Assembly (NCBI GenBank): GCA_964493715.1
Contig: CAZBPC010000014.1
Coordinates: 1 to 57,301, forward strand
Direction: 5' to 3'
Length of the DNA stretch: 57,301 bases
DNA from: an uncultured archaeon
Lineage (GTDB): Archaea > Asgardarchaeota > Lokiarchaeia > Sigyniarchaeales > SOKP01
The stretch's first letter is position 1. Every line of letters begins with the position of its first letter. A program made the position numbers and the translations under genes. Below, one piece after another: positions 1 through 57,301 of the stretch. The notes beneath the pieces are model-generated. The model worked only from the letters and a program-made list of their open reading frames with translations, did no database searches and had not been told where the DNA came from.

Positions 1-5
1 TGGAA

Positions 6-980
6 ATGTTCCAAATACTTTGGGACGATCAGAAAAAGTTGTTCTTAGAATTTGAAAAGGACGACGAAGAGAAGGATTTATATCTTCCAGAACGGATAAA
101 GTATGTTAATATACAGTTAGAGATCTCTAAAAATTTTGATCAAAATATTTTATCTAGACAACCTCCCCTTCTCATTTCAGTCAAACGTATTTATCATTCT
201 AATGAGTGTTTATCATTTGCCATAGAATTAGATGATTTTGCCAACATTGATGGCCTTCAAATCAAAATTCTTAGAGTAATAATCTTCTTATTTTCGGGAC
301 AAAAGATTGAATATAACTTTTCAGAAAAGTTCAAATTAGCAGATATTTGGATGAATGAAGATTGTTATGTAGGTTATCAACTTGAAGATCTTGGTTCAAA
401 TAGAACTCTTAAAAGCACAATTACTCAAGAAAAAGTAGTCTATCAAGTGCAAAAAGATTATACAAATAATAGAGAACAAAAGACAACCATTATAGAGAAA
501 AAGCAGATTGAGAATATAATAGACAGCGACTCAATATCTTCATTAATTCAAGAAAATAATAACACGCTTAAGGTAATTGCCAATGAATTGAAAAATCTGA
601 CCACTGTTTTGAAGAGTGTTTCATTTAATGCAGGAACAAATTATTTACCTTCTGGACCACCCATTAGATCAAGTTCTGGACCCCCAATTAAACGGATTCA
701 AAATTCTCAATCAATTCCTTCTTTAGCAGCAGGATCTTCAGCTAAAGTGATGGTAATTAGAGAAATGAAATCCATATTTCAAAAAAATATTGAAGAAAAT
801 TCAGATTTTAATGTAAAAATGCTCTTAAAACCAATGAGTGAAGAGGAACTAAACAAGATCATTCTTAATGAAGAGGATTTATTGAAGAAAGAAGAAATTG
901 CAATTCAAAATCAAATTGAGCGATTTAAGAGGGCTCAAGAAAAAAATCTTACATTGGAAGACTTAAGAAAACCTGAGTGA
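6..980 (+). CDS. hypothetical protein (central Pro/Ser-rich linker, charged helical C-terminus)
   Basis: 324-aa ORF with no recognisable family; short 24-nt tandem repeat (SGPPIRSS/SGPPIKRI) at 651-698; start may lie upstream of the window. Confidence 0.7.
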   Translation: MFQILWDDQKKLFLEFEKDDEEKDLYLPERIKYVNIQLEISKNFDQNILSRQPPLLISVKRIYHSNECLSFAIELDDFANIDGLQIKILRVIIFLFSGQKIEYNFSEKFKLADIWMNEDCYVGYQLEDLGSNRTLKSTITQEKVVYQVQKDYTNNREQKTTIIEKKQIENIIDSDSISSLIQENNNTLKVIANELKNLTTVLKSVSFNAGTNYLPSGPPIRSSSGPPIKRIQNSQSIPSLAAGSSAKVMVIREMKSIFQKNIEENSDFNVKMLLKPMSEEELNKIILNEEDLLKKEEIAIQNQIERFKRAQEKNLTLEDLRKPE

Positions 981-1149
981 ATCTAATCTATATAATGAAT
1001 AATTCCTAAATATAATTTAATTCAATTCCGTTCTTTATTTTTATTTTAAATTTAAAAATTTGAAAATTTTTAATAAACATCCATTATATCATAGAATTGG
1101 AATATTATAAATAAATCAATGTTTCATACACACAAAAAAGAGGGACCTC

Positions 1150-1926
1150 ATGTTATTAAATTATTTTATTGGCACTGCTGGAAGTGGTAAATCAACTATA
1201 ACGGGGGGGTTAAAAAAATATGTCATTAATCGTGATCCTGAAAGAACTGCCATAACTATAAATTTGGATCCAGGAGCCAAAAAAGTGCCATACGAACCAG
1301 ATATAGATATACGAGATTATATTGTTTTAGATGAAGTAATGGAAAAGTATGAACTAGGTCCAAATGGAGCAATGATTTTAGCATCAGATTTAATGGTTAA
1401 TTATTTGGATGATTTAAAAGATGAGATAGATGAATATAATGCAGATTGGGTATTCGTTGATACCGCTGGTCAACTTGAGTTATTTGCATTTCGGGAAACA
1501 GGACCATTAATTGCAAGTTCATTGGGTTTTGGTTCGATTCAAAAATCAGTTTCATTTTTGTTTGATTCAAATTTTGTCCTTCGACCCAATGGTTTTATAT
1601 CTACATTATTGTTAGCCGCTTCGGTTCAGTTTAGATTTCGTGATATATCACAAATCAATGTTCTTTCAAAAGTGGACTTGATTGATGAAGATCAAATAGA
1701 TATGATTGTTAACTGGAGTCAAGATTTTCAAGCTCTTGAGGATTCTACTAATGAAAGGGAAAGTGGATTAATAAGAGAACTATCCATGTTAATTTCTGAC
1801 GTGTTTACTCAATTAGGATCAACCTCAGAATTAATTCCAATATCAATAAAGGAAGAACATGGTATAGAATTATTATTTGCTTATCTTCAAAGAATTTTTG
1901 ATTCAGATGAGTCAAAATTTTATTAG
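1150..1926 (+). CDS. GPN-loop GTPase
   Basis: GTAGSGKS P-loop, INLDPG, LGPNG signature, DTAGQLELF, SKVD G4 motif. Confidence 0.93.
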   Translation: MLLNYFIGTAGSGKSTITGGLKKYVINRDPERTAITINLDPGAKKVPYEPDIDIRDYIVLDEVMEKYELGPNGAMILASDLMVNYLDDLKDEIDEYNADWVFVDTAGQLELFAFRETGPLIASSLGFGSIQKSVSFLFDSNFVLRPNGFISTLLLAASVQFRFRDISQINVLSKVDLIDEDQIDMIVNWSQDFQALEDSTNERESGLIRELSMLISDVFTQLGSTSELIPISIKEEHGIELLFAYLQRIFDSDESKFY

Positions 1927-1975
1927 ACCTGACCGAAAGTTATTTAAGATATTAATATTAACGGAATTATCAAAG

Positions 1976-3073
1976 ATGAAAATTATTGGTCCTTGTGCGG
2001 GAATTGGCTCTCGGATGCGTCCTTTTACGTTAAGTAAACCTAAAGCGTTTATCACAGTTGCAGGTAAAACAGTCTTAGGACATATTCTTGATAGATTTAA
2101 TGATGCTTTTGAAAAAAATGTTGAATTGATATTAATTGTGGGATATAAGAAAGAGCAAATGGTTGAATTTGTAAATAAAAACTATAGCGATAAATTTAAG
2201 CTTACATTTATCGAACAACTCCCCCGTGGATATACCCAAGATATTCCATACTTTTGGGGTATGGGAGAATCTATTTATTTGACAAAATCACGATTCACTA
2301 AAAGAACTTTCGAAGCAAAAGAAGAAGATAAGAGAGAAGGAGCTTTGATTTTTCTCGCAGATATGATCCCCATCGAAGAATATTCTAAGATACTCTATCG
2401 TTATTATGAATCTGATGTTGATGGAATAATTACAGTCTGGGAAGTTCCTAAAGAAGAGGCTAGCTCATATGGTGTGGTTGAGGTAGATAAAAACTCAAAT
2501 ATAATAAGATTGGTTGAGAAACCACAAATTTATGTATCAAACTTAGCAATTGGGGGATTTTATATATTTTCGAACTCTGTAATGAAAGCTTTATTCAGAC
2601 GGTTGAAGGTATATTTAGATCAAAGAAATGAAAATTCAAAAGAAGTTTACTTAACCCAAAGCTTACAAGACATCATAGATGAAGGTTTCGTGATATCTGC
2701 GATTAATTTAAAGAAAGGCGTTTTAGATTTTGGAAAACCTATGGAACTACTTAACGGTAACCGATTTTTACTAGATAGCCATAATGTTAAAAAAGAAGAT
2801 TTTAAAGAATTAAACATTTTATTCGAAAAATCATATTTGAAAAATCCCGTCCATATTGGAAAGAATACTAAAATTATCAATTCAGTAATTGGACCCCATG
2901 TATCTATAGGATGCGATTGTTATCTCGAAAACTGCATATTGGGGAATTGCGTTATTGAAAAGTATACTTCATTAATAAACATTATATCATTTAATTCCAT
3001 TATTGGGAGCAATGTATCAATAGATAGCATTAGTAAGGATAATTTAATTATAGGAGATAGAAGTATTTACTAA
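1976..3073 (+). CDS. sugar-phosphate nucleotidyltransferase (glucose-1-P thymidylyltransferase-like) with C-terminal hexapeptide region
   Basis: CAGIGSRMRPFT..PK N-terminal motif, YGVV, VEKP, C-terminal IG/VI hexapeptide repeats; start moved to ATG 1976 to avoid overlap with the GPN gene. Confidence 0.88.
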   Translation: MKIIGPCAGIGSRMRPFTLSKPKAFITVAGKTVLGHILDRFNDAFEKNVELILIVGYKKEQMVEFVNKNYSDKFKLTFIEQLPRGYTQDIPYFWGMGESIYLTKSRFTKRTFEAKEEDKREGALIFLADMIPIEEYSKILYRYYESDVDGIITVWEVPKEEASSYGVVEVDKNSNIIRLVEKPQIYVSNLAIGGFYIFSNSVMKALFRRLKVYLDQRNENSKEVYLTQSLQDIIDEGFVISAINLKKGVLDFGKPMELLNGNRFLLDSHNVKKEDFKELNILFEKSYLKNPVHIGKNTKIINSVIGPHVSIGCDCYLENCILGNCVIEKYTSLINIISFNSIIGSNVSIDSISKDNLIIGDRSIY

Positions 3074-3232
3074 TTATTAAAAACTTTCTGTATATCTCAA
3101 CAATTTAAAAGCAAAATTTTGCATATATTTTTATTTTGAGTAATTATATTTATAGTAAGATTCAAATACACTACAATAATTTCAAAAATTTAATCACCAT
3201 TACACTTAATTATATTCACTTTAAGATTAATT

Positions 3233-4594
3233 ATGCCAAATAATATTGCTTTTGATGTTGCACATAAACCTCGTGGAAGAATAGACGAGAATTTTACGGA
3301 ATTAAAAGATTTTCTTAATGCAAATGGTTTTGAATGCTACAATTTCTTAGAAGCTCCCATCACTCAAACGTCTCTCAAACCATATGACGTCTTAGTTTTT
3401 GTTTGCCCCGATTTTTCTAAAATATCCCCTTTAGAAATATCAGAAATCAATAACTGGGTGAGTAAAGATGGAGGTGGTTTATTGCTATTATCCCACGCGG
3501 GAGGTGATCGAGGGAGAAATAGTAATTTAAGTGAGTTAAGCCAAAATTTTGGTATGGCTTTTGAAAATGACCAAGTACTTGATGAAACTTATAATTTAGG
3601 TATGGAAAATATGCCAATTATTACTTCATTTATTCCTCCTCATCCGATTACTAATGGATTGTCCTCAATATGCTTTCGATCTGGTTGTTCACTAATAGTT
3701 CTAGGAAATGCGATTTCTATAGTTTCTTCAAATGAGACATCAGAACCTTTTTCATCACCTTTAATTTGTGTATCAGAACCAGATAATGGACGAGTGTGTG
3801 CTATTGGTAGTTACGAGATATTTCGAGATAAAATAGGATGTGGTTTTAATTCTGATGATCATGCTAGTCTAGCTTTTAATATATTTCGTTGGTTGGTATC
3901 AGAACATAGAATAGAATTAAGAGAGAATGGAGAAATCCCTGAAGTAACTCCCCAACAAGTCAACTCCTCTCAATTTAGTGAAATTTCCTCTCAAGAACAA
4001 TCTGCAGAGAATACAAAAGTAGATATTGATTTTTCACTGAAAATTTCTCGCAAAAGCGAGTTATTTCAATTATTAAAAATCTTTCAAAATCAAATTAATA
4101 CAATAAAAACTACAATCGACAAACTTATCAAAACTACTGGAGCATCTGAGGATGAAATTGCTGAACTTAAAGAGTATATACCTCCTCCGATCACTGAACA
4201 ACTCATAATAAAACCTCCTCCAACACATAGTCCTACTCTGCAACCTGTAAGTATATTCGATGAACCATCGGATCCTACCCTAACTCAGCTACCCCCTAAA
4301 CCTGTTGAACTACAATCTAGCCCCTCAGATATTTTTTCAGAGATCACTAAAACTCAGAAACCCAAGAAAACATTAACTGAACTTAAAAAAAAGCCTAAAA
4401 AAAGTGAACTACTTTCTCAAAAGAATATCTTGGAAAATAAATTAAATTCTTTCAAAAATTTGCTTGATTTTGTAGAAAAGAAACATAGTGCTGGTGAAAT
4501 TGATGATGATTCGTATAAAAAAAGAGTCAAACAGCTAAAATCTGACATAAAAATTACTCAAAATCAGATAGATGACGTTAACAAAATTTTATAA
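3233..4594 (+). CDS. GIFT-domain (GldG/IFT52-like) protein with Pro-rich linker and C-terminal helical hairpin
   Basis: IAFDVAH, YDVLVFVCP, EI..INNWVSKDGGGLLLL, N.SEL..NFGMAFEND.V, GRVCAIGSYEIF.D, NIFRWL follow the IFT52/GldG GIFT pattern. Confidence 0.72.
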   Translation: MPNNIAFDVAHKPRGRIDENFTELKDFLNANGFECYNFLEAPITQTSLKPYDVLVFVCPDFSKISPLEISEINNWVSKDGGGLLLLSHAGGDRGRNSNLSELSQNFGMAFENDQVLDETYNLGMENMPIITSFIPPHPITNGLSSICFRSGCSLIVLGNAISIVSSNETSEPFSSPLICVSEPDNGRVCAIGSYEIFRDKIGCGFNSDDHASLAFNIFRWLVSEHRIELRENGEIPEVTPQQVNSSQFSEISSQEQSAENTKVDIDFSLKISRKSELFQLLKIFQNQINTIKTTIDKLIKTTGASEDEIAELKEYIPPPITEQLIIKPPPTHSPTLQPVSIFDEPSDPTLTQLPPKPVELQSSPSDIFSEITKTQKPKKTLTELKKKPKKSELLSQKNILENKLNSFKNLLDFVEKKHSAGEIDDDSYKKRVKQLKSDIKITQNQIDDVNKIL

Positions 4595-4599
4595 TTAAA

Positions 4600-5940
4600 T
4601 TAAGATTGATTATTCTTCTCATTTTTTGGTTTAAAATCCTCGGGGACATAAGGTTGAGCATATTTGTTAACTATTTCAAAAAACTCCTTATCAGTTACTC
4701 CCCTTGTGATTTTTTTCAATTCTTTTTTAATAGTATTAAATGATGCCCTAAGTTCTTCTTTTGAAGTTTCTTCATGTTTCTTTTTTACTTCCAATACTAT
4801 TTTCTTTATTACTTTTTCTGGTATTTCTAAATCCAATACTTTTATTTTTTGTTGAAGAGCATTTAATATAGATTTAGAGCCTGAAAATTTACCCAGATAA
4901 AATGTTCTTTGTCTTCCTACCATGTGAGGGTTAATTGGCTCATATGTTAAAGGGTGTGCCAAGATTGCTGCAATATGAAGCCCACTTTCATGAGAGAATG
5001 CATTTTCACCAACAATGGGTTTGTATTGGGATAATGGTTTGCAAAAATATTTTTCGCAAACCTCGCTTAACTCTGGAAGACGAGTTAAATCAATTCCGGT
5101 CTTTATATCCATTCTTTCTAATATTGTAGCAACCTCTTCCAAAGCGGCATTTCCTGCTCTTTCTCCATAACCGTTAATACATGTATGTGGATAAGTGCAT
5201 CCTTCAAATACTCCCGTAATAGTGTTAGCAACCGCTAAACCAAAATCGTTGTGGGTGTGAATACCAATTGGAATTTCTTTCTTAAAAGGTTCTAAAATTT
5301 TACTTTTTATTTGTTTAATTAAATAGGATGTAGAAATTGGTGTTAAAACTCCTACGGTGTCTCCAAGAACTATCCTTTCCGCCCCAGAATCTATTGCAGT
5401 CTTGAAGACATTTGCCAAATGACTAAAATCACATCTAGTCCCATCTTCTGAAACCCAATTGACTCTAAATCCATTATCTTTTGCGTAATGAATAGCTTCT
5501 TCAATTAATTTTAATTGTTGGTCTGGTGATTGTTTTAAAGTCTTTCTAAATATTGGAGATATTGGCATAAAAATAACGATTTCTTTAAGATCCACGTCGA
5601 TACAGGCATCAATATCTTCCTTCTTTGGTCTCGCTATTCCTAAAATAGTAGCATTTTTATGGTTTTCATTAACTATCGCTTTAACGATTTTTTTTTCAGA
5701 TTTTGAAACTGCTGGAAACCCAACTGCTATTAATTTAACCCCTATTTCATCCATTAATTTTGCTAAATGAATTTTTTCGTCTAAGTTAAGATAAACAGTA
5801 GGGCTTTGTTCTCCATCGCGTAATGTTTCATCCCAGATACATACTTTCGAAGGAAGATCAAGGTTGCTTTCTTTAAAAGCAATTTTATTGTAATCAATTA
5901 GAAGTTTTTCTAGTTCTAGTGAGGAAAATTTGTAACTCAT
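4600..5940 (-). CDS. homocitrate/isopropylmalate/citramalate synthase family (DRE-TIM)
   Basis: DETLRDGEQ, HTHNDFGLAVAN, GYGERAGNAALEE, HESGLH motifs; exact substrate not determinable. Confidence 0.92.
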   Translation of the reverse strand: MSYKFSSLELEKLLIDYNKIAFKESNLDLPSKVCIWDETLRDGEQSPTVYLNLDEKIHLAKLMDEIGVKLIAVGFPAVSKSEKKIVKAIVNENHKNATILGIARPKKEDIDACIDVDLKEIVIFMPISPIFRKTLKQSPDQQLKLIEEAIHYAKDNGFRVNWVSEDGTRCDFSHLANVFKTAIDSGAERIVLGDTVGVLTPISTSYLIKQIKSKILEPFKKEIPIGIHTHNDFGLAVANTITGVFEGCTYPHTCINGYGERAGNAALEEVATILERMDIKTGIDLTRLPELSEVCEKYFCKPLSQYKPIVGENAFSHESGLHIAAILAHPLTYEPINPHMVGRQRTFYLGKFSGSKSILNALQQKIKVLDLEIPEKVIKKIVLEVKKKHEETSKEELRASFNTIKKELKKITRGVTDKEFFEIVNKYAQPYVPEDFKPKNEKNNQS

Positions 5941-6111
5941 GATTAATTCTTAATGGGGGCAAATTTATTATTAGTAAAAATCATGTAAAACAAATAAAAT
6001 TGTTTATTGATTTTTTGAAAAAGGGAATTAAATTTAGTAGTCTTTTCAAAACATTAAAAAAAAAAGCAACAATTAATTAATATCTCTAATGTAAAAATTT
6101 ATTAATCCTTT

Positions 6112-6606
6112 CTAATCGTTGTGGTCATGTTCACAACCACATCCACAGGCATGAGTATCTAGTGGATCTGGTTCGCAACCAGTTTCTAGTATTTTAATTT
6201 TAAAATTTAAATTTTTTCCTGCCATGGGGTGATTCATATCAAGTGTTACAAACTCATCGTCGACCTCCTTAATCCAAACCAAAGATTGTGTTCCGTTTGC
6301 ATCATGTGCACTCAACATCATCCCAGGTTCAGGATCAATGTCTTCTGGAAGTTGATCTCTTGAAATAGTTTGAATTAATTCTGGATCGACCTCGCCATAA
6401 GCTTCAGAAGCTTTTAAAGTAATAGTAAATTCATCTCCTACTTCTTTACCCACAACTGAGTCATCAAAACCTCGAATTAAAAAACCAGCTCCAACTTCAA
6501 ACTTCATTGGTTCTCCTCCTTGAAGTTCGGTACTATCAAATATTGAATTATCTTCTAATCGCCCTTCGTATTCCACTTTAATTATGTCCCCTTTCTTAAT
6601 AGCCAT
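6112..6606 (-). CDS. slyD: FKBP-type peptidyl-prolyl isomerase (SlyD-like)
   Basis: YEGRLED..IFDS, LIRGFD, AYG, DMNHPMAGKNLNF; Cys/His-rich tail HACGCGCEHDHND. Confidence 0.92.
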   Translation of the reverse strand: MAIKKGDIIKVEYEGRLEDNSIFDSTELQGGEPMKFEVGAGFLIRGFDDSVVGKEVGDEFTITLKASEAYGEVDPELIQTISRDQLPEDIDPEPGMMLSAHDANGTQSLVWIKEVDDEFVTLDMNHPMAGKNLNFKIKILETGCEPDPLDTHACGCGCEHDHND

Positions 6607-6844
6607 TATTTATACCAACTTTTTTATGCTAATAAAATAAAAGAAATAATATTTATTATTTAACGGTTTATTTTTTAAAAATTATCTTAGAAATAGTCAT
6701 TTCATAGAGTATTAGTGGACCTCACTCTTTCAATTTAAAAGATATGATCTAAAGTTATATGGTTTAGGATAAAAGATAACAATGATTTAAATATGCAGAT
6801 AATTTTTTTACTCTCAGAACTCTAAAATTTTTTAAGTGTAATTT

Positions 6845-7684
6845 TTGAATCTAAAAGAAAAATTATCCTCGTATAAAGCAGAAAATCTTGTTTTCAATAA
6901 AGATCTGATAGCTTTTTTTAAGAATTTTGATGTTATTGTAGAAGAAATTAAAAGAGACTATACCCGATTAGATGATATTCTTGAAATAGGGAAGGTAAAC
7001 TATTCAGAATTTGAATCTTTAAAAACGATTATAACTAATTTTAAGAAAAATTTTGAAAAGTTAGAAAAAATATTCAAGAGAAACGAAGATAAAATTGAGA
7101 TTTTTAAGGAAATTAGGGACAATTCAACAGGAATTATCGAAGAATTTAAGATAGTTAAAGATTTAGAAACATGTCGTTGGGGGGATTATGTATTTGATGT
7201 TAAGAAAGATACCTTATGCTCTGTAAATTCTCAAAAGTTAGAATTATTGTTAGATTGCTTTGCAAAAATATCATCTTATACTGAAAATAAGGTGGATTAT
7301 GAAGAATTGCCTAATACATGCAACTTATTTATAATCTTAGCTAATTTACTTGGTAAATTTGAGAGCGAATTTGTTTTAAATGTAGTTTATAGACATCCAA
7401 CCAAAAATATGAGAGATCTCATTGAAATTTCGAACGATATTGACCATAAATATAATTTCTATAAAAAATCTAAATATAAAGGTTATTTTAAATCAAGTAT
7501 TGAAAATTCTTTTATAACTATTGAGAGTTTGGAATCAAAATTTCGTGTTGCGACAAATAAGCAAGAAAATCAGGATAAAACAGTAAAATTAAAAGATATC
7601 GTCGGTCCAAAAAAAATAGCAAGCAGTTTATTCGACTTTAGAGATTCTTTGAAGTATGGTTTCGAATTTTCTGAAGTAAAGTAA
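6845..7684 (+). CDS. hypothetical protein
   Basis: 279-aa ORF with TTG start; no recognised motif. Confidence 0.6.
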   Translation: MNLKEKLSSYKAENLVFNKDLIAFFKNFDVIVEEIKRDYTRLDDILEIGKVNYSEFESLKTIITNFKKNFEKLEKIFKRNEDKIEIFKEIRDNSTGIIEEFKIVKDLETCRWGDYVFDVKKDTLCSVNSQKLELLLDCFAKISSYTENKVDYEELPNTCNLFIILANLLGKFESEFVLNVVYRHPTKNMRDLIEISNDIDHKYNFYKKSKYKGYFKSSIENSFITIESLESKFRVATNKQENQDKTVKLKDIVGPKKIASSLFDFRDSLKYGFEFSEVK

Positions 7685-7718
7685 AATATTTGGAATTTTT
7701 AAATACATAAAGAAGAGA

Positions 7719-8057
7719 TCACGCCATCTGTTCAAATAAAGCTTGTAATTCTTTTTTTACATCAGTTAATCCCAAATCCTTTAGCAATTCATTAGAACTA
7801 TCACTTAAAGAATAAAATGATCGTGGTTCAGCGCGCTTATATTCTGAGATCTTATTATTTTTTATAAAACCATTCTCTTTAAGGATTTTAATGTGGTAAT
7901 TTAAGTTATTCTCTGGTATTGAAGGCAATAATTCTTTTAATTGACTAAAGGAAAGATGTGGTTTTGCTAGGAGCGTAAGTAAAATTTTATATCGAGTTTT
8001 TTCAGAAATAAATTCTAATTTTTTTCTTTTATCTTCAAACTTTAATGGAAGTTTCAA
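7719..8057 (-). CDS. ArsR-like winged-helix transcription regulator
   Basis: TRYKILLTL..LSFSQLKE..NLNYHIKILKENGFI..YSL; GGAGG-like SD upstream of the TTG. Confidence 0.85.
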   Translation of the reverse strand: MKLPLKFEDKRKKLEFISEKTRYKILLTLLAKPHLSFSQLKELLPSIPENNLNYHIKILKENGFIKNNKISEYKRAEPRSFYSLSDSSNELLKDLGLTDVKKELQALFEQMA

Positions 8058-8230
8058 ATCTCTTCCCTCCTATTATTTATATTAGTTTTTTCGTTTTGTT
8101 CCAAAGTAAATATGGTAATTTGCGTATTTAAATCTAACCCAAATCTAATAGAGTCAATCATCATTGATATATAATAATTTATAACATTAATGAATTTCTA
8201 AATTGTTTAATATGTTTTAGGGGGATTTGA

Positions 8231-8719
8231 ATGGAGATTTCACATCATAGTGCATGGGATGAATTTTTAGATGAGTTTACCAGTGTTTTTTCTGTATTTG
8301 ACCTCTTGAAGAACAAAATATTCATTTGTGGGTCTTACAATGATGATACATTTGCAAACCTTAAGGAAGTGCAAAAAATAATCAATGAGAATGAAAATAA
8401 TTTGGGATTCTTTGAAAAAGAGTTCAGACGCACACATCTTGAAAATCTTGTATTGAAATTTGACTTGATTGCGAAATTCTCTGATGAGATAATTATGGTT
8501 GTGGAACACGATAAGGGTGGACACATGATTGAGATGGGCATAATCCTGTCTTTTAAGGAATACTATGAAAAAACAAAAGTATTTGTACAAAAAGATGTAG
8601 AAATCACTGACGTATTAAATAAAGGGGGTTTATTGACACCTTTCTTTAAAGAAGATATCACTTTATTTTATTTTGAAGATGTAGAACAATTAAAAAGATA
8701 CATTGATGAATTATATTAA
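8231..8719 (+). CDS. flavodoxin-fold protein of the nucleoside deoxyribosyltransferase/TIR-like group
   Basis: IFICGS....D.IAKFSDEIIMVVE...GGHMIEMG pattern typical of NDT-like domains. Confidence 0.5.
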   Translation: MEISHHSAWDEFLDEFTSVFSVFDLLKNKIFICGSYNDDTFANLKEVQKIINENENNLGFFEKEFRRTHLENLVLKFDLIAKFSDEIIMVVEHDKGGHMIEMGIILSFKEYYEKTKVFVQKDVEITDVLNKGGLLTPFFKEDITLFYFEDVEQLKRYIDELY

Positions 8720-8738
8720 GAAAGGCGTTAAAATTTTT

Positions 8739-9158
8739 TTATTTTATAATATCCGTAATGAAACAAGTTTCTATTATTTTGCAACCTTTAATCTGAGATA
8801 TCTTTTCTTCAATTAAAGGATTAAACTTCTCAATCGACTCAATCTCAACCTTAATGAATATCCCGCAATTGCCGCTTAATCTCCAAATATTCGTAACTTC
8901 ATCGATTGTCTTTAAGTCCTTAAGAATATTTTTGATTTCCTTGAAATCTGGCTCTATTTTCACGGTAGCTTGTGTTCTTGGCTTAGAGTTAACTGAATAA
9001 TCAATAGTAAATTTTTTTATAACATTATCCTCTATTAATTTATTGACTCTTCTTCGAACGGTTGCCTCCGTTTTCCCAACTCCGCCAGCGATAACATTAA
9101 AAGATTTACGACTATCTTGTTTCAATTCTTCTAATATTTGAATATCAATAGCATCCAA
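8739..9158 (-). CDS. Lrp/AsnC family transcription regulator
   Basis: MDAIDIQILEELKQDSRKSF..IA..VG.TEATVRRRVNKL plus C-terminal RAM domain. Confidence 0.93.
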   Translation of the reverse strand: MDAIDIQILEELKQDSRKSFNVIAGGVGKTEATVRRRVNKLIEDNVIKKFTIDYSVNSKPRTQATVKIEPDFKEIKNILKDLKTIDEVTNIWRLSGNCGIFIKVEIESIEKFNPLIEEKISQIKGCKIIETCFITDIIK

Positions 9159-9402
9159 AACTTTTCAACCTCATGTTAAAAAACATACTTAATATTATTA
9201 ATTGTGATAAATGAATTATTAATTTTATTCATTTCGTATTCAAAAATTATATATTTTTCTAGTTTTTTTCCGAAAAAAAACGTTTTTGTCGATTTACCAA
9301 ACATCTCCTGTACATAGAAATCAATTATACTAATGAATTAGAAAAATTACTAACGGTTATCCTATTAATTAAATTCATTAATATTCAAATTATTACTTTA
9401 AC

Positions 9403-11055
9403 ATGAAGGAGCTATTTTTAGGGCTTGATTGTTCCACTCAAGGGCTTACCGGGATTTTATTTGATTTCAATTCTTTTCAAATCATTCAGAAATATGAAGT
9501 GATCTATGATAAAGATTTGGCTCATTACAAAACTCAAAACGGAGTTTATATACTTGATGATGGAATTACGGTTCATTCAAATCCAATCATGTGGGTAGAA
9601 GCCTTAGAACTTTTACTTCATAAAATGATGAAGGATAAAATAGCAATGAATACAATTTTAGCTATTTCTGGTTCGGCCCAACAACATGGTACCGTATATC
9701 TCAATGATACATTTGAAAAAAGACTCAAAAATTTGAATTCTAACTCTAATTTAAGCGATCAAATAAATGGGACATTTTCACGAGAAACAAGTCCTGTGTG
9801 GATGGATTCGAGCACTTCAAAACAATGTCAAGAAATTAGAGAAAAATTGGGAGGTAGTAAAAATGTGATTAAACTCACGGGTTCAAATACTTTTGAACGA
9901 TTTTCAGGTCCCCAAATAAGAAAATTCTACCAACATCAACCAGAACAATATGCCAAAACGCATGTGATTCATTTAATCAGCTCTTATATGGCTTCTATAT
10001 TGTTAGGAAAGAATGCTCCTATTGATCACGGAGATGGTGCAGGAATGAATTTAATGAATATCACCATCAATCAATGGGATCAAGACGCTATGGAAGCAAC
10101 AGCACCAAATTTACTCCTAAAATTGCCTTCTCTTGTCAAATCTTATGAAATTATAGGAAAAATTGCTCCTTATTTTAATGAGAAATATGGGTTTTCGTCA
10201 AAGACGTTACTAATAGCTTGGTCAGGAGATAATCCAAATAGCTTGATAGGGGTGGGAATGACCTCCAAAGGGAAAGCAGCAATTAGTTTAGGAACGAGTG
10301 ATACATATTTTGGATATATGAAACAACTATCTCTCGATTATAAAGGAGAAGGGCACGTATTTGGTGCTCCTACGGGTGATTATATGAGTTTAATATGTTT
10401 TAAGAATGGCTCATTAGCAAGGGAGGAGATTAAAAATCAATTTAGTTTAACTTGGGAACAATTTTCCAGCATGTTACTCAGCACATCTCCAGGTAATAAT
10501 GGAAATATCATGCTACCCTACTTTTTTCCAGAAATAGTCCCTCTTGTACTAAACCCTAAAGTATATCGATTTGGGTTTAATGAGAATGATCCAGAAATAA
10601 ACGTGAGAGCTATTATAGAAGCACAATTCTTATCGATGAAATTACATTCAAGATGGATTGGTGAAAAAGCTAGTGAAATCCATGCAACTGGGGGAGCATC
10701 AATAAATACAGAGATCATGCGAGTTGCCGCCGATATATTTAACTCACCCGTACGTATTTTTGAACTCACGAACTCAGCAGCTCTAGGAGCAGCTATAAGA
10801 AGTGCGAAATCTTTCTATGATTCGGTCCACAAAGATAAAAATTGGACTGAAATTAATGAAAGCGTATTAAAATTACTTGTTAAAAAAATTATATACCCAA
10901 ATGAAAAAGTCAAAGAATTATACGAAGAAATGCTCCTCTTATATGAAAAATGCGAAGATTATGTCCTTAGAAAAGCTGAAAATCCCGAAATTTTTAGACA
11001 GAGATTTAAAACCAAATATTTGAAGGAACATTTAAAAAATTCTAAAAATATTTAA
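9403..11055 (+). CDS. xylulokinase (FGGY family, XYLB/Xks1-like subtype)
   Basis: LGLDCSTQ, ISGSAQQHGTVY, WMDSST..QC, ERFSGPQIRK, GDNPNSL, SLGTSDT, FKNGSLARE, ATGGAS. Confidence 0.88.
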   Translation: MKELFLGLDCSTQGLTGILFDFNSFQIIQKYEVIYDKDLAHYKTQNGVYILDDGITVHSNPIMWVEALELLLHKMMKDKIAMNTILAISGSAQQHGTVYLNDTFEKRLKNLNSNSNLSDQINGTFSRETSPVWMDSSTSKQCQEIREKLGGSKNVIKLTGSNTFERFSGPQIRKFYQHQPEQYAKTHVIHLISSYMASILLGKNAPIDHGDGAGMNLMNITINQWDQDAMEATAPNLLLKLPSLVKSYEIIGKIAPYFNEKYGFSSKTLLIAWSGDNPNSLIGVGMTSKGKAAISLGTSDTYFGYMKQLSLDYKGEGHVFGAPTGDYMSLICFKNGSLAREEIKNQFSLTWEQFSSMLLSTSPGNNGNIMLPYFFPEIVPLVLNPKVYRFGFNENDPEINVRAIIEAQFLSMKLHSRWIGEKASEIHATGGASINTEIMRVAADIFNSPVRIFELTNSAALGAAIRSAKSFYDSVHKDKNWTEINESVLKLLVKKIIYPNEKVKELYEEMLLLYEKCEDYVLRKAENPEIFRQRFKTKYLKEHLKNSKNI

Positions 11056-11101
11056 TCTTAAATTATGTATATTAATATAAATAAAATTTTAACCAATTAT
11101 A

Positions 11102-11296
11102 ATGACGTCTGAACTTTTAGAACCATCTAGAAATAAAAAAACACTTTACATTCTCCTTGCGGCAGTCATCATATCAGCTATTTTGATTATCTTGATCTCT
11201 GTAAATATGGCTACTACATATCCAATAGATGACGGAGGCGGATGAGGATGTTTTATAATTCCACACATCACCAAGTTATTAGGGTTATTACTTTAA
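11102..11296 (+). CDS. small single-pass membrane protein, candidate selenoprotein (in-frame TGA at 11243-11245)
   Basis: MTSELLEPSRNKKTLYILLAAVIISAILIILISVNMATTYPIDDGGG-TGA-GCFIIPHITKLLGLLL-TAA; clear TM helix; SECIS-like hairpin just downstream; 47 aa if TGA is a stop, 64 aa with Sec. Confidence 0.65.
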
Positions 11297-11344
11297 ATGT
11301 GAATGATTCTTGTGAAAAAATGATGGTCACGAGAGGACTGCCTT
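11296..11344 (+). promoter_or_regulatory. SECIS-like element (eukaryote/Lokiarchaeota type)
   Basis: AUGA 11303-11306; stem UCUUGUGA (11308-15)/UCACGAGA (11327-34); loop AAAAAUGAUGG; GA 11336-37 giving tandem G.A/A.G pairs; lower helix weak. Confidence 0.6.
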
Positions 11345-11501
11345 GCTCGGGCAATATTTGGTGAAAAACATAATAAAAATGTATCACAAAATTTTTAATA
11401 TGATTACTATTATAATTAGTATTATTCCTCTATAAATTGAAAATTCTTATAAATTTTCAAAACCTCACAAATTAAGTCAATAGCGATTAAGGTGAAAAAG
11501 T

Positions 11502-12299
11502 ATCTCGAAAGAAATTCCTGAAAATGTTAAAGAAGCACTTCGATCTATTGGACTCACTGACTATGAAATTGCCATATATCTCACACTCATAAGCAAAGGT
11601 CCAATGGATGCGAGAGAGCTCTCTGATGCCTCAGGAGTTCCATACTCGCGGATCTATAACATCTTAACTCAACTGGAAAAAGATAAAATGTGGATTTTAA
11701 AAGAGGAATCATCCCGTCCCTCGAAGTATTTTTCAAAAAGTCCAGATGAAGCATTAGTGATAGCAAAAAAACAATATAACGAAAGCTTCGATGAACATTC
11801 AAACAAGATAATCCATGAACTCACCCCTATATATGAATCACATGATACTCCTATAAAAGTTGCTTTATATATCCATCGAGGTCGAAATGCGTGTATTAGT
11901 CGCGGTCTTTCTTTAATAAATCAAGCACACAACTCAATATACTTAGTGTGCCCCGAACATGAATTTTTAGACATATTCTATGATGATGCTAAAAAAGCTA
12001 GAGCTCGAGGTGTGACAGACATTAAAATTTTAGTTGAAGAAAGCTCGCTTAAGGACAAGAAATTCCACGATATACTCAAGAAATATTCTGAAATAGCTAT
12101 TATTCGCTCTAGGGATCAAGTATTTGGAACATGCATAGTCATGGATGAAGGAGAAGATGCATTTATTATATTAACACAAAAATTCTTTAAAGGTCTCAGT
12201 TATTTTGGTGCGTTAACTGATCATGTCGCCTTCGGTCCCGCAGCTAATTATTATTTTGATTATTTATACAAATCCGCAAAAGAAGTTGTATTAAAGTAG
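11502..12299 (+). CDS. TrmB family transcription regulator
   Basis: the frame extends upstream of ATG 11604 as ISKEIPENVKEALRSIGLTDYEIAIYLTLISKGP, then MDARELSDASGVPYSRIYNILTQL (TrmB HTH); start codon uncertain (see findings). Confidence 0.85.
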   Translation: MSKEIPENVKEALRSIGLTDYEIAIYLTLISKGPMDARELSDASGVPYSRIYNILTQLEKDKMWILKEESSRPSKYFSKSPDEALVIAKKQYNESFDEHSNKIIHELTPIYESHDTPIKVALYIHRGRNACISRGLSLINQAHNSIYLVCPEHEFLDIFYDDAKKARARGVTDIKILVEESSLKDKKFHDILKKYSEIAIIRSRDQVFGTCIVMDEGEDAFIILTQKFFKGLSYFGALTDHVAFGPAANYYFDYLYKSAKEVVLK

Positions 12300-12350
12300 A
12301 TTTATCATTCTATTTTTGAGTTTAAAAAATTTAAAAAAATACTTGCTTTA

Positions 12351-12641
12351 TTACCAAGTAATAGTTATTGCGTTTTCTGGACAAGCATTTACGCATTTGA
12401 AACATCTTGTACAAAGTGAGCCCCATATAGGAGTTATCCTCCAATCTTGGGGATCGTATGGATCTTCTTGTTTCTTTTCGGTACCGATGGTGGGATGCAT
12501 GACAAAAACAGCGGGATCACACGATCTCATGCAGAGACTACAATCACGTGGATCAATTTTACCTCCTTCCCCACAAATTGAATAATCAATTTCAATTTTT
12601 GTTCGGGTTTTCTTATTTTTAGATTTACTCATGATAATCAC
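12351..12641 (-). CDS. small 4Fe-4S ferredoxin-like protein
   Basis: C....DCSLCMRSCDP and CTRCFKCVNACP motifs. Confidence 0.85.
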   Translation of the reverse strand: MIIMSKSKNKKTRTKIEIDYSICGEGGKIDPRDCSLCMRSCDPAVFVMHPTIGTEKKQEDPYDPQDWRITPIWGSLCTRCFKCVNACPENAITITW

Positions 12642-13514
12642 CTAATATGTTCCATCAAATCCGGGATATTCCTCCCTTGGAATTAATTTCAACGCATCAT
12701 TTTTACACGCATGACGACAGATTCCACAACCAAAGCACTTGTCATAATCAATAATTACTCTGTTCATTGAAGGAATGAAGCGAATCGCATTCAGCTGGCA
12801 CATTGCAACACATTGTTTGCAACCTTGGCATTTATCTTGATCTAATTGGATGATATACTCTGCTTTATACATTACATGCAGATCAAAATTATTCCTTAGA
12901 GTAAATCCGCCGCATTCAGGACTTTCACATGAACAAATGGCGTTTATATAGGGAACTGGTTGAAACCAAACCGAAGAAATATATCCTTTCTTGTTAAATT
13001 CCTCCAATTTTTCCATCGCAGTTTCTCTATCTATTCTATAGGTTCTGTCTTTAGGGATGAATCGGGGCAGTTTTTCTAATACCTCGGATAACACTCCAAA
13101 ATTAATGCATACAGCTTCCTTCTCTTTTCTCTGCATCCACCTACACATACAGTAATTACATATGATAGGCTCTGCTGCAAGCTCCGACATGATTAGTTGA
13201 GCGTCTTCCAAGGGGATAACTTGACCAAAGTGACCATCTGCATTTTTTGCATTCCTATTTTTCGATTCACTATGAATCATGCTTTCCGCCCGCCATCTTA
13301 AGATTCGACCAATTATTGGCATCTTGAGTTTATATCCCAAGTCTTTCGAAGAAAAACCAGCAATTTTCCTTATATAAATCTGTTCAAAATTCATCCACTG
13401 CTCCGTTAAATAATCTGTCATTTCAGCTTCGGAGGAAAGTTGATCGGCATGATAATTACGTGAATTAAGATACCATTTCTTACCTGCACCGTGTTTTAAA
13501 CACCATTGACACAT
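12642..13514 (-). CDS. 4Fe-4S dicluster-binding protein
   Basis: CQGCKQCVAMC and CFGCGICRHAC at the C-terminus; additional CMCR and ICSC clusters; abuts the small ferredoxin gene. Confidence 0.85.
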   Translation of the reverse strand: MCQWCLKHGAGKKWYLNSRNYHADQLSSEAEMTDYLTEQWMNFEQIYIRKIAGFSSKDLGYKLKMPIIGRILRWRAESMIHSESKNRNAKNADGHFGQVIPLEDAQLIMSELAAEPIICNYCMCRWMQRKEKEAVCINFGVLSEVLEKLPRFIPKDRTYRIDRETAMEKLEEFNKKGYISSVWFQPVPYINAICSCESPECGGFTLRNNFDLHVMYKAEYIIQLDQDKCQGCKQCVAMCQLNAIRFIPSMNRVIIDYDKCFGCGICRHACKNDALKLIPREEYPGFDGTY

Positions 13515-13702
13515 TATACTATTCTCCTAAAATTATGTATATACGATACTATGTTTAAGTTGTTAATAAACCTTAGACTTTATCCTATGAAAGTTTTCGT
13601 AATGAATTCTTTATTTCTTGTACGAAATAGTGGAAGTAAAAGAAAAACTCACAGAAATCTTTTTTGAATAAAGAAGATTAGCATGTATCTTTATTTTTAT
13701 TC

Positions 13703-15349
13703 TTAATTTTCCCTTTTTCTTTCTAATTCGATTAATTCTCGCCTTAAAATCTTACCTGATCCCGATTTCGGAATTGAATTGACAAACTCGACCTCCCGTA
13801 TCTTCTTATACGCTGAAATCCGTTCAGCTACCCAATTCATAATGTCTTCTTCGCTCACTTTTCCTTGGGATTCGTCATTTAAAATAATAAAAGCCTTTGG
13901 GATTTGTCCGATATCGAGCTCTTTCGAAGGTTTGCCAATAACAGCAGCATCAAATATATGGGGGTTTTTAAACAATAAATCTTCAAGTTCAGCGGGAGCA
14001 ATGCTCCATCCTTTATACTTGATCATTTCTTTGATGCGGTCAGCAAGATGTTCATATTCATCTTCGTCTATATGAGCCATATCGCCCGTCCTTAGCCATT
14101 TCTCCCCCGTGCTAGGATCAGTCCAGAAGGAATTTTCGGTTTCCTTTGGTCTGTTCCAATATCCTTTCATGACTTGAGGACCTTTAATAACTAATTCACC
14201 AACCTGGCCGCGTTCTGGCAATTCTTTGTTTGTTTCTACATCAATTATTTTATGATAGGTATCGGGAATGAGAGTCCCTTGAGATTCCATTTTGGGACGA
14301 TACATGGGGTTGACTGCCACTACGGGAGAAGCTTCAGTTAGACCCCATCCGTGTTGTACTGTTACTTCTTTTGCGTTGCATTTTTCTTTCGCGAGTTTAT
14401 CAAACCTCTCGAGGAGTTCGAGAGGGATAGGGGCCGCACCATTATTAAAGATCTTAAGATTGCTCCAATCGTATCCGTTATTATTTGGGTCTTCGAGGTG
14501 ACGAACAACTGCTAAAAATATTGGAGGAACGCATAAGCTATATGATACTTGATATTTTTCAATGAGTTCACAAAATTCTTTTACATCAAATCTGGGTGTT
14601 ACTACTTGTGCTGCACCTAACCAGATTGATTGGTTCATCCCAACATTTAATCCATAAATATGATAAAGTGGGAGTACAATTATGGCAACATCAAGTTCAC
14701 TTAATTCGAATAGCTGTGATATTTGAACTACGTTTGAAACTATATTATAGTGGGTGAGCATGGTACCTTTTGGTAAACCTGTAGTTCCGCTGGTGTATAC
14801 CAAAGCAGCAAGATCCTCTTTTACATTAAATGTATACTCTGGAGGATTTGGTGTTGTTGAATCCATTAATTCTGACCAACCTAAAGTTCCCTTTGGTAAA
14901 CTATCTTTAGTTGCTTCCGATTCGATAATTATAACATGCTTAAGATCCGTTTGTTCTTTAACGGGTTCTACATTGGAATAAAGATATTGAGAAACAACTA
15001 TGATTTCAGCGCCTGAATCATTCAATTCATACTTCACTTCAGTTTCTTTAAATTGTGGATTCATCGGGACCAGGATTGCTCCTGCTTTCTCCAATCCATA
15101 AAAAGAAATTTCCCACTCGATTGAATTAGGAGCAAATAATGCTACGCGATCCCCTTTTCTTACACCTAAATTTTTCAATATGGTAGCAAAAATATCTACT
15201 TTTGCTTTAAACTCTCGAAAAGTTAATTTTTTAGGGTATATAAAAGCAAGTCTTTCAGGAAACCTTTCTGCAGTGTCTTCTAAAATGGCACTTACAGGAA
15301 TTTTAGGGTAAAAGAGGTGTCCTCTTTTGAATTTTACCAATTTTTTCAC
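13703..15349 (-). CDS. long-chain fatty-acid/aryl-CoA ligase (AMP-binding)
   Basis: YTSGTTGLPKG, GWGLTEASP, GPQVMKGYW, WLRTGD, PKSGSGKILRR. Confidence 0.93.
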   Translation of the reverse strand: MKKLVKFKRGHLFYPKIPVSAILEDTAERFPERLAFIYPKKLTFREFKAKVDIFATILKNLGVRKGDRVALFAPNSIEWEISFYGLEKAGAILVPMNPQFKETEVKYELNDSGAEIIVVSQYLYSNVEPVKEQTDLKHVIIIESEATKDSLPKGTLGWSELMDSTTPNPPEYTFNVKEDLAALVYTSGTTGLPKGTMLTHYNIVSNVVQISQLFELSELDVAIIVLPLYHIYGLNVGMNQSIWLGAAQVVTPRFDVKEFCELIEKYQVSYSLCVPPIFLAVVRHLEDPNNNGYDWSNLKIFNNGAAPIPLELLERFDKLAKEKCNAKEVTVQHGWGLTEASPVVAVNPMYRPKMESQGTLIPDTYHKIIDVETNKELPERGQVGELVIKGPQVMKGYWNRPKETENSFWTDPSTGEKWLRTGDMAHIDEDEYEHLADRIKEMIKYKGWSIAPAELEDLLFKNPHIFDAAVIGKPSKELDIGQIPKAFIILNDESQGKVSEEDIMNWVAERISAYKKIREVEFVNSIPKSGSGKILRRELIELERKREN

Positions 15350-15424
15350 CTTAATTATGTTTTAACATATCTAATACGTCTAAACATTATTTATAATTTT
15401 CTTTAGATTAATACGAATTATTCC

Positions 15425-16348
15425 CTAAGATATACTTTTCGTCCTTAAATGCTCCATCATTCCAGATCCAATTTCTCCCGTTTTCAAATTTTTCACGATT
15501 ACCATTTGCTCAAAAAGTTCGGTAAAACCACCGGAAAAATCACGAACAAATCGAATAAAAGATGTTTTAAACATTCTAATTGATTTGATCTTATATGGAT
15601 TTCCTTCATCATCCTCGAACTCATAATTAGCTGCTATTGGACTTTTGAATTGATCCATATCATTTTCTGTTTCGATTTCTAAAGAGTTTAATAAAGTATT
15701 CCCTTTTTTCTTTGACACATGTCCTGATAAATCGATTTTCTCCTTGGAATAATCTTTCCGAAAGGCGCAGGACCAATCTTTAAATTGAAAATGTCCTGCA
15801 TACCATTTATCGAACTGATGCCAATCTCGAAACCCCCAACTTTTATCGCGTTGTCCATATCCATTTAATTTAGTGATTCCTCCATCATTCGTAGATAATT
15901 TCCCCGAGATTATCCCTGATGATTCAAAATGCTGATGCCAAGATTTAGAAGAATCGACACCAAAATTATGAGTGGGAAATCTCGTTTCAAAAGTTAAATC
16001 AAGTCGTAACTTACGGGAATTATATGATATTTTCCATTTTTTGAAAGGCTTCAAAAGCATGTACGAAAGTCTTTTATCTCGCAACATGGTAGTAATTTCT
16101 TGATCATATTCTTCTAAGAGTGGTTCTTTGTAATAAATCTCATTTCGATCTTCAAGGAATAATAAAAATACGAACTCTCTTCTGTTTTCATTAGGGACTA
16201 TTCCAATTGTAGAAAATCCGGATACTTTATTAGTTAAATCAGTCCAATTAAAATAATAAGATTCTCGCCATTTTATTTCTTCAGTAGGTTGATGTAATAG
16301 TTCATCTTTTTCATTCAACCCCAATGGTATGATATCCATAGAAATCAT
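15425..16348 (-). CDS. AttH/tocopherol-cyclase-like beta-barrel protein
   Basis: WRESYYFNW, HFESSG...G, GQRDKSWGFRDW motifs; ATGA-overlap coupling to the upstream gene. Confidence 0.6.
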   Translation of the reverse strand: MISMDIIPLGLNEKDELLHQPTEEIKWRESYYFNWTDLTNKVSGFSTIGIVPNENRREFVFLLFLEDRNEIYYKEPLLEEYDQEITTMLRDKRLSYMLLKPFKKWKISYNSRKLRLDLTFETRFPTHNFGVDSSKSWHQHFESSGIISGKLSTNDGGITKLNGYGQRDKSWGFRDWHQFDKWYAGHFQFKDWSCAFRKDYSKEKIDLSGHVSKKKGNTLLNSLEIETENDMDQFKSPIAANYEFEDDEGNPYKIKSIRMFKTSFIRFVRDFSGGFTELFEQMVIVKNLKTGEIGSGMMEHLRTKSIS

Positions 16349-17508
16349 TCCTCTGGGAGTAAATACAAGGATGGACCTTCCCTTTTCTTTTTTGCTTTAC
16401 TTCTCATTAACCGAGGAATTCCAGGGTCAAAATCGGATTCCATGAATGCTGGAATATATTTGTTCATTGTTTTTTCAGTCAGATCCCAATTAAAATTGCT
16501 AGTAATACCCACTTGATTGGTGTATCGAGCATATCCATAACAATAAGCATAAGCTCCAGCAATAAGTCGTTGCTTACGGTCCCATTTTGAAAATTTTAAG
16601 AAGAGTTCCTTGTTTGCTTTTGTGGCATACTCATTGAATCCTTCTAACACGTCAAAATCTAATGGCTTAATAATATCTTTATCGCGGGTAAAGATTGCTG
16701 CTCCCGTAATATGGTTAGTAAAATCAGCGGGATCTGTGTCCATTGAAGCAAAATCATCAAATTCAACACTGATATCTTTTAAGCGATAGGCAAATGCAAT
16801 ATTACTGAAAGGAGCTGTTGCTTGAGTTTCAGACCATGGGAAATGGAGTTCTTTTCCATCGAATAAATGAGAAATTTCACGAAATACTAAAATTTCATTA
16901 TCGTTAATGATATACGGACCATGATCACATAATTTTGCCCGTGCTTCGCATTCATCTAGGAAAGAAACGATCTCAAGATTTGCCATGGTTCGTTTTATAT
17001 TTCCCGCGTGTTGCTTAGTGATATCTACTAAATGATCAACAGTCCAATCCACGTCTTTTTGGTTAATTGCCATATTTTTCTTATCTGAATCAAAAACGGA
17101 TAATTTTCCATGAAAATAAGATTCTGCTAGTCTTTTCCAAAAATCCAGAATAAATAATGTTTCATTACGCTTTTCTATCGTTTCACTTGCAGGATTTCCA
17201 TTATTTTGATGAATTTCTCCCATTCTACCCACCATGTAGTATAATGGGATATAAAAGATACTTAAAGCTTGAATTTCAGACAAGATTTTTCGACTTTCGA
17301 TTCCTAATTGTTCCGGAGTTATCTTTTCTGAAACTTTTTTTAAAATATCGTACAACATGTCATATGCGTTATAGAATGAGACGCATATATACGCAGTAAC
17401 GGGAAATAACTGTGTTTCTAACAACCCTCTCTTCGATACTTGATAATCTACAAGTTCTGAGGCGTGGGTTATAAGTTCATTTGCTTCTTGCACATTCATT
17501 ATCATCAA
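16345..17508 (-). CDS. uncharacterised protein, putative substrate-binding partner of the split dikinase
   Basis: 387-aa soluble ORF containing R...DHGPY....ILVFRE; divergent from the phosphohistidine-domain gene; function inferred from context only. Confidence 0.55.
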   Translation of the reverse strand: MMIMNVQEANELITHASELVDYQVSKRGLLETQLFPVTAYICVSFYNAYDMLYDILKKVSEKITPEQLGIESRKILSEIQALSIFYIPLYYMVGRMGEIHQNNGNPASETIEKRNETLFILDFWKRLAESYFHGKLSVFDSDKKNMAINQKDVDWTVDHLVDITKQHAGNIKRTMANLEIVSFLDECEARAKLCDHGPYIINDNEILVFREISHLFDGKELHFPWSETQATAPFSNIAFAYRLKDISVEFDDFASMDTDPADFTNHITGAAIFTRDKDIIKPLDFDVLEGFNEYATKANKELFLKFSKWDRKQRLIAGAYAYCYGYARYTNQVGITSNFNWDLTEKTMNKYIPAFMESDFDPGIPRLMRSKAKKKREGPSLYLLPEE

Positions 17509-17649
17509 TTTAAAATTTTAACAAAAATTAATCTATTATATTTATATTGTTATCCGCATATTTGAAGCTATTTCGTAAAAAGTTTTAAGTCATAAACAAA
17601 AATAAAACATACAAGTATCATGTAATTGAATTATCTAGGTAGATATGCT

Positions 17650-18009
17650 ATGAAATTGATCGGCGAAGGATTATCTTGTTCTTCAAAAAAAGAAGTATTA
17701 GGAGAATTAGTCCATGTTAAAACAATTGAAGATGTGATCCAATTATTTGATACTGCTCACGGGAAAATCTGTCTAGTTGATGATGCAGGGATTACTACCC
17801 TTGGTCCTATTTTATCAGAGCTTACAGGTACAATTTGCACAACAGGTGGTGCAGGATCCCATCTAGCTATAATATCAAGAGAATTTGGAATTCCTTGTAT
17901 TATGGGAACAAAACTTAGTATTGAAGATACTTCAATACTCATTGGAAAACAAGTTGAGATAAAATATGATGGAGATAACAAAGGACTTATATATCTTTTA
18001 GAAGATTAA
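17650..18009 (+). CDS. stand-alone PEP-utilising enzyme mobile (phosphohistidine swivel) domain
   Basis: TTGGAGSHLAIISREFGIPCIMG phospho-His signature; likely start at ATG 17650. Confidence 0.88.
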   Translation: MKLIGEGLSCSSKKEVLGELVHVKTIEDVIQLFDTAHGKICLVDDAGITTLGPILSELTGTICTTGGAGSHLAIISREFGIPCIMGTKLSIEDTSILIGKQVEIKYDGDNKGLIYLLED

Positions 18010-18030
18010 AAACCTTTAGATAGCAGAAAA

Positions 18031-19014
18031 TTGACACACTATAATTATTTTTCATTTTTAGGAGAAAACCCCCCCAATATAAAAGTTATGGGGGGTAAAG
18101 GAATGAATCTATTTAAACTTCATGATAATGGTATTAGAATTCCACCATGTTTCATTCTAAATACGCGGGCTTACACGGAAGCAATTAAAAAATTGCATAT
18201 TTCTGAAAAAATTGAATTACTTTTTTCCAAATCAAATCCCCATAAAGCTGTAGTAAACTTTTCGAATAATATCCAGACAATAATACAAAGTTATCAATTC
18301 CCTAAAGAGTGTATTATTGAATTGAAACAAGCCCTCGTAAGATTTAAAGAGAATTCTGGAAGAGACGTTTCATTTGCAATTCGATCCTCAGCAAATATCG
18401 AAGATCAAGATCACTTCTCATTTGCTGGACAAGCAGAAAGCTTCTTATTTAATAACACATTGGTGGAAATAATCAAATCCATAAAAAGTTGTTGGGCATC
18501 TCTTTTTTCACCTCAAAATTTGTTATATCTTTTGAAATGTAAACAACATGGAATTGAATTACCTGCTATAAATATGTCTGTGATAATACAAAAGATGATA
18601 GATTCTGAGATAGCAGGTGTATTATTCACGATAAATGTATTAAACAACAACATAAATCAAATGTTAATAAACAGTAGTTATGGTTTGTGTGAAACAATAA
18701 CGAACAACTCCGTAATACCCGATTTAATTATTATAGATAAAAATCAGTTCAATGTAGTAAGTAGTAAAGTTGGAGATAAAGAAATAAGATCTATAAAGAA
18801 TCCTAATGGTCCATTTACAATTATTGTTAAGAATGAGCCTGAGATAAAGAATAAATTTTGTTTACAGAATGAACACTTGTTAAAACTCTATAATTTAGGA
18901 TTAAATATCGAAAAAGTATTTAATTATCCTCAAGATATTGAATGGGCATTTAAAAATGAGATATTATATACATTACAATCACGTCCAATAACAAACCTCT
19001 CCTTGAAAGAATAA
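18031..19014 (+). CDS. stand-alone PEP/pyruvate-binding ATP-grasp domain (PPDK_N/PEP-synthase N-terminus)
   Basis: GGKGMNL, AIRSSANIED..SFAGQ, CWASLFS, IQKMI...AGVLFT, PQDIEWA, LQSRPIT. Confidence 0.9.
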   Translation: MTHYNYFSFLGENPPNIKVMGGKGMNLFKLHDNGIRIPPCFILNTRAYTEAIKKLHISEKIELLFSKSNPHKAVVNFSNNIQTIIQSYQFPKECIIELKQALVRFKENSGRDVSFAIRSSANIEDQDHFSFAGQAESFLFNNTLVEIIKSIKSCWASLFSPQNLLYLLKCKQHGIELPAINMSVIIQKMIDSEIAGVLFTINVLNNNINQMLINSSYGLCETITNNSVIPDLIIIDKNQFNVVSSKVGDKEIRSIKNPNGPFTIIVKNEPEIKNKFCLQNEHLLKLYNLGLNIEKVFNYPQDIEWAFKNEILYTLQSRPITNLSLKE

Positions 19015-19043
19015 AAAGAGAGAAAAGGAAATTTTAAATTAGC

Positions 19044-19490
19044 TTATTTTAAGAATGCCCGTCTACCTAAAAAAATAAAGAGTTCTCCTAACTCAAATGT
19101 AGTAAGAGGGAATATTAATTTTGCCATGTCTTCTCGGATTTGTGCTTTAGTTGCCCCAGAGATAATCAATCTCTTAATATCCTCAACATAATCATCCATA
19201 TTAAGAAATAATATTTCAATTTTTGCAACACCTGTTAATTCCTCAATATCTTTATCCAAATGTTCTTCTACTTGATTTAATAATCCTAACTTTAGCTTAG
19301 GATCTAATTCATATTCAGAAATAAGACGATTCATTTCTTCTAAGATGATATTTATGCTCAAGTTCCAATCAGCATTCTCCTTATACCTTGGAATGAGAAT
19401 GTCACTTATGATGATCTCATAAAGTGTCATTGGGGCTTTTTCGTCAAATTCAATTTCTAAATCCGTGCTCAATTTGAGTGTTTGGACCAA
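19044..19490 (-). CDS. hypothetical acidic helical protein
   Basis: 148-aa ORF with TTG start. Confidence 0.65.
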   Translation of the reverse strand: MVQTLKLSTDLEIEFDEKAPMTLYEIIISDILIPRYKENADWNLSINIILEEMNRLISEYELDPKLKLGLLNQVEEHLDKDIEELTGVAKIEILFLNMDDYVEDIKRLIISGATKAQIREDMAKLIFPLTTFELGELFIFLGRRAFLK

Positions 19491-20212
19491 CTAATACTTC
19501 AACTCTAAATAATTATTTTTTATTCTTATAGAGATAATAGGCTATTTTTTTTTTATATTTTTGGAGAATTTGAAGAAAAATTCAAAATTTTATCTCTATT
19601 TTTTATTCATCAAAAAGAAAAGTACTCAAGTATCTGTATAGTGGATTTTTGATTAGGATGAGATAAACATATCTGGCTATCATACATTAAGATATTTCGT
19701 TAAAAAATTTAATAAAAGAAAGTAGTAAATCGGATGCCAAGATAAATTAAAAATTTTATAAGAGGAGATTGTATTTATCTAATAACAGGGTTAAGGGTTG
19801 AGGTATTGGCCGATTCATCGGCTTTAGGTATAAGAATATATATTGATTTATCATGGACCTCCGATCATTATTTTATAATTGAACATCTATCTATTTAAAA
19901 TTATCTCTTTTTTTCACGGGACGAAAGGGAAATTCCATCTAATGGGAGGTGAGAAATAAAATTCAAAAATTTAGTGACTTTTTAAATTGATCGTGAAGCA
20001 GGATATAAAGATCGATAAAAATAACAAAATTGAAACAGTTTTTTAAATTTATGAGTATTTAATTGATAAATGGATTAAAGAATATATTCTCTTTTCATAA
20101 TTTTCCCATCATGTTGAATACCAAGGAGTAAAAACATCAAATAGAAAAATTATAAAAAAAGACGTTAAAAGCAATCATTAAATCTACCTTCAATCGAGTT
20201 GAATTTGTATAC

Positions 20213-21025
20213 TTAAGATATTTTCTTTTTAATCTTTTTTAATAACGTGGTATTAATATCTATTATTTCTTCTTTTTCCAAATCTAATAATACATCATAG
20301 ATCAAATATTTTCCAAATTTTTTGTGAAATTTCTTTATAATTTGTTTTAATTGAGTTTTATTGATAACTTTCCTTTTTCCTTGACAATAGGATGTAATAA
20401 GTGATTTCAGTAGGCTTTTAACGTTTTTATCATAGAATCGAGCAATTTTATATCCTGAAAATGTTGTACATAAAAAATTCAAATTAGATAAATTTACATG
20501 GTGAGTATCTCTAATATAATAACTATCAAATTGGGTTTTAAACTTCTTTCGCAAGCGTTTCTTAATTGGTTTTGAAAAATGTAATGCGAAAAAAGCGGAT
20601 ATAGAAGGAGTTTTTTTCAAGTTAATATTAAGATAATATACTCGCCCACCATAAAGCCCATGTAAAAAATTTTCCGCAGGACTGATTCTCACGTGTTTTA
20701 GATCTTGAGGATATTTTGCTGAAGCAACACACTTACCTTCACCGTGAAGAATCCAAAGCACATGAACTCCTTTCTCATTATAATCTTTAGTCCTTGATAT
20801 GATTTCATTAACAGAAATATTAGAATTTTGGACTTCAATAACAATTTCATATCCATCACTTAACTTGAAATAGATGTCAGCAAATCGATTACCAAAATAT
20901 TTTTCAAGAGCTCTTTTGATGATTGAATTGTTATTCGAGTACAGAAAATTATGCAATAGATATTTCATTACCTTGTGAGATTGAGACTCTGAATGAGTAC
21001 TTTTCATTGAAATGATATCTTGCAT
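20213..21025 (-). CDS. CoiA-like PD-(D/E)XK nuclease-fold protein
   Basis: ESQSH, EKYF..RFADIY.....IVIEVQNS.IS..EI..RT.DY..G..VLWI. Confidence 0.7.
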   Translation of the reverse strand: MQDIISMKSTHSESQSHKVMKYLLHNFLYSNNNSIIKRALEKYFGNRFADIYFKLSDGYEIVIEVQNSNISVNEIISRTKDYNEKGVHVLWILHGEGKCVASAKYPQDLKHVRISPAENFLHGLYGGRVYYLNINLKKTPSISAFFALHFSKPIKKRLRKKFKTQFDSYYIRDTHHVNLSNLNFLCTTFSGYKIARFYDKNVKSLLKSLITSYCQGKRKVINKTQLKQIIKKFHKKFGKYLIYDVLLDLEKEEIIDINTTLLKKIKKKIS

Positions 21026-21279
21026 TAAGAATGTACCTTTTTTTGTTTGGTTATCACTTTAATATCAATATTCGCTATTAAAAATGACCAGTATCCTTGA
21101 TTTTTGAATTTCATTTTTCTTTGATCTATAACACGACCTTTAGTTACTTATCCTGTTTATATCCTTAATTTTAGGTAAACATAGATTAAATTATAAAAAT
21201 ACTAATTTTATCTTTCGTTATTTAAATTATTAATAATCTTTATTAAGATACTTTAATGATTTAAAATTGAATTATTTCA

Positions 21280-21987
21280 GTGAGAGGAGTTAGTATAAAA
21301 TTTAAAAAAAGAAATAGGTATTTTATAATTAGTTTGATCATCAGCATATTATTACTAGTAGTTTTTATTTATGTTGTATTTAACTTTAGAACTGTTTTTG
21401 GTGTCGGAATTTTCAATGCAGAGGATAATTATATAAATTCCTATAGCGATGGTACTGCAGGTGTTAATCTGCATATACGTTTAGAACGTGAACGTGAAAT
21501 AAGTTATTATCTTTATACTGAAATTGACACAATCTCAACTGGAAATGTTGTTAATTATGGGATTTTATCTACTTCAATTTTTTATTTAAATGATAATCAT
21601 TTTGTAAATGTAAGAATACACGAATTCGATGTTCCATTAAGAAGTTATGCCGTGAGTAGATTATATGTCACTGTCGACAAAAATAATAATCTGACTTGCA
21701 ATGGTGTGATTGAACTATCTCTTAAAACTGGAGGAATTCCTATAAATGATACTGTTAATTTTCAATTGAGCTATATTATTCCTTATGGTTTAGACTTCTA
21801 TATGGATCTTAATTTAGCGCTTTATGTACTATTCTTCCTTCCATTCATTCTCTTATTTATTATACCCATTGTATTAAATTGGATATTTGCACCTGTATTC
21901 GGATTAAAGTACAGTGAGGAAGATGTAAAAAGGGATGAAAAATATTATCAATATCTTAAGCAAAAAAGAAGAGAAGAGGGACATTAA
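21280..21987 (+). CDS. hypothetical membrane protein (N- and C-terminal TM helices)
   Basis: two hydrophobic segments flanking a beta-rich domain. Confidence 0.7.
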   Translation: MRGVSIKFKKRNRYFIISLIISILLLVVFIYVVFNFRTVFGVGIFNAEDNYINSYSDGTAGVNLHIRLEREREISYYLYTEIDTISTGNVVNYGILSTSIFYLNDNHFVNVRIHEFDVPLRSYAVSRLYVTVDKNNNLTCNGVIELSLKTGGIPINDTVNFQLSYIIPYGLDFYMDLNLALYVLFFLPFILLFIIPIVLNWIFAPVFGLKYSEEDVKRDEKYYQYLKQKRREEGH

Positions 21988-22219
21988 TTAAATTCATATT
22001 TACCAATTAATTGAACAAGTAGAACTCCCTCATTCGTCTCCCCGTTAAAATGTTTTCTTATTTTAAAATGTTACCCTCTTTTTTTGTACAATTTCTTCGT
22101 GATTAGATTTATTACGACTTTCTTGATAAAATAACATAGCATTTGACAAGAAATTTCTATTGTAAAACAATAAATTGGCAATCCGCATGTAATTAAAAAT
22201 AATAAATTGTTCATAAAAT

Positions 22220-22942
22220 GTGAGCATCATGGTTGATAAGCATAGTCAAAGCTTTTTCGGTAAATCATCTGGATTGACCATTCAAAGTTCTTCTAGAAAT
22301 GAACCTTTTATTTTCTTGAAATGTATTAAAAAAAAGGCTGATGGGCTCTGGGAAAAACCATCTAAAGGTGAAGGTAAGACAATTAAATGCAGCTTAGATG
22401 AAATGATCATGATTAGTGAAGTCTTGCATAAAAGATTAGAGAATTGGGCAAGCTATCATAATTTTAATGATACAAAGACACAAATCACTTTTAAATGGGA
22501 GAATGAAAGAAAAGAAAGGTTATATATCAATATTGGAAGCTATTCCAAAATGTTGAGTTTCTCTCAAATCGAGATTCTCAGATTATTATTAAATCACATG
22601 CTCAGTGAGAAAATTGAATATGCTACAAGTTCAAATTTTTCAGAGGGGTGGAAAGGAAAACAAAATATGACTAATCATAAAGACACCAATGAACAAGTAT
22701 CAAATTCTCCAAGACCTACTATCCAAAAAAACACAGAAACAAGTGAAAAACCCTCTTGTCAAGTAGAAGGAGCAATAAAAAATGAAACTCAAAAGGCACT
22801 ATTGATCACTTTTCAGAATGATCGAGAATGTTGGATTCCTAAATCAGCAATAAGATCGAATTACGTATCAGATCAAGAAAGACAACAATATTTTAATATC
22901 GATACTTGGTTATTAGAAAAGAATAATTTGATAACTCTCTAA
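22220..22942 (+). CDS. hypothetical protein, possible Whirly/PC4-like ssDNA-binding fold plus small C-terminal domain
   Basis: duplicated beta-strands-then-helix pattern; C-terminal ETQKALLI....WIPKS motif. Confidence 0.5.
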   Translation: MSIMVDKHSQSFFGKSSGLTIQSSSRNEPFIFLKCIKKKADGLWEKPSKGEGKTIKCSLDEMIMISEVLHKRLENWASYHNFNDTKTQITFKWENERKERLYINIGSYSKMLSFSQIEILRLLLNHMLSEKIEYATSSNFSEGWKGKQNMTNHKDTNEQVSNSPRPTIQKNTETSEKPSCQVEGAIKNETQKALLITFQNDRECWIPKSAIRSNYVSDQERQQYFNIDTWLLEKNNLITL

Positions 22943-22948
22943 TTTAAT

Positions 22949-24145
22949 CTACGTTCGAGAAGTAATGCGAGGAATATATTCCTCATCACATAATTGTCTT
23001 AAATCTTTATTATAATCAATCATTTTTTTTGCTATCTCTGGATGTGAAAGCAATTGAACTTCAGATTTATCATCTCTATCCCAAAGTAAAATCGGGACCT
23101 CCTCATATGGTACTTCTTTTTTTACCTCTGCTATCCAAGATTCAGGTAATTCGTTTTTTAGATCAACATCAAGCATTTTGGATAAAAAAATCGTCCAAGC
23201 ACGAGGTACAACGGTCATAGAATAACCTCCTCCTCCAACAGCAAGCCATCGATTTTGACAGTAATCTCTTGCACATGTTCGCATGGTTTGTGCGATATCT
23301 CGATAGACAGAAATCGAAAGACCCATTTGAGTAAGAGGATCGTTATAATGCATATCGACCCCTAATTGGGTTAATAAAAGATCTGGTGAATATGCCTGTA
23401 ATATTTTAGGAACACAATATCGAAACAATTTTAGGAACATTCTATTAGAAGTTCCCGGTAAAAGTGGGAAATTTATTGAAAAGCCTTGACCAAGATCTTC
23501 TCCAATTTCGTTTGTGTTTCCCGTTCCTGGAAATAAGAATTTCCCACTCTCGTGAAAAGAAATTGTTAAAACATCTGGATCTTCATAAAATAGCTCTTGA
23601 ACACCATCTCCATGATGAGCATCGATATCTAAATAAGCTATTCGTATATCTGGCTTAAGTTTTTTTAAATAATGAATCGCAACAGCAATGTCGTTAAATA
23701 TACAAAATCCTGATGCTCTATTCTTATGAGCATGATGAAGTCCTCCTGCCGGATTAAATGCGATGTGAATATCTTCTTCATTCCAAACTAAATCTGCTGC
23801 TGTAATGCTAGCTCCACATACAAGCGCAGAGGCTTCATACATGTTTTTGAAGATAGGATTATCCCCAGGACCTAATCCATAGACATGCGGTGATATAGAC
23901 CTATCTTCTGGATTCTCACTGAGTCTTTTCACTACATTTACGTAATCAGAAGAATGAGCACGTTCAAGTTCTTCTCTCGTAGCAATTCGTGGTTCTATCA
24001 ATTTCAAATTATGGTGGTCTAAAAGATTCAATTCTTTCATCAAGCTATACGTGAGCTTTAATCTCAGTGGACGCAACGGATGTCTTGGTCCAAAATTATA
24101 GGATTGGTATTCCTCGGTATATACAAGACCGACTACATGCACCAT
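22949..24145 (-). CDS. acuC: histone deacetylase family / AcuC-type protein deacetylase
   Basis: HPLRPLR, GDNP, GGLHHA..ASGFCIFND, LDIDAHHGDGVQ, FPGTG, GGGGY; likely start MVHVV at 24145. Confidence 0.92.
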   Translation of the reverse strand: MVHVVGLVYTEEYQSYNFGPRHPLRPLRLKLTYSLMKELNLLDHHNLKLIEPRIATREELERAHSSDYVNVVKRLSENPEDRSISPHVYGLGPGDNPIFKNMYEASALVCGASITAADLVWNEEDIHIAFNPAGGLHHAHKNRASGFCIFNDIAVAIHYLKKLKPDIRIAYLDIDAHHGDGVQELFYEDPDVLTISFHESGKFLFPGTGNTNEIGEDLGQGFSINFPLLPGTSNRMFLKLFRYCVPKILQAYSPDLLLTQLGVDMHYNDPLTQMGLSISVYRDIAQTMRTCARDYCQNRWLAVGGGGYSMTVVPRAWTIFLSKMLDVDLKNELPESWIAEVKKEVPYEEVPILLWDRDDKSEVQLLSHPEIAKKMIDYNKDLRQLCDEEYIPRITSRT

Positions 24146-24301
24146 GATAAAGATATAAATTAGCGAGTTATTAATCTTTTTTATATTAATTTTGAATACA
24201 CTAATCAAAAAACACTCAAAACCAAAGTTTATAATATTTAAATATCATATTAAAAAATAAAGATGGTTGAGAATAGTTCAATTTAAAATAAAGCTTTCTT
24301 T

Positions 24302-24862
24302 TTGATCATGAGTCAGAGATTTAGAAAATTTATTATAAGGGTTGGGGGAGATAACGAATTTAAACCCATTAAAAACAAGCTATTGAATTATCTCCAGAAA
24401 GAAAGTGAAAATAAATACAAAAATTACCCCCGGCTATTAGAGTTGATGGAGAAATATTGGCCGACTTATAAGAGTGGATCTCAAATTTCCTATATGCTAA
24501 AGGATCATTATGAAGAAATATTTACATTTTATTTGTCGATTCTGTTTCCTTTCCGTAAAAGGGGTTTGACCCTTGAAGATCCCGAAGCCCCAACTCCAGT
24601 CGATTTTAAGCTCGTTTATAAGTATCATTATAACGAAGGAGAAGTTGAAACAGTAAAAGATGTCATGACGCAAATGAACATAGAAGGTAATATTGAAGGT
24701 ATATTAAAAAGACTTTTGATATTCGCCGTGAGTTCCTTCAGTCCAATGATTGAACAAATATTTAAAAGACCCTTTGCGTTTCAGTTCTCAAGTATTGACG
24801 CTAATTCCCTTGAAAATGGAGAATGGGAAATTGTTGCTATAATTTCAGCTCGTGAGCAATAA
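24302..24862 (+). CDS. hypothetical protein
   Basis: 186-aa ORF divergent from acuC. Confidence 0.7.
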   Translation: MIMSQRFRKFIIRVGGDNEFKPIKNKLLNYLQKESENKYKNYPRLLELMEKYWPTYKSGSQISYMLKDHYEEIFTFYLSILFPFRKRGLTLEDPEAPTPVDFKLVYKYHYNEGEVETVKDVMTQMNIEGNIEGILKRLLIFAVSSFSPMIEQIFKRPFAFQFSSIDANSLENGEWEIVAIISAREQ

Positions 24863-24878
24863 ATAGAAATCTTTTTTA

Positions 24879-25322
24879 TCATTTTTTAGTTAAGTAGGAT
24901 CCTAAATCCATGACTTCGCCATCTCCTTGCTTTACCTTTATCGTACTTTTTATCCCCTTGATTTTTCGTTCTATATAGATGATAGCATCCAAGGGGATTT
25001 GCCGAGGCACTCCTCCCTGTTGTTTTACGACTGCTACAAGATAATCAATGCTTTCAAATACATCTGGACTTATTAATTCATTATATATCCGTTGATAAAC
25101 CTCGGGTTCATCATTCTTGAGTTTATTGAGATGAGAGTAGGCAGAAGGATGTAAAACTGCTCTAAGTATGAAATCAATCTTCTCATACATATTTCCTGCT
25201 CTTTCTTGATTGACTTGTTGCATTTTTTGGGCATCAATGATTGCTTTCATCTTTTTTATTCTTATCTGATCCAACTCGTATTGCTCAAGTTCGTCTTTTT
25301 TCTCGTTCATTTTTTTCTTCAC
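24879..25322 (-). CDS. PDCD5/TFAR19-like DNA-binding protein (divergent)
   Basis: ELDQIRIKKM..., ILRAVLHPSAYSHLNKLK..EPEVYQRI resembles the PDCD5 ILRQIL.PEAR.RL..IK..KPE core. Confidence 0.6.
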   Translation of the reverse strand: MKKKMNEKKDELEQYELDQIRIKKMKAIIDAQKMQQVNQERAGNMYEKIDFILRAVLHPSAYSHLNKLKNDEPEVYQRIYNELISPDVFESIDYLVAVVKQQGGVPRQIPLDAIIYIERKIKGIKSTIKVKQGDGEVMDLGSYLTKK

Positions 25323-25356
25323 ACTTGATAATAATACATATTATTGTTCTATTGTT

Positions 25357-26274
25357 CTATAAATTTATGATCTTTAACGCGATTTCTAAAGCTCTGATTC
25401 CATCATCTAAGTTAACTTTCAATTCTTTATCATACAGAAAATTAAAAATTTCTTGTTTTAGAGGTTCATCTCCTCTTAAGGGCGTGTAGTTCACATCTTT
25501 AGTGATTGGTCTTTCTCCTTGAAGATCAATACCCGTTCTGATATTTACTTGTTGGGTGATAAAATCAATGGATATGCCGCCATATTCTCCATTTACATAC
25601 ATGCTTCGCGATTTCGAGGGAGTGAGCCAGTTTGATTCTATTTGACCAATTGCACTTCCAAAATCAAGGATAATAAATACAGCATCAGCATGTTCACTAT
25701 TTTTAATGCACTTTTTTACTCCAAATACATTTACAATGTTTTCCTTACCCATCAATTTCTCCTGAAGATATATATCATGGATTGATAAATCAAATATCAC
25801 GCCCATATCCCAATCTCGCTTTGGATATAACCCTACTCGCTTTGAGACAATCGATATAATTTCTCCAATTTCAGGTATATATTCCAGCAATTTATCGAAT
25901 ACAGGGTTAAACAATTCGATAAATCCAGGCATGATTCGAAGATTATCATATTTTTTAAATTCTGTTAATTGCTCGATTTTTAATGCCATCGGTTTTTCCA
26001 TCAATATATCTATCCCAGCATCAGCGAATTTTTTTGAAATGGATGGGATAAACTTTGGCGGAGTCACGACGCTAACTGCATCAATATTTTCGTTTTTAAT
26101 CAAGTCATCAATATCTGTATAAGTATTGACTTTATCATATTGAGCTGAAATAACGTCAAGTTTTTTTTCATCCTTGTCACAGACCGCCAATAAATTTGAA
26201 AGTTCATGGAAATTTCTTACGTGTGCTCGACCAAACCATCCAGCTCCTACAACAGCGGTATTCTTTTTTTTCAT
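25357..26274 (-). CDS. Gfo/Idh/MocA oxidoreductase
   Basis: VVGAGWFGRAH, MEKPMA, GFIELFNP, DLSIHDI. Confidence 0.92.
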   Translation of the reverse strand: MKKKNTAVVGAGWFGRAHVRNFHELSNLLAVCDKDEKKLDVISAQYDKVNTYTDIDDLIKNENIDAVSVVTPPKFIPSISKKFADAGIDILMEKPMALKIEQLTEFKKYDNLRIMPGFIELFNPVFDKLLEYIPEIGEIISIVSKRVGLYPKRDWDMGVIFDLSIHDIYLQEKLMGKENIVNVFGVKKCIKNSEHADAVFIILDFGSAIGQIESNWLTPSKSRSMYVNGEYGGISIDFITQQVNIRTGIDLQGERPITKDVNYTPLRGDEPLKQEIFNFLYDKELKVNLDDGIRALEIALKIINL

Positions 26275-26393
26275 TCAACTCAAATGTTTAATATTGTTAT
26301 GCTTTAGTGTTGAATAATTACGACTAAAATAAGAATTTTGTTATATGAAGAATTAATTTTTAGTCTTAAAATATATAAATTAGAGAAAAATAG

Positions 26394-26545
26394 TCCCCCC
26401 ACCCGGAATCTCATCCCTTCCATAACGGAAAGCAAGTTTGAGCCGGGGACCTCACGGTATCGGCTGACATTGCATCATTGGTATAAACCTTAGCATGCGA
26501 ATCAGAATCTACAGCCGCGCGCTCTACCAACTGAGCCATGGGGGG
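26394..26545 (-). tRNA. tRNA-Tyr(GTA) with two introns (37/38 at 26459-26508; 59/60 at 26408-26436)
   Basis: reverse complement gives acceptor CCCCCCA/TGGGGGG-A, D arm GCTCAGTTGGTAGAGC, anticodon arm CGCGG-CTGTAG^A-CCGTG, T arm CCCGG-CTCAAA^T-CCGGG; C1-G72 and A73 are archaeal Tyr identity elements. Confidence 0.9.
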
Positions 26546-26746
26546 TATATATATAATTTTAAATAAAGCGAGTAATATAATTTTTACGATTTTTTAGTGA
26601 AATCTCATTAAAAATTATTTAAGAATATCAAAAACTGAAGATTTATTGTTTACTATTTTATCATCTCAATAGAAAGGATATCATGTAGTATGTTGTTCCT
26701 ATGGCTATTTTTTTAAAATCAATTTTTAGAGGGAAAAAGATCAAGT

Positions 26747-27048
26747 GGAAGAATTGAAACTGTAAAGGTGGAAGTCCCGGGTGTTGAGATTCCGTAAGAA
26801 AAGAAAGAACTGATTAAGGAAGAAAAAGGAGTCAATTGGAATGAAAAGGTAAATTCAGAGTCTGATTTCAATTTTCCTGGATCCTCAAATCGGCTTTAAC
26901 AATCCTTGATAGGGGATTTTCAACAGAAAAGGGTGAACTATATAATCACAAGGGGAGAGTAATTGGATTTGTGCGAGGAAATATAGAAAACCTCACAGAT
27001 TTGGACTATTTTGGAATTTTAGTATCATATTATGATTTAGGAGCTTAA
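26747..27048 (+). pseudogene. possible decayed gene remnant
   Basis: purine-rich codon-like segments (GRIETVKVEVPGVEIP*EKKELIKEEKG...; TILDRGFSTEKGELYNHKGRVIGFVRGNIENLTDLDYFGILVSYYDLGA*) broken by a stop and a frameshift. Confidence 0.3.
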
Positions 27049-27239
27049 AGAATTAAAATTTTTAGTTTAACCTTTAAAATGTCTAACATGCTTTTTTTCG
27101 CGAGATGTGAAAAACACAGGAATTGAAACAATTAATGGAAAAAGAGGAGAAACATGCTACTGACTTTGAATATGCATAAATATATTGCTACTGAAGATAT
27201 TAGTATATATCAACGAAATATTTTAGGTTTGGACCTATA

Positions 27240-27662
27240 TTATTGAATTTGAAGTGTTCTTCTCTCTAATAATTCTAACTTTTCATTAATGTTTTTAAAT
27301 TGATTTTCCTTGACTCGCCGAGACATATCTCTCCATTGTGAGCGGAAATGATAGAAATATTCTGAGATATCAAGTGGATCTCCAAAAAGCACTTGGTAAT
27401 TATTGATAATTTCAATTTTCAAGTAGAGAGGTAAAAGTTCGAAAACTTTTATATCATATTTTACACTACACTCCCCAGCGAGTTCTTTTAAAAGAAGAAT
27501 ATTTTTTTCTTTTTCAGGGTTGGGTGTTATAATAGCAATGTCGATATCAGATCTGTGTGGAATGAAATACTTCGTAAGAAAACTTCCATAAATTACAACT
27601 TGATATTTTTCAAGTGTTTTCAAATCATTTCTAATATTATTCAGGTAATTTAAGGTTTTCAT
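27240..27662 (-). CDS. minimal nucleotidyltransferase (MNT/MntA) antitoxin
   Basis: IYGSFL......SDIDIAI motif; likely start MKTLNY overlapping the HEPN gene end. Confidence 0.88.
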   Translation of the reverse strand: MKTLNYLNNIRNDLKTLEKYQVVIYGSFLTKYFIPHRSDIDIAIITPNPEKEKNILLLKELAGECSVKYDIKVFELLPLYLKIEIINNYQVLFGDPLDISEYFYHFRSQWRDMSRRVKENQFKNINEKLELLERRTLQIQ

Positions 27663-28053
27663 TAATAAATTTCTCCACAATTTCAGTAAATTTCTTCAAA
27701 ACGTTTACAAAATGACCTTTCTCTTTAATAATTAAATCCTCTTCAATTTTATTATACCTATGAACTAAAATATTTCTTAAACCATTTAATCGACGAATTT
27801 CATTGAGAAATTCACCTGTAAAAATATTGAGTTTCTCTAGTTCATCAATGTTTGAATAATCATCTTTAACAGTAATACCTAAATCTTTACTTAACATAGC
27901 AATAATATCCATAGCAGCATCAACGGAAATCTGTAGCCGGTAAAATAAAGCATCCATCATAAATATGTCATCAAAATTTTCAGGTAATACCGTAATTTTA
28001 TCCACAATGAATTCTATTTTTCTGGAGTATTGTTCCCTTCGCTTCATTGTCAA
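27637..28053 (-). CDS. HEPN (DUF86/HepT) ribonuclease toxin
   Basis: ALFYRLQISVDAAMDI, RNILVHRY (R-X4-H followed by Y). Confidence 0.9.
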   Translation of the reverse strand: MTMKRREQYSRKIEFIVDKITVLPENFDDIFMMDALFYRLQISVDAAMDIIAMLSKDLGITVKDDYSNIDELEKLNIFTGEFLNEIRRLNGLRNILVHRYNKIEEDLIIKEKGHFVNVLKKFTEIVEKFINENLKLPE

Positions 28054-28519
28054 AACTCATTTTCTACTCTCTTAAAATATAGATATCTCTCATTTTATTT
28101 ATATAAATGTAATGCAATTATCCTTTTTTTTCATGAATTAATCATAAATACAAGTTTTCCTTATTTCTTCATAATCCTTCATTTAAACCTCACAAGTTTT
28201 TTGTGAGGATGGTAAGTTTTTCGTTGCTATCTTACTTAAACTGGTTTTTCCCCTTTAAGGCTCTGAATTGCTGATAAGGAGTAAGTGTATTGGCAAGAAT
28301 CATCTTTTCTTCTTAATAATTTGAATAAAGAACAGTTAGATGGAATCAGGAGCTAAATATGTAATACTTAAAAAATTAATTACCCATCTTGCTTTAAATT
28401 CACTAGAACGTGATGAATTTGGAAATTATATTTAACATTCATAATAAAAACTTATACAAGTTTTTAAATTTAGTTGAATTAATTATTCTAATTTTTGACA
28501 GGATGCTCACTGATAATTT

Positions 28520-29161
28520 ATGATTAGATCAAGAAAATTCTACTTAATATTATATCTTTTGTTAGGTTTTTTTGCGTATCTTTTAATAAATAGTTATATA
28601 ATTGTTAGGGGAAACATCTATTATTCTATAACATATGATATCAATGATCCCAGAGAACAGGAAATCATCAATAGGGTCGAGACTTTTAATTTAAGTGCTA
28701 ATCTGAATTATGATGAAGGCGAATGTAGTCATAAAGATTTTTATTTCAGTCGTGAGGACTTAAATTTATATAAGCAAGACATTAAATCGGATATTGGACT
28801 TCATTTCAACCCATTTTATTATCACACTTTTGAGTATACCATCAATACACAAAGTTTTACAGCTCTCTCAATTACTTATAATAACTGTTCAATTCTTGAT
28901 TCGAACTACTCTGAAGGACATTTTTTAGACCCTTGGTCTTTTGGATTTTATTTAAATCATAGTATGGTTCCTACTGTTCATAATGCATCAAATATAATTA
29001 CATTAACAGATGTAATAATAGTTAAAGTTGCAATCTACTACAAACATAGTGGCGAGTTATTTTCGAGTGGAATTGGAAAAGAATTTATTCAGTATCTTGT
29101 TTTAAATCAAGATTATCAAATAATTCTCGTGAATGTCCCATACATATTAACATATCCCTGA
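28520..29161 (+). CDS. hypothetical membrane-anchored protein
   Basis: N-terminal TM segment followed by a Tyr/Asn-rich domain. Confidence 0.7.
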   Translation: MIRSRKFYLILYLLLGFFAYLLINSYIIVRGNIYYSITYDINDPREQEIINRVETFNLSANLNYDEGECSHKDFYFSREDLNLYKQDIKSDIGLHFNPFYYHTFEYTINTQSFTALSITYNNCSILDSNYSEGHFLDPWSFGFYLNHSMVPTVHNASNIITLTDVIIVKVAIYYKHSGELFSSGIGKEFIQYLVLNQDYQIILVNVPYILTYP

Positions 29162-29368
29162 AATAGAATTTTATATAAACACTTATTTTGAAATTTATAA
29201 TTCCTAAAACAAAAATTTTTCAATCTTGTTACTTTTTTCCTATTATACAACTCAGCATAAAAATCATATTTGTCACAATGTTTTTTAACAAAAACTTAAA
29301 CTAAATAATTAACAAAAATTACATATTCTTATATATTAATTTATCAAATTCCAATAAAGTGAAAGTAA

Positions 29369-29878
29369 TTGAGAGAAGAAACTGATTATAGTGAAGCTCT
29401 AGAAGCGTTTAAAGATGATAAAAATATTATCATTGAGCCATGGGGACGAAGCATTGACCATTTACGACTTACCATCATCGGGAAGGAGGGAAACCCATAC
29501 GCGAAAGGAAAATTCGTTTTTGAAATTAAGTTTCCAGAGAATTATCCATTCACTCCACCCTATGCATATGCAGTCACGCTTATGTGGCATCCAAATATCG
29601 ATAGCTCAATCCCTCCGGGGAAATTAAACATCTGTTTAGATTTGATCAATCCAGATCTCGTAGGAAAAGTAGATGCTTCAACAGGAGCAAGCGGGTGGAC
29701 ACCCAGTAAGACTTTAACAAACATTATAGAAGCCCTCAAGGGAATGATGCACATGGAACCTCCGTTCTTCAACCCAGGCGATCCTTTAAATCATGAGGCG
29801 GGAGAACAATATTTTAGAGCTCTCAAGAAATTTGAAGCCAAGGCCGAAGCCTGGACGAAGAAGTACGCGATGGATTAA
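29369..29878 (+). CDS. ubiquitin-conjugating enzyme E2
   Basis: G..GNPY..G.F.FEI.FP.NYPF.PP, MWHPNI, ICLDLI (catalytic Cys), GWTPS, DPLN.EA, A..WT.KYA. Confidence 0.95.
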   Translation: MREETDYSEALEAFKDDKNIIIEPWGRSIDHLRLTIIGKEGNPYAKGKFVFEIKFPENYPFTPPYAYAVTLMWHPNIDSSIPPGKLNICLDLINPDLVGKVDASTGASGWTPSKTLTNIIEALKGMMHMEPPFFNPGDPLNHEAGEQYFRALKKFEAKAEAWTKKYAMD

Positions 29879-29966
29879 TTTTTTTTCCTAATTTTATTTT
29901 ATCTAGATTGTATTTTATGTGATATTAGATTTAGATTAATTATTGATTTTTTTAAAGTGATTTAGT

Positions 29967-31355
29967 ATGTCAAATAAATTTGACCTTTTAGAGAAGATTA
30001 TTCGCAAGTACATGCGAAAAGGTAAAATCCCTGGATTAGCAATTAGCATTTTCCAAGAAAATCGAATTATATATTCGAAAGGATTTGGTGCCCGTGATTT
30101 GGAAAGATTCCTTCCAATGACACCTCAAACCCTCATAGGTATTGGAAGTATCACTAAATCATTTACTGCGTGTGCGATTATGAAACTGGTAGAACAAGGA
30201 AAAATTTCACTTGAGGATTCTGGTTCCAAGTATCTCAATTTCGCACCATTTAGCACGCATCCAGATATAAAAATAAAACACATGCTATCGCATTCAACAG
30301 GAGTGCCCGCGGCGGATACGGGATTGTTTTCAATGTTTTATACGTTTGGTGACTATCGCAAGATATATCCCACTACGACTAGAGAAGATTTTGAAGCACA
30401 TCTTGGAGAACCCGAGGATTTTATCATATTTAAAACTGGAGAGCAATTTTACTACAATAATGACATGTTCACGTGTTTAGGGTTCATAATTGAGCAAATT
30501 TCTGGAATTTCCTACTCTGATTACATCCGCAATGAGTTTCTCAAACCATTAGGAATGGAACGTGCGGTGTTTTCAAAAGAAGAATTTGAGGAGGATGATG
30601 ACAGAATGACTGGATATCTTCCTCATAAAGAAAACGATGTAATGGTGCCAAAAAAAAATGACGTTCCTCTTTATAAATTTCTTGATGCTCCAGGAGGGTT
30701 ATATGTTTCGATGGAAGAGATGATGAATTATGCTCAAATGTTCCTTCAAAAGGGCAATTTTCATGATAATCAATTACTTGCTCCCCAATCTATTGATATA
30801 ATGTGGACTCCGATGATTAATAGTGCTTATGGATTCGGAAAAGACCCAAAGTACTGTTTAGGATGGGTAACAGAGGATAATTATTTTCCTCACACTTTCT
30901 TATTTCATGGTGGAGGAGTTGGTACGAGTTGCGCTTATTTTGGCTTAATTCCAGATCTCAAAATTGGAGTGATTGTGGGGCAAAATTCTTGTTCTGGGAA
31001 CAGTTCTGTTATAATGCGAGCAGCATTATCAATTTTACTAAATATAGATCCCATGTCGCACGTTAAAGAATTAGAGATGGAAAGAATTATTGAAGAAATT
31101 AGCGGTAATTATAAATCCTCTCATAATATCTATGATTTAAAGGTATCTCTCAAAGGAACAATTCTGTATGCAGATATCGAGATAGATGATGGATCAATGA
31201 GTTTTCCCTTGATGGTGAAAGATTTAAGTCGGTTGGAGTTCACAATTTGTAGCATCTTGCCTGAAATTAGACAAGGAATCAAATTTCTAAGGGATTCCGA
31301 TTCGAAGAAGATAGAATTCGTGAAATATGATCGATATTTGTATCGAAAAAAATGA
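29967..31355 (+). CDS. serine hydrolase, beta-lactamase/AmpC-like (Pab87-like)
   Basis: IGSITKSF (SxxK), FYYNN (YxN), LSHSTG, AP.GGL, HGGG. Confidence 0.9.
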   Translation: MSNKFDLLEKIIRKYMRKGKIPGLAISIFQENRIIYSKGFGARDLERFLPMTPQTLIGIGSITKSFTACAIMKLVEQGKISLEDSGSKYLNFAPFSTHPDIKIKHMLSHSTGVPAADTGLFSMFYTFGDYRKIYPTTTREDFEAHLGEPEDFIIFKTGEQFYYNNDMFTCLGFIIEQISGISYSDYIRNEFLKPLGMERAVFSKEEFEEDDDRMTGYLPHKENDVMVPKKNDVPLYKFLDAPGGLYVSMEEMMNYAQMFLQKGNFHDNQLLAPQSIDIMWTPMINSAYGFGKDPKYCLGWVTEDNYFPHTFLFHGGGVGTSCAYFGLIPDLKIGVIVGQNSCSGNSSVIMRAALSILLNIDPMSHVKELEMERIIEEISGNYKSSHNIYDLKVSLKGTILYADIEIDDGSMSFPLMVKDLSRLEFTICSILPEIRQGIKFLRDSDSKKIEFVKYDRYLYRKK

Positions 31356-31380
31356 TTATAACTCCTTATCTCTATTTTTT

Positions 31381-31401
31381 TCTCCCTTAATATAAGGGAG
31401 A
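31381..31401. terminator. perfect 9-bp hairpin between convergent genes
   Basis: TCTCCCTTA-ATA-TAAGGGAGA preceded by a T-run. Confidence 0.4.
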
Positions 31402-31643
31402 GATCAAACCAACTATATCGCTGGAAGTTTCGGGGTTAACGTGTTTCCAAATTTTTGAAATTGGTATAACTTCACCTTTACTGGAAATGCATACTAAGTT
31501 TTCTTGTGATATAGGGAATTTCCTGTCCCGGTAAAATTAGGACTTCAAGAACAATTATTCATTACCTTGAATTAATTCTCTCCTTAGGTAAATAATAATT
31601 GGACATAAAAAATTAAAAAAGAAAAGGATTAAAGAGATTGAAA

Positions 31644-32591
31644 TTAATCTACGAATGCGTATGAAAGGACATTGATGTCACTTGAGTCTTGGACTGATAA
31701 TTCCCCTACCATCCATCCTTGATAGGTTGTCTCGCATAACCAATATTCATAACCCCCAATATCGTAATACCAACTAGATGTTCCATCATGCTCACTTGGA
31801 ATAAATGATAAATACACTCCCACCATTACATGCCCCAACCATTCAAATTCTTCATGGTCCCATACTTCCACGCAGAGGAGAATCGCACTATATCCGGTTG
31901 CTTCGACTAATGAACCGAAAAAAATGCATAAGTCCTCGCAATCCCCTTTGTTAAAAATAGTTTCCAAGGGATATTGAGCTCGATCCTCTGATTCAGATTT
32001 ATAAGTGATTCCTTGAGTGAAACTCAAGAGGGCATTTACAATTTCTTCATCATCTTGTTGATCGATACACTTTGAGATAACCTCTGCTCCAATTTTCTGC
32101 AATTCATCAGAATTAGGAGTACAATATGACTCTAATATTTCAACCACTAAACCTACATCGTAATAGGAATGACTGGGATGGCTAGACCTTGTTATAGAAT
32201 CATATTCTGCTCGTGGAAGAGTATAGGTATAGGAACGTGAGGTTAACCCGTTATTGACATAATAATTGATAGTCCTAACCATGTTGAATCCAAAATAGAT
32301 TGATATCCCAGTTATCGTCCCAGATATAGCAATAACTAAGATGATAATTATCGCTTTTTTTTGTGCTTTACTTATTCTCTTTTTCTCTATCAATTCAAGT
32401 CTAGAAGGATAGTGTGGTTGAAGTATTATTTTTTTATCAGAAACAGGCTCAGCCATCTGACCTGTTTCTTTAAACGGCTCAAATTCAGAAAAAGCAAGAG
32501 CATGAAAGCGAAATGCGCAATAAGGGCAAACCTTCCATTCAGGTTGAACTGCAGCACCACAATTTGAACAAAAATTTGCTATAATGTCCAC
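31644..32591 (-). CDS. zinc-ribbon + TM + transglutaminase-like (papain-fold) protein
   Basis: CSNCG..CPYC, TM IIIILVIAISG, YP.ETI...GDCED (Cys), GHVMVGV (His), ETT. Confidence 0.8.
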   Translation of the reverse strand: MDIIANFCSNCGAAVQPEWKVCPYCAFRFHALAFSEFEPFKETGQMAEPVSDKKIILQPHYPSRLELIEKKRISKAQKKAIIIILVIAISGTITGISIYFGFNMVRTINYYVNNGLTSRSYTYTLPRAEYDSITRSSHPSHSYYDVGLVVEILESYCTPNSDELQKIGAEVISKCIDQQDDEEIVNALLSFTQGITYKSESEDRAQYPLETIFNKGDCEDLCIFFGSLVEATGYSAILLCVEVWDHEEFEWLGHVMVGVYLSFIPSEHDGTSSWYYDIGGYEYWLCETTYQGWMVGELSVQDSSDINVLSYAFVD

Positions 32592-32679
32592 CTAGAATTT
32601 ATTTACCTTACATCTAATGTAATAATCATTTTATTAAAATTAATGGAAAAATGTTATTGCCCTTTTTCGACTTTTCATA

Positions 32680-32802
32680 GAATTTCCATTCTTTAACCTT
32701 GGTGATCCGTTAAATTATGAAGCTGGAGAACAATACTATAGAGTCTTGAAGAAATTTGAATCCAAAGCCGAGAGTTGGGCAAAGAAATACACAATGGATT
32801 AA
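32680..32802 (+). pseudogene. orphan duplicate of the E2 gene 3' end
   Basis: EFPFFNLGDPLNYEAGEQYYRVLKKFESKAESWAKKYTMD* aligns without gaps to 29756..29878; in-frame TAA at 32641-43 and no start codon between. Confidence 0.9.
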
Positions 32803-33058
32803 TTTATTTTTTTCTACATTTAATTATTCTTTAGGGATATTTGAATCTTCTATGCTTGTATCACTCCAACTTTCTTTCAATTCCATTGCTTTTGTTTAAA
32901 GAGTCATTATCGAAAATTTTGATTCTTTTAAGCAAATACCTTATAGGTATTGCAATTACTCGCTAACTTTATTTATGTGGCACTCATATATGCATTCAAA
33001 CCATTAAATTTTAAAATATGATTATAAATCATTGTCATTTGAATACCAATAATCATAT

Positions 33059-34135
33059 GTGAAAATAATGACAATTTTAGTTCGAGAAAAAATTCGACCG
33101 GACATCTTGAAGCTCAACGACGATAATTTTAAAGTGATAATGAAATTTTTGCTTCAATTTGCTGGGTTCGAAGAAAATAAGCAATTTAACTTTCCCAAAA
33201 TCTATAAGAAAGTTTTGGATCTAAATGAGCTTTTCTTTAAAAAGCGAGTTAATATGATGGAACTTAATTATAAGCTAACTACTGAAGAAAGGAATTATGT
33301 AAAAAACTTACTACGCTACGCTATAGAACATTCATCAGCCGAGGAGTTAGAGGAATCCCCTATTCCGAAGGAAATTGAAATCAAATCCGAAAATATAAAT
33401 AATTTTTCAGCTGAATGGATTATTCCTCCAGATCTGATTAAAGATCGGGTAATTTTATACATACATGGGGGAGGCTGGATATTTGGTTCTCCCTTAACTT
33501 GCCGAAAGCTAACCTCTGCTATAGCTACAGCCACAAGACTGAAAATTCTTAGCATTGATTATCGTCTTTCCCCAGAGTATCCATTTCCCATGCCATTAGA
33601 TGACTGTGTAAATGCATACAAGTGGTTATTATCAAATGGATATAATAACACTGATATAGTAATAGGGGGAGACTCTGCTGGTGGAAATCTAACTCTTGCT
33701 ACTTTATTAAAACTAAGAGACAAAGGAATTGATTTACCAGCAGGAGCAATTTGCCTAGCTCCTGCTACTGATTTTACATTTTCTGATGAATCATACTTTA
33801 AAAATGCTGAAACAGATACTTCGTTAGCAGATGTGGGCTTTTTTTGGTGGTATGCTGCTTATCTTGGAGATGAAAACCCTAAAAATCCCTACATTTCACC
33901 ATTACTTGCAAATTTAAAGAATTTACCTCCAATATTGTTACAAGTTAGCTCAAGCGAAATGCTTTATAGTGATTCAACTCGATTTGCTGAAAAAGCTAAG
34001 AAAGCAGGAACAAGAGCTATATTACAATCCTGGGATGAGATGCCGCACGTGTTTCAAAGTTTATTTGATGAACTGCCTGAAGCGAAAGATGCTATCACTA
34101 AAATTGCTGACTTTTCTTCTGGGTTATTTGTATAG
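33059..34135 (+). CDS. alpha/beta hydrolase, HSL-family esterase/lipase
   Basis: HGGGW, DYRLSPEYPFP, GDSAGGNL, MPHVF. Confidence 0.93.
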   Translation: MKIMTILVREKIRPDILKLNDDNFKVIMKFLLQFAGFEENKQFNFPKIYKKVLDLNELFFKKRVNMMELNYKLTTEERNYVKNLLRYAIEHSSAEELEESPIPKEIEIKSENINNFSAEWIIPPDLIKDRVILYIHGGGWIFGSPLTCRKLTSAIATATRLKILSIDYRLSPEYPFPMPLDDCVNAYKWLLSNGYNNTDIVIGGDSAGGNLTLATLLKLRDKGIDLPAGAICLAPATDFTFSDESYFKNAETDTSLADVGFFWWYAAYLGDENPKNPYISPLLANLKNLPPILLQVSSSEMLYSDSTRFAEKAKKAGTRAILQSWDEMPHVFQSLFDELPEAKDAITKIADFSSGLFV

Positions 34136-34220
34136 CAAATCAATACGGAATAAGGATACGATTTGGTTCAATAAGAAGAGGACTCAAATCTCATCAAATT
34201 AATGAAGAAATTTCATTTTA

Positions 34221-35180
34221 TTATTTTGTATTATTTTTGACATGTAAATTAAAACCTTCAGATTTATCAATAATTTCACTTGTTGTTTTGTTAAAGTTGA
34301 ACTTTAGTCCATACCCTGAATTTCTAAAGTAACTTTCTGCTAGTAAAATTGTGACACTTACCGTATTATCATATTCTGTGATAAATGGAATTCTGTCTTC
34401 CCATTTGGAAAAAAAAGAATATTCATCAGCTAAAAATAATGACTTTTCATAAAAGCTTGCTTGAATTGAATTCAATTTGAGTTTTGAATCTAATAGAGTA
34501 CTGGAATTAGATGTAAAAATATTTTTTTTGACGAGTTTGAAGTGCATCTCCTCGTTCATCGTGTTAGTGGAATAGATATAATAACTAAAGGGAGTAATCC
34601 CGGGAATGAAACGATCAGATGAGGGCAATTTAACATTAAAATAAACTTTCATAATTATACGCCATGAAAAGTAAACTATGTAAAATCCAGAAACAAAATA
34701 TGAAAATACAACTAGATTGAATGCAGGAACAACGAAAAATAGTATCACGTATGATAACGTAATACCAACGGAGATTAATAACATGTAAAAGTTTATTGCC
34801 CGATCGATGAAAAAGCGATATCTTTTTTTCGATATTGGATAAAATATAGGAGTTTTCGATGCTGCTAAGAAGTCCAAGGTAATATGCAAACTATAAAATA
34901 AAAAACCTAATGGCCAAACGTATAAAAATGGTATTTTTGTGAAAAGTGAGAATATAGCGCCTGTAATTGCTGTTAGAGCGACCGCAAACACAAAAGAGTG
35001 TGATATTCCTTTATGCCCTAAATTTTTATTTCTACGTATGAAACTCAACGACTCAAAAATGACATCAAAATCAGGAGTTATAGCCATAATGCCCATATAC
35101 AGCACCATGGCGAATCCAAAACCATTGAGTGTAAAGGCACTAATTAAAAATCCTACCAAAAAATGAGTAAAAGAATCCAT
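34221..35180 (-). CDS. membrane metal-dependent hydrolase (YdjM-like)
   Basis: MDSFTH, PDFD, HKGISHS, HITLD motifs with several TM helices. Confidence 0.85.
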   Translation of the reverse strand: MDSFTHFLVGFLISAFTLNGFGFAMVLYMGIMAITPDFDVIFESLSFIRRNKNLGHKGISHSFVFAVALTAITGAIFSLFTKIPFLYVWPLGFLFYSLHITLDFLAASKTPIFYPISKKRYRFFIDRAINFYMLLISVGITLSYVILFFVVPAFNLVVFSYFVSGFYIVYFSWRIIMKVYFNVKLPSSDRFIPGITPFSYYIYSTNTMNEEMHFKLVKKNIFTSNSSTLLDSKLKLNSIQASFYEKSLFLADEYSFFSKWEDRIPFITEYDNTVSVTILLAESYFRNSGYGLKFNFNKTTSEIIDKSEGFNLHVKNNTK

Positions 35181-35560
35181 CTTTACAAACATTAAGTTGA
35201 AATACCTATTTTAAGATTAATATTATTTTTTATAGAAAGAACGATAAAATAAGATAATTTACGAAATTTAAAACTTCGATTTTTTTACGCATTAAGGATG
35301 CAATTCTTTGTAACGATTTAATTAACCTTTATTATATTTCATCTATTTTTACTTATTTGAACAAATAAATAGCAGTTTTCTTTATTTTCAGTTAATTTAT
35401 TATTTTATAACTCCTATTAAAAAGATTGTTAATACTTAAAATATAAGGTCATGGTGAATTATGGTATATATTTCATAACCTATAGGTAAATAAATGTGAT
35501 TATGATAATAATGTATAATAGACTTAATAAAATGAATATACATATTTTAACAAAAAGGAG

Positions 35561-36769
35561 TTGATTATTAACATTAAAACTTATGATTATGATTATTTAA
35601 TTATTGGAGGTGGGATGGCTGCTGATTCTGCAGCTCGAGGGATTCGTGAAGTTGATTCTGAAGGAACTATTGGGATTATTGGAAAGGAAGAGAATCCACC
35701 TTATGCTCGTCCTCCATTAACGAAAGATCTTTGGAAAGGAGAGGAAAAGGTTGAGGATATTGATTTGAACACTTCTGAAGTTAACATCGAATTCCACTCG
35801 GGTAAAATTGTAACCAAAATCGATCCTACTCAAAAGATAGTGTACGATGATACTGGAGATAAATTTTCTTACAAAAAACTACTAATCTCAACTGGAGGGA
35901 CGCCTAAAGAAATTCCAAATGTTAAAGAACCGGGAATCATGTACTACCGAACCCTTTCGGATTTTAAAAAATTACGCAAAATTGTGGATGAGAAGAGCAG
36001 TTTTGGAGTGATTGGGGGTGGTTTTATAGGATCGGAAATCGCTGCTGGAATTAAATTATATAAATCTAATGCAAGTGTTTCAATGATCTTCCCTGAATAT
36101 GGAATCGGTGGTCTTATATTTCCTGAGAAGTTGAGTAAGTTCCTTAATGAATATTACCAAGAAAAAGGAATTAATGTCCTTTCAGGAGAGTTAGTAACAC
36201 GCATAACTAAGCAAAAAAAAACATACCTGATTGAAACTAAAAGTGGAAAGAAGCTCGAATTTGATGCAATAGTTGCAGGTTTAGGTATTAATCCAAATTT
36301 AGATGTGGTAAAGGGCACTAATTTAAAAGTCGATGACGGAATCGTAGTAAATCAGCATCTCCAAACCAGCGATGATGATATTTTTGCTGCTGGAGACGTC
36401 GTTCGGTATTATGTCTCTGCACTTGATTCTTACGTACGTGTAGAACATGAAGATAATGCAATTAATATGGGGTATGCTGCAGGTCAAAATATGGTAGGAG
36501 AAGAAAATGTTTACGACCAGTTATCATATTTCTATTCTGATCTATTTGATTATGGTTATGAAGCTGTTGGGATGTTAAATTCAAAATTGAAGACTACCGA
36601 AGTATGGAAAACACCTTTTGAAGAAGGGATAGTATATTATTTACAAGACGATAAAGTAAAAGGAATCTTGCTCTGGAACGTTTGGGAAAAAGTAGATGAA
36701 GCTAGATTGATAATATCTGATGGTAAAAAATTATCACCAGAGAATTTGAAAGGTTTAATTGAATTTTAA
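35561..36769 (+). CDS. FAD/NAD(P)-dependent oxidoreductase (ferredoxin-reductase/AIF-like)
   Basis: IIGGGMAA, PYARPPLTKDLW, IGGGFIGSEIA, FAAGD, RVEHEDNA, FYSDL..GYEAVG, GILLWN. Confidence 0.9.
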   Translation: MIINIKTYDYDYLIIGGGMAADSAARGIREVDSEGTIGIIGKEENPPYARPPLTKDLWKGEEKVEDIDLNTSEVNIEFHSGKIVTKIDPTQKIVYDDTGDKFSYKKLLISTGGTPKEIPNVKEPGIMYYRTLSDFKKLRKIVDEKSSFGVIGGGFIGSEIAAGIKLYKSNASVSMIFPEYGIGGLIFPEKLSKFLNEYYQEKGINVLSGELVTRITKQKKTYLIETKSGKKLEFDAIVAGLGINPNLDVVKGTNLKVDDGIVVNQHLQTSDDDIFAAGDVVRYYVSALDSYVRVEHEDNAINMGYAAGQNMVGEENVYDQLSYFYSDLFDYGYEAVGMLNSKLKTTEVWKTPFEEGIVYYLQDDKVKGILLWNVWEKVDEARLIISDGKKLSPENLKGLIEF

Positions 36770-36791
36770 CTGTAATTACACCATTTTTGTG

Positions 36792-37013
36792 TTACTCCCA
36801 CGCAGAATGCCGTAATATTGCACTAGTTGGGCAGACTCCTTCACAAGCCATGCATTGAGTGCACTCCCCAATATTTTCTGCTATTACTTTTCCGTCGACG
36901 AGATCATAGACGTCTGCAGGACACACGTTAATGCACTCTTCTGCACCCACGCATAGATCTAAATCAACTTCTACCCAATTTCCATTATCTTCCCATTTCT
37001 TAATATCAGTCAT
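36792..37013 (-). CDS. 4Fe-4S ferredoxin
   Basis: CVGAEECINVCP and CTQCMACEGVCP. Confidence 0.9.
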   Translation of the reverse strand: MTDIKKWEDNGNWVEVDLDLCVGAEECINVCPADVYDLVDGKVIAENIGECTQCMACEGVCPTSAILRHSAWE

Positions 37014-37099
37014 GATATCTTAAATTAAATCTCTAAAGTATTTAATTGAGATAGGATCACATTAGATTTTAAATCTTTTTAAAATGAATTATAAGGGGA

Positions 37100-37717
37100 T
37101 CATAGCACTGCTTCTAAACCTTCAAATTTGGATAAAGATTCAAAATTAGAAATATGATTGCCAGATAAATCAATAAATAATAATCTATCTAAATGTTCCA
37201 AATTGGAGATTTCTTTAATATTATTTTTCGAGAGGTATAAATATTTCAGGTTCTTGAGATTTTCTAATCCCTCTATTTTTGTAATTTGATTATTGTTTAA
37301 GTTTAATCTCTCAAGGTTTACTAGATTTTGTAATCCTTCAATTAAACCAATATTATTGTAAGATAAGTTAAGACTCTTTAAATTTCTGAGGTTTTCTAAC
37401 CCTTGAATTTTTTCAATCTGATTTCCACTCAGTACTAATTCCTCTAGTTTTGCCAAGAATTTTAAACCTTTAATTTCAATTATTTTATTTGCCTCTAAAT
37501 GAAGTCTCTCCAAGTTTAAAAGCGACTTCAATCCCTCAATAATTTCTATCTGGTTTTTTTCCAAGTATAATTCTCTTAATTTGTAATGCTTCTGAAGCTT
37601 TTTGATGTCATCCAAATTTTTTATTTTATAACTTTGTAAGTTAAGCACTTCTCCATTAAAACTGATTCTCTTCTTATTGACTTTTACATATTCCATGAAG
37701 TTAAAAGGATAGCACAA
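37100..37717 (-). CDS. leucine-rich repeat protein (Sds22-like, 22-aa repeats)
   Basis: about 7 repeats of L..L.L..N.I..I.GL..L. Confidence 0.92.
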   Translation of the reverse strand: MCYPFNFMEYVKVNKKRISFNGEVLNLQSYKIKNLDDIKKLQKHYKLRELYLEKNQIEIIEGLKSLLNLERLHLEANKIIEIKGLKFLAKLEELVLSGNQIEKIQGLENLRNLKSLNLSYNNIGLIEGLQNLVNLERLNLNNNQITKIEGLENLKNLKYLYLSKNNIKEISNLEHLDRLLFIDLSGNHISNFESLSKFEGLEAVL

Positions 37718-37765
37718 ACATTTTAATAAATCTTTTTAATATAATAATAAAAATACGAAATAGAT

Positions 37766-38080
37766 CTATAAACTAAAAGAAATTTGGTTAAAATCATAAT
37801 ATTTTAAATAAATTAATCTTCTACTACCCCATTTATCAATATTAGTTTTATCACTCATATGCCCTGTTAGTGGATCGTTTAGGGTAAAAATCGTAGTGTA
37901 GATTACCATCCCAATGATAAATAATGGGTCAATTAAACTTAAATAATTTCAAAAGAAATTAACGTATATTAATATGAAAATTCCCGCAAGGAAAGTATTG
38001 GGAAGATATCCGAGTGAATATATAAATACCTCTTTTCTTAGTAATTTTCCAACAAAATATTTGTTTGTTTTTGATTCCAT
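37766..38080 (-). pseudogene. truncated MFS glycoside-pentoside-hexuronide (MelB-like) transporter
   Basis: MESK...YSLGYLPNTF...VNFF*NYLSL...NDPLTGHMSDKTNIDKWGSRR; internal TGA at 37949-37951; truncated after about 100 codons. Confidence 0.75.
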
Positions 38081-38181
38081 ATTTTAAGAATTTATAATAA
38101 AGAAAATTATACTTTTACTTTAATGTTGTAAAAAACAATTTGGAACAATCAAATTAAAATAAATATAAATGATTCTACAAC

Positions 38182-39861
38182 ATGATTTTGAATATGCCTG
38201 AATGGAATTATAAATGGTGGCAAAAAACTACAGTCTATCAAATCTACCCTCGATCATTTAAAGATAGTACTGGTAATGGTATTGGAGATTTACAAGGGAT
38301 AATTTCAAAATTAGATTATTTAGAAGCGTTAGGTGTAGAAACAATATGGTTTAGCCCATTTTTTGATTCCCCTCAACAAGATCACGGTTATGACATTAGA
38401 GATTTTCGTAATATCGCATCGGAATATGGGACATTAAAAGATTTTAATCAACTCCTAAAGGAAATGCACGAGAGAAATATGAGAATGGTTTTGGATTTTG
38501 TTCTTAATCATACATCAATTGATCATCCCTGGTTCGTTGAATCTGCTTCAAGTAGGGACAATCCAAAGCGTGATTGGTATATATGGCGTGATGGCAAAAA
38601 ATCTGGTGGTAAAAAGCCACCAAACAATTGGATTGCGATGACTGGAGGTCGTGCTTGGTTATATTACGAAAACACTGATCAATGGGTTTATTTCCACTTT
38701 TTGCCGAGCATGATTGACTTAAATTATCGTAATCCTGAAGTAAAGGAGGAAATGTTTAATACAATGCGTTTTTGGTTAGATAAAGGAGTTGACGGATTTC
38801 GATTAGACATTCTTCATGCTATTTATGAAGATGAACAATTAACAAATGATACATTTAGCTGGACAATCATTCCTTCAGAAAAAAAAGTGGATACGTTTTT
38901 TCATAAGCACAAATACGATTTAAACCAACCTGAAACCTTTGACTTTGCCCTGGAATTAAGAGAAGTAATGGACGAATATGAACCTGAAAGATTTCTTGTA
39001 GGTGAGGTTGCTGGTTCCATTGAGGAGGTTAAAAAGTATTATGGTACTAATAATAATGGATTGCACATGTGTTTTTTATTCGAGTTTTCTCCCACACCGT
39101 TTGACCCTAAAAGATACATGAGCTTAATTTCAAGGATTGAAACAGCATTGCCATTTCCATTTACTCCTACTTATGTTTATGGAAACCATGATGTAGATCG
39201 TTACATGTCTCTTTTGAAAAATAATTTTGATAAAGCAAAAATTCTTGCAACTATGCAATTAACCTTAAGAGGCGTTCCATTTATTTATTATGGGGAAGAG
39301 ATTGGGATGTCTAATGTTAGGTTCAAGTTAAAAACAAGTGAGGACCCAATTGGACGTAAATTTTCATGGTTTCCTATGCCGCAATTAAGTAGGTTAATCG
39401 GATTTTCTCTAACTCGAGATCGCTGTAGAACTCCAATGCAATGGAATAATGAGAAAAATGCAGGATTCTCATCTAATAGCGAAATCGAACCTTGGTTAAA
39501 AGTTTCAGATACTTACGAGAAAATAAATGTGGAAAAAGAACAAAAAAATCTTGACTCATTGTTAAACTGCTATAAAAAACTATTAAGAGTTAGAAAAGAA
39601 AATATAGCGTTGCAAGAAGGTGAATTGCAGTTTATTGAATATGGGAAAATGAAGAAGAATTATATTTCTTATACTAGAACCCATAAAGCTCAAAAAATCT
39701 TTATATATCTAAATTTTACGAAGAAAGAATTGTTAATGCAAACTTCTATAGAAAAACCAGAACTTTTATTCTCAACATTATCGAACAGAAAAGCTTTAGA
39801 TACTGAAGTGTTTAATGGAAATATTAAATTGACTCCTTTAGAGGGAATAATTTTTAAATAA
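38182..39861 (+). CDS. GH13 alpha-glucosidase/oligo-1,6-glucosidase
   Basis: YQIYPRSF.D..G.GIGDL.G, DFVLNHTS..HPWF, GVDGFRLD, VGEV, NHD, YYGEEIGM, RD.CRTPMQW. Confidence 0.95.
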   Translation: MILNMPEWNYKWWQKTTVYQIYPRSFKDSTGNGIGDLQGIISKLDYLEALGVETIWFSPFFDSPQQDHGYDIRDFRNIASEYGTLKDFNQLLKEMHERNMRMVLDFVLNHTSIDHPWFVESASSRDNPKRDWYIWRDGKKSGGKKPPNNWIAMTGGRAWLYYENTDQWVYFHFLPSMIDLNYRNPEVKEEMFNTMRFWLDKGVDGFRLDILHAIYEDEQLTNDTFSWTIIPSEKKVDTFFHKHKYDLNQPETFDFALELREVMDEYEPERFLVGEVAGSIEEVKKYYGTNNNGLHMCFLFEFSPTPFDPKRYMSLISRIETALPFPFTPTYVYGNHDVDRYMSLLKNNFDKAKILATMQLTLRGVPFIYYGEEIGMSNVRFKLKTSEDPIGRKFSWFPMPQLSRLIGFSLTRDRCRTPMQWNNEKNAGFSSNSEIEPWLKVSDTYEKINVEKEQKNLDSLLNCYKKLLRVRKENIALQEGELQFIEYGKMKKNYISYTRTHKAQKIFIYLNFTKKELLMQTSIEKPELLFSTLSNRKALDTEVFNGNIKLTPLEGIIFK

Positions 39862-39915
39862 AAGTTTTAAACCCAATCTTTCTTAATTATTGAACTACTA
39901 ATTAGTTGAGAATTA

Positions 39916-40269
39916 TTAGATATACATACCCTCAGGAGGAGGTTTATTATAGTATGATCTTCGACTACCAAATATTTCTCTAAAAATATCCCTTACGCCT
40001 CTATTATCATAGCTTCTAAATATATCGCTAAAATCTACATTTTTAGGGTTATACCCCATTTGATCATAAAACTTTCTTTTTCGCGGGTCAATTAGAGTGT
40101 CATAAGCATTTTTAATCGCAATGAATTTTTCTTTAGCTTTCGGATCGTCTTTATTGAGATCAGGATGATATCTTTTAGCTAATCTATGATAAGCTAACTT
40201 GATTTGTTGCTCAGAAGCATCTTTTTCAATTTCAAGAATTTCATAAAACGTCTTTTTTCCATCCATCAT
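39916..40269 (-). CDS. short J-domain (DnaJ type III) protein
   Basis: FYEILEI...A....IK.AY.RLAKRYHPDLN. Confidence 0.9.
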   Translation of the reverse strand: MMDGKKTFYEILEIEKDASEQQIKLAYHRLAKRYHPDLNKDDPKAKEKFIAIKNAYDTLIDPRKRKFYDQMGYNPKNVDFSDIFRSYDNRGVRDIFREIFGSRRSYYNKPPPEGMYI

Positions 40270-40478
40270 AAATAAAGTGAAAAGGAGTACATAAAAAAGT
40301 ATGCGTGAAAAATAATAGATGTTTTGGCATCTTTTTTTTTAATTTCGAGGTGCTATCTTCCTTATTATTTTAAAAGATAAGTCGATTTTTTAATTCAGAG
40401 ATTGCATAAATTAACAATGATTTATTCAACTTCTCGTTTTAAACAATACCCTTTATTTTAATTCATTAATTATATGCT

Positions 40479-41090
40479 TTGGTATTTATGACAAATAATT
40501 TATTTAGGGGCAAAAAAGTAATAATCTTTGATTTGGATGGTACTATCGTGAAATTATTTGCCCCATGGCACGCGCTAAAAGAGTTACTTTCACAGAGATA
40601 TTCTAAGCGACATGAGGAAAATTGTGAATTTAAAAGTATTTCTGCCTGTCTCAGTAAAGTTGTCAAGAACGGAGATGAGTTAGAATTATTAGAAAATTTT
40701 GAAATCATTCGAAAATATGAACTTGAAAATATAAAAAAGACGGAACTTATTGAAGAAGTAGTTTATTTCATTAAAAATATAGAGAAATTCAAGGTTGAAT
40801 CTGATATTGTTTTAACTGTATTTTCACTGAATACCCGAAGAACCATAATGGAATCGTTAGATATTGCGGGGATTTCTGATAAAGTTGCGTTTATAATTGG
40901 ACGAGAAGATGTAAGAAAATGGAAACCTGACCCCGAGGGAATATTTAGGATCAAGGAGAATTTCAACGTTAGTACAGAACAAATGATATTTTTTGGTGAT
41001 ATGGATAAGGATATGGAAGCTGGAAAAGCAGCAGGAGTAGATTTCTTTTTCATAGATAGATTAATAAAAATGGTGGAAGAATCAAAATGA
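40479..41090 (+). CDS. HAD-superfamily hydrolase
   Basis: IFDLDGT, KPDPEG, FGD...DMEAG. Confidence 0.9.
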   Translation: MVFMTNNLFRGKKVIIFDLDGTIVKLFAPWHALKELLSQRYSKRHEENCEFKSISACLSKVVKNGDELELLENFEIIRKYELENIKKTELIEEVVYFIKNIEKFKVESDIVLTVFSLNTRRTIMESLDIAGISDKVAFIIGREDVRKWKPDPEGIFRIKENFNVSTEQMIFFGDMDKDMEAGKAAGVDFFFIDRLIKMVEESK

Positions 41091-41175
41091 AACCTTTTCA
41101 TAAAGTGGGATATTAAGCAACCTACTATTCAAGATTGTAGCTATGAAACACTATAAAAAGGTTAAAAAAGGAAAA

Positions 41176-42759
41176 TCACATGTAAGTGATTATAATATTA
41201 TATCGTTTAATTTCAGAATCAGTTTTTGCTTGTCCTAATGGAGTAAGAGCGATAACATCATTGCTTTTAATTTCTAAAGTGGTTAGTTTGATATTTGGAT
41301 CTTTCATGGATTCCATGTAAGGATTCCAGTATATTTCTTTTGTCATTGGGTTTGTTATCATCCATAAAATAGGATCTAAATTATAACCTATTATCCTCAT
41401 TGCTTTAAAAATATAACCTACATCTGCATCGAAAGGTACGACAATTTGAGCATTTTCTTCCCCTTCGATATTTCCACAAGCTAAGCAGTCATCCCGTTTT
41501 ACTATATCCAACTGGTCAAATTGACCATATACTCCATTATAATTTATATAGCTAGGATCCATTGGTTCTCCTATATCGCGACCGTGAACCCTAAATAAGA
41601 GTTTCAAAGCTTCTTGAGATTGAATACTAGCAATTATAGAACTTACCGTTTGCACTGCTGCAATTTTATTGCCAAGTATATTTTCCATCTCTTCAAATTT
41701 GAAATCTTGACCAAAAGTCTGCTTGATATTCTCTTTCCATTCTTTAATTTCTTCTATTGTCATAGTTTCTAGTTTTTCTGGGGGTACGTTTTCATTAAAA
41801 ACTCTTTCCCGTAATTGAACCAATTCTTCTTGGGCGAGTTCTTTTAATTTTACCACATCATCATCCATATTCATATCTGGTTTGAAACCATATTTCTTCT
41901 CAAAATTGACTTCTGCTTTAATTACGCAATGATTTCTATTTCTTGGTAATCCTTTCAAGGTACAAGCTGCGATTAATTTGTCATCAGCAGGTGGAATGGG
42001 AATTAAACAACGATAACAAGGAGTTAAGTTTAAAACTTCTTCTGTGTGGGTTCGATCGAAATCTTCTTCTACTTTCTTACGAATCATTGCCCGGACAGGA
42101 TCTATTTTTGATTGCATAATTTTCTCAATTTGGTCTTCCAGATCTTCTATCTCCCTTAAACCATTATAATAAGATTGAAATTCCATCTCATTAAGCTCCC
42201 AGAGTTTAGAATCAACAATTTTATCAATTTCCGCATCTCTATTTCTGTATTGGATTTCAGAACCTTTGGGAATCACAATCTGTACATGACCTTCAAAACC
42301 AACGGTGCCTCCTTCAACCATAGGTTTCTTCAATCTTAAACAAATTTTGTTTAGATCTAAGCGAGCATTAAAATTATCCAGAGCAGCCACGATCACATCC
42401 GATTCTTCAAATACCGAAGAAGGCAATTTTTGTAACTTTTCAAAGTAAAAATCAACATTTAAATAAGGATTCATTTCTTTAATCCTTTCAGCAGCAACTT
42501 CAGCTTTTGGTCTTCCCTCATCTCCTGATCGAAATAGCATTTGTCGAGAAAAATTTGAAATTTCAATGGTATCTAAATCAACTAATATGATTTTTCCTAT
42601 CCCCATCAAGGCAAAATCTTTTGCAATTTCGCATCCAAGTGCTCCTACTCCAACGATCATCATTGTAGCGTTAGATAACGTTTCTTGACTCCAACCTTCG
42701 ATCAGTTGCTGTCGAGCGAACATTCGAGATTTAAAAATCTCGTCTTTATTTTCTACCAT
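41176..42759 (-). CDS. ubiquitin-activating E1-like enzyme (ThiF family, Uba3-like)
   Basis: RQ, VGVGALGCE, D.DTIEISNFSRQ.LF, LDN..AR, GGTVGFEGH, TPCYRC, CTLKGLPRNRNHC, CLAC. Confidence 0.9.
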   Translation of the reverse strand: MVENKDEIFKSRMFARQQLIEGWSQETLSNATMMIVGVGALGCEIAKDFALMGIGKIILVDLDTIEISNFSRQMLFRSGDEGRPKAEVAAERIKEMNPYLNVDFYFEKLQKLPSSVFEESDVIVAALDNFNARLDLNKICLRLKKPMVEGGTVGFEGHVQIVIPKGSEIQYRNRDAEIDKIVDSKLWELNEMEFQSYYNGLREIEDLEDQIEKIMQSKIDPVRAMIRKKVEEDFDRTHTEEVLNLTPCYRCLIPIPPADDKLIAACTLKGLPRNRNHCVIKAEVNFEKKYGFKPDMNMDDDVVKLKELAQEELVQLRERVFNENVPPEKLETMTIEEIKEWKENIKQTFGQDFKFEEMENILGNKIAAVQTVSSIIASIQSQEALKLLFRVHGRDIGEPMDPSYINYNGVYGQFDQLDIVKRDDCLACGNIEGEENAQIVVPFDADVGYIFKAMRIIGYNLDPILWMITNPMTKEIYWNPYMESMKDPNIKLTTLEIKSNDVIALTPLGQAKTDSEIKRYNIIITYM

Positions 42760-42833
42760 TTTAAATAACGTGATTTTTTATTATATTAATATATAAAATA
42801 TTATAATTTTTCAATTAAATAAAAGCTCTTGTA

Positions 42834-44348
42834 GTGATTTTGGTGAAAAGAAAGGTTCTAATAATTCTTACATTTATTCTCATTCCACTCTGTAGTATCC
42901 CTTTAGTTCATTTAGAGGGCAAAAAATGCATTATATATTCATCGAATTCCATACCCAATTCTTCAAATTCTGCAATAAATCTTGCATTTGACGCTCAAGA
43001 TTATATTGGTTTATCTTCAAGTGTATGGGATGGCAATCTAACGGGAAAAGGTGTGACCGTGGCAGTATTAGATACAGGAATACAACCATATCATGATACA
43101 TTTACTTATGATGGTTCTCAGAGTTGGAACGAAAGGATAAAGGTATTTTATGACGAATCTATAGAAAATACGACTTCCCCTCCATATGATCTTCAATGGC
43201 ATGGTACGTGGGCAGCATCAATCTTAGGAGGAAACAGTTCATCATATACTGGAGTTGCTCCTGGAGTTGAGTTCGTTATAATGAAATTATTTTATGATGA
43301 TGGATCTGAAATAATATCATCATCCCCTATTATTAAAAAAGCTGTCGATTGGTTGATTGAAAATAAAGAAATTTATGATATTAAAATCGTTAGTATGAGT
43401 TTTGGTGTAAAATCTACTCCTGATAATATAAATAGCTTGGAACAAATAGATAGTGTTGTTACTCAACTTGTAGATGAAAATATTCTGGTGGTTGCTGCAG
43501 CGGGAAATGATAATGATGCTTCAAATCAACCAACAATTAACGCTCCCGCTTCTGCTAAATCAGTATTAGCGGTAGGTGGAGTTAATTATTATGGTGAAAT
43601 GTATTCACATAGTAGTAGAGGTCCTACTTATGAGGGCGTGATAAAACCTGATGTATGTGCACCGGCAGTTTCAGTGTATGGTGCTTATCCTTCCTCAAAT
43701 AATAGTTATGTATATGCAACGGGAACATCAGCTTCAACTCCTTTCGTAGCTGGTTTAGCTGCATTGATGATTGAAAAAGATCCCAATCTATCAGCATTAC
43801 AAATCAAAAATATAATCTCTCTTACTTCTTATCGTACTCTCTATCCTCAAACGATATCTGATAACATACAAGGATGGGGAATATCCCAAGGTTATGCTGC
43901 ATTAGAAGCGTTAGATACTCCAATTATCATGACAAACAACGTTCAATTCAACATTAATCTAGATGAAAATTATAGTGTCTTCTGTCAACCTATAATACTT
44001 CATCCTAATCATTACTTCTTTGAATTAAATCAATTAGATGATCTATCGGCAGAGATGTATCTCTTTGATTCTAATCCTGATAAATATGGTTCACCTGTTT
44101 TAGTATCAAATTCAATTAATGGATTATCGATACTAGAACCTACAAAGAGAATGGGTGCCTTTGTGAGCGAAACTCACGAGTATTTCTTAGTTGTAAAATC
44201 TCTAGAACGAAAATCTGGAGATTTCACCGTGCAATTCGTAATAGAATACAGGAATGGAATTCTCATTGTTCTTGCAATAATAAATGTTGTAGGTATTGTT
44301 TATGTTCTGAAAATAAGAAAAGACACTCTTAAAAGAAATGATAATTGA
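42834..44348 (+). CDS. membrane-anchored S8 subtilisin-like protease
   Basis: VLDTG, HGT, AAGN, GTSASTP catalytic motifs; N-terminal signal and C-terminal TM. Confidence 0.93.
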   Translation: MILVKRKVLIILTFILIPLCSIPLVHLEGKKCIIYSSNSIPNSSNSAINLAFDAQDYIGLSSSVWDGNLTGKGVTVAVLDTGIQPYHDTFTYDGSQSWNERIKVFYDESIENTTSPPYDLQWHGTWAASILGGNSSSYTGVAPGVEFVIMKLFYDDGSEIISSSPIIKKAVDWLIENKEIYDIKIVSMSFGVKSTPDNINSLEQIDSVVTQLVDENILVVAAAGNDNDASNQPTINAPASAKSVLAVGGVNYYGEMYSHSSRGPTYEGVIKPDVCAPAVSVYGAYPSSNNSYVYATGTSASTPFVAGLAALMIEKDPNLSALQIKNIISLTSYRTLYPQTISDNIQGWGISQGYAALEALDTPIIMTNNVQFNINLDENYSVFCQPIILHPNHYFFELNQLDDLSAEMYLFDSNPDKYGSPVLVSNSINGLSILEPTKRMGAFVSETHEYFLVVKSLERKSGDFTVQFVIEYRNGILIVLAIINVVGIVYVLKIRKDTLKRNDN

Positions 44349-44376
44349 ATTATAAGCTATAGAAATAATCATTATT

Positions 44377-47300
44377 TCATTTCTTTTTCTTTCCAACCTC
44401 TTTTAGCATCCTCTTAATTTCATCAGCTTTTTCTTTATCCTTGGTAATTTGAAATTCTTCGTCCTTTAATTTCCTTTTTTCTTCTGATTGATTGATTTCA
44501 TCAATAAGATCTTTCTTAAGATTGATTACTTCTGTTAAACTTTTTCTATATCCTATCGCTTCATTTTTAATTCTTTCCTTTTTCTGTTCTTCTAGTAATT
44601 TTAATTCTTTTTTCTTTATCTTTAAAATGTTCGTAATTTCGCCTGCAATATTACTCACTTCAGAAACAGTTTGACTTAGTTCTTTCTCTCTTTTCTCTGC
44701 TAACAATTTTTCTCTCCTTTTTCTTTGCAGTAAAACCTCATGAATTTTTTGAGCTTTTATTTCTTCTTCTTTAAATCTTTTTTCCATTAATTTTATGTTT
44801 TCAATTTCCTTTTGGATGTATGAAATTTCATCTTGCCAGCCAATTTGCTTGAATTTTTTAATAGCTCGCTCAAATGCGTCATATGCTGATATGAAATCAT
44901 TTTTAAAAGCTTTTTCCCTTCCTTTATCAATCAAGTCTAGCCCTTCCTCTTTGAGCTTGTCCGCCTTTTTCCGTGAAATATATTGATCTCTTAGTTTTCT
45001 ATCTTGCTCCTTTTTTTGTATCTCATATTCTAGATTCCTCTTCCTCACTTCTTCTTGGAAACGTTCATATTCACGCTGTCGTTTAATATTTAGTTGTTCT
45101 TCTTGCCATTTCTTCTTAAAGTATTCTGTTTTCTCAATTTCAAGATCTCGAATTAAATTGTTCAAGTTCTTTATCTCAGGTTCCCATCCAATTTTTTCTG
45201 CAAGAATATTTCTTGATTGGATATATAATGAAATAGCATTATCATAATCAGGAACTTGCTTCTTTAAATATTTTCCCGCTTCTTCCAATAAAGAGTAAGC
45301 TACTTCTCTATTCGTCATTTGTTCTTGTACCAGTCTTTCACGTTCTTTCAATGCTAAATTTCTAGCTGTTGCTTGCTCTCGTTCTTGTCTTTTTCTTTCT
45401 TCAAGTAGTAACTGAAAACGCCGATTTTCTTGGAAAGAATCTACTCTTTTTTGGTACTCAAATTCTTCATCTTGTTCTTGTTGTTTTTTCATGTCTAATA
45501 GTTTATTTATAGTTTCATTCAAGGCTTCTGTGGGAAACTGTATTTCATTTAAAATTATCATTGCATTTCTATATGCTTTAATTGCATCATCGTATTTTTT
45601 TTCTTGCATAAGTTCTTTTGCTCCATCTAAGATACTAAAAGCTTCTTCTTTCTTTTTTTCTGCAATCGCTGCTAATTGAGTCTTTTCCAACACTTTAATA
45701 TGTTTACTTTCGAGTCGCTTCTTTTCCTTGGACATATCCTCAGTAATTTTTTGTTGATATAATATTTCTTCTCTTTTCTTTTGTAATTGTCTCTCTAAAG
45801 CTTGTTGTTTCTCTATGCTTTTTTGTTTTTGCATATCTGATACCTTCTTAATCATTTGGGTTATAGATTCTGTGGGAAATCTTAATTCATTTAAAATGAG
45901 TTCTGCACTCCTGTAAAATTCAATAGATTTCTCATAATTCCCATTTTTCATAAAAATTTCAGCATTATCTAGTAAATTAAAAGCTTGTTCCTTTCGATTC
46001 TCCATATATCTCCTTTGTTCCTTTTGTTCTTTTAACTGGACTGTTTTCATTTTTAGTTTTGTTTTTTCTTGTTTTAAACTTTCTGCTATTTTTAATTGAA
46101 AAGCAATTTCCTCTTCTTCTTTCTTGAGAGATCGTTCAAATTCCTGTTGTTTTAATAGATTATCCTCCTGCATCTTTATCTGGATTTGCTGAACAGTTTC
46201 TCTAATGACATCAGTAGGGTAACTTATTTCACTTAGAACTAACTCTGCTTGATAATACTTTTCTATTGATTTTTTATACTGCCCTTTATCTAGTAAATAT
46301 TGAGCCTCATCTATGATTTTAAAGGCTTCCTCCTTGCGTTCATTTATTAATTGGATCCATTCTTCTCTCTTTTTGATCTCAAACTGTTTTGCTCGCAACC
46401 TCTCCTGTTCTCTTTCCATTTGTTCCTTTAATTCTTTTTCAAATAATTTTTGCTCTTGTATTTCATTAATTGTTTTAGCTCTTTCCAATTCTTTTCTATT
46501 TTCTAATTCTTGTTTTTTCTGTTTAGTATATTGCACTGATTCTTTCAAGATTGTTAAATAGCTTTCACTCCATCCAATTTCAACAAAAATATTTATCGCT
46601 TCAACATATTTTGCAATTGCTTCGTCGAATAACTCATTTTTTAATAGATTATCTGCATCATCGATTAATTTAAGCGCAATTTTTTCCTTTTCTTTACCTT
46701 CTTCTTTCATTTGCTTGAGTTGTTTCATTTTTGCGCTCTCTTCTTTTAGTTTTATATCTTCTTGTTGACGTTGGAGTTTAATCTTCTGAATGAATTCTTG
46801 ATTTACGTTTTCTTTTTCAACCGTTTCAATGAACTTTCTTTGCTTAATTATTTTTAATTCTTTATTCTTATTCTCTGCATCTTGGATTGCCTGATAAATG
46901 AAAGGAGCTTCTTCTAACCATCCAATGCGGGCAAATTTATTCGCAACGATATGATATATTTCGATAGCTTCATCATATTTCTTTTGAGAACTGAGTTCTT
47001 GAGCCTGATCTAATAGTTTAAATGCCTCTTCTCTCTGTGCTTCTTTAATCTTTAGTTCCGCATTACGTTCTTTTATCTTTATTTCTCTCTTTTTGAGTAT
47101 CTCTTGCTCTGCAATATTTTGATTTGATAATTGTCGTTGAAACTCATATTCTTCTCTTTCGTTCTTTATTTTCTCCTGTAATTCTTGTTGTTTAATCATA
47201 AACGCATTTTTCTTTTTCATTTGGATTTCTATTATTGAAGTTCTAATAAGGTTTAATTCATCAAGCCATTGAATTTCTGCAAAAATCTCTTCAACTTGAA

Positions 47301-50300
47301 GATATATATCAATTGCATCATCAAATTTTCCTTGATCAACTAATTTTTTAGCATCATCCATTAAATTGAATGCTTGATCCTTACGATGTTCTCTAAATTG
47401 GAGTTCTTCTTGATGTTGTCTGATAGCAATTTGTTTTTCTCTTACTTTCTTTTTTTCCTGTTGCAAATGCAGGAGCAAACTCTTTTGAAACTCATTATTT
47501 TCCTTTTCTCGCTTGATTTTTGCTTCTTCTAACTTCTGTTTAGATATTTCTTGCTCCTTCTTTCGAAATTTTAAATCTGAAATTGATTGCATTATTAATG
47601 GTAATTCTTCTTTCCATCCTATCACTTTAAAAATAGATTCTACTTTCTGATAATCAGCAATTCCTCCATCGAAATCTCCTTTAATTACTTTATCTTGTGC
47701 TTTATCTATAAGAGAAAATGCGAGGATTCGTTGTTCCTCATGTTCTTTTGATAATGATTCCTTTTTTGTTAGCAACAAGAATTTTTGGTTTAATCTTTCT
47801 CGTTCTTCTCTCATTTGAATAGATAATTTCTTTTGGAATAAAGCCTCTTCTCTTTCTTTTTGTAATTGGCGTTCCATACCTTTTTGTTTACTTAGATCTT
47901 CTTGGAATCTTTTTTCTTGTAATGTGATCCTCGTCTCTTTTATTAAATCGGTTGGGAATTGTATTTCATTCAAAATTAATTCTGCTTTTCTATACATTTC
48001 AAAAACTTCATCATAATTTCCTCTACTAACAAGGTTTTCAGCTTGTTCTAAAATAGTAAATGCTTCTTCCTTTTTCTGTTCCATATAGGTTTTTCTTTCC
48101 TCTTCTTGTTTCACCTTTATCTGCTTCAGTTTTATCCTTTTTGCATCCTCAATCATCAGCTTTTGCATATTTTCCTGAAATTTTTTATTTTCTTTTTCTA
48201 GCCTTACTTTATCCTCTAATTCTTTTTGCTTTAACAGCTCGTCTTCTCTTTTCTTCACCTGGATTTTATGGATCATCGCTGTTATCGCATCTGTTGGAAA
48301 ATCAATTTCACTTAAGATTAATCCTGCCTGTCTGTAAGTTTGAATTGATTGAACATAATCCCCTTGATTCAATAAGACTTCAGCATTATCAAGTAATTTA
48401 AATGCTTTGACTCGTTGTAATTCCATTCTAGCTTTTGTATCTTCCAACTTTTGTACTTCTATCTGTTTTTTTTGTAATCGTTCTTGTTCCCATTCCATTT
48501 GCCTCTTGATTTTTTTGTTAAAGATTTCTTCCTCCAGTTTACCTTCTTGGATTAGTTTTTCTTGTCGATTTTTTTCTTGTTCTTTCTCTACTTTACGGGT
48601 GTAAATCGAATCCAGCGTTTCCTTTAATAATTTTAAATAACCTCCCGTCCATCCAATTTCTTCTAAATCTTTGATGGATAGGGTGTAATTGGACATAGCT
48701 TCTTCGTATTGTTCTTGCTTTATCAACTCATCTGCGGTTTCTATCAATTTTAATGCCTTCTCTTGTTTTTTAAGATTTTGCGCACTAAGCACTTTTTTTC
48801 TCTCTAATTGCTCTACTTCTTTCTGAATTTTGATTTTTTCAACCTCTCTCTGACGTTTGACTTGATCTATAAATCGTTTATATGCTGTTTCTCGATTAAT
48901 ACCCTCTTCAAGTGTTTTTCGTTTCCATTCTTCTTTCTCAACTTTTTTATTTCCTATATCTCTTATTGCTTGGTCTATCAGTGGTAGCTCCTCTTTCCAC
49001 TGAATTTGAGCAAATATGTTGGCAACTTCATGATATAATTCTATAGCTTCATCATAATTTGTCAACGATATGAGATCTTGCGCTTTGCTTATCAATAAAA
49101 ATGCTTCATTTTTCCTTTTTTCTCGATATTCCAATTCTTTTTCATGTTCTCGAAGGGTAATCTCTTGTTTTTTCATATTTTCTTGTTGTATTCTCATTTG
49201 CGCGATTAATTGAGTTTGAAAAGCTCTCTCACTTTGTTCTTTTTCTAGTTTGTCTCTTAGTCCTTTTTCCTTCTTTTCTTGAACCTTACGTTTTTTTTGT
49301 TCTATTTCCAGAATTGAATTCTGTATTAGTTCGATTTCATCATACCATTGAATATCTGCAAAAATATTTACTATAGAATTATAAATTTTATTGGCAGAAT
49401 CAAAATCTCCTTGCATTAACTGAATTTGTGCTTCATCCATGAGCTGAAATGCTTCTTCCTTTCTTTTTTCTCGATATTCTAATTCGTTCGCCCTTTCTCT
49501 CATCTTGATATCTTGTTGTTTCAACTTCATACGCTCTATTTCCAATTGTTTAGATATCTGTTCTTGAAATTCTTGTTCTTTTTGAAGACGAATGAGAGAT
49601 TTCTGTCTTTCTTCTTGCTTAAGTTTTATTTCTTCTCTTTTTCTCAGTTCGAGTTCTTTTATAGAATTTTCGATCAGAGGTATTTCATCAATCCAATGAA
49701 TTTCAGCAAAAATATTAATTGCTTTAGTGTAAGAAAGGATCGCATTGTCCAAATCTCCTTCTCTAATGTATTTTTGTGCGTTTTCTAATATTTCAAACGC
49801 ATCTTTTTTTCGTTTTTCACGGATTTTTAGCTCTTCATTTTTACTCAATATTACAATTTCTTGCTTTTTTATTCTATTTCTTTCTCGCTCTAATAAGTTT
49901 GAAATTTGTTGTTGAAATATTAAATGACTCTCTTCCTTCTCATCTAGTCGTTTACGTTCTTCAAACTCTTTCTTTAATTGTTGCTCCTTTAAAATCTTAA
50001 CATTTTCAATCGTTGATTTAATGGTAGTCTTATAAGATTCCCAATCTTTCCCTAATTTTTCAAGTAAATCTAAAGCTTGTTGATATTTTAAAATAGCTGC
50101 ATCAAATTCTCTTTTATTTTGTAATGTATCATCAGCATCTTCAAGAATTTTTAGGAATTCCTGCTCTTGATGTTGTTCTTGCCTTCTTTGAGCTTCGTAT
50201 TTCAAACGTCGTTCTTCTAATTCCTTATTTGTTTTCTCTAATACTCCACTTTCCTTAGAAAATATTGTCTTTTGAATCTTTTCGATTTCTAATTCTCTTT

Positions 50301-51372
50301 TTTTTTTAATTACTTCATTAGATTTTTCTAATTTCTTTCTTTCTTCAATATCTCTAATGAAATTCTTAACGGGTTGAATGTAAGAATCCCAATCTATTGA
50401 TTTAAATATATCAATAGCTTGCTGATATTTCTCAATTGCTTTATCATATTGTTTTTCTCTTTCCATCCTTTTTCCGATATCAATTAGCGTAAAAGCATCT
50501 GTTTGTACTTTTTCTTCATTTAATTTTTCTACTTCAAGTTTTTTAGCGGAAAACTCATATGCTTGTTCCATTTTTTTTTCTATAAGGGTTTCGTCGGATT
50601 GAATTCTTGCAGATTTAGACTTTTGATACGCGTCGAAAGTTGCTTTATCTTGCTTTAATTTTTCGAGAATCATCTGTAAATTATTGGTTTGCTCTTGCCA
50701 ACCAATTGAATTTAGTAGCTCTATAGCATTTTGGTAATTTAAAATCGCTTCATCATATTTCCTATCTTTTTCGTAGAATTTTGCATTATCAATAAAAGCA
50801 AACGCATCATTTTGGATCTGTTCTTCTTTCGCTTTTGCATCTTTAAATCTCAAGAGCTCCTCAGCTTTAGAATCATCCTTTTTCTTTCCAAATGCTCCCA
50901 CAATTTGAGGTCGTGACATTTCATAAGCAGGTTCAACTTGTTGATTCTTCATTTTTTCTGATAATTGATGAAGTTTATTTCTTAAATTATCTAATTGTGT
51001 ATCAGACCAACCTGCTTGAAAAAGTAAATTTATAGCGGAATTATATTGCTCTATTGCATTATCAAATTGACCATTTTTTTCAAAATTATTAGCAGCATCT
51101 ATAAGCGAAAAAGCCTGCTCTTGGAAGCTCTCCAATTGGGATTTTAATTGAGTTTGCTGTAGTAATCGTTCATTTTTAAGGCTTTCTTTTAATCGCTCAA
51201 CTCGTTCATAGATGTCATTAATACGAAGGGAAATATATCCACTTTTTTTCAATAATTCAGCAGCAGTTAAATAATTTTCAATAGCTTTGGTTAAATCTCC
51301 TTTCTCTTCATCAATTTGAGCGGTATCTAAAAACCTTATAGCCTCTTGGGCAATACTTTCTTTTTTTTCCAT
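44377..51372 (-). CDS. giant repeat protein of about 20 MIT/TPR-like helical units linked by E/K/R/Q-rich helices
   Basis: 2331 aa; recurring AF.L.D.A......G.YD.AI..Y..A..I...I.(W/FP). Confidence 0.85.
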   Translation of the reverse strand: MEKKESIAQEAIRFLDTAQIDEEKGDLTKAIENYLTAAELLKKSGYISLRINDIYERVERLKESLKNERLLQQTQLKSQLESFQEQAFSLIDAANNFEKNGQFDNAIEQYNSAINLLFQAGWSDTQLDNLRNKLHQLSEKMKNQQVEPAYEMSRPQIVGAFGKKKDDSKAEELLRFKDAKAKEEQIQNDAFAFIDNAKFYEKDRKYDEAILNYQNAIELLNSIGWQEQTNNLQMILEKLKQDKATFDAYQKSKSARIQSDETLIEKKMEQAYEFSAKKLEVEKLNEEKVQTDAFTLIDIGKRMEREKQYDKAIEKYQQAIDIFKSIDWDSYIQPVKNFIRDIEERKKLEKSNEVIKKKRELEIEKIQKTIFSKESGVLEKTNKELEERRLKYEAQRRQEQHQEQEFLKILEDADDTLQNKREFDAAILKYQQALDLLEKLGKDWESYKTTIKSTIENVKILKEQQLKKEFEERKRLDEKEESHLIFQQQISNLLERERNRIKKQEIVILSKNEELKIREKRKKDAFEILENAQKYIREGDLDNAILSYTKAINIFAEIHWIDEIPLIENSIKELELRKREEIKLKQEERQKSLIRLQKEQEFQEQISKQLEIERMKLKQQDIKMRERANELEYREKRKEEAFQLMDEAQIQLMQGDFDSANKIYNSIVNIFADIQWYDEIELIQNSILEIEQKKRKVQEKKEKGLRDKLEKEQSERAFQTQLIAQMRIQQENMKKQEITLREHEKELEYREKRKNEAFLLISKAQDLISLTNYDEAIELYHEVANIFAQIQWKEELPLIDQAIRDIGNKKVEKEEWKRKTLEEGINRETAYKRFIDQVKRQREVEKIKIQKEVEQLERKKVLSAQNLKKQEKALKLIETADELIKQEQYEEAMSNYTLSIKDLEEIGWTGGYLKLLKETLDSIYTRKVEKEQEKNRQEKLIQEGKLEEEIFNKKIKRQMEWEQERLQKKQIEVQKLEDTKARMELQRVKAFKLLDNAEVLLNQGDYVQSIQTYRQAGLILSEIDFPTDAITAMIHKIQVKKREDELLKQKELEDKVRLEKENKKFQENMQKLMIEDAKRIKLKQIKVKQEEERKTYMEQKKEEAFTILEQAENLVSRGNYDEVFEMYRKAELILNEIQFPTDLIKETRITLQEKRFQEDLSKQKGMERQLQKEREEALFQKKLSIQMREERERLNQKFLLLTKKESLSKEHEEQRILAFSLIDKAQDKVIKGDFDGGIADYQKVESIFKVIGWKEELPLIMQSISDLKFRKKEQEISKQKLEEAKIKREKENNEFQKSLLLHLQQEKKKVREKQIAIRQHQEELQFREHRKDQAFNLMDDAKKLVDQGKFDDAIDIYLQVEEIFAEIQWLDELNLIRTSIIEIQMKKKNAFMIKQQELQEKIKNEREEYEFQRQLSNQNIAEQEILKKREIKIKERNAELKIKEAQREEAFKLLDQAQELSSQKKYDEAIEIYHIVANKFARIGWLEEAPFIYQAIQDAENKNKELKIIKQRKFIETVEKENVNQEFIQKIKLQRQQEDIKLKEESAKMKQLKQMKEEGKEKEKIALKLIDDADNLLKNELFDEAIAKYVEAINIFVEIGWSESYLTILKESVQYTKQKKQELENRKELERAKTINEIQEQKLFEKELKEQMEREQERLRAKQFEIKKREEWIQLINERKEEAFKIIDEAQYLLDKGQYKKSIEKYYQAELVLSEISYPTDVIRETVQQIQIKMQEDNLLKQQEFERSLKKEEEEIAFQLKIAESLKQEKTKLKMKTVQLKEQKEQRRYMENRKEQAFNLLDNAEIFMKNGNYEKSIEFYRSAELILNELRFPTESITQMIKKVSDMQKQKSIEKQQALERQLQKKREEILYQQKITEDMSKEKKRLESKHIKVLEKTQLAAIAEKKKEEAFSILDGAKELMQEKKYDDAIKAYRNAMIILNEIQFPTEALNETINKLLDMKKQQEQDEEFEYQKRVDSFQENRRFQLLLEERKRQEREQATARNLALKERERLVQEQMTNREVAYSLLEEAGKYLKKQVPDYDNAISLYIQSRNILAEKIGWEPEIKNLNNLIRDLEIEKTEYFKKKWQEEQLNIKRQREYERFQEEVRKRNLEYEIQKKEQDRKLRDQYISRKKADKLKEEGLDLIDKGREKAFKNDFISAYDAFERAIKKFKQIGWQDEISYIQKEIENIKLMEKRFKEEEIKAQKIHEVLLQRKRREKLLAEKREKELSQTVSEVSNIAGEITNILKIKKKELKLLEEQKKERIKNEAIGYRKSLTEVINLKKDLIDEINQSEEKRKLKDEEFQITKDKEKADEIKRMLKEVGKKKK

Positions 51373-51594
51373 ATGAATTTCAACTCATCCGACTATTATA
51401 TTATAATAAAAAGAAGTTGGTTTTAAAAAAATAATCTAAATTTTCAATAAATCACGCGATTCTTTAATTAAATTTTTTATATTGCCCGAATTATAAGTAA
51501 TAAAATGATTAAGAGAACGTGGATATAATCTTTCTCATTGCTAAAGATAAAAATAATACTAGATTATTCAAAAATAACATTCTGGAATTCAACG

Positions 51595-53556
51595 ATGACA
51601 TTTCATAATAAAAATATTGTTATTGATTTTGAACCAATTTCGCGAAGAATTTATTATTCCGATAATGAGACAATTTATCACGCTTTAACCAAATCTGGCA
51701 TTCGAGTCAATTCCCTTTGTGGGGGAAAAGGTACATGTGGGAAATGCAAGCTCTTAATACAAAAAGGATTGAATCTTTTTAATGACTATACTAAACCAGA
51801 ATTAGAAAAACTTTCAAAAAATGAAGTAAAGAAAGGATGGAGATTAGCTTGTCAAGCTATACTTGATTTGAGAAAGGTTGAACAAATGACAGATCCCCAA
51901 GCTCTACATGTGCGAATTTTTTTACCCGACGACTTGTTAATAGAAGATTTCAAAATATTAACAACAGGTGTTGATAAAGGCATTCAATTAATTCCCAACG
52001 TATTAAAATTACGAGTACATCCAGACAAGCCATCTTTGAGCAAACCAATTCCAGATTTTGAAAGAATATTATCATCTTTACCCCTTGATCAATTAAAACC
52101 AAGTAAAGATATTGTAATTGATTATAACGTTTTAAAAAACCTTCCTGATCTGATTCGAACTCAAGAAGATGAGCTTACTTTCACTATTTTAAATCAAAAA
52201 CATATTATTGATTGTGAACCTGGAAATACTTCTGAAAAGAATTTTGGAATTGCTTTTGATATTGGTACAACCACGATTGTAGGTTATTTAATGAATCTAA
52301 ATGATGGTAAAATATATGCCGTATCTTCACTTCTAAATCCTCAAACCGCTTATGGTGAGGATGTTATTACAAGGATAACTTATATCAGAGATAATGAAGA
52401 TGGTTTAAATCAACTCAATACCGCGGTAATTAATGCACTTAACACCATTATAAACAAAACTTGCAAAAAGGCGCGGATAGAACCCTCTAATATTTATGAA
52501 ATCTCAATAGTTGGTAATTCAGTAATGCATCACATCTTCTTAGGTATTAATCCAACTTTCATAGGGTTAAGTCCATATGTTCCAGCGATACAACGAAACT
52601 TGAATGTAAAAGCTAAAAATTTAGGATTATCCATTTCTACAGAAGGAAATGTTCACATCCTCCCCTTGATTGCTGGTTTTGTTGGAGCAGACACAATAGG
52701 TGTCATTCTTTCCTCTCAAATTGAAAATGAATCCGATCTAACACTAGCTATCGATATTGGAACTAATGGAGAAATCGTAATTGGAAACAAGGATATTTTA
52801 GCAACTGCTTCATGTGCAGCAGGTTCTGCTTTGGAAGGCGCTCACATTCAACATGGGATGCGCGCTGCTGCAGGAGCCATCGATACAATAAAAATCGACC
52901 CAAAAGACTTAACGGTTGATTATTCAACCATTAATCAAAAAAAGCCCCTTGGTATTTGTGGATCTGGACTAATAGATGCTGTAGCAGAATTATTAAAAGC
53001 AAGAGTTCTTACTCGTAGTGGAAATTTTAATAAAGAATTAATTGAAAATGATAGAATCATTAATACTGGAAAAGCAGTCGAATTCATTATAGCTGATAAG
53101 GATGAAACTTCAACGGGAAAACATATTACAATCTCTCAACACGATATTAGAGAATTACAAATGGCAAAAGGCGCATTTTATTCTGGAATGCGACTAATTC
53201 TTTCTTACTTAGATCGTACAAGGAACTTCCATCATGAAATTCAACAAATATACTTAGCGGGAGCGTTTGGGAATTACATTAATAAAGCGAATGCGAAATT
53301 TATAGGAATGATACCAGATATTACTGATAATAAAATATTTCAAATTGGCAATGCTGCTGGGATGGGTGCTCAACATTGCTTAATTAATAAGAATCTTCGA
53401 CAAAAAGCACAAGATTTATTAAGAAAAATCGAATACATCGAAATTGCTGTGGAAAAAGATTTTCAACAAGAATTTGCTAAAGCAATGTATTTTCCTCACT
53501 TCAACCTTGATTATTTTCCTTCGCTACAAGAATATAAATATATCCCGAAGCGATGA
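51595..53556 (+). CDS. reductive activator of corrinoid proteins (RACo/AcsV; 2Fe-2S + ASKHA, DUF4445)
   Basis: CGGKGTCGKC, RLACQ, FDIGTTT, NPQ..YGEDVITR, GFVGAD, DIGTNGE, GICGSG, LAGAFG; start placed at ATG 51595. Confidence 0.92.
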   Translation: MTFHNKNIVIDFEPISRRIYYSDNETIYHALTKSGIRVNSLCGGKGTCGKCKLLIQKGLNLFNDYTKPELEKLSKNEVKKGWRLACQAILDLRKVEQMTDPQALHVRIFLPDDLLIEDFKILTTGVDKGIQLIPNVLKLRVHPDKPSLSKPIPDFERILSSLPLDQLKPSKDIVIDYNVLKNLPDLIRTQEDELTFTILNQKHIIDCEPGNTSEKNFGIAFDIGTTTIVGYLMNLNDGKIYAVSSLLNPQTAYGEDVITRITYIRDNEDGLNQLNTAVINALNTIINKTCKKARIEPSNIYEISIVGNSVMHHIFLGINPTFIGLSPYVPAIQRNLNVKAKNLGLSISTEGNVHILPLIAGFVGADTIGVILSSQIENESDLTLAIDIGTNGEIVIGNKDILATASCAAGSALEGAHIQHGMRAAAGAIDTIKIDPKDLTVDYSTINQKKPLGICGSGLIDAVAELLKARVLTRSGNFNKELIENDRIINTGKAVEFIIADKDETSTGKHITISQHDIRELQMAKGAFYSGMRLILSYLDRTRNFHHEIQQIYLAGAFGNYINKANAKFIGMIPDITDNKIFQIGNAAGMGAQHCLINKNLRQKAQDLLRKIEYIEIAVEKDFQQEFAKAMYFPHFNLDYFPSLQEYKYIPKR

Positions 53557-53827
53557 TAATCCCAAATAACAATATATTGACAAAATGATTATAAGAAAAT
53601 CGAATTTTAATATAGATTCTTTTATGTAACGAAAATTTTCTTTTATAATCTTGAAAAATAGGGTAAAAATATTTAAGAAATAAAGATATTAATTTTTTAT
53701 CTGATACATTGTATCCTTTAAAATAGAATAGAATTAAATAAATTCTTAAATAACTATTAAGATAATAACTTATATACAAAGTTAAATTTTTTATATATAT
53801 CAAAATAATTCAAGGAAAAGATACTCC

Positions 53828-54355
53828 ATGTCAAGTTTTAAACTCAAAATTCTGCTAACTGGAGCAGCTGCAGTCGGTAAAACAAGTTTGGTTCAAAGAT
53901 TCATCAAAAATCGTTTTGCAGCCAATTATAAATTGACCGTAGGCGTTGATATATTAACTAAGGATGTAGAATTTAGACCGGGAGAAATCGCGACTCTCTC
54001 AATATGGGATATTGGAGGCCAGCAAAGATTTGAATTTATTCGATCTACCTTTTATAAAGGTGCTGCCGGGGCATTGCTAGTTTTTGATTTAACCCGTGAA
54101 CAAACATATATAGAAACTCGTAAGTGGTTGACTGAAATCAGGCAATTCGCCGGAGAAAACATTCCGTTTGTCTTGATCGGCAATAAAGCAGATTTAGTCG
54201 AGGATGTGGGCGTGGTTATTGACCGTGAAGAAGCTAGAAAATTCGCTGAAAGCGAAGGAAGCATTTACCTTGAAACCTCAGCGAAGACAGGGATCCACGT
54301 CGATGAATCTTTTACTGAATTAACTCGCCGGATTATTGATTCTCGAACTCAATAA
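53828..54355 (+). CDS. Rab-like small GTPase (Ras superfamily)
   Basis: GAAAVGKTS, TVGVD, WDIGGQ.RF...RSTFYKGA, NKAD, ETSAK; no C-terminal prenylation Cys. Confidence 0.95.
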   Translation: MSSFKLKILLTGAAAVGKTSLVQRFIKNRFAANYKLTVGVDILTKDVEFRPGEIATLSIWDIGGQQRFEFIRSTFYKGAAGALLVFDLTREQTYIETRKWLTEIRQFAGENIPFVLIGNKADLVEDVGVVIDREEARKFAESEGSIYLETSAKTGIHVDESFTELTRRIIDSRTQ

Positions 54356-54610
54356 GAATTCGGAAGTAATTATTTCAAAAATTTAATATTTTTACTAATT
54401 TTCTTACAAAATACGTTTTTAGGATAATTCCTAATAACGCCGTTGCGTTGTTAGTATCAATGACCGGCATCGAAATTTTCGCCTATCTCAAGAAATAATG
54501 CGAAAACGTGGGTTAGGGAATAGGGTATTTTAGATCAAATTGCTAAAAAATAATAAGTATCTATGGTTTAATATATCTTAGAACCTTAAAATTTATAAAA
54601 GGAACTTACT

Positions 54611-54796
54611 ATGGCAACGGAAAAAGAAAATATTTTACATATGATAAAGGAGCTCCCTGAGGATAGCACATTAGAGGATATCATGTATCACTTATATGCT
54701 AGAGAAAAGATTATCCGTGGTTTAAAAGATGCTGATGAAGGAAGAAAAGTTTCAAATGAAAAAGCAAAAGAAGTTATCGAAAAATGGTTCAAATAG
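54611..54796 (+). CDS. putative type II antitoxin
   Basis: 61-aa protein of the LPED..LEDIMY.LY..EKI..GL.D..EGR type, overlapping the RelE/ParE start. Confidence 0.75.
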   Translation: MATEKENILHMIKELPEDSTLEDIMYHLYAREKIIRGLKDADEGRKVSNEKAKEVIEKWFK

Positions 54797-55068
54797 AATA
54801 GACTGAACGTTCTTTAGAAGACCTAAATGAGATACATGATTACATAGCTCGAGACTCTAAAAGTTATGTAAACTTATTTATTAAGATGATATATAATACA
54901 GTTCAGAAATTAAAGGAATTACCAAATATAGGTAGAATCGTACCTGAAGTCAACATTCCATCTGTAAGAGATATAATTTTCCAAAATTATCGAATAATTT
55001 ACAGAACTATGAATGATTTTGTTGAAATAATTACTGTGTTCCATGGTAGTCACTTATTAAGATTATAG
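54784..55068 (+). pseudogene. RelE/ParE toxin interrupted by in-frame TAG at codon 6
   Basis: MVQIE*TERSLEDLNEIHDYIARDS...LP.IGRIVPE...R.I....YRIIY....EIITVFHG; TAG at 54799-54801. Confidence 0.82.
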
Positions 55069-55082
55069 AGCCTTAATTACCT

Positions 55083-55358
55083 ATGATTAATATGATTGAA
55101 AGACAAGATGAATTTCATCTAGAGATAAAGAATAAATTCAAGAAAAAAGAACCAATTCGATTAGGAGCGGCTATATTAGCAGCAAACTTGGTTATTATCT
55201 ATTTTCTAATTCAACTGTTCACTCTGATCGATATCATGTTTTGGTTTTTATTGATGATTGTTGAAATTGCGTTTATCTTCTTAGGAATTTCAGCCATAAA
55301 CCAGAATATAAGATTTTTGAAGTATGTAATTAATATGTTTGAGAAATCATGTATGTAA
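55083..55358 (+). CDS. small two-TM membrane protein
   Basis: two hydrophobic helices. Confidence 0.55.
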   Translation: MINMIERQDEFHLEIKNKFKKKEPIRLGAAILAANLVIIYFLIQLFTLIDIMFWFLLMIVEIAFIFLGISAINQNIRFLKYVINMFEKSCM

Positions 55359-55813
55359 CGACTTATGAAACTGAGATGAGTTTTGGAACATTTTCGCCAG
55401 TTCCAAAAATTATTAAATTAGAGTGTAGTGGCCATGGAACTGAACTGGAGCCTTTTATTATAACTGGTGAAACACATCTACCAAAATTTTTCAGAATAGA
55501 AAATTCAAATCATTTTGTCATATTTCAAAATTCCAAAATAATAACAGCACATATTAAAAAAAGTCAAAATATAAGCTTTGATCATTCACAAATTAAATCT
55601 ATAGGATTTGTCAAGTGTAAGAAATGTTCATTAAAAGACACTACCATAACTTATTCCTTAACAGTAAAGAAGTGTTCAATGATAGAGATTCAAAGATGTA
55701 CAATTTCTAAGGTAAAGATAACCAAATCTAAAGATATTTCATTAGACAATAATGAAATCAAATGGCTCGAGAAATCAAGGACTAAAATTATTGATCCAAT
55801 GACTGAAATTTAG
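55349..55813 (+). CDS. hypothetical protein, right-handed beta-helix-like
   Basis: GHGT...PFII followed by repeated I..S.NI.F..S/C motifs. Confidence 0.55.
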   Translation: MYVTTYETEMSFGTFSPVPKIIKLECSGHGTELEPFIITGETHLPKFFRIENSNHFVIFQNSKIITAHIKKSQNISFDHSQIKSIGFVKCKKCSLKDTTITYSLTVKKCSMIEIQRCTISKVKITKSKDISLDNNEIKWLEKSRTKIIDPMTEI

Positions 55814-55881
55814 AAAACTCTTAGTACTCTTAGTATATCAAAGCTGGATAGAAGTAAATTAAATTATATAAGTGATAAAAA

Positions 55882-56415
55882 ATGGATGAAATTGAGATAG
55901 AGGGACAGTATCGGACAATTGGGATTATAGAAATGACTTTAGTTGTTATTTTTTTAATAGCATGTAATATTTTTTTTCTATTCTATACCAAATATGTATT
56001 TTGGACAATTATTTTTGCTATATCTGAAATAATTGCCTTTTTTTTAATATTTAGGTTTAGGAACCATAAAGTCTACTATCTAACTTATATTTATTTCCGA
56101 CCATTATTCAGAGAGAGCGTGATAAGGATTTCAGATGAGTATATCACCGTAAAGGTTCAAAATACGCCATATTTCTTTATATTTTGGAAAGATGTTGATA
56201 TGATTGAGATTAAATATATTAAACTACCCTATTTACATTGGAAGCGACTCATTCGATTCATTTCTTATGAAGCTTTGATTACTTTTACCAAAAATAATAA
56301 TCATAGCTTTTTAAAGTTGAGTTCTTTCAATTTTAACAAGAAAAAGTGTATTAATATGATTTCGGTGTTGAAAGAAAGAGCAGATTTCTTACATAAAACC
56401 ATTAAGAATGAATGA
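55882..56415 (+). CDS. hypothetical membrane protein (2 TM + PH-like domain)
   Basis: two TM helices, then I.ISDE.I.V....I.WKDV..I.I pattern. Confidence 0.6.
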   Translation: MDEIEIEGQYRTIGIIEMTLVVIFLIACNIFFLFYTKYVFWTIIFAISEIIAFFLIFRFRNHKVYYLTYIYFRPLFRESVIRISDEYITVKVQNTPYFFIFWKDVDMIEIKYIKLPYLHWKRLIRFISYEALITFTKNNNHSFLKLSSFNFNKKKCINMISVLKERADFLHKTIKNE

Positions 56416-56677
56416 TTTTGTACATAGAAAGAAAGAAAAAGCACGATTCTGCTTGAATTTGTTGTTAATAATTATTTTTTATGTAATTTGTTCAATAATA
56501 ATAACCTTCCTTTTAACAAAATACTATTATCAAAGAATTCAACCTTTAGTTCATTATATTCCGTGGTTCATGATGGTTCAGAACTCACCTTGCGGCATTA
56601 TACCGTACCCCGCAGATCCCTTAATGATACTTAAGTTATACTTAAGTATTTATGGGCTACAAGGATGGCATCTTTGA
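56408..56677 (+). CDS. short membrane ORF, possibly truncated
   Basis: one TM helix; 3' end runs into the convergent aspartokinase gene. Confidence 0.35.
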   Translation: MNDFVHRKKEKARFCLNLLLIIIFYVICSIIITFLLTKYYYQRIQPLVHYIPWFMMVQNSPCGIIPYPADPLMILKLYLSIYGLQGWHL

Positions 56678-57299
56678 CGTTTTCGTTATGAATGACTAAT
56701 GATAGGTTTAATTCTTTAGTACTTTGAGACATCGCTATGACGGGAATATTTTTTTCATCAAGAGCAGTAAAAATCAATGCTTTAGTCTTGTTTTCTAATA
56801 TTTTCGTGCCGGTGATATTTAGAATTGCGACCATTTCGTGGGTAATTTTAAAAAATTCGGAGAAATATCCCGCTTTTTCTAAGGCATCCAGGGCTTTTTT
56901 GGAATCTTCTTTTTTCACAATAAAAGCGGTGCTAACCTCTGAAGCACTTTGTGCAACAAGAGATACGCTTATGTTGTTCTTGCTCATTACTTTAAAGATT
57001 TTTGCAAGTACCCCTGGAACATCTACCAAACTTCCAGAAGAAACAGTTATTAATGAGGAATTCTCTTCACAAGAGATCCCCTTAATCTGGCCTTTATCAG
57101 ACATTTCAGAAATTCGAGTATAATTAAATTCTTCGAGTGGTTTTTGAAAATTTCGTATCTCAAGGGGTATTTTTTTCTTTTCAATTGCTTCCAAGCATTT
57201 AGGGTGGAGAATTTTCGCGCCAAAATTAGCAATGTGCATTGCTTCGTTATAATCCAAGTTTCGAATGAGAGAGGATTTTGGATCGTATTTTGGATGTAT
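56631..57299 (-). CDS. lysC: aspartate kinase, C-terminal part with two ACT domains (5' end outside window)
   Basis: frame open to the window edge: ..HPKYDP..LIRNLDYNEA..IANFGAKILHP; PGVLAKIF..M..NNISV; QSASE. Confidence 0.88.
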   Translation of the reverse strand: MHPKYDPKSSLIRNLDYNEAMHIANFGAKILHPKCLEAIEKKKIPLEIRNFQKPLEEFNYTRISEMSDKGQIKGISCEENSSLITVSSGSLVDVPGVLAKIFKVMSKNNISVSLVAQSASEVSTAFIVKKEDSKKALDALEKAGYFSEFFKITHEMVAILNITGTKILENKTKALIFTALDEKNIPVIAMSQSTKELNLSLVIHNENVKDAILVAHKYLSIT

Positions 57300-57301
57300 G
57301 G

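What the first reader, a model, noticed from the sequence alone, without database searches (positions are those of the whole stretch)
11102..11344. Hidden candidate selenoprotein: single-TM GGG-U-G-C peptide with a 3'-UTR eukaryote-type SECIS (SelK/SelS-like)
Seen: an unannotated ORF (ATG 11102) encodes a basic N-terminus, a TM helix, then YPIDDGGG, TGA (11243-45), and continues in frame GCFIIPHITKLLGLLL to TAA 11294-96. Seven nt later is AUGA-U-UCUUGUGA-AAAAAUGAUGG-UCACGAGA-G-GA. That gives a tandem G.A/A.G core, an upper helix of about 9 bp and an A-run opening the loop, about 58 nt downstream of the UGA. Established: Lokiarchaeota use eukaryote-like 3'-UTR SECIS elements, and eukaryotic SELENOK/SELENOS are small single-TM proteins with Sec in a GGUG motif. 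The archaeal selenoproteins I know are mainly Hdr/Vhu/Fdh-type enzymes and SelD. Inference: this is a 64-aa membrane selenoprotein with a UxC redox motif, possibly a prokaryotic counterpart of the SelK/SelS class, invisible to standard gene callers.
Basis: partly seen in the sequence, partly recalled or inferred. Interest (0 to 1): 0.95.

Follow-up and report, generated by a model that had tools for sequence, protein, structure and literature searches.

The report
New small membrane selenoprotein family
The window holds a real but overlooked gene for a 64-residue membrane-anchored peptide that carries selenocysteine, the founding member of a family conserved in Lokiarchaeia-type Asgard archaea and absent from the surveys of archaeal selenoproteins that I read.

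Summary
ATG 11102 opens a frame with TGA at 11243-45 that runs on to TAA 11294-96. A hairpin at 11303-11337 follows six bases later.

- **The genome uses selenocysteine.** It has tRNA-Sec, SepSecS, two TGA-containing SelD genes, and PSTK- and EFSec-like genes.
- **The hairpin is a SECIS.** It has every published feature of the Lokiarchaeal SECIS. It matches those behind FrhD, VhuU and Prx-like genes in the same genome. A covariance model built without it scores it 30.4 bits; the next best in the window is 18.5.
- **The peptide is conserved.** It is found in 36 of 41 genomes of the genus, always with the in-frame TGA, and in sister genera and a second order of the class. All verified copies have a SECIS with compensatory changes.
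- **Databases hold it truncated.** Public protein sets contain it cut off at "...GGG".
- **Predicted anatomy.** N-terminus inside, one membrane helix, then a glycine-rich Sec-x-Cys pair outside.
- **SelK/SelS homology is not supported.** There is no profile match, the predicted orientation is opposite, and there is no long linker.

Function is inferred as a redox or soft-metal centre. I found no description of it in print.

The parts
11102..11296 (+). Coding sequence of the 64-residue selenopeptide, including the TAA stop, read with UGA 11243-45 as Sec.
   Evidence: Orthologues with the same start (M-T/P/S...), one in-frame TGA and a 45-68 aa frame were found in 36 of 41 genomes of the genus. 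18 of these were verified by eye.
11141..11203 (+). Transmembrane helix (residues about 14-34). It is preceded by R-N-K-K and followed by acidic or polar residues.
   Evidence: Hydropathy and charge count: K/R in the N-flank 196 against 5 in the C-flank over 47 members, and 47 of 47 members have more on the N side. The AlphaFold2 model has a helix at 12-38 with block pLDDT 72-85.
11243..11245 (+). UGA read as selenocysteine (residue 48), directly after GGG.
   Evidence: An in-frame TGA sits at the aligned column in all 18 aligned genus members, in 36 of 36 strong genus hits, and in the sister genera and a second order.
11249..11251 (+). Cys50 (TGT), partner of Sec in the U-x-C pair.
   Evidence: Motif tally over 47 members: UxC 30, U-x3-C 11, UC 2, CxU 2, none 2. 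Two genomes have the swapped order C-G-U. Others have C-x-x-U.
11252..11293 (+). Hydrophobic C-terminal tail (FIIPHITKLLGLLL). It varies in length and sequence across the family.
   Evidence: Tail length is 11-19 aa in the genus, 7-61 aa in genus g22 and 1 aa in g12. Constraint is weak: differences by codon position are 224/211/266. The AlphaFold2 model has a short helix at 52-63 at low confidence.
11303..11337 (+). Type I Lokiarchaeal SECIS: AUGA, 9-bp stem (11307-15 with 11327-35), 11-nt loop AAAAAUGAUGG, then GA.
   Evidence: Model R1 matches 11299-11340 at 30.4 bits. The same build stands behind FrhD, VhuU and Prx-like genes of this genome. On 18 family copies, 97.2% of cells are paired and 5 of 12 pairs have changes on both sides. 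Published features are in PMC4989117, section 11.
11339..11353 (+). Small second hairpin (UGCCU/GGGCA) directly after the SECIS GA. Its role is unknown.
   Evidence: RNAfold. The matching CC..GG hairpin is 95.8% paired over 18 family copies (helix 2). It is also seen by eye behind the other type I SECIS of the genome.

Best explanation
This is a genuine, previously overlooked selenoprotein gene.

**How it is made.** The mRNA carries a Lokiarchaeal, eukaryote-like SECIS six bases after its stop codon. In a cell with tRNA-Sec, PSTK, SepSecS, SelD and an EFSec-like factor, the SECIS directs Sec insertion at UGA 11243-45, 60 nt upstream. The ribosome therefore makes a 64-residue peptide rather than a 47-residue one.

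**What the peptide looks like (predicted).**

- It is a signal-anchor membrane protein.
- A short basic N-terminus lies in the cytoplasm.
- It has one transmembrane helix.
- 5-14 residues beyond the helix, on the outer face of the membrane, sits a flexible glycine run that presents a Sec/Cys pair (mostly U-x-C).
- A short, variable hydrophobic tail follows.

**What is shown and what is inferred.**

- Shown by computation: the frame, the SECIS class, the Sec machinery, and conservation of the UGA, the Cys and the SECIS.
- Inferred: that Sec is actually inserted, and the topology.
- Inferred function: the Sec/Cys pair cycles between selenol/thiol and selenenylsulfide as a membrane-surface redox centre. 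My odds for redox are about 0.45.
- The main alternative function is binding of a soft metal or metalloid, at about 0.25.
For: **1. Sec system in the genome.**

- tRNA-Sec at C26:15797-15889.
- SepSecS next to it, 476 bits.
- Two SelD genes, each with one in-frame TGA.
- A PSTK-like gene at 168.9 bits and an EFSec-like gene at 231.3 bits about 3 kb from the tRNA-Sec. Both are below the curated cut-offs.

**2. The hairpin is a SECIS.**

- It meets all the lokiSECIS features listed in PMC4989117 section 11: AUGA, 9-bp stem, 11-nt loop, five leading A, last loop base G, GA after the stem, and closeness to the stop.
- Six elements of identical build stand 0-11 nt after TGA-containing ORFs in this genome. 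They are two FrhD/VhuD, one VhuU, one Prx-like and two unknown 'UU' proteins.
- Model R1, built from those six, gives the candidate 30.4 bits. The next best in the window is 18.5, and the best non-SECIS hit among the genome candidates that were scored is 18.1.

**3. Conservation.**

- 36 of 41 genus genomes have a hit at E <= 7.7e-7, each with one in-frame TGA.
- With a wider profile, 95 of 398 genomes of the phylum have a hit, and 84 of 132 in the same taxonomic family.
- Two of 3 genomes of another order carry clear ..GGGGUGC.. members.
- SepSecS is present in 128 of 133 genomes of that taxonomic family.

**4. SECIS across the family.**

- A SECIS was found behind 45 of 47 parsed members.
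- AUGA and GA are invariant in 18 of 18 aligned copies.
- Compensatory changes occur in 5 of 12 pairs. 0 of 500 shuffles reach the observed covariation score. Slid controls are 35-57% paired against 97.2% observed.

**5. Cys partner.** A Cys lies within 4 residues of the Sec in 45 of 47 members. In two it is in swapped order (C-G-U), which fits a working pair.

**6. Database proteins.** 21 of 23 hits in 1.84 billion representatives are 45-95 aa proteins whose match ends at or within 4 residues of their last residue. 9 of the 10 sequences I read end in the glycine run.
Against: - There is no evidence of expression or of selenium in the protein.
- The usual check by Cys-containing homologues is nearly empty. 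One 77-aa candidate, P0022, has GGGC, at E = 1.6e-4.
- The sequence after the UGA is only weakly constrained. Differences by codon position are 224/211/266, with 111 synonymous against 425 non-synonymous codon differences. In genus g12 only one codon follows the Sec.
- R1 scores the candidate lower (30.4 bits) than its six training elements (44-54 bits) and lower than C111 (35.9 bits).
- Two of the six training elements belong to uncharacterised ORFs.
- The whole-genome run of R1 did not list the candidate, because only 150 of 2930 first-look candidates were scored.
- Rfam finds no SECIS.
- The topology rests on the positive-inside rule only. The AlphaFold2 model is of low confidence (mean pLDDT 64.5).
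- Gene neighbours give no clue to function.
Confidence: 0.88

Rival explanations
1. The Sec/Cys pair, with His in some tails, binds a soft metal or metalloid (for example Hg, Cu(I), Cd, As, Ni) at the membrane surface. It would act as a scavenger, chaperone or sensor rather than cycle in redox reactions. The gene is still a real selenoprotein gene.
For: - U-x-C, UC, CxU and C-x-x-U variants all keep two soft ligands close together.
- A His 6-7 residues after the Sec occurs in several genus members.
- In passages of bioRxiv 10.1101/2022.07.06.499078, CU, CC and CSC motifs in bacterial selenoproteins and transporters are read as contacts with heavy metals.
- There is a weak likeness to Pfam's FeoB-associated Cys-rich membrane protein in 3 of 18 members, best E = 0.18, which is not significant.
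Against: - No metal transporter or resistance gene is a conserved neighbour.
- The His is not universal.
- Two g12 members have Sec alone (..GGGUG).
- No metal-binding family matches significantly.
Confidence: 0.25
2. Translation really stops at the UGA and gives a 47-residue membrane peptide. The hairpin would then be something else, such as a kink-turn site for L7Ae, a terminator or a stabiliser, or a SECIS relic that no longer works.
For: - The tail after the UGA is weakly constrained and is reduced to one codon in g12.
- Cys-form homologues are almost absent.
- There are no expression data.
- Gene callers produce 47-aa proteins.
Against: - The element has the same class-specific build as the SECIS of known selenoprotein genes in the same genome.
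- It is kept with compensatory changes wherever the peptide occurs.
- Among the elements of this build found in the genome, the ones that the model separates from background stand behind TGA-containing ORFs, except C111, where the ORF is unclear.
- A Cys just after, or just before, the TGA is kept in 45 of 47 members. The U-x-C and U-x3-C variants (for example GC and PSTC) differ by whole codons, so the frame is kept.
- The frame stays open from the UGA to the SECIS in all 28 parsed genus members.
Confidence: 0.06
3. The ORF is mainly a regulatory upstream reading frame. How well its UGA is decoded reports selenium supply and tunes the TrmB-like regulator gene downstream.
For: A TrmB-like gene follows on the same strand in 29 of 30 genus loci. 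In the window, that gene lacks a canonical start codon at the conserved start position.
Against: - The pairing is lost outside the genus: 0 of 10 loci of g12, g22 and g23 have the TrmB gene nearby.
- The peptide's own features (basic N-end, helix, Gly-Sec-Cys) are conserved there all the same.
- More than 130 nt of AT-rich spacer separate the SECIS from the TrmB frame.
Confidence: 0.04

Closest known systems
Lokiarchaeal selenoprotein genes with a type I eukaryote-like SECIS: VhuU, HdrA-VhuD/FrhD, Prx-like (Mariotti 2016, PMC4989117; Huang 2024, PMC11227280)
   Same: - Same recoding signal: AUGA, 9-bp stem, 11-nt loop starting with A5 and ending in G, then GA.
- Same position at the stop codon. 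In some family members the stop UGA is the UGA of the AUGA core, as reported for VhuU.1.
- Same lineage and same Sec machinery.
- VhuU is also a very small selenoprotein.
   Different: - The protein family is different and matches no Pfam or NCBIfam model.
- It is membrane-anchored and predicted to expose Sec outside the cell.
- It is not part of a hydrogenase or Hdr cluster.
- It is almost without Cys-form relatives.
- It is not among the 7 Asgard or 11 archaeal families listed in the papers read.
Eukaryotic selenoproteins K and S (features recalled, not from a call)
   Same: - One transmembrane helix near the N-terminus.
- Small size.
- A glycine-rich stretch leading to a GGUG-like Sec.
- In genus g12 the Sec is the penultimate residue (..NGGGUG/C-stop).
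- As I recall, SelS has a Cys partner that forms a selenenylsulfide.
- SECIS in the 3' UTR.
   Different: - No profile match.
- Predicted orientation is opposite: Sec outside, 47 of 47 members.
- Sec lies 5-14 residues after the helix, not after a disordered domain of about 50 or more residues.
- Most members carry a hydrophobic tail after the Sec.
- The likeness rests on a few low-complexity residues, so homology can be neither shown nor excluded.
C-terminal Gly-Cys-Sec-Gly redox arm of animal thioredoxin reductase (recalled)
   Same: A flexible glycine-flanked Sec/Cys pair that could form a selenenylsulfide and carry electrons to or from a partner.
   Different: There it is the tail of a large soluble flavoenzyme with adjacent Cys-Sec. 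Here it is a stand-alone membrane peptide with mostly U-x-C spacing and no known partner.
Pfam PF12669, FeoB-associated Cys-rich membrane protein
   Same: A tiny protein with one helix followed by a Gly/Cys-rich motif. There are weak hits for 3 of 18 members and 2 of 24 members.
   Different: The best E-value is 0.18, far below significance. No FeoB gene was seen beside the loci examined. Membership is not supported.
Selenoproteins found because databases hold them cut off at the Sec codon (Haft and co-workers, bioRxiv 10.1101/2022.07.06.499078, passages read)
   Same: The same way of hiding: stored proteins end exactly at the Sec position. There is a Cys close to the Sec.
   Different: Those are bacterial families with bacterial SECIS inside the coding sequence, and they are unrelated in sequence.

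Membership tests
Lokiarchaeal type I SECIS (lokiSECIS, PMC4989117 section 11) | AUGA directly before the stem and GA directly after it | tested here: met
   ATGA at 11303-06 and GA at 11336-37. Both are invariant in 18 of 18 family copies.
Lokiarchaeal type I SECIS (lokiSECIS, PMC4989117 section 11) | 9-bp stem and 11-nt apical loop | tested here: met
   The RNAfold minimum-energy structure has 9 pairs and an 11-nt loop. On 18 copies, the 8 pairs tested are 97.9% paired, and 4 of them have changes on both sides.
Lokiarchaeal type I SECIS (lokiSECIS, PMC4989117 section 11) | The first five loop bases are adenines and the last loop base is G | tested here: met
   The loop is AAAAAUGAUGG. Family loops are A/G-A-A-A-A...G.
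Lokiarchaeal type I SECIS (lokiSECIS, PMC4989117 section 11) | Lies close to the end of a coding sequence that holds an in-frame UGA | tested here: met
   It lies 6 nt after TAA in the window. The range is -4 to +9 nt in 27 of 28 parsed genus members.
Lokiarchaeal type I SECIS (lokiSECIS, PMC4989117 section 11) | Scores with a covariance model of accepted SECIS from the same genome | tested here: met
   R1 was built from 6 elements without the candidate. It gives 30.4 bits, E = 1.1e-4 in the window, with the next hit at 18.5. The training elements score 44-54 bits. The published lokiSECIS model itself was not available.
Lokiarchaeal type I SECIS (lokiSECIS, PMC4989117 section 11) | Supports Sec insertion | not testable with these tools
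   This needs a reporter or labelling experiment.
Selenoprotein gene (UGA decoded as Sec) | Sec synthesis and insertion machinery in the same genome | tested here: met
   tRNA-Sec, SepSecS and SelD are over the curated cut-offs. PSTK-like and EFSec-like genes are below the cut-offs but are the best hits, and the EFSec-like gene lies beside the tRNA-Sec.
Selenoprotein gene (UGA decoded as Sec) | The in-frame UGA is conserved at the same position in orthologues | tested here: met
   36 of 36 strong genus hits carry one TGA. It falls in the aligned column in 18 of 18 and in 24 of 24, counting the two swapped C-G-U members at the neighbouring pair position.
Selenoprotein gene (UGA decoded as Sec) | Coding signal continues after the UGA | tested here: inconclusive
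   For: a Cys lies within 4 residues in 45 of 47 members, indels are in frame, and the frame is open up to the SECIS. Against: the tail is weakly constrained (224/211/266 by codon position), and only 1 codon follows in g12.
Selenoprotein gene (UGA decoded as Sec) | Homologues with Cys in place of Sec exist | tested here: inconclusive
   There is one candidate, P0022 (77 aa..GGGC.., E = 1.6e-4), among 23 hits in 1.84 billion representatives. No hit with a Cys codon at the Sec column was noticed in the genome searches.
Selenoprotein K / selenoprotein S | Sequence-profile match to the Pfam families of SelK or SelS | tested here: not met
   0 of 18 members match at E <= 10, and all 20 weak families are listed. 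In one search, with 24 members, only the first 25 of 47 weak families were shown, and none is SelK or SelS.
Selenoprotein K / selenoprotein S | Single transmembrane helix near the N-terminus of a small protein | tested here: met
   The helix core has a median of 23 residues and starts at residue 13-19. The AlphaFold2 helix is at 12-38.
Selenoprotein K / selenoprotein S | Sec faces the cytosol (orientation recalled for SelK and SelS) | tested here: not met
   K/R count is 196 in the N-flank against 5 in the C-flank, and 47 of 47 members predict N-in and Sec-out. This is a prediction only.
Selenoprotein K / selenoprotein S | A long disordered Gly/Pro-rich domain between helix and Sec, with Sec at the extreme C-terminus (recalled) | tested here: not met
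   Sec is 5-14 residues after the helix. It is penultimate only in the 4 g12 members. Elsewhere 7-61 residues follow it.
Pfam PF12669 FeoB-associated Cys-rich membrane protein | Profile match over the gathering score | tested here: not met
   The best E-value is 0.18, in 3 of 18 members and 2 of 24 members.

The most novel reading that the evidence does not exclude
The family is the Asgard forerunner, or the first prokaryotic equivalent, of the eukaryotic SelK/SelS type of selenoprotein: a single-helix membrane anchor carrying a flexible glycine-rich Sec arm. If so, membrane-bound Sec arms as well as the eukaryote-like SECIS predate eukaryotes. This would overturn the statement that no eukaryote-specific selenoprotein family exists in Asgard archaea (PMC11227280, section 13). 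Short of that, it would still be the first membrane-anchored, outward-facing archaeal selenoprotein I know of, and it is almost never replaced by Cys.
Probability: 0.07. Interest if true: 0.95.

Novelty: new variant of a known kind. Interest (0 to 1): 0.72.

Why it matters
**It adds a new archaeal selenoprotein family.**

- In the passages and sections I read, the archaeal selenoproteome is put at 11 families, all soluble enzymes or their subunits (PMC13188914). Seven of them occur in Asgard archaea and were found by homology to known families (PMC11227280).
- This family is of a different sort: tiny, membrane-bound, apparently Sec-obligate, and confined to one lineage of Lokiarchaeia.
- It shows that SECIS-first searches still find what homology searches and gene callers miss.
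- The genome named as holding the largest archaeal selenoproteome (isolate bin41) carries it too.

**It gives a natural series for a spacing rule.**

- UGA-to-SECIS spacing in the family ranges from 43 to 121 nt.
- Where the tail shrinks to one codon, the SECIS moves away from the stop.
- This makes the proposed minimal-distance rule of the eukaryote-like SECIS testable.

**It bears on eukaryote origins.** Its outward likeness to SelK and SelS makes a question about the origin of eukaryotic membrane selenoproteins open to experiment.

Tried and rejected
- **Rfam.** There was no SECIS or other match at gathering scores over the whole window. At E <= 10 over 11000-11500 there were only three chance hits. 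PMC4989117 also reports that eukaryotic and archaeal SECIS models give no significant matches on Loki genes, so I do not count this as evidence against.
- **Whole-genome run of model R1.** It did not list the candidate, because only 150 of 2930 first-look candidates were scored. I scored the window directly instead.
- **Fold energy alone.** Not significant.
- **Codon-position test of the tail.** Only a mild excess at third positions. The stop-codon count in the other frames is partly circular, so I do not use it as proof.
- **Gene neighbourhood.** The TrmB-like neighbour is kept in 29 of 30 genus loci and xylulokinase in 16 of 30. Neither is kept in 10 loci of other genera. The neighbours there are an ARMT1-like protein, an NUBPL-type ATPase, an MFS transporter and PGK. 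This gives no functional lead.
- **Sequencing runs.** No RNA holder is listed, and the 24 holders listed are DNA metagenomes. I did not use read laying, because contigs cannot show expression.
- **Structure.** The model is of low confidence and was used only for helix positions. No fold search was made.
- **Strict-regex search beside TrmB homologues in named records.** It found the peptide in 23 of 51 loci. The misses were not examined, and many are from other genera.
- **My parser.** It failed on 3 of 50 loci (L046, L062, L075). L046's genome (G010) was seen by eye to carry ..GEGUGC... L079 and L080 have only a weaker SECIS (6 of 8 pairs by eye) and failed the strict SECIS search.
- **Hits outside the taxonomic family in the phylum search (f2, f13, f18, f19).** They cover only the helix, lie in longer ORFs without TGA, and were not verified. 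I treat them as noise.
- **Literature.** Searches gave no description of such a peptide. I read:
  - PMC11227280: outline, sections 6, 13 and 14, and passages;
  - PMC4989117: passages;
  - PMC13188914: passages;
  - PMC11291895: passages;
  - bioRxiv 10.1101/2022.07.06.499078: passages.

  The supplementary tables of these papers were not seen and could list further candidates.
Full report
**What is in the sequence.**
- From ATG 11102 the frame gives a basic start (..SRNKK), a hydrophobic stretch, then YPIDDGGG.
- TGA follows at 11243-45, then GCFIIPHITKLLGLLL and TAA at 11294-96.
- Six bases later stands ATGA (11303-06). It is followed by a 9-bp stem with an 11-nt loop AAAAAUGAUGG, and then GA (11336-37). 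RNAfold draws exactly this.
- A second small hairpin follows at 11339-53.
- The fold energy by itself is unremarkable (z = -1.31), and Rfam reports nothing.

**The organism decodes UGA as Sec.** The window is contig C14 of a 3.68-Mb genome with 31% G+C.
- It has a tRNA-Sec directly beside SepSecS.
- It has two SelD genes, each with an in-frame TGA.
- It has a PSTK-like gene, and an EFSec-like gene about 3 kb from the tRNA-Sec. Both are best hits but fall below the curated cut-offs.
- Relatives found through the neighbouring gene are named Promethearchaeota or Promethearchaeia MAGs. I recall this as the newer name for Lokiarchaeota; I did not look the synonymy up.

**The hairpin belongs to the SECIS class of this genome.**
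- A simple pattern scan of the genome returned 44 loose matches.
- Those with an 8-bp core stem and an 11-nt loop starting with adenines include six that stand 0-11 nt after ORFs with in-frame TGA: two FrhD/VhuD, one VhuU-like (..DCULSC..), one Prx-like (..WUSHC..), and two unknown proteins with adjacent UU.
- The two SelD genes carry the longer type II form.
- All of this agrees with the published lokiSECIS: AUGA, 9-bp stem, 11-nt loop, five leading adenines, a final loop G, GA, and closeness to the stop (PMC4989117, section 11).
- A covariance model built from the six elements without the candidate found its six training elements at 44-54 bits in the whole genome. It also found one more element on C111 at 35.9 bits, and then nothing above 18.1 bits.
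- That run scored only 150 of 2930 first-look candidates and did not list the candidate.
- Run on the window with filters off, the model gives the candidate 30.4 bits (E = 1.1e-4 for the window) against 18.5 for the next hit.

**The gene is a conserved family, always with TGA.**
- A six-frame search with the read-through peptide in 41 related genomes gave hits with one in-frame TGA. I verified 18 by eye.
- Each is a 61-68 aa frame with M..(L/F)(E/Q)..R.KK, a helix, ..GGG-U-x-C (GC, PC, LC, QC, IC) or U-PST-C, and a hydrophobic tail.
- With a profile of these (A1), 36 of the 41 genomes of the genus have a hit at E <= 7.7e-7, each with one TGA. G056 has an extra TAA near the end.
- The misses were G003, G011 and G050 (81-88% complete), G006 (87% complete, weak hit only) and G053 (100% complete). 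G053 later proved to hold a divergent copy..CLPUG...
- In the order, 62 of 152 genomes matched.
- I fetched 20 loci from three other genera and could read 19. Genus g22 has ..GG-U-(G/A/V/L/P)-C.. with longer tails, and two genomes have the swapped C-G-U. Genus g12 has 49-51 aa proteins that end ..NGGGUC or ..NGGGUG.
- A wider profile (A5) found 95 of 398 genomes of the phylum:
  - 84 of 132 in the same taxonomic family: g1 36/40, g12 4/5, g22 40/53, g23 2/7, g14 1/1, g21 1/10;
  - 2 of 3 genomes of another order, which carry clear 46-aa members..DGGGGUGC...
- Other hits outside the family cover only the helix and have no TGA. I regard them as noise and did not verify them.
- SepSecS is present in 128 of 133 genomes of the family, including genera without the peptide. 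The peptide is therefore a lineage-specific addition within a Sec-using clade.
- Four of the five genomes without a SepSecS hit do carry the peptide. They are 79-95% complete.

**The SECIS travels with it and covaries.**
- A strict search found a SECIS behind 45 of 47 parsed members.
- In the alignment of 18 genus copies, ATGA and GA are invariant.
- For the two helices, 97.2% of cells pair, and 5 of 12 pairs show changes on both sides. 0 of 500 shuffles reach the observed covariation score, and slid controls pair at 35-57%.
- The sequences are related, so these numbers are supportive rather than probabilities.

**Spacing.**
- UGA to AUGA is 51-60 nt in the genus, 47-121 nt in g22 and 43-45 nt in g12 (median 59).
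- In several genus members the stop UGA is itself the UGA of the AUGA core, as reported for VhuU.1.
- In g12 only one codon follows the Sec, and there the SECIS sits 34-36 nt after the stop.
- This pattern fits the minimal-distance rule proposed for lokiSECIS (PMC4989117, discussion passage). That reading is my inference.

**How databases see it.**
- A profile search of 1.84 billion representative proteins gave 23 hits at E <= 0.001.
- 21 of them are 45-95 aa proteins whose match ends at or within 4 residues of their last residue.
- 9 of the 10 I read end in the glycine run just before the Sec position.
- P0005 is a 1052-aa repeat protein, which I take as low-complexity noise.
- P0022 (77 aa) reads through ..GGGC.. 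and may be a rare Cys form.

**The protein.**
- The helix core has a median of 23 residues.
- The 12 residues before it hold 196 K/R over 47 members. The 12 after it hold 5 K/R and 62 D/E. All 47 members have the excess on the N side.
- By the positive-inside rule, the N-terminus is cytoplasmic and the Sec lies outside, 5-14 residues from the helix.
- A Cys lies within four residues of the Sec in 45 of 47 members: UxC 30, U-x3-C 11, UC 2, CxU 2. Further variants, C-x-x-U and U-C-C, appear.
- That the two residues can swap places argues that they work as a pair.
- AlphaFold2 on the 18-row alignment gives a helix at 12-38, a loop over the Gly-Sec-Cys stretch, and a short helix at 52-63, at mean pLDDT 64.5.
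- The tail is poorly conserved.

**Comparison with known families.**
- Pfam gives no family for the window's peptide. For the 18 members it gives only weak, helix-driven noise, with no SelK or SelS family among the 20 listed.
- The wider set gives the same picture, although only 25 of 47 families were shown. NCBIfam has no model.
- The papers read list seven Asgard and eleven archaeal selenoprotein families, none of them a membrane peptide.
- They state that no eukaryote-specific family was found in Asgard archaea.
- A SECIS-based scan of the first Loki data found only HdrA, VhuD, VhuU and PrxL.
- I found no description in searches. Supplementary tables were not available.

**Mechanism and rivals.**
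- I commit to SECIS-directed Sec insertion that gives an N-in/C-out anchor peptide with an outward Sec/Cys centre (0.88 for a real selenoprotein gene).
- For function I favour a selenenylsulfide redox centre (about 0.45) over soft-metal binding (about 0.25). Neither has direct support.
- The other rivals are termination at the UGA with a non-SECIS hairpin (0.06) and a selenium-sensing upstream ORF for the TrmB-like gene (0.04). The second fits the genus-level synteny (29 of 30) but not the other genera (0 of 10).
- Homology to SelK or SelS remains a bold possibility (about 0.07). The likeness is one helix plus a GGUG-like motif. Against it stand the opposite predicted orientation, the short linker and the lack of any profile match.

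**Limits.**
- There are no expression or protein data. No RNA holder is listed among the sequencing runs (see Tried and rejected).
- The genomes are related, so the counts are not independent events.
- Topology and function are predictions.
- The features of SelK, SelS and thioredoxin reductase are recalled, not taken from a call.
- The search of earlier findings, the listing of cluster members and the protein atlas could not be used.

Noticed in passing
L039:302-709 (-) = G000:C4, and L042:1221-1700 (+) = G000:C48: A second possible new selenoprotein family. These are soluble proteins of about 135-160 aa with two adjacent in-frame TGA (..HADUUADNF.. and ..DVGCUUEKV..). Each ends 6-7 nt before a strong lokiSECIS (54.1 and 51.4 bits). 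There is no significant Pfam match. It is not among the families listed in the papers read.
   Followed up: partly
G000:C111:7971-8013 (+), no locus fetched: A further lokiSECIS-like element (35.9 bits) with the usual CC..GG hairpin after it. The ORF it serves is unclear. A small zinc-ribbon-like frame ends ..RFK-TGA 34 nt upstream.
   Followed up: partly
window 11339-11353; alignment A2 columns 59-71: Every type I SECIS seen here is followed, 1-4 nt after the GA, by a short CC..GG hairpin, often ACCCCGCAAGGGU. This holds for the peptide family, and by eye for the FrhD, VhuU, Prx-like, UU and C111 elements. It is 95.8% paired in 18 copies. I did not see it mentioned in the passages of PMC4989117 that I read. 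It may stand in for the lower stem.
   Followed up: partly
L078, L091 (genus g22); L156, L157: The Sec/Cys pair occurs in swapped or shifted order: C-G-U instead of U-G-C in two genomes, and C-x-x-U in two others. Some genomes carry a second paralogue, for example ..GGUCC.. in L158.
   Followed up: partly
L074, L076, L077, L082 (genus g12): These members end one residue after the Sec (..NGGGUC-stop or ..NGGGUG-stop). Their SECIS lies 34-36 nt after the stop, so UGA to AUGA stays at 43-45 nt. This is a natural hint at a minimal spacing.
   Followed up: partly
window 11493-11606: The TrmB-like gene downstream is listed from ATG 11604, but its helix-turn-helix begins upstream. Relatives start 34 codons earlier at M/V-SKEIPE. 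In the window that codon is ATC (11502-04), and no ATG, GTG or TTG lies between the stop at 11493-95 and 11604. Either the start is non-canonical or the protein is shortened at its N-terminus.
   Followed up: partly
L120 (record named Promethearchaeota archaeon isolate bin41): PMC13188914 names this MAG as holding the largest known archaeal selenoproteome, 19 genes. It also carries a copy of the peptide gene..GGGUPSTC.., so that count appears to be at least one short.
   Followed up: no
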